Notes under the pieces: generated by a model
Databases searched by the model: none
What the model was told of the DNA's origin: nothing
What the model saw: the letters and a program-made list of their open reading frames with translations, nothing else
From: Escherichia coli
Lineage (GTDB): Bacteria; Pseudomonadota; Gammaproteobacteria; Enterobacterales; Enterobacteriaceae
Reading direction: 5' to 3' (one strand)
Assembly (NCBI RefSeq): GCF_050920415.1
Contig: NZ_CP169309.1
Length of the DNA: 64,000 bases
Part shown: positions 1 through 64,000 of the stretch, one piece after another
How positions within the stretch are numbered: position 1 is the first letter of the stretch
Layout: each line of letters starts with the position of its first letter
Program-made: the position numbers and the translations under genes

Positions 1-88
1 TCAGGAACCTGAGGCCTGATAACTGATAAGGGCAGGGCCACTGGCTCTGCCCTTTTGCTATTCTCACCGTAACGAATCAGCGGATACC

Positions 89-1357
89 ATGATTATCAAA
101 CGCACTCCTCAAGCCGCGTCGCCTCTGGCTTCGTGGCTTTCTTATCTGGAAAACCTGCACAGTAAAACTATCGATCTTGGCCTTGAGCGCGTAAGCCAGG
201 TCGCGGCACGTCTTGGCGTTCTGAAACCAGCGCCATTTGTATTTACCGTTGCGGGTACGAATGGCAAAGGCACCACCTGCCGTACGCTGGAGTCGATTCT
301 GATGGCGGCAGGGTACAAAGTGGGCGTCTACAGTTCGCCACATCTGGTGCGTTATACCGAGCGCGTTCGTGTGCAGGGCCAGGAATTGCCGGAATCGGCC
401 CACACAGCCTCTTTTGCGGAGATTGAATCGGCACGCGGTGATATTTCCCTGACCTATTTCGAGTACGGTACGCTGTCGGCGTTGTGGCTGTTCAAACAGG
501 CACAACTTGACGTGGTGATTCTGGAAGTAGGGCTGGGCGGACGTCTGGATGCAACCAATATTGTCGATGCTGATGTTGCGGTGGTGACCAGCATTGCGCT
601 GGATCATACCGACTGGTTGGGGCCAGATCGCGAAAGCATTGGTCGTGAGAAAGCAGGGATTTTCCGCAATGAAAAACCGGCAATTGTCGGAGAGCCTGAA
701 ATGCCTTCTACCATTGCTGATGTGGCGCAGGAAAAAGGCGCACTGCTACAACGTCGGGGCGTTGAGTGGAACTATTCCGTCAGTGACAATGACTGGACGT
801 TCAGCGATGCTCACGGCACGCTGGAAAATCTGCCGTTGCCGCTTGTCCCGCAACCGAATGCCGCAACGGCACTGGCGGCACTGCGTGCCAGCGGGCTGGA
901 GGTCAGTGAAAATGCCATTCGTGACGGGATTGCCAGCGCAATTTTGCCGGGACGTTTCCAGATTGTGAGCGAGTCGCCACGCGTTATTTTTGATGTCGCG
1001 CATAATCCACATGCGGCGGAATATCTCACCGGGCGTATGAAAGCGTTACCGAAAAACGGGCGCGTTCTGGCGGTTATCGGTATGCTACATGATAAAGATA
1101 TTGCCGGAACTCTGGCCTGGTTGAAAAGCGTGGTTGATGACTGGTATTGTGCGCCACTGGAAGGGCCGCGCGGTGCCACGGCAGAACAACTGCTTGAGCA
1201 TTTGGGTAACGGCAAATCATTTGATAGCGTGGCGCAGGCATGGGATGCCGCAATGGCGGACGCTAAAGCGGAAGATACCGTGCTGGTGTGTGGTTCGTTC
1301 CACACGGTCGCACATGTCATGGAAGTGATTGACGCGAGGAGAATCGGTGGCAAGTAA
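89..1357 (+). CDS. folC: bifunctional folylpolyglutamate synthase / dihydrofolate synthase
   Basis: 422-aa ORF; N-terminus MIIKRTPQAASPLASWLSYLENLH and Mur-ligase-type P-loop GTNGKGTT match FolC; followed by dedD-cvpA-purF as in the known cluster. Confidence 0.95.
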   Translation: MIIKRTPQAASPLASWLSYLENLHSKTIDLGLERVSQVAARLGVLKPAPFVFTVAGTNGKGTTCRTLESILMAAGYKVGVYSSPHLVRYTERVRVQGQELPESAHTASFAEIESARGDISLTYFEYGTLSALWLFKQAQLDVVILEVGLGGRLDATNIVDADVAVVTSIALDHTDWLGPDRESIGREKAGIFRNEKPAIVGEPEMPSTIADVAQEKGALLQRRGVEWNYSVSDNDWTFSDAHGTLENLPLPLVPQPNAATALAALRASGLEVSENAIRDGIASAILPGRFQIVSESPRVIFDVAHNPHAAEYLTGRMKALPKNGRVLAVIGMLHDKDIAGTLAWLKSVVDDWYCAPLEGPRGATAEQLLEHLGNGKSFDSVAQAWDAAMADAKAEDTVLVCGSFHTVAHVMEVIDARRIGGK

Positions 1358-2009
1358 GTTTCAGAATCGGTTAGTGGGTACGATCGTGCTGGTGGCGCTG
1401 GGGGTGATTGTACTTCCAGGGTTGCTGGACGGGCAGAAAAAGCATTATCAGGATGAGTTCGCGGCAATCCCTCTGGTGCCGAAAGCGGGCGATCGCGATG
1501 AGCCTGATATGATGCCAGCCGCCACCCAGGCGTTGCCGACACAGCCGCCAGAAGGCGCAGCGGAAGAGGTGCGGGCAGGTGATGCTGCCGCGCCGTCGCT
1601 CGATCCGGCCACTATTGCAGCCAATAACACCGAGTTTGAACCGGAACCTGCACCGGTCGCCCCACCGAAGCCGAAACCGGTGGAACCGCCTAAACCGAAG
1701 GTTGAAGCAGCACCTGCGCCGAAGCCAGAACCGAAGCCGGTCGTGGAAGAAAAAGCCGCCCCGACGGGTAAAGCGTATGTCGTCCAGCTGGGCGCGCTGA
1801 AAAATGCCGATAAAGTGAATGAGATTGTCGGTAAGCTGCGCGGTGCCGGTTATCGGGTTTATACGTCGCCATCCACGCCGGTGCAGGGTAAAATTACCCG
1901 TATTCTGGTTGGGCCAGATGCCTCGAAAGATAAGCTGAAAGGTTCGCTGGGTGAACTCAAGCAGCTTTCTGGCTTAAGTGGCGTGGTGATGGGCTATACA
2001 CCGAATTAA
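1347..2009 (+). CDS. dedD: cell division protein DedD (SPOR domain)
   Basis: 220 aa from GTG at 1347 (MASKFQNRLVGTIVLVALGVIVLPG); track ORF extends to TTG 1329; N-terminal TM helix, Pro/Ala/Lys-rich linker, C-terminal SPOR-like domain; overlaps folC stop. Confidence 0.85.
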   Translation: MASKFQNRLVGTIVLVALGVIVLPGLLDGQKKHYQDEFAAIPLVPKAGDRDEPDMMPAATQALPTQPPEGAAEEVRAGDAAAPSLDPATIAANNTEFEPEPAPVAPPKPKPVEPPKPKVEAAPAPKPEPKPVVEEKAAPTGKAYVVQLGALKNADKVNEIVGKLRGAGYRVYTSPSTPVQGKITRILVGPDASKDKLKGSLGELKQLSGLSGVVMGYTPN

Positions 2010-2018
2010 TACGGTTTT

Positions 2019-2285
<267 letters not shown>

Positions 2286-2377
2286 CGCATTGCCCGATGC
2301 TGCAAAGGCATAAAAAGTCGATGGCGTTGAATATTTTTTCAGCGCCATTTTTATTGAAGCGTGGGAAGGAAATCCCT

Positions 2378-2393
2378 ACGCAAACGTTTTCTT
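2378..2393 (+). promoter_or_regulatory. PurR operator (PUR box) of the cvpA-purF promoter
   Basis: ACGCAAACGTTTTCTT matches the PurR half-palindrome ACGCAAACGTTT; lies just upstream of a TGnTAGAAT extended -10 at about 2398-2406, upstream of cvpA. Confidence 0.55.
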
Positions 2394-2449
2394 TTTCTGT
2401 TAGAATGCGCCCCGAACAGGATGACAGGGCGTAAAATCGTGGGACACAT

Positions 2450-2938
2450 ATGGTCTGGATTGATTACGCCATAATCGCGGTGATTGCTTTTTCCTCTCTG
2501 GTTAGCCTGATCCGCGGCTTTGTTCGTGAAGCGTTATCGCTGGTGACATGGGGTTGTGCTTTCTTTGTTGCCAGTCATTACTACACTTACCTGTCAGTCT
2601 GGTTTACGGGCTTTGAAGACGAACTGGTTCGAAATGGGATTGCCATCGCGGTACTGTTTATCGCTACCCTGATCGTTGGTGCTATCGTGAACTTCGTGAT
2701 AGGCCAGTTGGTGGAGAAAACGGGGTTGTCAGGCACCGACCGGGTGCTGGGCGTCTGTTTCGGTGCGTTGCGCGGTGTGTTGATTGTTGCTGCCATTCTC
2801 TTCTTTCTCGACTCCTTTACCGGGGTGTCGAAAAGCGAAGACTGGAGCAAATCACAGCTGATCCCGCAGTTCAGTTTTATCATCAGATGGTTTTTTGATT
2901 ATCTGCAAAGCTCGTCAAGTTTCTTGCCCAGAGCGTAA
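2450..2938 (+). CDS. cvpA: colicin V production / membrane integrity protein CvpA
   Basis: 162-aa multi-TM ORF MVWIDYAIIAVIAFSSLVSLIRGF; directly upstream of purF. Confidence 0.93.
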   Translation: MVWIDYAIIAVIAFSSLVSLIRGFVREALSLVTWGCAFFVASHYYTYLSVWFTGFEDELVRNGIAIAVLFIATLIVGAIVNFVIGQLVEKTGLSGTDRVLGVCFGALRGVLIVAAILFFLDSFTGVSKSEDWSKSQLIPQFSFIIRWFFDYLQSSSSFLPRA

Positions 2939-2974
2939 GTGCTCTGAGATGTGGCTTAACGAGGAAAAAGACGT

Positions 2975-4492
2975 ATGTGCGGTATTGTCGGTATCGCCGG
3001 TGTTATGCCGGTTAACCAGTCGATTTATGATGCCTTAACGGTGCTTCAGCATCGCGGTCAGGATGCCGCCGGCATCATCACCATTGATGCCAATAATTGC
3101 TTCCGTTTGCGTAAAGCGAACGGGCTGGTGAGCGATGTCTTCGAAGCTCGCCATATGCAGCGTTTGCAGGGCAATATGGGCATTGGTCATGTGCGTTACC
3201 CCACGGCTGGTAGCTCCAGCGCCTCTGAAGCGCAGCCGTTTTACGTTAACTCCCCGTATGGCATCACGCTTGCCCACAACGGCAATCTGACCAACGCTCA
3301 TGAGTTGCGTAAAAAACTGTTTGAAGAAAAACGCCGCCACATCAACACCACTTCCGACTCGGAAATTCTGCTTAATATCTTCGCCAGCGAGCTGGACAAC
3401 TTCCGCCACTACCCGCTGGAAGCCGACAACATCTTCGCCGCCATCGCCGCTACAAACCGCTTAATCCGCGGTGCGTATGCCTGTGTGGCGATGATTATCG
3501 GCCACGGTATGGTGGCTTTCCGCGATCCTAACGGTATTCGTCCGCTGGTACTGGGGAAACGTGATATCGACGACAATCGCACAGAATATATGGTCGCTTC
3601 CGAAAGCGTTGCGCTCGATACCCTGGGCTTTGAGTTCCTGCGTGATGTCGCCCCAGGCGAGGCGATTTACATCACTGAAGAAGGGCAGCTGTTTACCCGC
3701 CAGTGCGCTGACAACCCGGTCAGCAATCCGTGCCTGTTCGAGTATGTTTACTTTGCCCGACCAGACTCGTTCATCGACAAAATTTCCGTTTACAGCGCGC
3801 GTGTGAATATGGGCACCAAGCTGGGCGAGAAAATTGCTCGCGAATGGGAAGATCTGGATATCGACGTGGTGATCCCAATTCCGGAAACCTCTTGTGATAT
3901 CGCGCTGGAAATTGCTCGTATTCTGGGCAAACCGTACCGCCAGGGCTTCGTTAAAAACCGCTATGTTGGCCGCACCTTCATCATGCCTGGCCAGCAGCTG
4001 CGTCGTAAGTCCGTGCGCCGTAAACTGAACGCCAACCGCGCCGAGTTCCGCGATAAAAACGTCCTGCTGGTCGACGACTCCATCGTCCGTGGCACCACTT
4101 CTGAGCAGATTATCGAGATGGCACGCGAAGCCGGAGCGAAGAAAGTGTATCTCGCCTCAGCGGCACCGGAAATTCGCTTCCCGAACGTTTACGGTATCGA
4201 TATGCCGAGCGCCACGGAGCTTATCGCTCACGGTCGCGAAGTAGATGAAATTCGCCAGATCATCGGTGCTGATGGTTTGATTTTCCAGGATCTGAATGAT
4301 CTGATCGAAGCCGTCCGTGCGGAAAACCCGGATATCCAGCAGTTTGAATGCTCGGTGTTCAACGGCGTTTACGTCACCAAAGATGTTGATCAGGGCTACC
4401 TCGATTTCCTTGATACTTTACGTAATGACGACGCTAAAGCCGTGCAACGTCAGAACGAAGTGGAAAATCTCGAAATGCATAACGAAGGATAA
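2975..4492 (+). CDS. purF: amidophosphoribosyltransferase (glutamine PRPP amidotransferase)
   Basis: 505-aa ORF starting MCGIVGI (Ntn-type catalytic Cys after Met); PRTase motif [13 protein letters not shown]. Confidence 0.97.
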
Positions 4493-4586
4493 TGACTTCG
4501 CTCAGGGTGCCGGTCTGGCACCCTGACTTGCAACTCCCGCTGAAATCCTGCAAAGTCTGCCTGCAAGTCTGACAGGGCAACTATTT

Positions 4587-5156
4587 ATGAAACGACTCAT
4601 TGTAGGCATCAGCGGTGCCAGCGGCGCGATTTATGGCGTACGATTATTACAGGTTCTGCGCGATGTCACAGATATCGAAACGCATCTGGTAATGAGCCAG
4701 GCGGCGCGCCAGACCTTATCCCTTGAAACGGATTTCTCCCTGCGTGATGTGCAGGCATTAGCCGATGTCACGCACGATGCGCGCGATATTGCCGCCAGCA
4801 TCTCTTCTGGTTCTTTCCAGACGTTGGGGATGGTGATTTTACCCTGTTCAATCAAAACCCTGTCCGGCATTGTCCATAGCTATACGGATGGTTTACTGAC
4901 CCGTGCGGCAGATGTTGTGCTGAAAGAGCGTCGCCCGCTGGTGCTCTGCGTGCGTGAAACACCATTGCACTTAGGCCATCTGCGTTTAATGACTCAGGCG
5001 GCAGAAATCGGTGCGGTAATTATGCCTCCCGTTCCGGCATTTTATCATCGCCCACAATCCCTTGATGATGTGATAAATCAGACGGTTAACCGTGTTCTTG
5101 ACCAGTTTGCGATAAATCTACCCGAAGATCTCTTTGCCCGCTGGCAGGGCGCATAA
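4587..5156 (+). CDS. ubiX: flavin prenyltransferase UbiX
   Basis: 189-aa ORF MKRLIVGISGASGAIYGVRLLQVL, flavoprotein fold typical of UbiX/Pad1. Confidence 0.95.
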   Translation: MKRLIVGISGASGAIYGVRLLQVLRDVTDIETHLVMSQAARQTLSLETDFSLRDVQALADVTHDARDIAASISSGSFQTLGMVILPCSIKTLSGIVHSYTDGLLTRAADVVLKERRPLVLCVRETPLHLGHLRLMTQAAEIGAVIMPPVPAFYHRPQSLDDVINQTVNRVLDQFAINLPEDLFARWQGA

Positions 5157-5337
5157 CTCCGCTGTTGCCCTGTTTCAGGGCAATTTTGCAACCGCGATCA
5201 AATCCTCAACATTTTGTTCCTGCCATTCAATCGAAACGCTGCGATCCAACCGCCATACCTGCTATCTTCAACTTCAGGACAATAATGCAACGTCTTATTA
5301 ACATATTTAACGTTGGATGTTACTGTTGTCGTCAAGA

Positions 5338-5353
5338 TGGCATAAGACCTGCA
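5338..5353 (+). promoter_or_regulatory. sigma54 (-24/-12) promoter upstream of argT
   Basis: TGGCATAAGACCTGCA fits the TGGCAC-N5-TTGCA consensus with correct GG/GC spacing, about 70 bp upstream of argT; argT is known to be nitrogen regulated. Confidence 0.45.
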
Positions 5354-5420
5354 TGAACGAGCCTGCAAACACACAACACAATACACAACATAAAAAAGCC
5401 ATTTCACTTGAGGGTTATGT

Positions 5421-6203
5421 ATGAAGAAGTCGATTCTCGCTCTGTCTTTGTTAGTCGGGATTTCCGCAGCAGCTTCCAGCTACGCGGCGCTGCCGGAGAC
5501 GGTACGTATCGGAACGGATACCACCTATGCACCGTTCTCATCGAAAGATGCCAAAGGTGACTTTGTTGGCTTTGATATCGATCTCGGTAACGAGATGTGC
5601 AAACGGATGCAGGTGAAATGTACCTGGGTTGCCAGTGACTTTGACGCGCTGATCCCCTCACTGAAAGCGAAAAAGATCGACGCCATTATTTCGTCGCTCT
5701 CCATTACGGATAAACGTCAGCAGGAGATTGCCTTCTCCGACAAACTGTACGCCGCAGACTCTCGTCTGATTGCTGCCAAAGGTTCACCGATTCAGCCAAC
5801 GCTGGATTCACTGAAAGGTAAACATGTTGGTGTGCTGCAGGGATCAACCCAGGAAGCGTATGCCAATGATAACTGGCGCAGTAAGGGTGTCGATGTGGTG
5901 GCCTATGCTAACCAGGATTTGGTCTATTCCGATCTGGCTGCAGGACGCCTGGATGCCGCTCTGCAAGATGAGGTTGCTGCCAGCGAAGGTTTCCTCAAGC
6001 AACCTGCCGGTAAAGATTTCGCTTTTGCAGGCCCTTCAGTGAAAGACAAAAAATACTTCGGTGACGGCACCGGTGTCGGGCTACGTAAAGATGATGCTGA
6101 ACTGACGGCTGCGTTTAATAAGGCGCTTGGCGAGCTGCGTCAGGACGGCACCTACGACAAGATGGCGAAAAAGTATTTCGACTTTAATGTCTACGGTGAC
6201 TGA
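5421..6203 (+). CDS. argT: lysine/arginine/ornithine-binding periplasmic protein
   Basis: 260-aa ORF with signal peptide [22 protein letters not shown]; paralogous to the following hisJ. Confidence 0.93.
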
Positions 6204-6420
6204 TACGTCGCAGGGAAGCTGTACCTGATGGAATGATCATGGTGCACGCCAGGTTTGTTGCACTATCGTGGTGCATTAAAATGCATACTTAAGCATTTTT
6301 AATGAAAAATAATACGTCTAACGGGGCGGGATATTTTGCCTTGATGGTCAATTTTATGGCACGATAAGTGTAACAAACCTGTAAATATTCCCTATAAAAA
6401 GACTGTCAGTTGAGGACATT

Positions 6421-7203
6421 ATGAAAAAACTGGTGCTATCGCTCTCTCTGGTTCTGGCCTTCTCCAGCGCAACGGCGGCGTTTGCTGCGATTCCGCAAAA
6501 CATCCGCATCGGTACCGATCCGACCTATGCGCCATTTGAATCAAAAAATTCACAAGGTGAACTGGTTGGCTTCGATATCGATCTGGCAAAGGAGTTGTGC
6601 AAACGCATCAATACGCAATGTACGTTTGTCGAAAACCCACTGGATGCGTTAATCCCGTCCTTAAAAGCGAAGAAGATTGACGCCATCATGTCATCGCTTT
6701 CCATTACGGAAAAACGTCAGCAAGAAATTGCCTTCACCGACAAACTGTACGCTGCCGATTCTCGTCTGGTAGTGGCGAAAAATTCCGACATTCAGCCGAC
6801 AGTCGAGTCGCTGAAAGGCAAGCGCGTAGGCGTATTGCAGGGCACCACCCAGGAGACGTTCGGTAACGAACACTGGGCACCAAAAGGCATTGAAATCGTC
6901 TCTTATCAGGGGCAGGACAACATTTATTCTGACCTGACTGCCGGACGTATTGATGCCGCATTCCAGGATGAGGTCGCCGCCAGCGAAGGTTTCCTCAAAC
7001 AACCCGTTGGTAAAGATTACAAATTCGGTGGCCCGTCTGTTAAAGATGAAAAACTGTTTGGCGTAGGGACCGGCATGGGTCTGCGTAAAGAAGATAACGA
7101 ATTGCGCGAGGCACTGAACAAAGCCTTTGCCGAAATGCGCGCTGACGGTACTTACGAGAAATTAGCGAAAAAGTACTTCGATTTTGATGTTTATGGTGGT
7201 TAA
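6421..7203 (+). CDS. hisJ: histidine-binding periplasmic protein
   Basis: 260-aa ORF with signal peptide [22 protein letters not shown]; followed by hisQMP. Confidence 0.93.
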
Positions 7204-7222
7204 TCGCCATCGGTGAAAGAAA

Positions 7223-7252
7223 GCCCGCTCCCTTCGGGTAACCGGAGGGAGA
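7223..7252 (+). other. intercistronic stem-loop between hisJ and hisQ (REP-like mRNA stabiliser)
   Basis: Inverted repeat CTCCC...GGGAG with internal CGGG/CCGG pairing in the 89-bp hisJ-hisQ spacer. Confidence 0.35.
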
Positions 7253-7292
7253 CAAGAGGCGGTAATTCACCACACACGACAGGACAGGCAGC

Positions 7293-7979
7293 ATGTTGTA
7301 TGGGTTTTCAGGTGTTATTTTACAGGGTGCGCTCGTCACGCTGGAGCTGGCTATCAGCTCTGTAGTGCTCGCTGTAATCATTGGTTTAATTGGCGCTGGC
7401 GGTAAGCTCTCGCAAAATCGGTTTTCGGGGCTCATTTTTGAAGGGTATACCACGCTGATTCGTGGCGTGCCGGATTTAGTGTTGATGCTGCTGATTTTCT
7501 ACGGTTTGCAGATTGCACTAAACACGGTGACGGAGGCGATGGGCGTCGGGCAGATTGATATTGATCCGATGGTCGCAGGTATTATCACTCTCGGTTTTAT
7601 CTACGGTGCTTACTTCACCGAAACGTTCCGTGGCGCGTTTATGGCAGTGCCGAAAGGGCATATAGAGGCGGCGACGGCGTTCGGTTTTACTCGTGGGCAA
7701 GTGTTTCGGCGGATTATGTTTCCGGCGATGATGCGTTACGCTCTGCCAGGCATCGGCAACAACTGGCAGGTGATCCTCAAATCTACCGCTCTGGTTTCGT
7801 TACTCGGCCTGGAAGATGTGGTCAAAGCCACGCAACTGGCAGGCAAAAGTACATGGGAACCGTTCTATTTCGCCATCGTCTGTGGCGTGATTTACCTGGT
7901 TTTCACCACCGTTTCCAATGGTGTGCTGCTGTTCCTTGAGCGCCGCTACTCCGTGGGTGTGAAGAGGGCTGACCTGTGA
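7293..7979 (+). CDS. hisQ: histidine/lysine/arginine/ornithine ABC transporter permease
   Basis: 228-aa polytopic membrane ORF; ABC permease in the his transport operon. Confidence 0.93.
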   Translation: MLYGFSGVILQGALVTLELAISSVVLAVIIGLIGAGGKLSQNRFSGLIFEGYTTLIRGVPDLVLMLLIFYGLQIALNTVTEAMGVGQIDIDPMVAGIITLGFIYGAYFTETFRGAFMAVPKGHIEAATAFGFTRGQVFRRIMFPAMMRYALPGIGNNWQVILKSTALVSLLGLEDVVKATQLAGKSTWEPFYFAIVCGVIYLVFTTVSNGVLLFLERRYSVGVKRADL

Positions 7980-8692
7980 TCGAAATCTTACATGAATACT
8001 GGAAACCGCTGTTGTGGACCGACGGTTATCGCTTTACCGGTGTGGCGATTACCCTTTGGTTGCTGATTTTGTCGGTTGTGATAGGTGGAGTTCTGGCGCT
8101 GTTTCTGGCGATTGGTCGCGTCTCCAGCAATAAATACATCCAGTTTCCAATCTGGTTATTTACTTATATTTTTCGCGGTACACCGCTGTATGTTCAATTG
8201 CTGGTGTTCTATTCCGGCATGTACACGCTGGAGATTGTTAAGGGTACCGAGTTCCTTAACGCCTTTTTCCGCAGTGGCCTGAATTGTACTGTGCTGGCGC
8301 TGACGCTTAACACCTGTGCTTACACCACCGAGATTTTTGCCGGAGCAATCCGTTCGGTACCGCACGGAGAAATTGAAGCCGCCAGAGCCTATGGCTTTTC
8401 GACCTTTAAAATGTATCGCTGCATTATTTTGCCTTCAGCGCTGCGTATTGCGTTACCGGCCTACAGCAATGAAGTAATCCTGATGCTGCACTCTACTGCT
8501 CTGGCGTTTACGGCCACGGTGCCGGATCTGCTGAAAATAGCCCGTGATATTAACGCCGCCACGTATCAACCTTTTACCGCTTTCGGTATCGCCGCGGTGC
8601 TCTATTTAATCATCTCTTATGTCCTGATCAGTCTGTTCCGCAAAGCGGAAAAACGCTGGTTGCAGCATGTGAAACCTTCTTCAACGCACTGA
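7976..8692 (+). CDS. hisM: histidine/lysine/arginine/ornithine ABC transporter permease
   Basis: 238-aa membrane ORF overlapping hisQ stop by 4 bp. Confidence 0.93.
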
Positions 8693-8699
8693 GAATACG

Positions 8700-9473
8700 A
8701 TGTCCGAGAATAAATTAAACGTTATCGATTTGCACAAACGCTACGGCGAACACGAAGTGCTGAAAGGGGTCTCACTGCAAGCGAATGCCGGTGATGTCAT
8801 AAGTATCATCGGATCGTCGGGATCGGGGAAAAGTACCTTTCTGCGCTGCATTAACTTCCTCGAAAAACCGAGCGAAGGATCGATCGTCGTTAACGGCCAG
8901 ACGATCAATCTGGTGCGCGATAAAGACGGTCAACTCAAAGTCGCCGATAAAAATCAGCTGCGCTTACTGCGCACACGCCTGACGATGGTATTCCAGCACT
9001 TCAATCTCTGGAGCCATATGACGGTGCTGGAAAACGTCATGGAAGCGCCGATTCAGGTGTTAGGCCTGAGCAAGCAGGAAGCGCGCGAGCGGGCGGTGAA
9101 GTATCTGGCGAAAGTCGGGATAGACGAACGTGCGCAGGGGAAATACCCGGTGCATCTGTCCGGTGGTCAGCAACAGCGTGTTTCCATCGCGCGGGCGCTG
9201 GCGATGGAACCGGAAGTTTTACTGTTTGATGAACCTACCTCGGCGCTCGATCCTGAACTGGTAGGCGAAGTGCTGCGGATTATGCAGCAACTGGCAGAAG
9301 AGGGAAAAACCATGGTGGTGGTGACTCACGAAATGGGCTTTGCTCGCCATGTTTCTACTCACGTCATTTTTCTCCATCAGGGGAAAATAGAGGAAGAGGG
9401 CGCGCCGGAGCAGTTATTTGGCAACCCGCAAAGCCCTCGTCTGCAACAGTTCCTTAAGGGATCGCTGAAATAA
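8700..9473 (+). CDS. hisP: histidine/lysine/arginine/ornithine ABC transporter ATP-binding protein
   Basis: 257-aa ORF with Walker [13 protein letters not shown] signature LSGGQQQR and Walker [12 protein letters not shown]. Confidence 0.95.
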
Positions 9474-9479
9474 TTCCCT

Positions 9480-9503
9480 CTCCGGTGGCTAACGCTGCCG
9501 GAG
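9480..9503 (+). terminator. probable terminator of the his transport operon
   Basis: Hairpin CTCCGG-N12-CCGGAG just after the hisP stop, followed by TATTTCA. Confidence 0.4.
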
Positions 9504-9668
9504 TATTTCATGGGGAATTTGCGAGTCCGCTTCCGCTGAAATGTAAAAGTTGCAGTCCGCTAAAAATACTTCTGAATTCGCTCTCCAAAGATAAAAACTG
9601 CCTGCTGCATTGGGTGTAAATCGTGGTTATTGTCGCGTCATCTTAAATTTGAGGGGTGACGGAACGCC

Positions 9669-10559
9669 ATGACAATATCGACAACTTCCACGCCGCATGA
9701 TGCGGTATTTAAATCTTTTTTACGCCATCCAGACACCGCGCGGGATTTTATTGATATTCATCTTCCCGCGCCGCTGCGCAAACTGTGTGATTTAACGACG
9801 CTCAAACTGGAACCAAACAGTTTTATTGATGAAGACCTGCGGCAATATTATTCCGACCTCTTGTGGTCTGTGAAAACGCAGGAGGGAGCGGGTTATATTT
9901 ATGTGGTGATAGAGCACCAAAGTAAGCCGGAGGAATTAATGGCTTTTCGCATGATGCGCTATTCCATCGCGGCGATGCAAAACCATCTGGATGCAGGCTA
10001 TAAAGAGCTTCCATTGGTGATCCCCATGCTATTTTATCATGGTTGCAGTAGCCCTTATCCTTATTCACTCTGCTGGCTTGATGAATTTGCCGAGCCTGCG
10101 ATAGCCCGCAAAATATATTCATCAGCATTTCCGCTGGTGGATATTACCGTGGTGCCGGATGACGAGATTATGCAACATCGCAAAATGGCGCTGTTGGAGT
10201 TAATTCAGAAACATATTCGTCAGCGCGATCTGTTGGGATTAGTCGACCAAATTGTTTCGCTGCTAGTTACAGGGAACACTAATGACAGACAGCTAAAAGC
10301 CCTGTTTAATTACGTATTACAAACGGGAGATGCCCAGCGTTTCCGTGCATTTATTGGTGAGATAACAGAACGCGCACCACAAGAAAAGGAGAAACTGATG
10401 ACCATTGCTGACAGATTACGTGAAGAAGGCGCAATGCAGGGCAAACACGAAGAAGCTCTGCGTATTGCTCAGGAGATGCTGGAAAAAGGATTTGACCACG
10501 AAGTCATCCTGACGCTGACCCGACTTTCACCAGACGACCTTATCGCGCAAAGCCACTAA
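9669..10559 (+). CDS. rpnB: recombination-promoting nuclease RpnB (transposase-like PD-(D/E)XK family)
   Basis: 296-aa [36 protein letters not shown] typical of the Rpn/YhgA-like family; no flanking terminal inverted repeats seen. Confidence 0.85.
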
Positions 10560-10606
10560 TCCTGTAACACCGGGAATTAACTGGCGGATGTTTGCAGTAC
10601 ACCACA

Positions 10607-11500
10607 TCAGTGAACAACATCCGCCAGCGCCTCTTCTAAATCGTACCAGCGAAACGCAAAACCCGCTTCTTCCAGCCGTTTAGGCAATGCTCGTTGTCCA
10701 CCTAATACCAGTACTGAAGATTCGCCCATTAACAGTCGAATAGCGGTCGCGGGGACGCGCAAAATGGCCGGGCGATGCAGCGCATGACCGAGCGCATGGG
10801 CAAATTGTTCATTGCGTACCGGGTAGGGCGAAACCATATTAAACGGCCCGCGCAGCTCGTTATCCAGCAGCCAGAGAATACCGTTGACCATATCATCGAT
10901 ATGAATCCAGGCCAGATACTGCCGACCGGAGCCAATCGGCCCGCCCAGGCCAAGACGAAACGGCGGCAGCATTTTACCGAGGATCCCGCCGTCCGGTGCC
11001 AGCACCACGCCGGTACGCAGCAGGCACACACGTGTTTTGTCGCTTTGCGCCCGACAGGCAATCTCTTCCCAACGAGCGCAGAGTTTATGGGTAAATTCGT
11101 TATGCGGCGGTTCCTCTTCAGTAACCACCACTTCACCTAAGTCGCCATAATAGCCCGTTGCCGAACCGGAAATGAGTACCGACGGCGGCGTGTCGCTGGC
11201 ATTAATTAGATCGACCAGTTTTTGCGTGATATTCCAGCGGCTTTGGCAGAGACGATCTTTTTGCTCGTGAGTCCAGCGTTTATCGGCAATCGGTTCTCCA
11301 GCCAGGTTGATTACCGCATCAACGCCATTGAGGTTGCTTTGATCTGCAAGCCCTTGCCATAGTGTCACCCGGGGGCCGAGAACGGAACTGGCTTTCTGCG
11401 GGTTACGTGTCACTACCGTGATTTGATGGCCCAGCTCCAGCAAACGTGGAATCAAATGGCGACCAATTAATCCCGTCCCTCCGGTGATCACTATGTTCAT
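10607..11500 (-). CDS. yfcH: epimerase-family protein YfcH (NAD-binding, SDR-like)
   Basis: 297-aa ORF with N-terminal Rossmann motif ITGGTGLIG. Confidence 0.88.
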
Positions 11501-11520
11501 GCAGCCTCCCGATATGGCGG

Positions 11521-11883
11521 TTAACGCTGCCAGCTTAAGGTCATGGATACCGAATCAGCGTAGCGCAGCGCGTGCAGTTTATCGATCTCTACTTCAGCAT
11601 ACGTTACCCAGTGATGTTCACGTGCGATATCGAGCACATCCTGAGTTAATTTCTCCAGCAAAGAGAAACGGTTATTCTCTACGTGCTGAATAATGTTTTT
11701 CGTTACGGTGCGATAATTCAGCGCATCGTTGATATCTTCGCTGGTGCGCGCTTTATCGGCGGGGTAGTGGATCGTCACGTTGATAACTATATCCTGACGG
11801 TTGTTAATTTCTTCTTCCTTAATTCCGATAAACGTACGTAAACGAAGGTTCTTTATACGAATAATAGCGGCAGGTTGTGCCAT
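11521..11883 (-). CDS. folX: dihydroneopterin triphosphate 2'-epimerase
   Basis: 120-aa [28 protein letters not shown], FolB/FolX fold. Confidence 0.93.
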
Positions 11884-11939
11884 TGCAGGTTCTCCGTTGT
11901 TTTACTTAGGATTAAATAATACACGAGAACCTGTTTCTG

Positions 11940-13419
<1,480 letters not shown>

Positions 13420-13422
13420 TGA

Positions 13423-13977
13423 GTGATGAAACTGATGTTTGCATCGGACATTCATGGGTCGTTACCGGCGACGGAACGTGTTCTGGAGTTGTTTGCCCAA
13501 AGCGGTGCCCAGTGGCTGGTGATCCTTGGTGACGTGTTGAATCACGGCCCGCGTAATGCTTTACCGGAGGGTTACGCGCCAGCCAAAGTCGCCGAACGGC
13601 TTAATGACGTGGCACATAAAGTTATCGCTGTGCGCGGCAACTGCGACAGCGAAGTGGACCAAATGCTGCTGCATTTCCCGATAACCGCGCCGTGGCAACA
13701 GGTATTACTGGAAAAACAACGTCTGTTTTTGACGCATGGTCATCTATTTGGTCCGGAAAATCTGCCCGCTTTAAACCAGAACGATGTGCTGGTGTACGGT
13801 CATACCCATTTGCCAGTGGCAGAACAGCGGGGGGAGATATTCCACTTCAACCCCGGCTCGGTGAGTATTCCGAAAGGCGGTAATCCGGCGAGTTATGGCA
13901 TGCTGGATAATGACGTACTGAGTGTAATCGCACTCAATGATCAAAGTATCATTGCGCAGGTCGCGATTAATCCGTAA
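13423..13977 (+). CDS. yfcE: Mn-dependent phosphodiesterase YfcE (calcineurin-like)
   Basis: 184-aa ORF with metallophosphoesterase motifs DIHG, GDVLNHG, GNCD, GHTH. Confidence 0.9.
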   Translation: MMKLMFASDIHGSLPATERVLELFAQSGAQWLVILGDVLNHGPRNALPEGYAPAKVAERLNDVAHKVIAVRGNCDSEVDQMLLHFPITAPWQQVLLEKQRLFLTHGHLFGPENLPALNQNDVLVYGHTHLPVAEQRGEIFHFNPGSVSIPKGGNPASYGMLDNDVLSVIALNDQSIIAQVAINP

Positions 13978-14034
13978 TTTACCCACAACTCAAAATGCGC
14001 CGTAAGAGCGCCAGAAAAAGAAGGTTTCCTGATA

Positions 14035-14577
14035 ATGGAACAGCGTCGTTTGGCAAGTACTGAATGGGTGGATATTGTCAATGAAGAGAATGAAGTCATT
14101 GCACAAGCCAGCCGGGAACAAATGCGGGCACAGTGTCTGCGTCATCGTGCAACTTACATCGTCGTGCATGATGGCATGGGCAAAATTCTGGTCCAGCGTC
14201 GTACCGAGACAAAAGACTTTTTACCCGGCATGTTAGATGCGACCGCAGGCGGTGTGGTCCAGGCCGATGAGCAACTGCTGGAGTCAGCGCGTCGCGAAGC
14301 GGAAGAAGAGTTGGGCATTGCCGGTGTCCCCTTTGCCGAGCACGGGCAGTTCTATTTCGAAGATAAAAATTGCCGTGTCTGGGGCGCGTTGTTCAGTTGT
14401 GTCTCGCACGGTCCCTTCGCCCTACAGGAAGATGAAGTCAGTGAAGTTTGCTGGCTGACGCCGGAAGAAATCACCGCACGCTGCGATGAGTTCACTCCAG
14501 ACTCGCTGAAAGCGCTGGCGTTGTGGATGAAGCGCAATGCCAAAAATGAAGCCGTAGAGACTGAAACGGCAGAATGA
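14035..14577 (+). CDS. yfcD: Nudix hydrolase YfcD
   Basis: 180-aa ORF with Nudix box region [13 protein letters not shown]. Confidence 0.88.
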
Positions 14578-14609
14578 AAAAAGAGCCGCAATTGCGGCTC
14601 TTAACATTT
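14576..14609. terminator. bidirectional intrinsic terminator between convergent yfcD and yfcC
   Basis: Perfect hairpin AAGAGCCGCAATTGCGGCTCTT (14581-14602) flanked by an A-tract on one side and a T-tract on the other. Confidence 0.6.
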
Positions 14610-16130
14610 TTAGTGGTAGCCCATCAACTGAGCACCGATAACCACGACGCTGGACATAATAAACAGCAGTCCAAGCAGTGTCGCGCCCACCTTCAGCCAG
14701 TTACGGAAGTCCACCCGGCACACACCGAGCGTCGCCATTAACGAAGCTGAGGTCGGGTAAATGATGTGACTGAAGCCATCACCAAACTGGAACGCCAGCA
14801 CGGTAACCTGACGGTTAACACCGACCAGATCGCCAAGCGGTGCCAGTAACGGCATGGTTAACGCCGCCTGACCAGAACCGGATGTCACGAAGAAATTAAA
14901 TACCGCCTGGAATAGCAACATAAACCAGGCTGCAACTGCGTTATCCAGACCGCTAATGGCATTGGCAATGCTGTTTAGAATGGTATTTAACACACTGGCA
15001 TCACCCGCTTCACCGTTACCGACCAGCAACAAAATCCCTTTGGCGAAACCCACCAGTAGGGCAGGGGCGATCATCATTCGCGCCCCTTCGGTGAAGGATG
15101 AAGCCATGGTATTAACCGTCATACCGTTTAGGCGGAAAACAACGCCGATGATGCCAATTACTAGCCCCATCGTGAAGAACTGGCTGGCTATTTCTGGAAT
15201 AAACCAGGCATTGACGATAACGCCCCAAATTACCCAGATCATGACGGCGGTTAAAACAATCAATACCAGCCAGTCACCAAAGGTAAATGGACGCTGTTCT
15301 ACATCCGCCTGTTTTTCGCGGAAGAAACGATCAGACTCATGAACGCGTGACAACAGCGGATTCTTTTTCACCCGCGAGGCGTACACCATAGTGAAGACCA
15401 GACCAATCAGAGTAGAGATTACCCATACCACGATGCGCAAACCGGAGCCAGAAAGCACCGGAACACCAGCGATCCCCTGAGCAACAACCACACAAAACGG
15501 GTTCATCCACGAACTGGCAAAACCGATTTGCGTGGCGATATAAGTCACCAGGACGGTGGTAATACTGTCATAGCCCAGCCGGACCATTAGCGGTGCGATG
15601 ATAATGGCAAAGGCGACGGCCTCTTCCCCCATACCAAATACCGCGCCGCCAAGTGAAAAGAGAATAAACAAGGCAGGGATAAAGAGAATTTCATTCCCGC
15701 GTGTATGCCGAATAAGTGCCAGGATGCCGTTATCAATGGTTCCTGTACGCATCACGATGCCAAACGCGCCGCCAATCACCAGCATAAACATGATGATGCC
15801 AACGGCTGTCCCGTATTTCGATCCTGAGGTTAATCCTTCAAACGGGAAATTCATCAGGCCCGGGCGTTCATCGCCCGTCGAGAACAGTTGCACGCGGTGA
15901 TACTCAGGTTCGCCCGCCTCGTTAGTCAGAATGCGAAATGAGTGCGGATCTACGACTTTGCGTGTTTTTGTTTGACCATCAACCTGATACTGCACTTCCT
16001 GACTGTCAAACATCCCCACCGGAACTACCCAGGTGGCAAGGCTGGTTAAAATAGCAACAAAAAAGATAATCACCAGCGTATCGGGCATTGCCCATCTTCT
16101 GGTTGGTTTGGATTCAGTGATTGCGGACAT
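14610..16130 (-). CDS. yfcC: inner-membrane transporter YfcC (C4-dicarboxylate anaerobic carrier-like family)
   Basis: Polytopic membrane ORF; 506 aa from the internal Met (MSAITESKPTRR), track ORF is 513 aa. Confidence 0.85.
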   Translation of the reverse strand: MSAITESKPTRRWAMPDTLVIIFFVAILTSLATWVVPVGMFDSQEVQYQVDGQTKTRKVVDPHSFRILTNEAGEPEYHRVQLFSTGDERPGLMNFPFEGLTSGSKYGTAVGIIMFMLVIGGAFGIVMRTGTIDNGILALIRHTRGNEILFIPALFILFSLGGAVFGMGEEAVAFAIIIAPLMVRLGYDSITTVLVTYIATQIGFASSWMNPFCVVVAQGIAGVPVLSGSGLRIVVWVISTLIGLVFTMVYASRVKKNPLLSRVHESDRFFREKQADVEQRPFTFGDWLVLIVLTAVMIWVIWGVIVNAWFIPEIASQFFTMGLVIGIIGVVFRLNGMTVNTMASSFTEGARMMIAPALLVGFAKGILLLVGNGEAGDASVLNTILNSIANAISGLDNAVAAWFMLLFQAVFNFFVTSGSGQAALTMPLLAPLGDLVGVNRQVTVLAFQFGDGFSHIIYPTSASLMATLGVCRVDFRNWLKVGATLLGLLFIMSSVVVIGAQLMGYH

Positions 16131-16249
16131 AGCGCAGATATTCCCTTGCACAAAACAAAGTGGTAAGTATGCAAAGTGAGATGGCGCAATTCATTGATGC
16201 AGCGCAGTTAAGCAAGATAATCAGAAAGGATTAATGCAAATTAAGAGAA

Positions 16250-16281
16250 TAAAAAACCGGAAATAGTGACTATTTCCGGTT
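16250..16281 (-). terminator. intrinsic terminator downstream of pta
   Basis: On the minus strand: hairpin CCGGAAATAG-TCA-CTATTTCCGG followed by a U6 tract; preceded by a second hairpin CCGCAGC-N5-GCTGCGG (16290-16308). Confidence 0.65.
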
Positions 16282-16319
16282 CAGGTATCCGCAGCGCAAA
16301 GCTGCGGATGATGACGAGA

Positions 16320-18464
16320 TTACTGCTGCTGTGCAGACTGAATCGCAGTCAGCGCGATGGTGTAGACGATATCGTCAACCAGTGCGCCACGGGACAGATC
16401 GTTAACCGGCTTGCGCATACCCTGCAGCATCGGCCCGATGGAGATCAGATCGGCAGAACGTTGTACCGCTTTGTAAGTCGTGTTACCGGTGTTCAGATCC
16501 GGGAAGATGAACACGGTAGCGCGACCAGCAACCGGAGAATTCGGCGCTTTGGATTTCGCAACGTCAGCCATTACCGCAGCGTCGTACTGCAGCGGACCGT
16601 CGATCATCAGGTCAGGACGTTTTTCCTGCGCCAGACGAGTTGCTTCGCGAACTTTCTCTACGTCGCTACCTGCACCAGAAGTACCGGTGGAGTAGGAGAG
16701 CATTGCAACGCGCGGTTCGATACCGAAGGCAGCGGCGGAATCAGCGGACTGAATCGCGATTTCTGCCAGCTGTTCTGCGGTCGGATCCGGGTTGATCGCA
16801 CAGTCACCGTAAACGTAAACCTGTTCCGGCAGCAGCATGAAGAACACGGAAGATACCAGGGAGCTACCCGGTGCAGTTTTGATCAGCTGCAGCGGCGGAC
16901 GAATGGTGTTTGCGGTGGTGTGAACAGCACCGGAAACCAGACCGTCAACTTCATCCTGTTCCAGCATCAGCGTACCGAGAACCACGTTGTCTTCCAGCTG
17001 TTCGCGGGCAACGGTTTCGGTCATGCCTTTGTTCTTACGCAGTTCAACCAGGCGGCCAACATAGCTTTCGCGAACCACTTCTGGATCGACAATTTCAATG
17101 CCAGCACCCAGTTCTACGCCCTGAGATGCTGCAACGCGGTTGATCTCAGCCGGGTTACCCAGCAGTACGCAAGTTGCGATACCACGTTCAGCACAGATAG
17201 CGGCTGCTTTAACGGTACGCGGTTCGTCGCCTTCCGGCAGCACGATACGTTTGCCCGCTTTGCGCGCCAGTTCGGTCAGCTGATAACGGAAGGCTGGCGG
17301 AGACAGACGACGGCTGCGCTCAGAGGTGGCAGTCAGAGAGTCAATCCAGTCAGCGTTGATGTAGTTAGCAACGTATTCCTGAACTTTCTCGATACGCTCG
17401 TGATCGTCAACCGGAACTTCGAGGTTGAAGCTCTGCAGGCTCAGAGAAGTCTGCCAGGTGTTAGTGTTCACCATAAATACCGGCAGGCCGGTAGCGAAAG
17501 CGCGCTCGCACAGTTTGGAAATGCGCGCGTCCATTTCGTAGCCGCCAGTCAGCAGCAGGGCACCGATTTCTACGCCGTTCATGGCAGCCAGGCAAGCTGC
17601 AACCAGTACGTCAGGACGGTCTGCGGAAGTTACCAGCAGAGAACCGGCACGGAAGTGCTCCAGCATGTGCGGAATGCTGCGTGCGCAGAAAGTGACAGAT
17701 TTCACGCGACGAGTGTTGATATCGCCTTCGTTGATGATGGTGGCGTTCAGGTGGCGAGCCATATCGATCGCACGGGTCGCGATCAGATCAAAGCTCCACG
17801 GCACCGCGCCGAGAACCGGCAGCGGGCTGGATTCTTGCAGCTTCGCCGGATCAACATTGTTTACTTTTGCTTTGGAAGAGTCGTCGAAAATCTCGGACAG
17901 ATCCGGGCGAGTACGACCCTGTTCATCAACCGGTGCGTTCAGTTTGTTAACGATAACGCCAGTGATGTTGGTGTTTTTTGCACCACCGAAGCTGTTGCGA
18001 GTCAGTTCGATACGCTCTTTCAGCTGTTCCGGGGTGTCAGTGCCCTGAGACATAACGAAGACGATTTCCGCGTTCAGCGTTTTAGCAATTTCGTAGTTCA
18101 GAGACTGGGCAAACTGATGCTTACGTGTCGGGACCAGACCTTCAACCAGAACGACTTCAGCGTCTTTGGTGTTAGCGTGGTAGTTCGCGACGATCTCTTC
18201 CATCAGCACATCTTTCTGATTGCTGGAAAGCAGACCTTCAACGTAGCTCATTTTCAGCGGTTCAGCGGCTGTCGTGGTGGAAGAGTTCGCACGCACGATA
18301 GTCGTGGTCTGATCGGGCGCATCGCCACCGGTACGCGGCTGAGCGATAGGTTTGAAAACGCTCAGACGAACGCCTTTGCGTTCCATTGCACGGATCACGC
18401 CAAGGCTGACGCTGGTCAGACCGACGCTGGTTCCGGTAGGGATCAGCATAATAATACGGGACAC
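16320..18464 (-). CDS. pta: phosphate acetyltransferase
   Basis: 714-aa [34 protein letters not shown]; DRTGG/PTA domain architecture; immediately downstream of ackA. Confidence 0.97.
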
Positions 18465-18510
18465 GGTTTATCCTCTTTCGTTACCGCCGGTTTGGCGGGT
18501 TACAAAACAG

Positions 18511-18533
18511 CACCGCCAGCTGAGCTGGCGGTG
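18511..18533 (-). terminator. partial terminator/attenuator hairpin between ackA and pta
   Basis: Hairpin CACCGCCAG-N5-CTGGCGGTG directly after the ackA stop, followed by a weak U-rich stretch; pta is expected to also have its own promoter. Confidence 0.3.
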
Positions 18534-18538
18534 TGGAA

Positions 18539-19741
18539 TCAGGCGGTCAAGCGGCAGGCGTCTTGCGCGATAACCAGCTCTTCGTTGGTCGGGATCACAA
18601 CAGCAGGGCGGGTGCCTTCTTTGTTGATGAAACCAGATTTGCCGAAACGTGCAGCCAGGTTGCGCTCATGATCAACTTCAAAGCCCAGCACGCCCAGTTT
18701 GCCCAGAGACAGTTCACGAACCATCGCGGCATTTTCACCGATACCACCGGTGAATACAACAGCGTCCAGACGACCATCCATCAGCGCGGTGTAGGCACCG
18801 ATGTATTTCGCCAGACGGTGGCAGTAAACGTCCATTGCGCGCTTCGCGTCTTCTTTTGTCGCGTAGTTGTCTTCAACATAACGGCAGTCGCTGGTGACTT
18901 CGGTCAGACCCAGCAGGCCAGACTCTTTGGTCAGCATTTTGTTGATTGCGTCAACGCTCATGCCCAGAGTGTCGTGCAGGTGGAAGATGATCGCAGGATC
19001 GATATCGCCAGAGCGAGTACCCATTACCAGACCTTCCAGCGGGGTCAGACCCATAGAGGTGTCAACGCATTTACCGTTGCGGATAGCAGAAACGGAACCA
19101 CCGTTACCCAGGTGGCAGGTGATGATGTTCAGCTCTTCTACCGGTTTGTTCAGCATTTTTGCCGCTTCCTGGGTTACATAGAAGTGGCTGGTGCCGTGCG
19201 CGCCGTAACGACGGATGCCATGCTCTTTGTACAGGTTGTACGGCAGGGCGTAGAGGTAAGACTCTTCCGGCATAGTCTGGTGGAACGCGGTGTCAAATAC
19301 AGCAACGTTTTTGTCTTTCAGCTGAGGGAAAGATTTCAGTGCTTCTTCGATACCGATCAGGTGAGCCGGGTTGTGCAGCGGTGCAAAAGAAGCTGCATCT
19401 TTGATACCCTGAATAACAGACTCATCGATCACTACGGAGCTGGTATACTTTTCGCCGCCGTGTACGATACGGTGACCGATAGCGGTCAGCTGCGCAGACA
19501 GTTCTGGTTTTTGTGCCAGAATAGTATTAACGATAAAGTTGAGCGCTTCGCTGTGAGCGGCGCCTGCACCTAAAGCCGCTTCCTGTTTATTGCCGTCCAT
19601 TTTCCATTTGATACGTGCTTCGGGCAGGTGGAAACATTCGGCTAAACCAGAAAGGTACTCTTCACCATTCACTGCATCGATGATTGCAAATTTCAGTGAA
19701 GAACTACCGCAGTTCAGAACCAGTACTAACTTACTCGACAT
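18539..19741 (-). CDS. ackA: acetate kinase
   Basis: 400-aa [23 protein letters not shown], the acetate/propionate kinase signature N-terminus. Confidence 0.97.
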
Positions 19742-20078
19742 GGAAGTACCTATAATTGATACGTGGCTAAAAAAACGTCAGGGAGCCATAGAGCGTAGCG
19801 CATGATGACACTGACATTTATGATTAACATCATGCACTGCAAATTTTTTTTGCATGATGGAAGAAATATCTTGAGTCTATGCCATTTTGCGTAATTTTCA
19901 GCCAATGGCATAATGTATATGAATTTGACGACTCAATGAATATGTACTACTTAGGCCTTCAGGCTGCTAAAGGATACCTGATAGTGGGTATGGAAGACAA
20001 AATGTTTTGAACGTTGTCCCGCTGAGTTGTGAATTTGCACAAATTTTTGAATCTTTATATGTGAAGTTGAGGTGAAGC

Positions 20079-20534
20079 ATGTCAACGCCGGATAATCGTT
20101 CTGTTAATTTTTTTAGCTTGTTTCGCCGGGGACAGCATTACTCAAAGACGTGGCCGCTGGAAAAACGCCTTGCCCCGGTCTTTGTCGAAAATCGCGTTAT
20201 CAAGATGACGCGCTATGCGATCCGTTTTATGCCGCCAATCGCCGTATTTACTCTCTGCTGGCAGATTGCCCTGGGCGGTCAGCTGGGCCCGGCAGTTGCC
20301 ACTGCGCTGTTCGCCTTAAGTTTACCCATGCAAGGACTATGGTGGCTGGGCAAGCGTTCTGTAACGCCATTACCTCCTGCAATCCTTAACTGGTTTTATG
20401 AAGTTCGCGGTAAATTGCAAGAGTCTGGACAGGTGTTGGCACCCGTTGAAGGTAAGCCTGATTACCAGGCATTAGCTGACACGCTTAAGCGCGCCTTCAA
20501 ACAACTGGATAAAACTTTCCTTGATGATTTGTAA
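20079..20534 (+). CDS. yfbV: UPF0208 inner-membrane protein YfbV
   Basis: 151-aa ORF with two TM helices; divergent from ackA. Confidence 0.9.
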
Positions 20535-20538
20535 TTGA

Positions 20539-21111
<573 letters not shown>

Positions 21112-21121
21112 GGAGGCCCAT

Positions 21122-21772
21122 GTGCGGTGCAAAGGTTTTCTGTTTGATCTTGATGGAACGCTGGTGGACTCCCTGCCTGCGGTAGAACGGGCGTGGAGCA
21201 ACTGGGCCAGACGTCATGGGTTAGCGCCGGAAGAGGTGCTGGCTTTCATTCACGGTAAACAGGCCATCACCTCTTTGCGCCATTTTATGGTGGGCAAATC
21301 CGAGGCAGACATTGCTGCCGAATTTACGCGTCTGGAGCAAATCGAGGCCACGGAAACCGAAGGTATTACCGCACTTCCGGGGGCAGTCGCTTTACTCAAT
21401 CATCTGAATAAAGTGGGGATTCCATGGGCCATTGTGACGTCTGGCTCCATGCCCGTAGCGCGAGCGCGCCACAAAATAGCCGGACTTCCCGCGCCAGAGG
21501 TGTTTGTGACCGCTGAGCGGGTGAAGCGCGGAAAACCAGAGCCTGATGCGTATCTCTTAGGCGCGCAGTTGTTGGGGCTTGCGCCGCAAGAGTGTGTGGT
21601 GGTGGAAGATGCTCCCGCTGGCGTGCTTTCAGGCCTGGCGGCGGGTTGTCATGTAATTGCGGTTAACGCTCCGGCAGATACCCCGCGCCTGAATGAGGTC
21701 GATTTAGTCCTCCACAGTCTGGAGCAAATTACTGTGATCAAACAGCCAAATGGTGATGTTATTATTCAGTGA
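21122..21772 (+). CDS. yfbT: HAD-family sugar phosphatase YfbT
   Basis: 216-aa ORF with GTG start and HAD motif I FLFDLDGTLVDS. Confidence 0.88.
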   Translation: MRCKGFLFDLDGTLVDSLPAVERAWSNWARRHGLAPEEVLAFIHGKQAITSLRHFMVGKSEADIAAEFTRLEQIEATETEGITALPGAVALLNHLNKVGIPWAIVTSGSMPVARARHKIAGLPAPEVFVTAERVKRGKPEPDAYLLGAQLLGLAPQECVVVEDAPAGVLSGLAAGCHVIAVNAPADTPRLNEVDLVLHSLEQITVIKQPNGDVIIQ

Positions 21773-21790
21773 AACACCTGATCATGATTT

Positions 21791-21816
21791 AGCCCCGTCT
21801 CGTCGGGGCTTTTTTA
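21791..21816 (+). terminator. intrinsic terminator after yfbT
   Basis: Hairpin AGCCCCG-TCTCGT-CGGGGCT followed by T5. Confidence 0.65.
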
Positions 21817-21858
21817 TGGCAGAATCAAGTCATCCCCCTCAATTAACAAGGATAAGTT

Positions 21859-23691
21859 GTGAACGGTGAATTGATTTGGGTTCTTTCATTACTGGCCGTT
21901 GCCATCGTCTTGTTTGCGACGGGCAGAGTGCGTATGGATGCGGTCGCTTTGTTTGTTATTGTCGCGTTTGCATTAAGCGGAACGCTGACGGTCCCCGAAG
22001 TATTTTCCGGCTTTTCCGATCCTAACGTTGTCCTGATTGCCGCCTTGTTCATTATTGGCGATGGTTTGGTCCGTACCGGTGTGGCCACCGTAATGGGGAC
22101 ATGGCTGGTCAAAGTGGCAGGCAACAGTGAAATCAAAATGTTGGTTTTGTTGATGCTGACCGTCGCGGGGCTTGGCGCGTTTATGAGTTCAACCGGCGTT
22201 GTCGCTATCTTTATTCCCGTGGTGTTAAGCGTTGCCATGCGTATGCAAACGTCGCCGTCGCGCCTGATGATGCCGTTAAGTTTTGCCGGGCTGATAAGCG
22301 GCATGATGACGCTGGTGGCGACGCCGCCGAACCTGGTAGTCAACAGTGAATTGCTGCGTGAAGGCTATCATGGTTTTAGTTTCTTTAGCGTAACACCTAT
22401 TGGCCTGGTCGTGCTGGTGCTGGGTATTTTGTATATGTTAGTGATGCGTTTCATGCTGAAAGGGGATACCCAAACTCCGCAACGCGAAGGCTGGACGCGT
22501 CGAACTTTTCGCGATCTTATCCGTGAATATCGACTTACCGGGCGTGCGCGTCGCCTGGCTATTCGCCCCGGTTCGCCAATGATTGGTCAACGGCTGGATG
22601 ATCTCAAATTACGTGAGCGTTATGGTGCTAACGTCATCGGTGTTGAACGCTGGCGGCGTTTTCGTCGCGTTATCGTGAATGTTAACGGGGTTTCTGAATT
22701 TCGCGCGCGTGACGTTTTACTTATTGATATGTCTGCGGCTGATGTCGATCTCCGGCAATTCTGTAGTGAGCAATTGCTGGAGCCGATGGTACTGCGCGGC
22801 GAGTATTTTTCTGATCAAGCCCTTGATGTGGGCATGGCAGAGATTTCATTAATTCCTGAGTCAGAACTTATTGGCAAATCGGTGCGCGAAATTGGTTTTC
22901 GTACCCGTTACGGACTGAATGTGGTGGGGCTAAAGCGCAATGGCGTGGCGCTGGAAGGTTCGCTGGCGGATGAGCCTCTGCTGCTGGGCGATATCATCCT
23001 GGTTGTGGGTAACTGGAAACTGATCGGTATGCTGGCAAAACAGGGGCGTGACTTTGTGGCGCTGAACTTACCAGAAGAAGTGAGTGAAGCATCGCCAGCA
23101 CACAGTCAGGCACCTCATGCCATTTTTTGCCTGGTGTTGATGGTAGCGTTAATGCTTACCGATGAAATCCCTAATCCTGTTGCCGCTATCATCGCCTGCC
23201 TGCTGATGGGGAAATTCCGTTGTATCGATGCTGAAAGCGCCTATAAATCCATTCACTGGCCGAGCATTATTTTGATCGTTGGGATGATGCCGTTTGCTGT
23301 GGCATTACAGAAAACGGGAGGTGTCGCGCTGGCAGTGAAAGGGCTGATGGACATTGGCGGCGGTTATGGGCCACATATGATGCTGGGTTGTTTGTTTGTC
23401 TTGTCGGCGGTTATTGGGCTATTTATCTCTAATACCGCAACGGCGGTGTTGATGGCTCCGATTGCGCTGGCTGCTGCCAAAACGATGGGTGTGTCGCCTT
23501 ATCCATTTGCGATGGTCGTGGCGATGGCAGCATCCGCCGCCTTTATGACACCGGTTTCTTCACCTGTTAACACACTGGTTTTAGGCCCGGGAAATTACAG
23601 CTTCAGTGACTTTGTGAAGTTGGGGGTACCGTTCACCATTATCGTGATGGCGGTTTGTGTGGTGATGATCCCGATGCTGTTTCCGTTTTGA
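21859..23691 (+). CDS. yfbS: putative anion transporter YfbS (SLC13/DASS-like permease with central TrkA-C domains)
   Basis: 610-aa ORF with hydrophobic N- and C-terminal halves and a soluble central region. Confidence 0.9.
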
Positions 23692-23696
23692 CAAGA

Positions 23697-23736
23697 GCCT
23701 GATGTCGCATCCGGCGCTTATTGCCTGATGCGACGC
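23697..23736. repeat. REP element between yfbS and yfbR
   Basis: GCCTGATGTCGCATCCGGCGCTTATTGCCTGATGCGACGC resembles the REP units of the dedD-cvpA BIME. Confidence 0.5.
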
Positions 23737-23749
23737 AGACTCCGGCTGC

Positions 23750-24349
23750 TTACAGCGGTGAATCCTGGCTAATCTCATCGAGCGAAAGATGGAAGCTGGG
23801 AACAAAGACTTCCATGAAGTAGTCCATCTCCTGGCTGCGGCGCGCTTCAAGCGTCGCTTCCAGTCGCGTTTTTGCCAGCAAGAATTCATTATTTCCCGCC
23901 GCGAGTTCTTCCAGACATTTCAGATATGCACACAGTGCATCTGCCTGTTTCACCAGAGATTTCTCTTCATCGCTGTATGCATGCTCGTCAATTAACGGCG
24001 CAAAAATATCCTGCAGCTCTTCCGGAACCATATCGACCAGTTTTTGCTGAGCGATTTTTTCAATAGCCTTGTATTCCTGAGCGATTTGCGAATTGAAGTA
24101 TTTCACCGGAGTAGGGAGATCGCCGGTGAGAACTTCTGAGACATCGTGGTACATCGCCAGTAAAGCGATACGTTCGGCGTTGACATTACCGCCAAATTTA
24201 CGATTTTTGATAGCTGCCAGCGCATGGGCGACCATCGCTACCTGCAAACTGTGTTCGGACACATTTTCCGTCCGCACGTTGCGCATTAGTGGCCAGCGGT
24301 TAATGAGTTTCAGGCGGGAGAGATGGGCAAAAAAATGGCTCTGTTTCAT
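23750..24349 (-). CDS. yfbR: 5'-deoxynucleotidase YfbR (HD domain)
   Basis: 199-aa ORF with HD-domain metal ligands (SEHS, HD). Confidence 0.93.
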
Positions 24350-24432
24350 AGTGACCTTACGTATGATGACATCATCAGGTCATTGTGGCGGGATAACACT
24401 GCCGGATGCAATCTCCGGCAGTGAAATTAAGA

Positions 24433-25650
24433 TTACAGCTGATGATAACCAGAAAGGAAACGCGCGAACTTACTCAAAGACAGCTCGATATCATCAACAC
24501 GTGGTAGCGTGACAATGCGGAAGTGATCCGGCCACGGCCAGTTGAATGCTGTCCCTTGAACCAGCAGGACTTTTTCCTGCAACAGGAAATCCAGCACCAT
24601 TTTCTGGTCGTCGTGAATGTTAAAGCGTTTAGCGTCGATTTTCGGGAACATGTACAGCGCACCGCGCGGTTTCACGCAGGAAACGCCCGGAATATCGTTG
24701 ATCAATTCCCACGCACGGTTACGCTGTTCATAAAGACGCCCGCCGGGTGTAATAAATTCACTGATGCTCTGATAACCGCCCAGCGCGGTTTGAATGGCGT
24801 GTTGCGCAGGAACGTTAGCACACAGGCGCATCGAAGCCAGCATTTCCAGACCTTCGATGTAACCTTTAGCGTGTTTTTTCGGCCCGTTCAGCACCATCCA
24901 ACCCTGACGGAAGCCCGCAACGCGGTACGTTTTCGACAGTCCGTTAAAGGTTATGGTTAGCAGGTCTGGTGCCATCGCGGCAATTGAGTGATGCTCGGCG
25001 TCGTCATAGAGAATTTTGTCGTAAATTTCATCGGCGAAGATAATGAGATTATGCTGACGCGCAATCTCCACAATCTCCATTAAAAGCTCTTTGGAATAAA
25101 CTGCGCCGGTTGGGTTATTTGGGTTGATAATAACGATTCCACGCGTACGAGGCGTAATTTTAGCGCGAATATCATCAAGGTCCGGGAACCAGTCAGAGGA
25201 TTCATCGCAAAGATAATGCACCGCTTTACCGCTGGATAGCGAAACCGCCGCAGTCCAAAGAGGGTAATCAGGCGCAGGAACTAACATTTCGTCCCCGCTG
25301 TTCAGCAATGCCTGCATTGCCTGAACGATAAGCTCCGATACACCATTGCCGATGTAAATATCTTCCACGGTAACATCACGCATGCCACGAGCCTGGTAGT
25401 GCTGCATGATGGCTTTACGCGCGGAGTAAAGCCCTTTGGAATCGCAATACCCTTGAGCGGTAGGCAGGTTGCGAATCACGTCAACGAGGATTTCATCTGG
25501 CGCGTCAAAACCGAACGGGGCAGGATTGCCGATGTTCAGTTTCAGTACCTTGTTACCTTCTTCTTCCAGGCGTTTTGCTTCTTTCAGCACCGGACCACGG
25601 ATGTCGTAACAGACATTCTCTAATTTGCTGGATTTTTCAATGGGGGACAT
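24433..25650 (-). CDS. alaA: glutamate-pyruvate aminotransferase AlaA
   Basis: 405-aa ORF MSPIEKSSKLENVCYDIRGPVLKEAKRLEEEG; fold-type I aminotransferase with PLP-lysine region SKTYRVAGFRQGW. Confidence 0.93.
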   Translation of the reverse strand: MSPIEKSSKLENVCYDIRGPVLKEAKRLEEEGNKVLKLNIGNPAPFGFDAPDEILVDVIRNLPTAQGYCDSKGLYSARKAIMQHYQARGMRDVTVEDIYIGNGVSELIVQAMQALLNSGDEMLVPAPDYPLWTAAVSLSSGKAVHYLCDESSDWFPDLDDIRAKITPRTRGIVIINPNNPTGAVYSKELLMEIVEIARQHNLIIFADEIYDKILYDDAEHHSIAAMAPDLLTITFNGLSKTYRVAGFRQGWMVLNGPKKHAKGYIEGLEMLASMRLCANVPAQHAIQTALGGYQSISEFITPGGRLYEQRNRAWELINDIPGVSCVKPRGALYMFPKIDAKRFNIHDDQKMVLDFLLQEKVLLVQGTAFNWPWPDHFRIVTLPRVDDIELSLSKFARFLSGYHQL

Positions 25651-26566
25651 GAATCTTGACCTTTTTTGCTGTTATCGCCACTCCCTGCCGTGGAAGTCAG
25701 CTTAGAACAATGTACTCCCCCAGGACGGCGTTTTGAAGGTCTGCAGAATAAGATTTTGCCAGAGGGGAAGGCTTGATTGTGCTGTTAATAACTTAATAAT
25801 GGCAAAATAATTAGGTGTATATGCTTAATAATTAATGTTATGTAGTTAATTGTTCTGATTCTTAATTGTGGGTGTGGTTTTTTTATCTGTAAGATAATTG
25901 TTTGAAAATGCCTCGTTTAAGAATTCACTAATGAATCGTGATGATGATATTTCCGCATTACGGAGAGTTTAACAGCGTGATGATTTCCGAGGTGTCGTAA
26001 TGGGGGCAAGGTGTGAAACTATTGTTAAGCGGGATTAATGAATGAGGATGATGCTAATTAATTATTATTTAATATTCAAAAAGGTTTTGTTGTGCTTATT
26101 AATAATAGAAGATTACTTTGCCTAACATAACATAACTTTGCATCAGATAATTCGCAATGACCCTTATAAATAAAAGGTTTTTGGGGTAAAATGCTCGCAT
26201 AAATGACGGATCCCTGCTCTTGATGCCGCCTCACCATTGCTGTTTGTACGTGTTCGCGTATGACCAGCGATGCTGCACGAGAGTGGAACAAGGACTCACA
26301 TTTACATTTATACAAACACGCGCATGTCATAAATACAAAAGAGTGAGTAACTTAATAGATATGCGATTCCTGAAGATATATTCTGTGATCTACTTCAGGC
26401 ATTATAACGGAACAATGTGAGTCGCTTTTTTAGTGCAACTCATATGCATTTTTACTTTCGTCCGGGTTCCGGATGAAACTGCCAGGGAGGCACATTACAA
26501 ATGGAATTGCTTGTTTGTGTGTGCACAGCATTAACCAGCTCAGTACGAGCCGCCAGTAAGTGATAA

Positions 26567-27508
<942 letters not shown>

Positions 27509-27552
27509 TCGATGGACCATAGATAATTTCTAAGACAATAGTGTAAAAACGA

Positions 27553-27590
27553 GCCGCTGGGGGTGTTTTAAACCCCAGCGGCTTTTTTTT
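27553..27590 (+). terminator. intrinsic terminator after lrhA
   Basis: Hairpin GCCGCTGGGGG-N8-CCCCAGCGGC followed by T8. Confidence 0.7.
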
Positions 27591-28137
27591 AGTAAAAAGC
27601 CTTCCTCGTATCGTGCAGAACGCACAAAACTGTTCATTTTTCAATCACCAGAGATTCACGTCCCGAACGCACAAATAATCGCCTGAAAAAAATCACCTGC
27701 TACAATGATGTTAAAAAATACGTAAATTTGTTGCTGCGTTTTTGTTATGGAATGACAAAAGCGTGTCACAGATCAAGAAAATACTCTCTTTTGGGGGGAG
27801 GAATCGACACAAATTCCTGTCAAAATAGACCCGTATTTTTTCCATTGCTTCACAACGGACACGATTCAACAACATCTAATTATCCTGGAGTCGTCAAGGA
27901 TCTGGGGTGAAAGGGCATTAAATGCTAATGGTGTTGATATTATGTAAACTAATGTGAAGAAACTTTTGTTAAAGTTGACAAAAGGTTATAGAAAGGAGTA
28001 AAAGACCACATCAATTAGCTGTATAAAAGAGTTTCTACAGTGATTGTAAGGTTTTTTTTATTCCTCCCCATGAATCGATGTGGCGTCCATCTGCCGTGAA
28101 GAGCAGTGAATCTGGCGCTACTTTTGATGAGTAAGCA

Positions 28138-28581
28138 ATGAGTATGTCAACATCCACTGAAGTCATCGCTCATCACTGGGCATTCGCTATCTTTCTTATC
28201 GTTGCCATTGGCCTGTGTTGCCTGATGCTGGTAGGCGGTTGGTTTTTAGGCGGTCGCGCACGCGCGAGGTCGAAAAACGTTCCGTTTGAATCCGGTATCG
28301 ACTCGGTCGGCTCCGCCCGCTTACGCCTGTCCGCCAAGTTTTATCTGGTGGCCATGTTCTTCGTTATCTTCGACGTTGAAGCGCTGTATCTGTTCGCATG
28401 GTCAACTTCTATCCGCGAAAGCGGCTGGGTAGGCTTTGTGGAAGCTGCAATTTTTATTTTTGTGTTACTGGCAGGTCTGGTTTATCTGGTGCGTATTGGC
28501 GCGCTGGACTGGACGCCCGCGCGTTCACGCCGCGAGCGTATGAACCCGGAAACGAACAGTATCGCTAATCGTCAACGCTAA
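28138..28581 (+). CDS. nuoA: NADH:quinone oxidoreductase subunit A
   Basis: 147-aa membrane ORF; first gene of the 13-ORF nuoA-N block. Confidence 0.95.
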
Positions 28582-28596
28582 CCGCGAGGCATTAAG

Positions 28597-29259
28597 ATGG
28601 ATTATACGCTCACCCGCATAGATCCCAACGGTGAGAACGACCGTTACCCCCTGCAAAAGCAGGAGATCGTAACCGACCCTCTGGAGCAAGAAGTTAACAA
28701 AAACGTGTTTATGGGCAAGCTCAATGACATGGTTAACTGGGGTCGTAAAAACTCAATTTGGCCGTATAACTTCGGTCTTTCCTGCTGTTACGTTGAGATG
28801 GTGACTTCGTTTACCGCGGTGCATGACGTGGCACGTTTTGGCGCAGAAGTATTGCGTGCTTCGCCGCGTCAGGCTGACCTGATGGTGGTTGCAGGAACCT
28901 GCTTTACCAAAATGGCACCGGTTATTCAGCGTCTGTATGACCAGATGCTGGAACCAAAATGGGTTATCTCAATGGGGGCCTGTGCCAACTCTGGCGGTAT
29001 GTACGATATTTATTCCGTTGTGCAGGGCGTCGATAAATTCATTCCGGTTGATGTGTATATCCCGGGCTGCCCGCCACGTCCTGAAGCGTACATGCAGGCA
29101 TTGATGCTGTTGCAGGAATCTATCGGCAAAGAACGTCGTCCGCTCTCATGGGTGGTTGGCGATCAGGGCGTTTATCGCGCCAACATGCAATCAGAGCGCG
29201 AACGCAAGCGCGGTGAACGCATTGCCGTTACCAACCTGCGTACACCTGACGAGATTTAA
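28597..29259 (+). CDS. nuoB: NADH:quinone oxidoreductase subunit B
   Basis: 220-aa ORF with the N2 4Fe-4S cluster cysteines (CCYVEM ... GCPP). Confidence 0.95.
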
Positions 29260-29364
29260 TTTGCGCCTGTCGGCAAAGGGATTTTTCTTCGCTTATTCCT
29301 AAATCTATTTCGCGAAGCTTACTGCGCCGACAGTCACCACGGACCATTTGCAATGGTGAACAAT

Positions 29365-31155
29365 ATGACCGACTTAACCGCGCAAGAACCCGCCTGGCAG
29401 ACCCGCGATCATCTTGATGATCCGGTGATTGGCGAACTGCGCAACCGTTTTGGGCCGGATGCCTTTACTGTTCAGGCGACTCGCACCGGGGTTCCCGTTG
29501 TGTGGATCAAGCGTGAACAATTACTGGAAGTGGGTGATTTCTTAAAGAAACTGCCGAAACCTTACGTCATGCTGTTTGACTTACACGGCATGGACGAACG
29601 TCTGCGCACACACCGCGAAGGGTTACCTGCCGCGGATTTTTCCGTTTTCTACCATCTGATATCTATTGATCGTAACCGCGACATCATGCTGAAGGTGGCG
29701 CTGGCAGAAAACGACCTGCACGTACCGACCTTCACCAAGCTGTTCCCGAACGCTAACTGGTATGAGCGTGAAACCTGGGATCTGTTTGGCATTACTTTCG
29801 ACGGTCACCCCAATTTGCGCCGCATCATGATGCCGCAAACCTGGAAAGGTCACCCGCTGCGTAAAGATTACCCGGCGCGCGCTACCGAATTCTCGCCGTT
29901 TGAGCTGACCAAAGCCAAACAGGATCTGGAGATGGAAGCCCTGACCTTCAAACCGGAAGAGTGGGGGATGAAGCGCGGCACCGAAAATGAAGACTTCATG
30001 TTCCTCAACCTCGGTCCGAACCACCCGTCGGCGCACGGTGCTTTCCGTATCGTTTTGCAGCTCGATGGCGAAGAGATTGTCGACTGCGTACCAGACATCG
30101 GTTACCACCACCGTGGCGCGGAGAAAATGGGCGAGCGCCAGTCATGGCACAGCTACATTCCGTATACCGACCGTATCGAATATCTCGGTGGCTGTGTTAA
30201 CGAGATGCCGTATGTACTGGCGGTAGAGAAACTGGCCGGGATCACCGTACCAGATCGCGTTAACGTCATTCGCGTAATGCTTTCTGAGCTGTTCCGCATC
30301 AACAGCCACCTGCTGTATATCTCGACCTTTATTCAGGATGTCGGCGCGATGACGCCAGTGTTCTTCGCCTTTACCGATCGTCAGAAAATTTACGATCTGG
30401 TGGAAGCAATCACTGGTTTCCGTATGCACCCGGCGTGGTTCCGTATTGGCGGCGTAGCGCACGACCTGCCGCGTGGCTGGGATCGCCTGCTGCGTGAGTT
30501 CCTCGACTGGATGCCGAAACGTCTGGCGTCTTATGAGAAAGCGGCGCTGCAAAACACCATTTTGAAAGGCCGTTCCCAGGGCGTAGCCGCCTACGGCGCG
30601 AAAGAGGCGCTGGAGTGGGGCACCACCGGTGCTGGTTTGCGCGCTACCGGGATCGACTTCGATGTGCGTAAGGCGCGTCCTTATTCTGGCTATGAAAACT
30701 TCGACTTTGAAATCCCGGTTGGTGGTGGTGTTTCTGACTGCTACACCCGCGTAATGCTGAAAGTGGAAGAACTGCGTCAGAGTCTGCGCATTCTTGAGCA
30801 GTGCCTCAACAACATGCCGGAAGGCCCGTTCAAAGCGGATCACCCGCTGACCACGCCGCCGCCGAAAGAGCGCACGTTGCAACATATCGAAACCCTGATC
30901 ACCCACTTCCTGCAAGTGTCGTGGGGGCCGGTGATGCCTGCCAATGAATCTTTCCAGATGATTGAGGCGACCAAAGGGATCAACAGTTACTACCTGACCA
31001 GCGACGGCAGCACCATGAGTTATCGCACCCGTATCCGTACGCCGAGTTATGCGCATTTGCAGCAAATTCCGGCGGCGATCCGCGGCAGCCTGGTGTCTGA
31101 CCTGATTGTTTATCTGGGCAGTATCGATTTTGTTATGTCAGATGTGGACCGCTAA
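29365..31155 (+). CDS. nuoC: NADH:quinone oxidoreductase fused subunit C/D
   Basis: Fused 30-kDa and 49-kDa subunit domains; start chosen at the ATG preceded by a GGTGA Shine-Dalgarno (MTDLTAQEP), track ORF starts at 29353. Confidence 0.93.
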
Positions 31156-31157
31156 TT

Positions 31158-31658
31158 ATGCACGAGAATCAACAACCACAAACCGAGGCTTTTGAGCTGA
31201 GTGCGGCTGAGCGTGAAGCGATTGAGCACGAGATGCACCACTACGAAGACCCGCGTGCGGCGTCCATTGAAGCGCTGAAAATCGTTCAGAAACAGCGTGG
31301 ATGGGTGCCAGACGGCGCGATCCACGCGATCGCTGACGTTCTGGGTATTCCCGCAAGTGATGTCGAAGGCGTGGCTACTTTCTACAGCCAGATCTTCCGC
31401 CAGCCGGTTGGTCGCCATGTGATCCGTTATTGCGACAGCGTGGTCTGTCACATTAACGGTTACCAGGGCATTCAGGCGGCGCTGGAGAAAAAACTGAACA
31501 TCAAACCAGGGCAAACGACGTTTGACGGGCGCTTTACGCTGCTGCCAACTTGCTGCCTGGGGAACTGCGACAAAGGGCCAAACATGATGATCGATGAGGA
31601 CACTCACGCGCATCTGACTCCGGAAGCGATTCCTGAACTGCTGGAGCGGTATAAATGA
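31158..31658 (+). CDS. nuoE: NADH:quinone oxidoreductase subunit E
   Basis: 166-aa ORF with 2Fe-2S thioredoxin-like cysteine pattern. Confidence 0.95.
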
Positions 31659-32992
31659 AAAACATTATCCGTACTCCCGAAACGCATCCGCTGACCTGGC
31701 GTCTGCGTGATGACAAACAGCCAGTGTGGCTGGACGAATATCGCAGCAAAAACGGTTACGAAGGCGCGCGTAAGGCGCTGACCGGGCTGTCTCCGGACGA
31801 GATCGTCAATCAGGTTAAAGACGCTGGCCTGAAAGGGCGCGGCGGTGCGGGCTTCTCGACTGGCCTGAAATGGAGCCTGATGCCGAAAGACGAATCCATG
31901 AACATCCGTTACCTGCTGTGTAACGCCGATGAAATGGAGCCGGGCACTTATAAAGACCGCCTGCTGATGGAGCAACTGCCGCACCTGCTGGTGGAAGGTA
32001 TGCTCATCTCCGCATTTGCGCTGAAAGCTTACCGTGGCTACATCTTCTTGCGTGGCGAATATATCGAGGCGGCAGTGAATCTGCGCCGTGCCATTGCCGA
32101 AGCCACCGAAGCAGGGCTGCTCGGCAAAAACATTATGGGAACAGGTTTCGATTTCGAACTGTTCGTCCATACCGGGGCAGGGCGCTACATCTGCGGGGAA
32201 GAAACAGCGTTAATCAACTCCCTGGAAGGGCGTCGCGCTAACCCACGCTCGAAGCCCCCCTTCCCGGCAACCTCTGGCGTTTGGGGCAAACCGACCTGTG
32301 TCAACAACGTCGAAACCCTGTGTAACGTTCCGGCGATCCTCGCTAACGGCGTGGAGTGGTATCAGAACATCTCGAAAAGCAAAGATGCTGGCACCAAGCT
32401 GATGGGCTTCTCCGGTCGGGTGAAAAATCCGGGCCTGTGGGAACTGCCGTTCGGCACTACCGCACGCGAGATCCTCGAAGATTACGCCGGTGGTATGCGT
32501 GACGGCCTAAAATTCAAAGCCTGGCAGCCAGGCGGTGCGGGCACTGACTTCCTGACCGAAGCGCACCTTGATCTGCCGATGGAATTCGAAAGTATCGGTA
32601 AAGCGGGCAGCCGTCTGGGTACGGCGCTGGCGATGGCGGTTGATCACGAGATCAACATGGTGTCGCTGGTACGAAACCTGGAAGAGTTTTTCGCCCGTGA
32701 GTCCTGCGGCTGGTGTACGCCGTGCCGTGATGGTCTGCCGTGGAGCGTGAAAATTCTGCGCGCGCTGGAGCGTGGCGAAGGTCAGCCGGGTGATATCGAA
32801 ACACTTGAGCAACTGTGTCGATTCTTGGGTCCGGGTAAAACTTTCTGTGCCCACGCACCTGGTGCAGTGGAGCCGTTACAGAGCGCCATCAAATATTTCC
32901 GCGAAGAATTTGAGGCGGGAATCAAACAGCCGTTCAGCAATACCCATTTGATTAATGGGATTCAGCCGAACCTGCTGAAAGAGCGCTGGTAA
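31655..32992 (+). CDS. nuoF: NADH:quinone oxidoreductase subunit F (NADH- and FMN-binding)
   Basis: 445-aa ORF with glycine-rich nucleotide-binding region and C-terminal 4Fe-4S cysteines. Confidence 0.95.
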
Positions 32993-33044
32993 CCGAATTT
33001 CGATTAACGCTCAGTCTCTGACTGAGAAAACTGGAAGCATGCTA

Positions 33045-35771
33045 ATGGCTACAATTCATGTAGACGGCAAAGAATATGAGGTTAACGGAGCGGACAACCT
33101 GCTGGAAGCTTGTCTGTCTCTGGGCCTTGATATTCCTTACTTTTGCTGGCATCCGGCGCTGGGAAGCGTCGGTGCTTGCCGCCAGTGTGCGGTGAAGCAA
33201 TACCAAAACGCGGAAGACACGCGTGGTCGCCTGGTGATGTCCTGTATGACACCGGCTTCCGATGGCACCTTTATTTCCATTGACGACGAAGAAGCGAAAC
33301 AGTTCCGTGAAAGCGTGGTCGAGTGGTTGATGACCAACCACCCGCACGATTGTCCGGTATGTGAAGAGGGCGGTAACTGCCATCTTCAGGATATGACCGT
33401 GATGACCGGACACAGCTTCCGTCGCTACCGTTTCACCAAACGTACCCACCGCAATCAGGATCTGGGGCCGTTCATCTCTCACGAAATGAACCGTTGCATC
33501 GCCTGCTACCGCTGCGTGCGTTACTACAAAGATTACGCTGACGGTACAGATCTGGGCGTTTACGGTGCACATGACAACGTCTACTTCGGTCGCCCGGAAG
33601 ACGGCACCCTGGAAAGCGAATTCTCCGGTAACCTGGTCGAAATTTGCCCGACCGGCGTATTCACCGACAAAACGCACTCCGAGCGTTATAACCGTAAATG
33701 GGATATGCAGTTTGCGCCGAGCATCTGCCAGCAATGTTCCATCGGCTGTAACATCAGCCCCGGCGAGCGTTATGGCGAACTGCGTCGTATCGAAAACCGT
33801 TACAACGGTACGGTAAACCACTACTTCCTCTGCGACCGAGGTCGTTTCGGTTACGGCTACGTCAACCTGAAAGACCGTCCGCGTCAGCCAGTACAGCGTC
33901 GTGGCGATGATTTCATTACCCTCAACGCCGAACAGGCAATGCAGGGCGCGGCAGATATTCTGCGTCAGTCGAAGAAAGTCATCGGCATCGGTTCTCCGCG
34001 TGCCAGCGTGGAAAGCAACTTTGCGCTGCGTGAGCTGGTGGGCGAAGAAAACTTCTACACCGGTATCGCTCACGGTGAGCAGGAACGTCTGCAACTGGCG
34101 CTAAAAGTGCTGCGCGAAGGCGGCATTTATACTCCGGCCTTACGCGAAATTGAATCTTACGATGCGGTACTGGTGCTGGGCGAAGACGTTACCCAGACCG
34201 GCGCGCGCGTTGCGCTGGCAGTGCGTCAGGCGGTGAAAGGTAAAGCACGCGAAATGGCGGCAGCACAAAAAGTGGCTGACTGGCAGATTGCGGCAATCCT
34301 CAACATTGGCCAACGTGCGAAGCATCCGCTGTTTGTGACTAACGTTGATGACACCCGTTTGGATGATATCGCGGCGTGGACTTACCGCGCACCGGTTGAA
34401 GATCAGGCGCGTTTAGGTTTTGCCATTGCTCATGCGTTGGATAACTCCGCGCCAGCGGTTGAGGGTATCGAGCCTGAACTGCAAAGCAAAATCGACGTCA
34501 TCGTGCAGGCACTGGCAGGTGCGAAGAAACCGTTAATTATCTCCGGGACAAACGCTGGTAGCGCTGAAGTGATTCAGGCAGCGGCTAACGTGGCGAAAGC
34601 CCTGAAAGGTCGCGGCGCTGACGTCGGTATCACCATGATTGCCCGTTCCGTCAACAGCATGGGGCTGGGCATTATGGGCGGTGGATCGCTTGAAGAAGCG
34701 TTGACCGAACTGGAAACCGGACGCGCCGACGCGGTGGTGGTGCTGGAGAACGATCTGCATCGTCACGCTTCCGCTACCCGCGTGAATGCTGCGCTGGCGA
34801 AAGCGCCGCTGGTGATGGTGGTTGACCATCAACGCACAGCGATTATGGAAAACGCCCATCTGGTACTTTCCGCCGCCAGCTTTGCTGAAAGCGACGGTAC
34901 GGTGATCAACAACGAAGGCCGCGCCCAACGTTTCTTCCAGGTTTACGATCCGGCTTATTACGACAGCAAAACTGTGATGCTGGAAAGCTGGCGCTGGCTG
35001 CACTCGCTGCACAGTACCCTGCTGAGCCGTGAAGTGGACTGGACGCAGCTCGACCATGTGATTGACGCCGTTGTGGCGAAAATCCCGGAACTGGCGGGAA
35101 TCAAAGATGCTGCGCCGGATGCGACATTCCGTATTCGTGGTCAGAAACTGGCCCGTGAGCCGCACCGTTACAGTGGTCGTACCGCCATGCGCGCCAACAT
35201 CAGCGTTCATGAGCCGCGTCAGCCGCAGGATATTGACACCATGTTCACCTTCTCAATGGAGGGTAACAACCAGCCGACCGCGCACCGTTCGCAAGTGCCG
35301 TTTGCCTGGGCGCCGGGCTGGAACTCCCCGCAGGCGTGGAACAAATTCCAGGACGAAGTGGGCGGCAAACTGCGTTTTGGCGATCCGGGCGTGCGTCTGT
35401 TTGAAACCAGCGAAAACGGTCTGGATTACTTCACCAGCGTACCGGCACGCTTCCAGCCGCAGGAAGGGAAATGGCGTATCGCGCCGTACTACCACTTGTT
35501 TGGCAGCGATGAATTGTCACAGCGTGCTCCGGTCTTCCAGAGCCGTATGCCGCAGCCGTACATCAAACTCAACCCCGCGGATGCCGCGAAGTTGGGGGTG
35601 AACGGGGGTACACGCGTCTCCTTTAGTTACGATGGCAACACGGTCACGCTGCCGGTTGAAATCGCCGAAGGACTGACGGCAGGGCAGGTGGGCTTGCCGA
35701 TGGGCATGTCCGGCATTGCTCCGGTGCTGGCTGGCGCGCATCTTGAGGATCTCAAGGAGGCACAACAATGA
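33045..35771 (+). CDS. nuoG: NADH:quinone oxidoreductase subunit G
   Basis: 908 aa from [11 protein letters not shown]; N-terminal 2Fe-2S and 4Fe-4S cysteine clusters, molybdopterin-oxidoreductase-like C-terminal part. Confidence 0.95.
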
Positions 35772-36745
35772 GTTGGATATCACCGGAACTGATTGAGATC
35801 CTGCTGACCATCCTCAAAGCGGTGGTGATCCTGCTGGTGGTTGTCACCTGCGGGGCATTCATGAGCTTTGGCGAACGTCGCCTGCTGGGTCTGTTCCAGA
35901 ACCGTTACGGACCTAACCGTGTTGGCTGGGGCGGTTCGCTCCAGCTGGTCGCGGACATGATCAAAATGTTCTTTAAAGAAGACTGGATCCCGAAATTCTC
36001 GGATCGCGTCATCTTTACTCTGGCACCGATGATTGCCTTTACCTCGCTGCTGCTGGCCTTTGCGATTGTACCAGTCAGTCCGGGTTGGGTGGTTGCCGAC
36101 CTGAACATCGGGATTTTGTTCTTCCTGATGATGGCAGGTCTGGCGGTTTACGCGGTGCTGTTTGCGGGCTGGTCAAGTAACAACAAATACTCGCTGCTGG
36201 GTGCGATGCGTGCTTCTGCGCAGACCCTGAGCTACGAAGTGTTCCTCGGGCTTTCCCTGATGGGCGTGGTGGCGCAGGCCGGTTCATTCAACATGACCGA
36301 CATCGTTAACAGCCAGGCGCACGTGTGGAACGTCATCCCGCAATTCTTTGGTTTTATTACCTTTGCCATCGCGGGCGTGGCGGTGTGTCACCGTCACCCG
36401 TTTGACCAGCCGGAAGCCGAGCAGGAACTGGCGGATGGTTACCACATTGAGTATTCCGGCATGAAGTTCGGACTGTTCTTCGTGGGCGAATACATCGGGA
36501 TTGTGACCATCTCCGCATTGATGGTGACGCTGTTCTTCGGTGGCTGGCAAGGCCCGTTCTTACCGCCATTCATCTGGTTCGCGCTGAAAACCGCGTTCTT
36601 TATGATGATGTTCATTTTGATTCGTGCGTCGTTACCGCGTCCGCGTTATGACCAGGTAATGTCCTTCGGCTGGAAAATCTGTCTGCCGCTGACGCTGATC
36701 AACTTGCTGGTAACGGCGGCTGTCATTCTCTGGCAGGCGCAATAA
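35768..36745 (+). CDS. nuoH: NADH:quinone oxidoreductase subunit H
   Basis: 325-aa polytopic membrane ORF overlapping the nuoG stop. Confidence 0.95.
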
Positions 36746-36759
36746 GGGGCACTAAGACC

Positions 36760-37302
36760 ATGACCTTAAAAGAATTGTTAGTAGGTTTCGGCACCCAGGT
36801 TCGTAGTATCTGGATGATCGGCCTGCACGCGTTCGCCAAACGCGAAACGCGAATGTACCCGGAAGAGCCGGTCTATCTGCCGCCCCGTTATCGTGGTCGC
36901 ATCGTTCTGACCCGCGACCCGGACGGCGAAGAGCGTTGCGTAGCCTGTAACCTCTGCGCGGTCGCCTGCCCGGTCGGCTGTATCTCGCTGCAAAAAGCAG
37001 AAACCAAAGACGGTCGCTGGTATCCGGAATTTTTCCGCATCAACTTCTCACGCTGCATTTTCTGTGGTCTGTGCGAAGAAGCCTGTCCGACCACGGCGAT
37101 TCAGTTAACCCCGGATTTCGAAATGGGGGAATACAAGCGCCAGGATCTGGTTTATGAGAAAGAGGATCTGCTGATCTCCGGTCCGGGCAAATACCCGGAA
37201 TATAACTTCTACCGGATGGCAGGTATGGCAATCGACGGCAAAGATAAGGGCGAAGCAGAGAACGAAGCCAAGCCTATCGACGTCAAGAGCCTGTTACCGT
37301 AA
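36760..37302 (+). CDS. nuoI: NADH:quinone oxidoreductase subunit I
   Basis: 180-aa ORF with two CxxCxxCxxxCP ferredoxin motifs. Confidence 0.95.
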
Positions 37303-37313
37303 GGAGAGGGGCA

Positions 37314-37868
37314 ATGGAGTTCGCTTTTTATATCTGTGGCCTGATAGCCATACTTGCGACCTTGCGAGTGATCACCCATACCAATCCGGTACACGCATTG
37401 CTGTACCTGATTATTTCGCTGCTGGCGATTTCCGGGGTGTTCTTCTCACTGGGCGCTTACTTCGCCGGTGCGCTGGAAATTATCGTCTACGCGGGTGCCA
37501 TTATGGTGCTGTTCGTGTTCGTGGTGATGATGCTCAACCTGGGCGGTTCGGAAATCGAACAGGAACGCCAGTGGCTGAAACCGCAGGTGTGGATTGGTCC
37601 GGCAATTTTGTCAGCCATCATGCTGGTGGTGATTGTTTACGCCATTCTCGGTGTTAACGATCAGGGTATCGACGGTACGCCAATCAGTGCTAAAGCAGTG
37701 GGTATTACGCTGTTCGGGCCTTACGTACTGGCGGTGGAACTGGCTTCTATGCTGCTGCTGGCTGGTCTGGTTGTGGCCTTCCACGTCGGTCGTGAAGAGC
37801 GTGCGGGTGAAGTGCTGAGCAATCGTAAAGACGACAGCGCGAAAAGAAAAACGGAGGAGCACGCATGA
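37314..37868 (+). CDS. nuoJ: NADH:quinone oxidoreductase subunit J
   Basis: 184-aa membrane ORF. Confidence 0.95.
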
Positions 37869-38167
37869 TCCCCTTACAACATGGACTGATCCTCGCGGCA
37901 ATCTTATTCGTTCTTGGCTTAACCGGTCTGGTTATCCGTCGCAATCTGCTCTTTATGCTGATTGGTCTGGAAATCATGATTAACGCCTCTGCGCTGGCCT
38001 TTGTGGTCGCCGGAAGCTACTGGGGTCAGACCGACGGTCAGGTGATGTACATTCTCGCCATCAGCCTCGCGGCGGCGGAAGCGAGTATCGGCCTTGCGCT
38101 GCTGCTGCAACTTCACCGTCGTCGCCAGAACCTGAACATCGATTCAGTAAGTGAGATGCGCGGATGA
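37865..38167 (+). CDS. nuoK: NADH:quinone oxidoreductase subunit K
   Basis: 100-aa three-helix membrane ORF overlapping nuoJ stop. Confidence 0.95.
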
Positions 38168-40005
38168 ACATGCTTGCCTTAACCATTATTTTGCCATTGA
38201 TTGGCTTCGTCCTGCTGGCGTTCTCCCGTGGGCGCTGGTCTGAAAACGTCTCAGCGATCGTGGGCGTTGGCTCTGTGGGCCTGGCGGCGCTGGTAACTGC
38301 CTTTATCGGCGTTGACTTCTTCGCTAACGGTGAGCAGGCATACAGCCAGCCGCTGTGGACATGGATGTCGGTAGGCGACTTTAACATCGGTTTCAATCTG
38401 GTGCTGGACGGCCTGTCGCTGACCATGCTCTCGGTGGTCACCGGTGTCGGTTTCCTTATTCACATGTACGCCTCCTGGTACATGCGTGGTGAAGAGGGCT
38501 ACTCTCGCTTCTTCGCCTACACCAACCTGTTCATCGCCAGCATGGTGGTTCTGGTTCTTGCTGACAACCTGCTGTTGATGTACCTCGGCTGGGAAGGCGT
38601 TGGCCTGTGCTCCTATCTGTTGATCGGTTTCTATTACACCGATCCGAAGAATGGCGCAGCGGCAATGAAAGCGTTTGTCGTGACCCGTGTGGGTGACGTG
38701 TTCCTCGCTTTCGCGCTGTTCATTCTCTACAACGAACTGGGCACCCTGAACTTCCGTGAAATGGTGGAACTGGCACCCGCGCACTTTGCTGACGGCAATA
38801 ACATGCTGATGTGGGCGACGCTGATGCTGCTGGGCGGTGCGGTTGGTAAATCTGCGCAGCTGCCGTTGCAGACATGGCTTGCCGACGCGATGGCGGGCCC
38901 GACGCCTGTCTCCGCGCTGATCCACGCCGCAACGATGGTAACCGCGGGTGTCTACCTGATCGCCCGTACCCACGGCCTGTTCCTGATGACACCAGAAGTT
39001 CTGCATCTGGTGGGTATTGTCGGGGCAGTTACGCTGCTGCTGGCCGGTTTTGCCGCGCTGGTACAGACCGATATCAAACGTGTTCTCGCTTACTCTACCA
39101 TGAGCCAGATTGGCTACATGTTCCTCGCGCTTGGCGTACAGGCATGGGATGCGGCGATTTTCCACTTGATGACCCACGCGTTCTTTAAAGCGCTGCTGTT
39201 CCTGGCATCCGGTTCCGTCATTCTGGCCTGCCATCACGAACAGAACATCTTCAAGATGGGCGGTCTGCGTAAATCTATTCCGCTGGTTTATCTCTGCTTC
39301 CTGGTGGGTGGTGCAGCACTGTCGGCACTGCCGCTGGTTACTGCGGGCTTCTTCAGTAAGGATGAGATCCTCGCCGGTGCGATGGCGAATGGTCATATCA
39401 ATCTGATGGTGGCAGGTCTGGTCGGTGCGTTTATGACCTCGCTCTACACCTTCCGTATGATTTTCATCGTCTTCCACGGGAAAGAACAAATTCACGCTCA
39501 CGCCGTGAAAGGGATTACTCACAGCCTGCCGCTGATTGTGCTGCTGATCCTTTCCACCTTCGTTGGCGCACTGATTGTACCGCCGCTGCAGGGCGTGCTT
39601 CCGCAAACTACGGAACTGGCGCACGGCAGCATGTTGACCCTGGAAATTACCTCTGGCGTGGTCGCGGTGGTTGGTATTCTGCTGGCAGCCTGGCTGTGGC
39701 TGGGTAAACGTACTCTGGTGACCTCCATCGCCAACAGTGCGCCGGGCCGTCTGCTGGGTACCTGGTGGTACAACGCCTGGGGCTTTGACTGGCTGTACGA
39801 CAAAGTGTTCGTCAAGCCGTTCCTGGGTATTGCCTGGTTGCTGAAACGCGATCCGCTGAACTCAATGATGAACATCCCGGCTGTCCTTTCCCGCTTTGCA
39901 GGTAAAGGTCTGCTGTTAAGCGAGAACGGTTATCTGCGCTGGTATGTGGCATCCATGAGCATCGGTGCGGTCGTGGTGCTGGCACTGTTGATGGTACTGC
40001 GTTGA
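38164..40005 (+). CDS. nuoL: NADH:quinone oxidoreductase subunit L
   Basis: 613-aa antiporter-like membrane subunit. Confidence 0.95.

Positions 40006-64000: not shown

Follow-up and report, generated by a model that had tools for sequence, protein, structure and literature searches.

Conservation, published occupancy and regulatory surroundings of argTp, a documented sigma-54 promoter in the ubiX-argT spacer of Escherichia coli

The DNA analyzed here (hereafter the window, 64,000 nucleotides) is a segment of the E. coli chromosome with the gene order accD-folC-dedD-cvpA-purF-ubiX-argT-hisJQMP-rpnB. The stop codon TAA of ubiX (5154-5156, plus strand) forms the left boundary of a spacer that occupies exactly positions 5157-5420 (264 bp) and ends before the ATG of argT at 5421. 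The argT coding sequence (5421-6203, plus strand) encodes a lysine/arginine/ornithine-binding periplasmic protein and is preceded by a Shine-Dalgarno element, GAGGG (5410-5414, plus strand), of which the GG is invariant across species. The ubiX-argT allele of the window (4587-6203) is rare: of 5,425 complete E. coli genomes, only 5 reach an identity of 99% or more, most being 95-99% identical to it and about 96% identical over a 381-bp promoter query. Over the length queried, the window is 100% identical to E. coli strain MFDS1022581. Rfam returned no matches in 5050-6450.

The spacer had been proposed to contain conserved GG and GC dinucleotides at the exact spacing of a -24/-12 promoter. This was confirmed on the plus strand at 5338-5353, where TGGCATAAGACCTGCA combines a -24 element TGGCAT and a -12 element CTGCA, with GG at 5339-5340 and GC at 5351-5352, 12 bp from start to start. 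The sigma-54 consensus is TGGCAC-N5-TTGCW, and its canonical -24/-12 spacing is the same as that of the argT core. The core points at argT, with 83 bp between the T of TGGCA and the ATG and a predicted leader of 57 nt. On its own, the sequence match is weak evidence, only marginally beyond chance. The pattern TGGCAYN5YTGCW has three matches in the 64 kb against 0.48 expected, a number reached by 1 of 100 shuffles, and the argT core departs from the full 16-mer consensus TGGCACGNNNNTTGCW by three mismatches, a level at which the 64 kb contain 124 matches against 129 expected. Among the three pattern matches, that of argT alone is intergenic and faces a gene start, and two, argT (OS22) and arnT (IS28), are published sigma-54-bound sites. 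The arnT match, TGGCATGGAGCCTGCA (56887-56902, minus strand), lies inside the gene and corresponds to the intragenic site IS28 (Bonocora 2015), also described as a class III repressive site (Schaefer 2015). The third, TGGCACCAGACCTGCT (24959-24974, minus strand), lies within alaA in the sense orientation; it is absent from the main text of Bonocora 2015 and is probably a chance match.

Conservation was assessed on argT loci taken from 80 Enterobacteriaceae species, with alignments that cover 81 sequences. Upstream of argT, TGGCAY-N6-TGCA is kept in all 80 species and the stricter TGGCAYN5YTGCW in 56 of them, the sole variable base being the one just 5' of TGC. The T of TGGCA precedes the argT ATG by 66 to 105 bp, with a mode at 82-83. 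The approximately 20 bp directly upstream of the -24 element are free to vary across species, and the conservation of the core is therefore selective. One could still read the motif as a chance resemblance in front of a gene driven by sigma-70 only, given that sites with three mismatches to the 16-mer are about as frequent as expected by chance and that a sigma-70 start does exist at argT. We find this reading scarcely credible, for it has to contend both with conservation in 80/80 species beside a freely varying neighborhood of 20 bp and with the binding of sigma-54 to this sequence, observed directly, in vivo and in vitro, in two species. It is the position, the orientation, the conservation and the published occupancy that make the argT core more than a chance match.

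Two further observations concern the sequence around the core. In the natural isolate E. coli B27 (NZ_AP027424.1; 2669-3070), ubiX is absent and about 250 bp of unrelated sequence stand in place of everything up to the -12 element of argT, with the join at window position 5352/5353, so that argT of B27 is without the sigma-54 core, its GcvB leader being still present. In addition, an inverted repeat orthologous to window 5313-5335 is found in Citrobacter, Salmonella, Enterobacter, Kosakonia and others, within the 20 bp between a TTTAACG block and the -24 element. Its sequence varies and its pairing is kept (for example, CGTCGA..TCGACG, TTGCGA..TCGCAA and CAGTC..GACTG). This repeat is not evident in Escherichia, where a sigma-70 -10 element occupies that place.

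The argTp core and its interpretation are already published, and the membership of argT in the Ntr regulon is documented. The assignment of 5338-5353 to a sigma-54 promoter for argT, made in the preliminary description, is supported by the published record of the identical sequence, obtained by ChIP-seq, ChIP-chip and gSELEX, as well as by the conservation in 80/80 species. In E. coli K-12, ATGGCATAAGACCTGCA is the sigma-54 ChIP-seq site OS22 for argT, with a fold-above-threshold (FAT) score of 12, a distance to the gene of 58 and a PSSM score of 9.457, in the middle to lower range among bound sites (Bonocora 2015). At that time, in 2015, the EcoCyc status of the promoter was "predicted" (Bonocora 2015). 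In Salmonella, ChIP-chip detected sigma-54 on the same argT sequence, the expression of argT was 3.5-fold higher in the wild type than in a ΔrpoN strain when a constitutive activator was supplied, and argT counts as one of four experimentally established sigma-54 operons (Samuels 2013). Furthermore, gSELEX with the RpoN holoenzyme gave a peak in the argT/ubiX spacer of 61% alone and 55% with NtrC (Shimada 2021), and argTp was the best sigma-54 promoter for pathway expression in the study of Ma 2020. The K-12 promoter has the same 16-bp core, the same ubiX-argT-hisJQMP context and the same distance to the ATG as the window, apart from an indel of 1 nt in the leader; over the whole spacer, the two differ by six substitutions and this single indel of 1 nt, none of them in any functional element. 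The sigma-54- and NtrC-dependent argT promoter of Salmonella Typhimurium likewise has a 16-bp core and a gene context identical to those of the window. The window argTp shows no functional difference from those of K-12 and Salmonella and differs as a rare allele. The literature covered, which extends neither to the original Salmonella footprinting and deletion work nor to E. coli dRNA-seq starts, yielded no base-resolution argT start under nitrogen limitation. Altogether, we consider it very probable that argTp, a promoter of argT that depends on sigma-54 and is activated by NtrC, has its core at 5338-5353.

Control of argT by nitrogen through NtrC, also claimed at the outset, finds support in the literature, namely in NtrC ChIP, in induction upon deletion of glnK and in reviews. 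The argT gene was listed as Ntr-induced from expression analysis, and an NtrC ChIP-seq peak over its promoter was reported, albeit weak (5.4-fold, added by eye) and far below the 23.7-fold peak at hisJQMP (Brown 2014). Published NtrC gSELEX gave no peak above the 40% cut-off in the argT spacer. Deletion of glnK, which raises the level of NtrC-P, increased native argT expression 3.2-fold and that of an argTp-lacZ fusion at the lac locus 2.4-fold, the boundaries of the fragment not being given (Wang 2016). A 2019 paper on arginine regulation and reviews describe argT as controlled by sigma-54 and NtrC and apparently not by ArgR. The NtrC ChIP bin at argT spans 80 bp, at about 5293-5373 in the window, and was rejected as a locator of the NtrC binding site, because the bins track sigma-54 motif centers. 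Indeed, the bins of glnA, nac, glnH, astC, glnK, ddpX, rutA, patA and yhdW in the same table sit on or a few base pairs from the center of the sigma-54 motif and not on separate upstream sites, so that the 80-bp bin at argT cannot place the NtrC site.

A pair of NtrC sites was expected further upstream, and only half of this expectation stood, in the form of one weak palindrome at -190 (5166-5182), whereas the distal partner at -221 is missing from the window. The strict consensus TGCACC-N5-GGTGCA, which had been recommended for the search, gave no site with up to three mismatches in 4108-6258; weaker sites required the degenerate consensus TGCACY-N5-RGTGCA and a weight matrix. Positions are given relative to the predicted sigma-54 start, placed 26 nt after the T of TGGCA (window 5364). 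A position scan found NtrC-like palindromes in most genera at the fixed positions -221 and -190, 30 bp apart. According to the alignment, a 24-bp gap right after the ubiX stop codon in Escherichia removes exactly the distal -221 palindrome; its junction (5157-5165, between 5161 and 5162) was defined by alignment, position scan and base counts. Salmonella and Citrobacter retain decayed copies of the distal site. Over 69 unique sequences, the base counts of the distal site match TGCACY-N5-RGTGCA base by base, and dyad symmetry is often broken at inner positions. Judging from these counts, the distal element has the features of a site recognized by a protein, as opposed to those of a hairpin. Positions 5138-5154 were considered as a decayed distal site in the window and rejected, as the alignment identifies conserved C-terminal coding sequence of ubiX; the NtrC matrix score of the remnant at 5135-5153 does not exceed 0.3 bits.

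The proximal palindrome, TGCCCTGTTTCAGGGCA (5166-5182), is centered at -190 from the predicted sigma-54 start, and its counterparts stand at -190/-191 in most of the 81 sequences. It has four mismatches to TGCACC-N5-GGTGCA and two to TGCACY-N5-RGTGCA, and its matrix score of 11.2 bits is the third best of about 64,000 positions (background -26.8, standard deviation 9.0), a score that is slightly circular given that some proximal sites are among the 73 orthologous sites from which the matrix was built. Across species, only 1 of 32 unique variants of the palindrome has the consensus A at position 4, and Watson-Crick or G-U pairing is kept, which suggests that the element behaves more like a hairpin. 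As RNA, TGCCCTGTTTCAGGGCA is predicted to form a hairpin of 9 bp with AAUUUUG on its 3' side (-16.3 kcal/mol, z -2.45), and the palindrome may double as a weak terminator of ubiX. A plain intrinsic terminator was discarded, as the element is not called by a strict scan and the T-run is not conserved in Enterobacter. The proximal palindrome is also the left end of the 197-bp argTp fragment (Ma 2020).

The strongest NtrC sequence of the window lies on the other side of argT. The argT-hisJ spacer contains an NtrC half-site, GGAATGATCATGGTGCA (6230-6246), and a near-perfect site, TGCACTATCGTGGTGCA (6259-6275), which is the best match to the consensus and, with 22.6 bits, the best in the 64 kb. The two are 29 bp apart and stand at +903 from the argT start. 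A strong K-12 NtrC ChIP-seq peak, the 23.7-fold enrichment given above for hisJQMP, coincides with the position of this hisJ-side site (Brown 2014). A sigma-54-like core, TGGCACGATAAGTGTA (6357-6372), is found 3' of these sites. Bonocora 2015 gives no sigma-54 ChIP site for hisJ, although NtrC ChIP is strong there. All 80 species keep the -24 element TGGCAC of this core, at -63 to -67 relative to the ATG of hisJ; the -12 element reads CTGCA, the canonical form, in Citrobacter, K. oxytoca and others but GTGTA in Escherichia.

The well-known promoter glnAp2 has a pair of strong NtrC sites in its upstream region, separated by about three helical turns. Like argT, glnAp2 combines a -24/-12 core with NtrC as the activator, and the argT palindrome pair of other Enterobacteriaceae, with its 30-bp separation, resembles the glnAp2 pair. 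In contrast to glnAp2, the NtrC sites of argT are much further upstream (-221/-190), and argT of the window has no distal site and a weak proximal one. NtrC occupancy differs in scale, with 5.4-fold at argT and 71-fold at glnA (Brown 2014). At E. coli argTp, NtrC probably acts from the weak -190 site, from solution or by looping from about 900 bp downstream. The response of the relocated argTp-lacZ fusion favors local sufficiency for NtrC activation, within a fragment of unstated boundaries.

Between the palindromes and the core, the spacer contains several blocks that are deeply conserved at fixed distances. They comprise AATTTTGCAACCGCGATCAAATCCTCAACATTT (5183-5215), in which GATCAWATCC is found in 81/81 sequences, a short block at 5238-5244, CCTGCTATCTTC (5258-5269, at about -100) and TTATTAACATATTTAACG (5295-5312); the conserved motifs include the invariant TG.TATCT and TTATTAACAnATTTAACG. 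From the -190 palindrome to the promoter, a distance of 190 bp, the genera differ by almost no indels, which suggests a phased nucleoprotein architecture. The block at 5295-5312 includes TTAACA (5298-5303), whose distance to the downstream TGGCA is exactly 40 bp in 71 of the 81 sequences, and may be a site for a bending protein at the sigma-54 promoter, at about -60. An IHF site at 5295-5312 is a hypothesis with a poor match, only seven of the nine positions of the core WATCAANNNNTTR matched and the key C missing, and we found no literature for IHF at argT.

The same TTAACA also serves as the -35 element of a sigma-70 promoter candidate, in combination with a 17-bp spacer and the -10 hexamer TACTGT (5321-5326), which forms part of an extended -10 element, TG-t-TACTGT (5318-5326, plus strand). 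TTAACA-17-TACTGT is the top relaxed sigma-70 candidate in the spacer and predicts a start at 5333; a strict promoter scan misses it, its -10 matching just three of six positions. The candidate fits Table S3 of Schaefer 2015, where the sigma-54 motif of argT stands at +6 to +22 of an active sigma-70-like start. From this placement, sigma-70 transcription would begin near 5332, about 32 nt 5' of the sigma-54 start. Among the 81 sequences, the -10 hexamer (TACTGT or TAATGT) was seen only in E. coli proper, whereas TTAACA is widely kept; block 5295-5312 would therefore have another, older role. Finding a sigma-70 promoter only had been named in the preliminary description as an outcome that would contradict a sigma-54 promoter. 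A sigma-70 start has indeed been published, yet it stands beside the sigma-54 promoter and not in its place, so that framing the two as alternatives is ill-posed. The strength of the commonly used 197-bp argTp fragment, which holds the sigma-70 as well as the sigma-54 promoter, is not creditable to sigma-54 alone.

In cells that were not nitrogen-limited, argT reads in the presence of rpoN amounted to 23% of those in cells without sigma-54, such that bound but unactivated sigma-54 represses the sigma-70 promoter of K-12 argT about 4-fold; in vitro, sigma-54 cut sigma-70 abortive synthesis by 10-60% (Schaefer 2015). Together with mdfA and topA, argT is a named member of the class II sigma-54-repressed sigma-70 promoters, whose sigma-70 start is closely followed by the sigma-54 motif (Schaefer 2015); the locus is the same and shows no difference in the window. 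Without nitrogen limitation, the sigma-54 site of argT is thus a brake and not a promoter. It could be argued that, in E. coli, the site is mainly a parking place for sigma-54 which represses the overlapping sigma-70 promoter and supports little sigma-54 transcription. The read counts, the position of the motif at +6 to +22 and the abortive synthesis data all fit this idea, as do the best sigma-70 candidate in the spacer, which predicts the same start, the confinement of its -10 hexamer to E. coli proper, the degraded NtrC enhancer of Escherichia and the weak or absent NtrC binding at argT. Yet raised NtrC-P induces argT as well as the isolated argTp-lacZ fusion (Wang 2016), expression analysis places argT among the Ntr-induced genes (Brown 2014), and Salmonella argT depends on sigma-54 when an activator is supplied (Samuels 2013). 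Moreover, the core is kept in 80/80 species, most of which have no recognizable sigma-70 -10 element, and a brake on a promoter confined to one lineage would hardly account for this. As the main function of the site, parking thus appears unlikely to us; besides, it does not exclude the promoter role.

Our preferred reading remains that of a sigma-54 promoter activated by NtrC, whose transcript would begin near 5364, as inferred from the position of the -12 GC. In K-12, a start at the position equivalent to 5364 reproduces the 58-bp distance of Bonocora 2015. From this predicted start, the transcript would open with a C/A-rich leader, TGCAAACACACAACACAATACACAACA (5364-5390, plus strand), which pairs almost continuously with nucleotides 63-92 of the small RNA GcvB (R1 region; K-12 record). 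The pairing begins at the predicted +1, which fits a start at about 5364. Of 12,792 windows across the 64 kb (mean -14.8, standard deviation 4.2), none pairs better with R1 than this leader, at -36.8 to -37.0 kcal/mol. GcvB was restricted to its R1 region in this control, because long unconstrained duplexes, such as those of full-length GcvB with windows of 87 nt, inflate the energies and are uninformative. The argT mRNA figures among the listed R1 targets of GcvB, with verification in Salmonella and a place among the top interactome matches in E. coli. C/A-rich leaders are common to the R1 targets dppA, oppA, gltI, livJ and argT, the stretch being 27 nt long in argT; in contrast to the others, the argT site is paired from the very first nucleotides of the sigma-54 transcript onward, and about 32 additional nucleotides precede it in the sigma-70 transcript.

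Our current working model is as follows. Under all conditions, RNA polymerase containing sigma-54 binds the -24 GG and the -12 GC to form a stable closed complex, as published ChIP and gSELEX data show for the identical sequence. Upon nitrogen limitation, NtrC-P would contact this complex and ATP hydrolysis would open it, with transcription starting near 5364; here, the dependence on NtrC comes from the literature and the start from the geometry of the motif. Most Enterobacteriaceae would deliver NtrC from the -221 and -190 palindromes, while Escherichia, which retains the weak -190 element only, probably relies on that element, on NtrC from solution or on looping from the hisJ-side sites. We infer the use of the -190 palindrome by NtrC, as well as whatever the hisJ-side sites may contribute to argTp and the conserved blocks may do. 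When NtrC is inactive, sigma-54 parked at +6 to +22 lowers the output of the sigma-70 promoter about 4-fold, as published for K-12. Finally, the leader made from either start would carry the GcvB R1 target (5364-5390) and expose argT to post-transcriptional repression under amino-acid-rich conditions.

The argTp core itself adds nothing new; the new details are the weakened upstream enhancer and the overlapping housekeeping promoter, and the comparison of spacers marks, in addition, several deeply conserved blocks at fixed distances. These comparative details should be useful to those who employ argTp as a part in metabolic engineering and to those who model the Ntr regulon, and they explain the weak NtrC occupancy and the strong sigma-54 occupancy of E. 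coli argT. We tentatively propose, as a possibility that we hold to be less probable than its contrary, that Escherichia argT has been partly rewired, the 24-bp loss of the distal site, which left one weak palindrome that doubles as the ubiX hairpin, and the gain, in E. coli proper, of an extended -10 element (TGtTACTGT) beside the older TTAACA having yielded a dual promoter with a sigma-54 brake. If true, a purely NtrC- and sigma-54-dependent promoter would have been turned into a dual one in which the closed complex brakes sigma-70 when nitrogen is plentiful, and activation by NtrC would proceed through a minimal enhancer or through the strong hisJ-side sites about 900 bp downstream.

Follow-up and report, generated by a model that had tools for sequence, protein, structure and literature searches.

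Probable gene-within-a-gene toxin-antitoxin organization of rpnB between hisP and yfcH in a divergent Escherichia coli

The hisP-yfcH interval of Escherichia coli harbors a gene whose product carries the family name of a transposase, which raises the question of whether this gene is the remnant of a mobile element or serves a function of its own. We addressed this question in a 64,000-nucleotide stretch of E. coli DNA (NZ_CP169309.1; hereafter the window), in which the gene occupies positions 9669..10559 on the plus strand. An original prediction, made from the letters of the window, had regarded it as rpnB, a stand-alone domesticated transposase. The identity of the gene was upheld in our analysis, and the remainder of this description was not. 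The best explanation as a whole, to which we assign a probability of about 0.9, is that rpnB is a chromosomal gene-within-a-gene toxin-antitoxin module, in which the nuclease would be held in check by the nested product RpnB_S. The gene is better annotated as a two-product toxin-antitoxin gene encoding RpnB_L and the nested RpnB_S than as a lone "domesticated transposase." As the E. coli rpnB gene has already been characterized, our analysis adds little beyond this correct annotation.

Gene identity and the nuclease domain

The rpnB frame, delimited from ATG to stop and consistent with profile matches and RefSeq annotation, comprises 296 codons without interruption in the open reading frame listing of the window, corresponding to the full-length, putative nuclease toxin RpnB_L of 296 amino acids. 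An HMM search placed its product in the Rpn/YhgA-like PD-(D/E)XK family, as had been predicted: the Pfam family PF04754 (Transposase_31/YhgA-like) matched amino acids 8-209 over profile positions 1-202 of 203 (E 3.7e-91), and the NCBIfam model of the Rpn family, TIGR01784, scored 189.7 bits at a cutoff of 52.1. The score of the NCBIfam RpnA equivalog model (467) was under its cutoff of 583, which is expected of a non-RpnA paralog. The predicted protein is 96% identical to RpnB (YfcI) of strain K-12 without any indel, compared to 66%, 52%, and 65% identity to the paralogs RpnA, RpnC, and RpnE, respectively. In the RefSeq sequence NZ_CP169399.1 of E. coli MFDS1022581, which is 100% identical over the region, the same coding sequence is annotated by PGAP as rpnB (WP_000156136.1).

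The predicted placement between the his transport operon and yfcH also held. hisP (8700-9473, plus strand), the last gene of argT-hisJQMP, lies 195 bp upstream of rpnB, and yfcH (10607-11500, minus strand) is convergent downstream, with a 47-bp spacer separating the two stop codons. The order hisP-rpnB-yfcH is the same in the K-12-type locus, and by this synteny and its highest identity to K-12 RpnB, 9669-10559 can be taken as the rpnB ortholog. K-12 RpnB (YfcI, b2305) and the window allele share their locus, the length of 296 amino acids, the catalytic residues, M244, and an AAGGAG motif. They differ at 13 amino acid positions, 9 of which fall within amino acids 272-283 of the antitoxin/C-terminal domain. 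Upstream of hisQMP, argT (5421-6203) and hisJ (6421-7203; both plus strand) form the expected arrangement of tandem paralogous periplasmic binding-protein genes, encoding 260 amino acids each.

The PF04754 domain (amino acids 8-209) is encoded at 9690..10295 on the plus strand, and its N-terminal part corresponds to the PD-(D/E)XK core. Conservation was assessed in a six-sequence alignment, including window RpnB, K-12 RpnA, RpnC, and RpnE, and a Citrobacter relative, and in a second alignment of 38 homologs with 52-96% identity. D11, D63, E82, Q84, and R94 were invariant in both; the codons of D63, E82, and Q84 are located at 9855-9857, 9912-9914, and 9918-9920, respectively, on the plus strand. 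D165 of the PDDE motif (amino acids 163-166) was invariant among the 6 sequences but not among the 38, in which D164 was invariant instead. In RpnA, the exchanges D11A, D63A, E82A, and Q84K led to loss of the recombination, toxicity, and SOS phenotypes, D63A additionally to loss of nuclease activity in vitro, and D165A generated a hyperactive protein (PMC5350276). Read against the RpnA mutants, from which their functional meaning is taken, the catalytic residues of RpnB are intact. Codons 1-243 differ from K-12 by 20 synonymous and 4 nonsynonymous changes (dN 0.007, dS 0.134; dN/dS about 0.05). Since these values are close to those of the neighbors hisP and yfcH, the nuclease domain is under purifying selection. 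AlphaFold2 models built with 6 and then 38 sequences were of low confidence (pLDDT 54.8 and 58.9), and the resemblance to the PD-(D/E)XK effectors HamA, SduA, and McrC that a fold search with such a model returned lends support without deciding the matter. The sequence identity of RpnB to HamA (Hachiman), SduA (Shedu), and McrC is 5-13%, and these effectors have other partners and regulation, so the likeness is one of fold only.

The nested antitoxin RpnB_S and its variation

Within rpnB, an in-frame gene of 53 codons, rpnB_S (10398..10559, plus strand), starts at the internal ATG of codon M244 (10398-10400, plus strand) and encodes a putative antitoxin that ends with AQSH and equals the C-terminal three-helix domain of RpnB_L. 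A Shine-Dalgarno motif, AAGGAG, was read from the sequence at 10385..10390 (plus strand), 7 nt upstream of this ATG. It coincides with codons K240-E241. All 38 homologs share M244 and E241, and at least 90% of them share K240; in RpnA the combined exchange K240R+E241D+M244L at the internal translation initiation site (iTIS) abolished RpnA_S (PMC10327210).

In K-12, Zhong et al. 2023 identified RpnB_S as the cognate antitoxin of toxic full-length RpnB. Tagging detected both RpnB_S, produced from the iTIS, and RpnB_L; abolishing the internal start (RpnB_L*) raised toxicity above that of RpnB_LS; and RpnB-dependent SOS induction was blocked by RpnB_S but not by RpnA_S (PMC10327210). Their designation "RpnB_S D29" is consistent with numbering from M244 of the K-12 sequence. 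For RpnA, a direct complex of the S and L proteins, inhibition of DNA cleavage, and the structure of RpnA_S (PDB 7TH0) were reported (PMC10327210), and Ribo-RET peaks were found in all five rpn genes (bioRxiv 10.1101/520783). RpnA (YhgA) is encoded at another locus, between feoC and bioH rather than between hisP and yfcH. RpnA_S with RpnB_L and RpnB_S with RpnA_L show no cross-neutralization, and the tails of RpnA and RpnB are about 35% identical.

The 53-amino-acid RpnB_S of the window aligned to 7TH0 along its entire length (E 9.1e-5), and the modeled RpnB tail superimposed on this structure with 1.4 A over 46 of 46 residues, albeit in a low-confidence AlphaFold2 model. The window allele carries the sequence features of a separately translated RpnS, the translation itself being known from K-12, and with 96% identity and an intact internal start it would be expected to act as a toxin-antitoxin pair. 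The statements that rpnB stands alone and has no partner genes do not survive these observations, because the partner is nested inside the reading frame (M244 start, AAGGAG, RpnB_S; PMC10327210; 10.1101/520783) and the gene would constitute a two-product, gene-within-a-gene toxin-antitoxin module.

Pfam searches with the 53-amino-acid tail by itself returned sub-threshold noise only, e.g., PPR and DEP. Amino acids 13-41 of RpnB_S (10434-10520) form a helix-turn-helix resembling the pentatricopeptide repeat consensus. Matches to designer PPR proteins in the PDB, reaching E values down to 6e-33 in phmmer, were rejected as a summed artifact of one hairpin aligned to many identical repeats; each single stretch was nonsignificant. 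Such summed PPR-like matches are a trap for automated annotation. For the Rpn homologs P0001-P0120, the precomputed annotation adds a second Pfam family, PF27070.1, beside PF04754.

The antitoxin domain varies in two ways. At 10430..10440 (plus strand), a DNA alignment of six alleles revealed the insertion site of a 12-bp repeat encoding 4 amino acids. The window allele lacks this repeat (REEG-AMQ-GK), and other E. coli alleles carry an additional 12 or 24 bp right after REEG, 11 residues past M244, as exemplified by the translated allele of H14, REEGRNDGLILGK, and by strain 14EC047, whose allele contains +24 bp together with a stop codon. Zhong et al. described 4-amino-acid repeat expansions 8-20 residues after the start, a range that includes the rpnB site. 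The other variation is a hyperdivergent dimorphic patch of amino acids 272-283, encoded at 10484..10515 (plus strand) and extending from the end of helix 1 through helix 2 of RpnB_S. Here, 9 of 12 residues are changed compared to K-12 (DRGLDRELVMMV), and 15 of 41 nucleotide differences from K-12 are concentrated in these 32 bp. dN and dS amount to 0.38 and 0.49 in the patch, in contrast to 0.007 and 0.13 in codons 1-243. In the last 120 bp of rpnB, 892 genomes were of the window type, 3,861 of the K-12 type, and 2 intermediate. The K-12-like form also occurs in other Escherichia species, and the window allele represents a minority haplotype.

With both dN and dS elevated, the patch is more suggestive of a haplotype that was imported or is very old than of point mutations acquired recently. 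In a word-11 blastn search, the final 120 bp of the gene matched exactly one place per E. coli genome, so there is no paralogous donor of the patch within E. coli. Gene conversion from a paralog was rejected as the source, given this single-copy tail, the dissimilarity of the K-12 RpnA, RpnC, and RpnE tails to the patch, and the K-12-like form of the other Escherichia species. It is tempting to speculate that the patch adds another determinant of Rpn toxin-antitoxin specificity to the published one, the number of 4-amino-acid repeats, although we regard this idea as doubtful, with perhaps one chance in a few. If the two forms are under balancing, phage-driven selection or stem from an unsampled relative, RpnB_L/RpnB_S might fall into mutually noncognate classes, and the window would then carry the minority RpnB class. 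In any case, the dimorphic patch offers a small lead for the study of Rpn diversification.

Presence, absence, and the question of mobility

Of 5,426 complete E. coli genomes, 4,755 contained a 1,002-bp segment that extends rpnB by 90 bp on the upstream and by 21 bp on the downstream side (9579..10580, plus strand; delimited by alignment to the rpnB-less strain FDAARGOS_1266), and 670 (12%) carried the absent allele. Across these genomes the segment was always chromosomal, never on a plasmid, and confined to one locus, at one place per genome and at two only where split by an insertion. In the rpnB-less allele, the 1,002 bp are replaced by a 27-bp filler, ATCTATATTTATTCATCAGCGTTTCCG. Together with the adjoining flank, this filler matches 10113..10145 (plus strand), an internal rpnB segment of codons about 149-159, with 29 identities in 33 ungapped positions (score 25; 10.2 +/- 1.3 and at most 16 in 500 shuffles). 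A scar of 21-33 nt from inside rpnB thus survives in rpnB-less genomes, as seen in FDAARGOS_1266 (L001:2080-2118). Because the scar derives from the rpnB interior, this allele is what a deletion left behind rather than a target that was never occupied, and its reading as a clean empty site was rejected. A comparison of synteny across strains, proposed with the original prediction as a check for insertion polymorphism, therefore bore out presence and absence of the gene but not insertion: what looks like an insertion polymorphism of rpnB in E. coli goes back to a deletion, with a scar of rpnB left in place.

The right breakpoint falls within CTGG(C/T)GGAT(G/A)TT, a 10/12 near-repeat shared by rpnB (10134-10145) and the left arm of a downstream hairpin (10581-10592), and the deletion probably formed through this 12-nt microhomology. 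The hairpin is a 12-bp perfect inverted repeat, CTGGCGGATGTT / AACATCCGCCAG, found by repeat search at 10581..10627, from the rpnB-yfcH spacer into the last yfcH codons. It is predicted to fold in both orientations (plus strand, -27.7 kcal/mol, z -3.9; minus strand, -28.4 kcal/mol, z -2.2), is common to both convergent transcripts, and might act as a terminator, albeit one that is not followed by a U-run. On the other side of the gene, a terminator scan detected an intrinsic-terminator-like hairpin of hisP at 9480..9503 (plus strand; RNA fold -25.6 kcal/mol, z -3.4), followed by TATTTCAT. This hairpin stands between the his operon and rpnB and occurs in rpnB-bearing and rpnB-less alleles alike. 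A simple, uninformative consensus scan returned no sigma-70 promoter upstream of either start. In K-12 RNA-seq data, yfcH and rpnB form an overlapping convergent pair (PMC12288877), and by analogy rpnB is probably expressed in the strain of the window.

A survey of the hisP-yfcH gap with a YfcH probe in one genome per species showed that E. coli, two cryptic-clade Escherichia species, and E. whittamii have rpnB between yfcH and hisP, with 91-97% amino acid identity. One Citrobacter metagenome-assembled genome contained a GNAT-like open reading frame and a 65%-identical rpn gene, the latter proximal to hisP, and its upstream region was partly alignable with the window. In most Citrobacter, Enterobacter, Kosakonia, Lelliottia, Leclercia, and similar genomes, the gap holds an open reading frame of about 169 amino acids, GNAT-like by sequence inspection; Klebsiella and Trabulsiella possess two further frames of about 85 (HicA-like by eye) and 188 amino acids; and in Salmonella arizonae and diarizonae the gap measures 49-60 bp only (gap loci in other Enterobacteriaceae: L014, L023, L025, L031, L034, L038, L039, L048, and L057). 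The hisP-yfcH gap is a small variable islet that has long been occupied by rpnB within Escherichia, where the gene is a fixed and immobile resident, occasionally lost by deletion or disruption. The variable gap content across Enterobacteriaceae is a small lead for Rpn diversification. Disrupted alleles include that of strain SE11, in which a Mu-like prophage end with tail-fiber, invertase, and Com genes abuts a 5'-truncated rpnB (L002:1-3546), and that of strain 3985, which carries an ISVsa5 (IS4-like) insertion in rpnB (L095:2591-4831). Strain 2024CK-00475 has a W66stop that leaves rpnB_S intact (L007:671-1561), and in 14EC047 the stop codon lies within the 24-bp repeat expansion (L005:671-1585).

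These data bear on two alternatives to a functional toxin-antitoxin module. An autonomous insertion sequence or transposon, active now or recently, would explain the polymorphism by insertion into the hisP-yfcH spacer, and the names Transposase_31 and "ISNCY family transposase" (NCBIfam NF007418, 461 bits, under the cutoff of 583), the presence or absence of exactly one gene, and the sequence GAATT bordering the segment on either side in the window seem to fit. The Pfam name is historical, however, and GAATT was dismissed as a target-site duplication, since the right edge reads GAGTT in K-12 and other Escherichia and the 5-bp match is a coincidence of the window allele. Repeats between the two flanks were no better than expected by chance, with a best score of 11 for terminal inverted repeats (9.9 +/- 1.7 in shuffles, 87 of 300 as good) and of 10 for direct repeats (9.6 in shuffles, 133 of 300 as good), and a repeat search of the region detected no terminal inverted-repeat pair around rpnB. 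Add to this the rpnB-derived filler, a product of deletion, and the single copy at one chromosomal locus, and the transposon reading is largely refuted; we give it hardly any probability at all. Zhong et al. argue explicitly against transposition for the whole Rpn family (PMC10327210). rpnB does share with classical insertion sequences a one-gene unit and a patchy distribution across genera, and with TnsA, the transposase subunit of Tn7, the predicted PD-(D/E)XK catalytic fold. It differs from insertion sequences and Tn7 in having no terminal inverted repeats, target-site duplication, second transposition protein, or variation in copy number or position. The original prediction was therefore right to see neither terminal inverted repeats nor a target-site duplication and, given also the dN/dS of about 0.05, no active mobile element. 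Its label "domesticated transposase" gains no support; to our knowledge, transposition has never been shown for any Rpn protein.

Alternatively, rpnB might be a decaying relic that has no current function and is kept by drift. The gene is dispensable and deleted in 12% of the genomes, nonsense alleles, the ISVsa5 insertion, and the Mu-like prophage insertion were sampled, and its deletion in K-12 had no recombination phenotype. This is difficult to reconcile with the intact frame in the window, the predominance of synonymous changes in the nuclease domain, the invariance of catalytic residues and internal start across species, the retention of the gene at this locus by several species of Escherichia, and the detection of both proteins in K-12. 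We consider decay very improbable, if slightly less so than transposition.

Possible roles of RpnB and the setting of the window

The favored toxin-antitoxin module would operate as follows. From the ATG at 9669, RpnB_L would be produced as a Mg2+-dependent PD-(D/E)XK DNA endonuclease, which if left unchecked would cause DNA damage and SOS induction. The internal ATG at 10398 with its own AAGGAG would yield the 53-amino-acid RpnB_S, whose sequence is that of the C-terminal three-helix domain of RpnB_L; by pairing with this domain, RpnB_S would keep the nuclease inactive. Allelic variation of the C-terminal domain, in the 4-amino-acid repeats and the dimorphic 12-residue patch, would set specificity, and toxin tail and antitoxin would covary because they are encoded by the same DNA. 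Dissociation of the L:S complex might trigger abortive or anti-phage defense, with RecA-independent recombination as a side effect of DNA nicking. At 96% identity, the window allele would be expected to behave as K-12 RpnB, for which toxicity, SOS induction, and the specific block by RpnB_S are established (PMC10327210).

With regard to physiology, abortive or anti-phage defense appears to be the most likely role of RpnB, by analogy to a relative. The plasmid-encoded RpnP2_LS of ECOR13 belongs to the same family and follows the same gene-within-a-gene toxin-antitoxin logic, but unlike chromosomal RpnB it is plasmid borne and strongly toxic in the absence of the S protein. RpnP2 protects against T-even phages, and it is the only Rpn system, not chromosomal RpnB, for which this was demonstrated. 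Our confidence in the defense role is moderate because protection is known from RpnP2 only, PADLOC has no corresponding model, and the neighborhood is one of housekeeping genes. Accordingly, PADLOC-DB 2.0.0, a database without an Rpn model, returned no match to rpnB, and no defense-island context was found around the gene among its housekeeping neighbors, which does not refute a role in defense.

A competing proposal, by Kingston et al., assigns RpnB a role in RecA-independent (illegitimate) recombination and uptake of foreign DNA, with RpnB_S then acting as a dosage brake. Overexpressed RpnB raised RecA-independent recombination 19-fold, yet basal recombination was unchanged in a quadruple rpnA-D deletion (PMC5350276). 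That protection against phages is on record for RpnP2 and not for chromosomal RpnB, and that the rpnB locus lies outside a defense island, would favor recombination as the purpose of RpnB. Against it stand the toxin-antitoxin behavior and hypervariable specificity domains, which are typical of defense modules, the protection conferred by the relative RpnP2, and the dimorphic patch and repeat variation, which suggest diversifying pressure. We therefore judge this role unlikely, though considerably less so than decay or transposition, and retain defense by a toxin-antitoxin module as the preferred interpretation.

The divergence of rpnB from K-12 needs to be seen against that of the window itself. 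Three probes (2900-5100, 9000-11200, and 30000-32200) were about 95-96% identical to about 5,420 complete E. coli genomes, the exceptions being the identical MFDS1022581 and at most one other genome with at least 99% identity in two of the three probes. This low identity implies that the window stems from an unusually divergent E. coli lineage close to the limits of the species. hisP and yfcH show a synonymous divergence from K-12 of 0.15-0.17, and a local excess of divergence around rpnB was rejected, as identity to other E. coli is about 95-96% throughout the window.

Farther from rpnB, two tandem matches to the Rfam family naRNA4 (RF02564, nucleoid-associated noncoding RNA/REP-type) were detected in the dedD-cvpA gap at 2072-2142 and 2163-2233 (plus strand; 75 and 81 bits), and a match to the Rfam nuoG RNA motif (RF01748) lies in the nuoF-nuoG gap at 32995-33037 (plus strand; 50.3 bits). 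elaD, encoding an ElaD/SseL-family deubiquitinase (45258-46480, minus strand), is recorded as a frameshifted pseudogene in the annotation of the identical RefSeq genome.

Follow-up and report, generated by a model that had tools for sequence, protein, structure and literature searches.

Transcripts that depend on Rho have been found to end precisely just after stable stem-loops lacking a U-tract (Dar & Sorek 2018, NAR 46:6797; PMC6061677). In that class, transcription terminates at a more distal site, and the tail is trimmed back to the structure by PNPase and RNase II. A stem-loop is also required by the collision-type bidirectional terminators described by the Liu laboratory (bioRxiv 10.1101/2022.10.23.513370). 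Here we describe an inverted repeat between the convergent genes rpnB and yfcH in a 64,000-nucleotide stretch of Escherichia coli DNA, the whole of which is referred to as the window. We propose that this repeat is probably the stem-loop that defines the stable 3' end of the Rho-dependent yfcH mRNA, with the tail of the transcript trimmed back to the hairpin. The hairpin is an ordinary kind of RNA-end element, already catalogued in genome-wide 3'-end tables, and not a new element.

The repeat search returned a left arm, CTGGCGGATGTT, and a right arm, AACATCCGCCAG, which are complementary at 12/12 positions (100%) across a 23-nt spacer. Together with the open reading frames, it confirmed the original prediction of a perfect repeat around the yfcH stop codon with its right arm in the 3' end of yfcH (Table 1). 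The stop codons of the two genes are separated by 47 nt. The right arm corresponds to yfcH codons 292-295 (L292-A293-D294-V295); the left arm is non-coding and begins 21 nt past the rpnB stop codon, and the centres of the two arms are 35 bp apart. The yfcH TGA, read on the minus strand, is situated in the loop, outside both arms. A 31-aa ORF at 10588-10683, starting in the left arm and running antisense to yfcH, is considered spurious.

Table 1. Features of the yfcH-rpnB intergenic region and its surroundings, in window coordinates.
Feature	Position	Strand	Description or basis
yfcH-mRNA hairpin 5' arm CUGGCGGAUGUU	10616..10627	-	doubles as yfcH codons L292-V295
Apical region, 23 nt	10593..10615	-	codons V296-H297, TGA 10607-10609, 14 non-coding nt
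yfcH-mRNA hairpin 3' arm AACAUCCGCCAG (minus strand)	10581..10592	-	non-coding; repeat search
yfcH mRNA steady-state 3' end	10571..10575	-	placed by homology from MG1655 2422633-2422637
Weak 3-bp outer helix, 3' strand UUC	10574..10576	-	pairs with GAG 10631-10633; minimum-energy folds
C-over-G, U-rich stretch of yfcH read-through RNA, antisense to rpnB	10356..10505	-	C/G ratio
yfcH CDS, 297 aa	10607..11500	-	RefSeq annotation of matching genomes; Pfam Epimerase + DUF1731
rpnB CDS, 296 aa	9669..10559	+	RefSeq annotation of matching genomes; Pfam Transposase_31 / YhgA-like
Direct repeat CTGGTGGAT inside rpnB	10134..10142	+	same as the initial 9 nt of the left arm, CTGGCGGAT

The number of such repeats expected by chance was estimated from shuffled 64-kb windows, counting perfect 12-bp inverted repeats whose loops measured 3-40 nt. 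The shuffled windows held 0.225 of these on average, with at least one in 15% of the shuffles. The repeat is thus only mildly unusual, and on sequence alone it is weak evidence. Two perfect 12-bp inverted repeats are present in the real window. The other one (AACCGGAAATAG, 16255-16266 / 16270-16281) has a 3-nt loop and an A-run before it, and is followed by a second small hairpin beside the end of a minus-strand gene, an arrangement that resembles a classical bidirectional terminator. For the arm pattern itself, about 0.44 chance matches are expected when up to one mismatch is allowed on both strands; a 12-mer one mismatch from the arm, CTGGCGGATGGT, is found twice on the plus strand (36428-36439 and 45156-45167), in addition to the arms.

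Folding of the repeat region is predicted to be stable on either strand relative to shuffles, with -27.7 kcal/mol and a z-score of -3.5 on the plus strand and minus-strand z-scores from -2.6 to -3.65. For the final 70 nt of the mature yfcH RNA, the folding energy is -26.8 kcal/mol (z -3.65) in the window and -28.0 kcal/mol (z -3.2) in K-12. The apical region shows partial pairing in the window allele, but its inner pairs are not conserved and it is the most variable part of the element. At the base of the stem, the minimum-energy models add the weak outer helix UUC/GAG, and with low confidence the mapped 3' end may be placed 1-3 nt past it. It should be mentioned that no U-tract follows the repeat on either strand. 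The tail of the yfcH strand reads UUAAUUCC in the window and UUAACUCC in K-12, and that of the rpnB strand reads CGCCUCUU. A scan for terminator and promoter consensus sequences made no call at the repeat. An Rfam scan of 9400-11900 at E<=10 gave no match there either, just two chance matches elsewhere.

The position of the yfcH 3' end has been mapped in two independent studies of E. coli K-12. Supplementary file 1 of Adams et al. 2021 (eLife; PMC7815308) lists 'primary' yfcH 3' ends at MG1655 2422637 and 2422635, which differ by growth condition. With the yfcH coding sequence ending at 2422601, the last pair of the stem is at 2422627, so that these ends are located 8-10 nt past the stem (AACAUCCGCCAG-UUAACUCC(CG)). 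The TRS study (Nat Commun 2023; PMC10687069) reports a 'Primary' yfcH terminus at 2422633-2422635 in its Supplementary Data 2-4, and the same tables give the yfcH hairpin itself as the structure tied to the terminus. By both studies together, the main 3' end of yfcH falls 6-10 nt past the stem. The ends were measured in K-12 and moved to the window by homology, the coordinates being converted via the yfcH coding sequence end at 2422601; the window is 94% identical to K-12 over 10400-10800. All of the experimental data come from K-12, and the Term-seq read counts for yfcH are low, about 1,500. The original prediction had suggested either a protein-binding site or an RNA stability element. An RNA end so close to the stem favours the latter, while no evidence was found for protein binding, and the 35-bp distance between the arms does not favour it.

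Transcription of yfcH continues beyond this end. In Supplementary file 2 of Adams et al. 2021 (PMC7815308), a region of Rho termination is listed on the yfcH strand at 2422836, which is approximately 10372 in the window, antisense to rpnB and 199 nt downstream of the mapped end. DirectRNA-seq reads upstream and downstream of this position were 179/18 in untreated cells and 93/123 with bicyclomycin, with a Rho score of 13.15 and p 2.1e-26 (PMC7815308). As bicyclomycin abolishes the downstream drop in reads, the polymerase transcribes through the hairpin once Rho is inhibited; as an intrinsic terminator the hairpin is not effective. The original prediction that it is not a classical intrinsic terminator is therefore upheld by this read-through as well as by the missing U-tract, the 23-nt loop and the lack of a call in the scan. 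The C/G ratio of the minus strand is 1.3-2.0 in 50-nt windows over 10505-10356, a stretch located past the hairpin and reaching to near the region of Rho termination, which taken singly is weak evidence. The ExcludonFinder study (NAR 2025; PMC12288877) includes yfcH-rpnB among 165 convergent MG1655 pairs with overlapping transcripts, consistent with yfcH RNA reaching the rpnB stop codon and beyond.

Other elements near the repeat were also recorded. A second, imperfect hairpin is found at about 10431-10468 on the minus strand, inside the rpnB antisense region (in K-12, GCAAU-AC-GCAGGGC...GCCCUGC-AUUGC). The TRS tables list an 'alternative primary' yfcH 3' end at the same place (MG1655 2422778), and the window allele has one more mismatch than K-12. 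Just past hisP, at 9480-9503, there is a classical intrinsic terminator, CTCCGGTGGCTAACGCTGCCGGAG followed by TATTTCATGG, which is kept in genomes without rpnB. Given its conservation, transcription of the his operon should not reach the repeat.

We propose the following scheme for the yfcH transcript. In the mRNA (minus strand), the repeat would fold into a stem of 11-12 pairs, with the last codons of the gene as the 5' arm and non-coding sequence as the 3' arm. RNA polymerase would read past the hairpin into the antisense strand of rpnB and be terminated by Rho approximately 100-250 nt downstream. Exonucleases acting in the 3'-to-5' direction may then strip the untranslated tail and halt a few nucleotides before the hairpin, leaving the end 6-10 nt after the stem, and the hairpin could thereby protect the half-life of the yfcH mRNA. 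With codons in the 5' arm and the stop codon within the loop, a ribosome that terminates there would be expected to open the stem, so that the hairpin would be present only on ribosome-free RNA. The window hairpin differs from that of K-12 at four positions (three in the loop, one in the innermost pair) and presumably behaves in the same way.

The comparable stability of the plus-strand fold (-27.7 kcal/mol, z -3.5) raises the question of whether the hairpin is a 3'-end element shared by both strands, which would also end or stabilize rpnB and the short rpnB-S RNA and may mark stalling of colliding polymerases. The listing of yfcH-rpnB as an overlapping convergent pair by ExcludonFinder (PMC12288877) fits such a role, as do the natural variants of the arms, most of which are compatible with G.U pairs on the plus strand: 97.2% of the cells are paired on the rpnB strand versus 89.6% on the yfcH strand. 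However, this asymmetry amounts to about 4-5 events versus 2, which is not significant and does not support an inference of the functional strand, and one of the events is a by-product of a deletion crossover described below. The original prediction had called for 3'-end mapping of both transcripts. The public Term-seq and RNAtag-seq data from K-12 provide the end of yfcH, but neither the Adams nor the TRS tables list an rpnB-sense 3' end near 2422570-2422600, although low expression of rpnB could mask one. In addition, the published class is Rho-independent, whereas the yfcH strand is strongly Rho-dependent here. We regard a bidirectional element as unlikely.

The element is single-copy: of 5426 complete genomes, 5356 carry it, each at a single site. 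The perfect 12/12 form is a minority allele; in K-12 and the majority of E. coli the sequence is GACATCCGCCAG, with a synonymous GTT -> GTC change in yfcH that results in 11 pairs plus a terminal C.A on the yfcH strand or U.G on the rpnB strand. In a comparison of yfcH loci from 80 species, the left arm was restricted to Escherichia, namely E. coli, the cryptic clades and E. whittamii. In yfcH of Citrobacter and Salmonella the coding arm CTGGCGGATGT is present too, and the right arm is thus ancestral coding sequence. In E. whittamii, two adjacent central pairs are lost on the yfcH strand; a longer, 5-bp outer helix, GAGGC/GCCUC, is present there and holds the fold at about -23 kcal/mol. It is noted that the assembly contig of E. 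albertii NBRC 107761 stops just before the right arm (...GACGAGGCG|).

The arms were aligned in 128 Escherichia sequences, 114 of them metagenome contigs, which represent 12 distinct alleles. They are almost invariant; the common polymorphisms affect the terminal pair, together with CTGGTGG in some genomes without rpnB, and all variants that disrupt internal pairs on both strands are singletons. At the 12 pairs, no compensatory (both-sided) change was seen on either strand, and five pairs never vary at this shallow divergence. About 7/24 columns are variable in the arms versus 21/44 in the loop and flanks, as counted by eye, and the difference is not significant. Without a both-sided change, and with arms that are not significantly less variable than their surroundings, the data do not demonstrate selection for pairing. 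As to the conservation of pairing in related genomes, on which the original prediction was to be judged, the evidence neither proves nor refutes it: the arms are kept within Escherichia, compensation is lacking, and other genera do not have the element.

These data weigh on both sides of the proposed function in yfcH mRNA. Several natural variants produce A.C or C.A mismatches on the yfcH strand, and compensation is lacking among the 12 alleles and 128 sequences. On the other hand, the repeat sits at the mapped end, the rpnB-less deletion allele described below retains the entire hairpin, and alleles or genera without the left arm have another hairpin after yfcH. In Klebsiella and Salmonella, where the left arm is missing, other hairpins or terminators directly follow the yfcH stop codon. 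In the nhaC-island alleles of E. coli, which also lack the left arm, a canonical bidirectional intrinsic terminator is found right after yfcH.

Could the repeat instead be a product of chance or mutation with no selected role, arising by template switching or by a rearrangement on the arrival of rpnB, at which exonucleases merely stall? The 0.23 such repeats expected per window, the youth of the element and its restriction to Escherichia would agree with such an origin, as would the lack of covariation, arms that are not significantly less variable than their surroundings, and the imperfect form in most strains. However, its position directly at the mapped mRNA end is not arbitrary, and only singletons disrupt internal pairs on both strands. 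Moreover, every other arrangement of the locus also has a hairpin right after yfcH, and the deletion allele kept this one. On balance, a mere by-product appears quite improbable, and a hairpin that sets the end of yfcH mRNA remains the preferred reading.

The gene next to yfcH varies among species and strains. rpnB adjoins yfcH in Escherichia only; in other genera the neighbour is a GNAT acetyltransferase gene, or hisP follows directly. In Citrobacter, Enterobacter, Kosakonia and others, the GNAT gene (169 aa, PF13302) begins approximately 20-80 nt after the yfcH stop codon on the same strand and is preceded by a conserved inverted repeat, for example GCCATTCCGGTGGTAAGGT...CCGGAATGGCGA. In E. 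coli GF131 and R32_14_1F, an island with nhaC and a trans-sulfuration/PLP enzyme abuts yfcH, replacing rpnB and hisP, and the C-terminus of yfcH is altered to LENVVQ* or LADVVHE*. A 62-nt deletion takes out the whole hairpin in one metagenome contig (L193), which may be a real variant or an assembly error; yfcH there ends in ...EEALD*, its TAG overlapping the complement of the rpnB stop codon.

The 3' part of rpnB, the RpnS region (10400-10560), is unusually diverse for E. coli. Over 10400-10800, 3/5424 genomes are at least 99% identical to the window and 827 are at 80-90%. A 12-nt (four-codon) indel separates RpnB alleles of 296 aa from those of 300 aa; Zhong et al. 2023 (PMC10400941) describe such indels in Rpn antitoxin domains.

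rpnB is absent in approximately 12% of complete E. coli genomes (about 670-740). In these genomes, homology to the window resumes exactly at 10581, and the residual spacer, TATTCATCAGCGTTTCCGCTGGTGGAT, matches the rpnB-internal segment 10116-10142 at 26/27 positions. The spacer is thus a fragment of rpnB, which implies that the 3' half of the gene was deleted between the direct repeats CTGGTGGAT and CTGGCGGAT, the latter at 10581-10589. A second deletion in the same genomes covers 9579-10115. The CTGGTGGAT repeat overlaps a perfect Chi octamer at 10133-10140. The crossover of the deletion accounts for the CTGGTGG left-arm variant of some of these genomes, and the hairpin is intact in the deletion allele. 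The left arm was also considered as an insertion boundary or target site of rpnB; this was rejected, as the rpnB-less allele keeps rpnB fragments and its breakpoint is a 9-nt direct repeat.

The same breakpoint bears on whether the repeat acts as a site in the DNA itself, be it by binding a dimeric protein as an operator, by extruding a cruciform, or by serving the RpnB nuclease in recombination or insertion. Two breakpoints do fall at the arms, that of rpnB loss at 10581 and the junction of the nhaC island near 10611-10616, and the arms are Chi-like (CTGGCGG). However, the first is explained by deletion between the 9-nt direct repeats, and the second simply falls at the end of the conserved yfcH gene. 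From textbook background, a half-site distance of 35 bp and a 23-nt spacer are ill-suited to an operator or to cruciform extrusion. Neither terminal repeats nor target duplications are defined for rpn genes (Zhong et al. 2023, PMC10400941), and rpnA, rpnB and rpnC lack homology in their 3' flanks. A DNA-level site is the least probable of the readings considered here.

With respect to these flanks, alignments in search of homology between the 3' sides of rpnA, rpnB and rpnC were unconvincing, and a 9-mer common to rpnC-panC and the rpnB flank, TAACTGGCG, was treated as a coincidence. Hairpins are likewise present within the short spacers of both of the other convergent rpn pairs of K-12. At rpnC-panC (locus L206, 3910-3940), a perfect 10-bp repeat, TAACTGGCGC/GCGCCAGTTA, is located 5 nt from the panC stop codon. 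At rpnA-bioH (locus L207, 4034-4060), the rpnA stop codon is spanned by a 10-bp repeat that is complementary at 9/10 positions, with AUUUCAAAA after it.

As to the origin of the left arm, it is conceivable, if very improbable, that it arose through fold-back repair at a break, as a short inverted copy of the final codons of yfcH, when an rpn gene replaced the ancestral GNAT gene, and that the hairpin now serves both transcripts and limits antisense transcription into the toxin gene rpnB. If such an origin were true and general, rpn genes would make their own 3'-end hairpins from neighbouring coding sequence.

The assignment of the hairpin to the end of yfcH mRNA would explain where the yfcH (folX-yfcH) mRNA ends and why the yfcH and rpnB transcripts overlap, and it offers an example of a gene whose own last codons form half of its 3' hairpin. 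Its significance is mostly one of annotation, as stem-loops without a U-tract at Rho-dependent 3' ends are an established class. The analysis has two mildly useful by-products: how rpnB was lost, and the Rho-terminated transcription that enters the rpnB toxin-antitoxin gene in antisense.

We have compared the yfcH hairpin with the known kinds of 3'-end structure. Like an intrinsic terminator, it is a hairpin that closes a gene, and the RNA ends 6-10 nt past the stem. In contrast to the 3-8 nt loop and 7-8 nt U-tract of such terminators, it has a 23-nt loop and the tail UUAAUUCC, and read-through is complete when Rho is inhibited. With REP/BIME elements it shares an imperfect palindrome after a gene and a presumed ability to block exonucleases, but it is without the REP consensus and is partly coding; this identity was rejected on the basis of one copy per genome (5356 genomes) and the lack of an Rfam match. 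The bidirectional terminators of convergent genes (Ju et al. 2019; RNAP-collision model) are similar in several respects, including the 47-nt spacer, a hairpin-encoding repeat shared by the two strands, the absence of an intrinsic-terminator sequence and the reported overlap of the transcripts. These terminators are Rho-independent, however, whereas the yfcH strand is strongly Rho-dependent, and only one of the two expected 3' ends has been mapped. The class of Dar & Sorek differs from yfcH in that here codons make up the 5' arm, the loop is unusually large (23 nt) and contains the stop codon, and the trimming is our proposal. In common with that class, yfcH has a stable stem-loop (-27 to -28 kcal/mol) directly upstream of the mapped 3' end, no U-tract, Rho-dependent read-through further on and a C>G region downstream.

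Follow-up and report, generated by a model that had tools for sequence, protein, structure and literature searches.

The lrhA-nuoA intergenic region of Escherichia coli as a conserved, probably composite control region of the nuo operon with a covarying stem-loop before nuoA

The window analysed here is a stretch of 64,000 nucleotides of Escherichia coli DNA (contig NZ_CP169309.1), in which lrhA (26570-27508, plus strand) and nuoA (28138-28581, plus strand) are separated by a spacer at 27509-28137. This spacer is 629 bp long, in agreement with the interval of about 630 bp given in a preliminary description made from the sequence alone, and has a GC content of 0.388, compared with 0.502 for lrhA, 0.529 for nuoA, and 0.517 for the whole window. 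It is the already known control region of the nuo operon of E. coli, which was reportedly studied by Bongaerts et al. in 1995 and Wackwitz et al. in 1999, and in Salmonella by Archer and Elliott in 1995. As the re-identification of a region characterised since 1995, the finding as such matters little; what is added to the known locus is its order-wide conservation, the fixed spacing of its conserved blocks, and the covariation of a helix in the mRNA leader.

The nuoA-N region of K-12 MG1655 is the same locus with the same layout and differs from the window in no essential respect. Its spacer is 630 bp long, and no feature is annotated inside it by RefSeq. The flanking genes, the spacer length, the ArcA sites, the RyhB site, and the RNA polymerase-binding promoter are all shared, and two positions differ across 27660-28137; the putative -10 element reads TAAAAA in K-12 and TAAAAG here (position 28004), and a leader SNP near 28031 is A in K-12 and G here. 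The region was found in 5423 of 5426 complete E. coli genomes, exclusively on chromosomes. The lrhA-nuoA synteny with a spacer of about 625-650 bp is shared by the majority of 80 Enterobacteriaceae species that were compared, and the same synteny with a similar spacer also occurs in Yersinia, Serratia, Dickeya, Pectobacterium, Erwinia, and Mixta, the distant relatives having been collected through NuoA homologues. The features of the region are listed in Table 1.

Table 1. Features of the lrhA-nuoA spacer, in window coordinates
Feature	Position	Strand	Details
lrhA 3′ UTR before hairpin	27509-27551	+	mean cross-species identity 0.42; published mRNA 3′ end 27539
Intrinsic terminator of lrhA	27544-27591	+	core stem 27552-27583, 10-nt loop, T-run 27583-27590
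Fast-evolving spacer	27591-27706	.	mean identity 0.31 (below 0.61 at nuoA fourfold-degenerate sites); length mostly ~119-120 bp
Distal ArcA-P site "nuoA2"	27709-27751	+	three direct-repeat elements; TGTTAAAAAATACGTAAATTTGTTGCTGCGTTTTTGTTATGGA
Most conserved upstream block	27752-27805	.	mean identity 0.86; contains GTGTCACAGATCAA
Conserved block TCCTGTCAAAATAG	27815-27828	.	identity 0.93; kept as far as Erwinia, Mixta, Leminorella
Cra (FruR)-like operator ACGGACACGATTCAAC	27855-27870	.	overlaps -10 region of distal start site
Distal transcription start site	27875	+	from literature; 263-nt leader
5′-proximal hairpin of long leader	27880-27910	+	sequence variable; hairpin propensity kept in many genera
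Proximal ArcA-P site "nuoA1"	27931-27961	+	GTGTTGATATTATGTAAACTAATGTGAAGAA; overlaps CpxR-like box
CpxR-like box GTAAACTAATGTGAA	27944-27958		1 mismatch; kept in 53/75 species
Sigma70-type core promoter	27975-28004	+	TTGACA 27975-27980, 18-nt spacer, TAAAAG 27999-28004; predicted start ~28010
Leader hairpin 1 (GCUGUA...UACAGU)	28018-28041	+	start ~28048 just 3′
U8 run, C-rich AUUCCUCCCC (28060-28069), and invariant CATGAATCGATGTGGC (28069-28084; second Cra-like site)	28052-28084	+	identity 0.87
Covarying leader stem-loop and U-rich tract	28080-28128	+	outer helix 28080-28087/28114-28121; inner 28091-28094/28103-28106
nuoA ribosome-binding region and RyhB pairing site	28129-28149	+	start codon 28138 (annotated), second AUG 28144

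The two parts of the spacer evolve very differently. Positions 27509-27706 change fast except for the terminator, whereas 27707-28137 consists of blocks that are as conserved as codon positions 1-2, lie at nearly fixed spacing, and persist in Yersinia, Serratia, and Erwinia. Identity in the conserved blocks is 0.86-0.95, against 0.61 at fourfold-degenerate sites of nuoA and 0.30-0.47 in the gaps between blocks. Conserved control DNA is confined to the nuoA-proximal stretch of about 430 bp (27707-28137), and the approximately 116 bp past the terminator are a fast-evolving spacer. The block-to-block distances are 47 bp (in 73 of 77 species), 98 ± 1 bp, and 120 ± 1 bp, and the sequences of the gaps vary. 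That blocks and distances, each within about 1 bp, are kept over some 430 bp across a bacterial order argues that nuo is under a phased multi-protein assembly rather than independent sites, and the fixed spacing probably reflects such a phased nucleoprotein assembly.

The low GC content (about 0.38), the unconstrained stretch at 27591-27706, and the insertions of 100-300 bp found within it in a few species (L014, L060, and L074) would fit an AT-rich spacer that is mostly non-functional or foreign, for example a mobile-element remnant or an H-NS-silenced tract, with only a short promoter beside nuoA. This is extremely improbable in view of the order-wide constraint and spacing described above, the nearly universal and exclusively chromosomal occurrence of the region in E. 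coli, and searches for repeats and RNA families that found none there; for 27707-28137, foreign or non-functional DNA is refuted by the conservation data.

Likewise, the interval holds no convincing open reading frame (ORF), as the preliminary description had stated. When every spacer ORF of 10 codons or more was compared among 75 Enterobacteriaceae species, none kept its start, frame, and stop to a degree that DNA invariance does not already explain; small ORFs survive only in stretches of invariant DNA, and the RefSeq annotation of K-12 is empty here. A 54-aa ORF on the minus strand is intact in 2 of the 75 species and a 60-aa ORF on the plus strand in one. A hidden gene was rejected on this conservation test and on an alignment-free retest of a small upstream ORF (uORF), whose frame and start vary or which is absent.

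At the lrhA end, the strong terminator noted earlier at 27553-27590 was recovered as a hairpin plus T-run at 27552-27590. Its stem of 11-12 bp is followed by U8, and a flanking A5 tract can lengthen it; the folding energy is -29.3 kcal/mol (z = -5.2), and none of 200 shuffled sequences folds as well. In 71 of 81 species, a hairpin plus T-tail (dG <= -10) lies about 77 nt past the lrhA stop codon. Since this position is conserved and the stem sequences differ, the terminator is a selected feature, and it is kept with compensatory changes. It was not listed by a consensus promoter/terminator scanner because its 10-nt loop exceeds the scanner limit of 8. In vivo, Term-seq places the 3′ end of the lrhA mRNA at K-12 position 2405672/3, corresponding to 27539 in the window and thus upstream of the hairpin, and in three conditions no 3′ end was called near 27590, in the U-tract of the hairpin (PMC7815308). 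The missing call could be due to weak expression of lrhA or to the way in which peaks were called.

With regard to the upstream regulator sites, TGTTAAAAAATACGTAAATTTGTTGCTGCGTTTTTGTTATGGA and GTGTTGATATTATGTAAACTAATGTGAAGAA are identical to predicted sites associated with ArcA ChIP-seq peaks, and nuo expression was reported to rise 2.7-fold in an arcA mutant (PMC3798270). ArcA-P operators consist of direct repeats of TGTTAA-like elements with 11-bp phasing, and nuoA1 and nuoA2 qualify as such by site identity and by ArcA-dependent expression. Within nuoA2, the blocks at 27707-27718 and 27729-27740 are near-invariant. In the most conserved upstream block, ATCAA (27772-27776, in the GTGTCACAGATCAA block) is read, from its consensus, as half of a putative FNR/IHF-like site, and TACTCTC (27782-27788) and GGGGGGA (27793-27799) presumably form a pair of inverted NarL-like heptamers with a variable 4-nt spacer. 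In the alignment, the heptamer of other genera is a perfect TACCCCT or TACTCCT.

The Cra-like operator ACGGACACGATTCAAC is invariant in 75 of 75 species and agrees with the published Cra motif gcTGAAtCGaTTCAgc (taken from PMC5888115) at about 12 of 16 positions, its right half being perfect. The second Cra-like site (28069-28084) agrees equally well, at about 12 of 16 positions, with a perfect left half, and in other families the Cra-like site takes the form CTGAC(A/T)CGATTTAGC. In the same study, ChIP-exo placed Cra upstream of nuoABC (PMC5888115). It was also reported that CpxR represses nuo (PMC8831704) and that CRP activates it (PMC3105977). According to PMC1905917, which cites Bongaerts 1995 and Wackwitz 1999, the operon is repressed by ArcA, activated by NarL, weakly repressed by FNR and IHF, and stimulated by Fis.

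The complex, multi-input promoter that had been proposed for nuo is supported by the literature on ArcA, NarL, FNR, IHF, Fis, Cra, CRP, CpxR, and RyhB, together with the conserved blocks. The individual sites fared unequally: among the five factors named earlier for motif scanning, ArcA has two sites identical to published ones and NarL has the putative heptamers, whereas matches for FNR (at best with 3 mismatches) and Fis were weak or absent and IHF had no match. For FNR, IHF, CRP, Fis, and PdhR the consensus scans gave weak or no matches and were not used as evidence. Except at the ArcA sites, the factors named for the blocks are putative assignments.

The narGHJI promoter combines distal NarL heptamers and an IHF bend with a proximal activator site. 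Features of this type shared by nuo are the inverted pair of NarL-like heptamers (TACYYMT) some 200 bp 5′ of the conserved core promoter, the ATCAA block beside them, and the rigid helical spacing to the promoter. In contrast to the 7-2-7 arrangement at narG, the heptamers of nuo are separated by 4 nt, and in E. coli the nuo heptamer is degenerate (TACTCTC) and no IHF consensus match is found in the region.

The core promoter has a -35 element with a 6/6 match (TTGACA) and a -10 element with a 4/6 match (TAAAAG), which is without the conserved final T (at -7); for this reason the element was not listed by the consensus scanner. It is invariant across 76 species, and the surrounding block (27943-28010, identity 0.93) is conserved in Yersinia, Serratia, Erwinia, and Mixta. 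A SELEX peak of the RpoD holoenzyme lies over the element, which is listed as a constitutive promoter of nuoA (PMC3946193). Start points given in the literature are located elsewhere. A PBAD-nuoA-lacZ fusion made "from +1" begins with TCTAATTATCC, that is, at 27875 (PMC6497325, Table S2), and the numbering of the ArcA sites in PMC3798270 likewise puts +1 at 27875; a proximal start at about 28048 is derived from the numbering in the same paper. Both of these starts have poor or unconserved -35 and -10 elements, and the best-conserved promoter predicts a start at about 28010 instead. Given these starts (27875 and about 28048 from the literature, about 28010 predicted from the conserved TTGACA promoter), the word "leader", which the preliminary description applied to the whole interval, holds literally for the part downstream of them and not for the rest.

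Within the long leader, the segment 27880-27910 gave a mean folding z of -1.14 on the plus strand in an alignment-free comparison, versus -0.61 for its reverse complement and -0.64 for a control segment. With RNAalifold, register shifts prevented any consensus structure for this segment in Escherichia, Citrobacter, and Salmonella, and the folding data weakly suggest a hairpin here as a tendency only. An RNA 3′ end was mapped by Term-seq to K-12 position 2405297, equivalent to 27913 (PMC7815308). In leader hairpin 1, 76% of the alignment cells are paired and double changes occur at three pairs, and the hairpin is weak in a single-sequence fold. The proximal leader as a whole is not unusually stable (folding z 0.18). 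The segment at 28052-28084 reads CCUUCCC...AAUCGAUGUGG across families. A long-range RNA helix between GGGGAGGAAT (27795-27804) and ATTCCTCCCC (28060-28069) was rejected, since variants with GATGA keep CCTCC, so that there is no covariation, and the two repeat pairs are not arranged in a nested order.

The last element of the leader is the stem-loop followed by a U-rich tract, which is kept throughout Enterobacterales. Among 61 distinct sequences, the outer helix (28080-28121) is 95-98% paired, and seven of its eight pairs show double changes. The predicted folding energy ranges from -10 to -17.5 kcal/mol, and in all 61 sequences U occupies 4-7 of the next 9 nt. The stem-loop and its tract end 10-14 nt before the nuoA start codon. 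Term-seq 3′ ends were reported at 28124 and 28128, 3 and 7 nt past the helix, with 282,730, 475,924, and 124,622 reads; their Rho score is 0.82 (not significant), and as intrinsic terminators they score 11.56, the threshold being 3 (PMC7815308). RNA coverage in the same study is 609 downstream of the hairpin and 259 upstream (PMC7815308). As downstream coverage exceeds upstream coverage, no more than a part of the transcripts would terminate at 28080-28128, and decay might have produced the 3′ ends. Most likely, the stem-loop brings about partial Rho-independent premature termination and/or shields a leader fragment from 3′ exonucleases, and we infer that the hairpin terminates transcription.

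A purely protective stem-loop is possible, though it falls short of being probable. In that case, 28124 and 28128 would mark decay intermediates, left behind once RNase E has cleaved the AU-rich stretch around the ribosome-binding site, as might follow RyhB/Hfq pairing, and 3′ exonucleases have stalled at the stem. The distances of 3 and 7 nt fit exonuclease stalling as well as termination, the coverage excess downstream points the same way, the RyhB site lies immediately 3′ of the stem-loop, and the U-tract is interrupted (UUUUGAU). On the other hand, decay accounts poorly for the published intrinsic-terminator score, for the presence of a U-rich tract after the helix in 61 of 61 distinct sequences, though the sequence of the tract varies, and for 3′ ends that are abundant under each of the three growth conditions and not under iron limitation alone.

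If the stem-loop terminates, its readthrough might be controlled by translation, as in classical attenuation, through a small protein or leader peptide such as an 18-codon uORF (28078-28134) across the hairpin. This uORF is present in E. coli, where its start coincides with the first pair of the helix and its end lies 3 nt short of nuoA, and some ORF of at least 10 codons lies in the segment of about 81 nt in 51 of 61 distinct sequences. A coding function is nevertheless very improbable: start codon, frame, length, and stop differ among genera, Kluyvera having AUG-UAG and Klebsiella no start codon; 10 of the 61 sequences have no such ORF; in the alignment no more than 23 of 75 species retain an intact uORF; it is preceded by C-rich sequence and no Shine-Dalgarno; and substitutions follow helix pairing, not codon position. 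The larger 54- and 60-aa ORFs fare no better.

No conserved alternative pairing that could act as an antiterminator for 28080-28128 was found by RNAalifold or in minimum-free-energy folds, and a search for a riboswitch or leader aptamer gave no Rfam match at E <= 1. Since neither antiterminator, leader peptide, aptamer, nor effector was found, the element is best described as working like a terminator, and it would be at most a candidate for a regulated attenuator. It is conceivable, but rather unlikely, that 28080-28128 is a regulated element, either a conditional attenuator of the 15-kb complex I operon or the 3′ part of an abundant small RNA that derives from the leader and acts in trans via AUUCCUCCCC; neither an attenuator nor a small-RNA function has been described so far for nuo. 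If readthrough were regulated, complex I synthesis would gain an unrecognised post-initiation checkpoint immediately upstream of the RyhB target.

That the proximal leader also gives rise to a trans-acting 5′-UTR-derived small RNA or sponge of about 80-120 nt, running from about 28010 or 28048 to 28128, is unlikely. It is similarly doubtful that the single-stranded C-rich AUUCCUCCCC serves as a seed against Shine-Dalgarno-like G-rich sequences, with the hairpin and U-tail as the Hfq module. The very abundant 3′ end speaks for such an RNA, as does the likeness of an unstructured C/U-rich segment, a terminator-type hairpin, and a U-tail to Hfq-dependent small RNAs; the C-rich motif is conserved across families, and the inner hairpin carries an (ARN)n-like run, AAGAGCAG. 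However, no target, Hfq-binding data, or Rfam family was found for it, and no characterised element is listed for this 3′ end in PMC7815308. Moreover, the C-rich block may be a DNA-level site, an identical 10-mer being present in inverted orientation at 27795-27804 without covariation.

Immediately downstream, AAGCAAUG (28133-28140) is complementary to CAUUGCUU of RyhB. Pairing of RyhB at the nuoA ribosome-binding site has been confirmed by compensatory mutations, in a sequence identical to that of the window (PMC6497325). Duplex energies calculated with duplexfold for full-length RyhB and for the seed only were no better than background, 229 of 1468 tiles scoring as well. As these energies do not discriminate, the site rests on the published genetics.

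Taken together, the interval is very probably a non-coding composite control region of the nuoA-N operon, which encodes NADH dehydrogenase I. Direct observation or the literature documents its anatomy, conservation, and covariation, the identity of the ArcA sites, the pairing with RyhB, and the 3′ ends of the RNA, and the proposed steps are as follows. The intrinsic-terminator hairpin would insulate nuo from lrhA transcription and is followed by the unconstrained spacer of about 116 bp. An upstream region of about 300 bp (27707-28010) would then present global-regulator sites in fixed phase, with ArcA at two places and NarL, FNR, IHF, Fis, Cra, CRP, and CpxR placed there by the literature and by motif matches. 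This region would feed at least two start points, the distal one at 27875 and one in the proximal promoter region with TTGACA-18-TAAAA(A/G). The resulting mRNAs would carry a structured leader whose last element is the GC-rich stem-loop with its U-tract, and a RyhB/Hfq target overlaps the ribosome-binding site.

Among known elements, the stem-loop is closest to the intrinsic terminators and attenuators in 5′ UTRs described by Term-seq (Adams et al. 2021, PMC7815308), with which it shares a GC-rich stem, a U-tract, and a Rho-independent 3′ end; no effector, antiterminator, leader peptide, or riboswitch aptamer is evident for the nuo hairpin. In that study, the nuo leader 3′ end appears only in a supplementary table, in which no regulatory element is noted (PMC7815308). 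No Rfam match at gathering score lies inside 27509-28137, which leaves the nuoA leader hairpin without a family, and the sole match to Rfam 15 at E <= 1 in 25000-29500 is a chance-level one on the lrhA terminator (19.6 bits versus a gathering score of 97). In a metagenome scan with CATCTGCCNNNNAGAGCAG for distant leader hairpins, a nuoA context was seen at 6 of 120 loci, all Klebsiella-like, and the remaining loci had matched by chance. The Rfam nuoG RNA motif (RF01748; 32995-33037 in the window) is also a short conserved hairpin of unknown function within the enterobacterial nuo transcript. Its CUCAGUC...GACUGAG stem is unrelated in sequence and shape to the GUGGCGUC...GGCGCUAC stem of the nuoA leader with its inner CUGC/GCAG helix. 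As a side observation, the 3′ end at 28124/28128 is among the more abundant 5′-UTR 3′ ends in E. coli.

The interval between lrhA and nuoA is the known control region of the nuoA-N operon (NADH dehydrogenase I), not a new kind of element. The overall interpretation in the preliminary description, a terminator followed by a non-coding nuo control region, is supported, as is the long AT-rich gap that it reported: the GC content of the spacer is 0.388, compared with 0.50-0.53 for the genes on either side. An 851-base stretch around the spacer was matched at 90-100% identity in 5423 of 5426 complete E. coli genomes, chromosomally in every case and between annotated lrhA and nuoA. In K-12 MG1655, the distance between the two genes is 630 bp, and the RefSeq annotation contains no feature between them. 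The coordinates of the main features are listed in the table.

Features of the lrhA-nuoA region (window positions)
Feature	Position	Remarks
lrhA	26570-27508	+ strand
lrhA-nuoA spacer	27509-28137	629 bp
lrhA terminator hairpin	27552-27583	core stem; loop of 10 nt; eight T's ending at 27590
Candidate NarL-like heptamer pair	27782-27799	inverted; perfect TACCCCT in many genera
Candidate CpxR-like box	27944-27958	sequence match
TTGACA-18-TAAAAG promoter	27975-28004	SELEX-listed element, last base G in the window
nuoA	28138-28581	+ strand

With regard to coding potential, all spacer ORFs of 10 or more codons were compared with the spacers of 75 further Enterobacteriaceae species, which were retrieved through NuoA. 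Two longer candidates were rejected as genes, a 54-aa ORF on the minus strand (intact in only 2 of the 75 species) and a 60-aa ORF on the plus strand (intact in only one), and short ORFs were kept solely where the DNA itself is invariant. An 18-codon upstream ORF (28078-28134), whose stop lies 3 nt before nuoA, was also discarded: its start codon, frame, and length vary among genera, being reduced to AUG-UAG in Kluyvera and lacking a start codon in Klebsiella. Since no ORF is conserved beyond this DNA invariance, the 75-species alignment offers no protein-coding gene that would contradict the earlier reading of the interval as devoid of convincing ORFs.

Conservation is distributed very unevenly. 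The lrhA-proximal part (27509-27706) is weakly conserved, with an identity of 0.31-0.42 outside the terminator and 0.58 within it, while conserved blocks in 27707-28137 show 0.86-0.95 identity to the window (75 species); for reference, codon positions 1-2 of nuoA score 0.94-0.98 and its fourfold-degenerate sites 0.61. Between the blocks, substitutions have reached saturation (identity 0.30-0.47), and the inter-block distances are nearly constant (47 bp in 73 of 77 species; others 98 +/- 1 bp and 120 +/- 1 bp), a combination that would be expected of phased protein-binding sites on one helix face. Yersinia, Serratia, Erwinia, and Mixta retain lrhA-nuoA synteny, the blocks, and a spacer of 640-710 bp, and Dickeya and Pectobacterium retain them in part; some blocks are also present in Leminorella, where different genes take the upstream position of lrhA. 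Larger spacers were observed in Intestinirhabdus alba (937 bp), Kosakonia oryziphila (748 bp), and Buttiauxella agrestis (747 bp), compared with ~630 bp; the surplus falls within the unconstrained stretch that separates the lrhA terminator from the first conserved block, with block content and spacing unaltered. Across the spacer, 14 positions distinguish the window from K-12, 12 of them in the first ~170 bp past lrhA. The remaining two are the only differences in the ~480 bp of control DNA adjoining nuoA: position 28004, the final base of the putative -10 hexamer, is G here (TAAAAG) and A in K-12 (TAAAAA) and most other species, and ~28031 in the leader is G here and A in K-12.

The terminator hairpin previously placed at 27553-27590 is present, as both folding (-29.3 kcal/mol, z -5.2) and shuffling (none of 200 shuffles as stable) agree. 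It was not reported by a generic terminator scanner because its loop exceeds the scanner limit of 8 nt. Of 81 related species, 71 have an equivalent ~77 nt past the lrhA stop, counted as a hairpin that reaches at least -10 kcal/mol with a T-rich tail behind it; the stem sequences vary, and such constancy of position with differing stems marks a terminator under selection. In the K-12 Term-seq tables for three growth conditions, no 3′ end was called at the U-tract (27583-27590), and the called lrhA 3′ end corresponds to 27539, in an AU-rich stretch 13 nt upstream of the hairpin (PMC7815308). This pattern could reflect weak signal alone, or endonucleolytic processing that frees a hairpin fragment of ~50 nt.

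The multi-input promoter region that had been proposed agrees with the literature, in which ArcA, Cra, CRP (PMC3105977), CpxR (PMC8831704), and NarL, FNR, IHF, and Fis (PMC1905917) are reported as nuo regulators. The ArcA sites predicted in a ChIP-seq study, in which nuo expression was 2.7-fold higher without ArcA (PMC3798270), correspond letter-for-letter to 27931-27961 and 27709-27751. Cra was detected upstream of nuo by ChIP-exo and activates it on acetate (PMC5888115); the published motif gcTGAAtCGaTTCAgc appears to fit two invariant stretches, 27855-27870 and 28069-28084, and the match is better still in other families. Like narG-type promoters, the region would have a NarL-like module placed distally and in fixed phase. 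Two exact inverted-repeat pairs, GGGGAGGAAT/ATTCCTCCCC (27795-27804 and 28060-28069) and CGATTCA/TGAATCG (27862-27868 and 28071-28077), join the upstream region to the leader, all four copies lying in invariant blocks ~210-265 bp apart. An RNA helix was ruled out because no covariation was found; the pairs could be paired protein-binding sites, the second fitting Cra half-sites, that would permit DNA looping.

The numbering of the ArcA-site table (PMC3798270) and the +1 of a PBAD-nuoA fusion (PMC6497325) give two start sites, one distal (27875) and one proximal (~28048). A constitutive nuoA promoter, TTGACA-18-TAAAAA, was listed by RNA polymerase holoenzyme SELEX (PMC3946193), and its counterpart here is the deepest-conserved stretch of the entire spacer. 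This promoter predicts a start at ~28010, for which no mapped site was found in the accessible literature; the 28048 end may derive from processing, or from reverse transcriptase stopping beside leader hairpin 1 (28018-28041).

Nearer to nuoA, a leader stem-loop (28080-28121) is supported by RNAalifold (76 sequences) and by explicit pair counting. Its outer helix is 8 bp long, and its inner helix, CUGC/GCAG, is invariant. When seven more distant genera were added, the outer helix was 95% paired, compared with 31-58% in slid controls, with both-side changes in 7 of 8 pairs, and frequent G-U pairs indicate that it is read on the plus strand as RNA. A U-rich tract follows the helix in every species. 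Very abundant Term-seq 3′ ends map to 28124 and 28128, 3 and 7 nt past the helix and 14 and 10 nt upstream of nuoA's start codon, with read counts of 282,730, 475,924, and 124,622, a non-significant Rho score (0.82), and an intrinsic-terminator score of 11.56 against a threshold of 3; no regulatory element was noted for this end by the authors (PMC7815308). It is concluded that the hairpin behaves as an intrinsic terminator or a 3′-end-protecting structure, one of many 5′-UTR 3′ ends catalogued by Term-seq. RNA coverage is higher downstream than upstream of it, and therefore most transcription runs on into nuoA. RNAalifold, folding, Rfam, and ORF comparison revealed no antiterminator, aptamer, or conserved leader peptide. 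At its 5′ end, the long leader has a variable segment prone to hairpin formation (27880-27910), just past which another 3′ end maps, at 27913 (PMC7815308).

Directly 3′ of the leader hairpin, AAGCAAUG (28133-28140) forms the core of the RyhB pairing site, at which pairing has been demonstrated by compensatory mutations (PMC6497325). The conserved terminator-like hairpin and the adjoining C-rich motif might be the sole part of the region worth experiments. The annotated nuoA start (ATG 28138, MSMSTSTEV...) is conserved only within Enterobacteriaceae and Yersinia; in Serratia, Dickeya, Pectobacterium, Erwinia, and Mixta, the codon there is ATA, AAG, AAA, or AGA, and they keep the second ATG alone (28144, MSTSTEV...), which may be the true or ancestral start codon.

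Some other elements were observed in the window. Between nuoF and nuoG (32995-33037; 50.3 bits, gathering score 33) there is a match to the Rfam nuoG RNA motif (RF01748), a known cis-element with no assigned function, whose sequence is unrelated to that of the nuoA leader hairpin. Two tandem matches to naRNA4/CssrE (RF02564), a REP-type nucleoid-associated RNA repeat, occur at 2072-2142 and 2163-2233 (75 and 81 bits). The divergent alaA-lrhA spacer (25651-26569, ~920 bp), a cited example of a long multi-factor spacer (PMC3946193), is longer and more AT-rich than the lrhA-nuoA spacer (GC 0.31-0.35 over 25700-26200), and orphan Term-seq 3′ ends map upstream of lrhA at K-12 positions 2406691 and 2406927/33 (PMC7815308).
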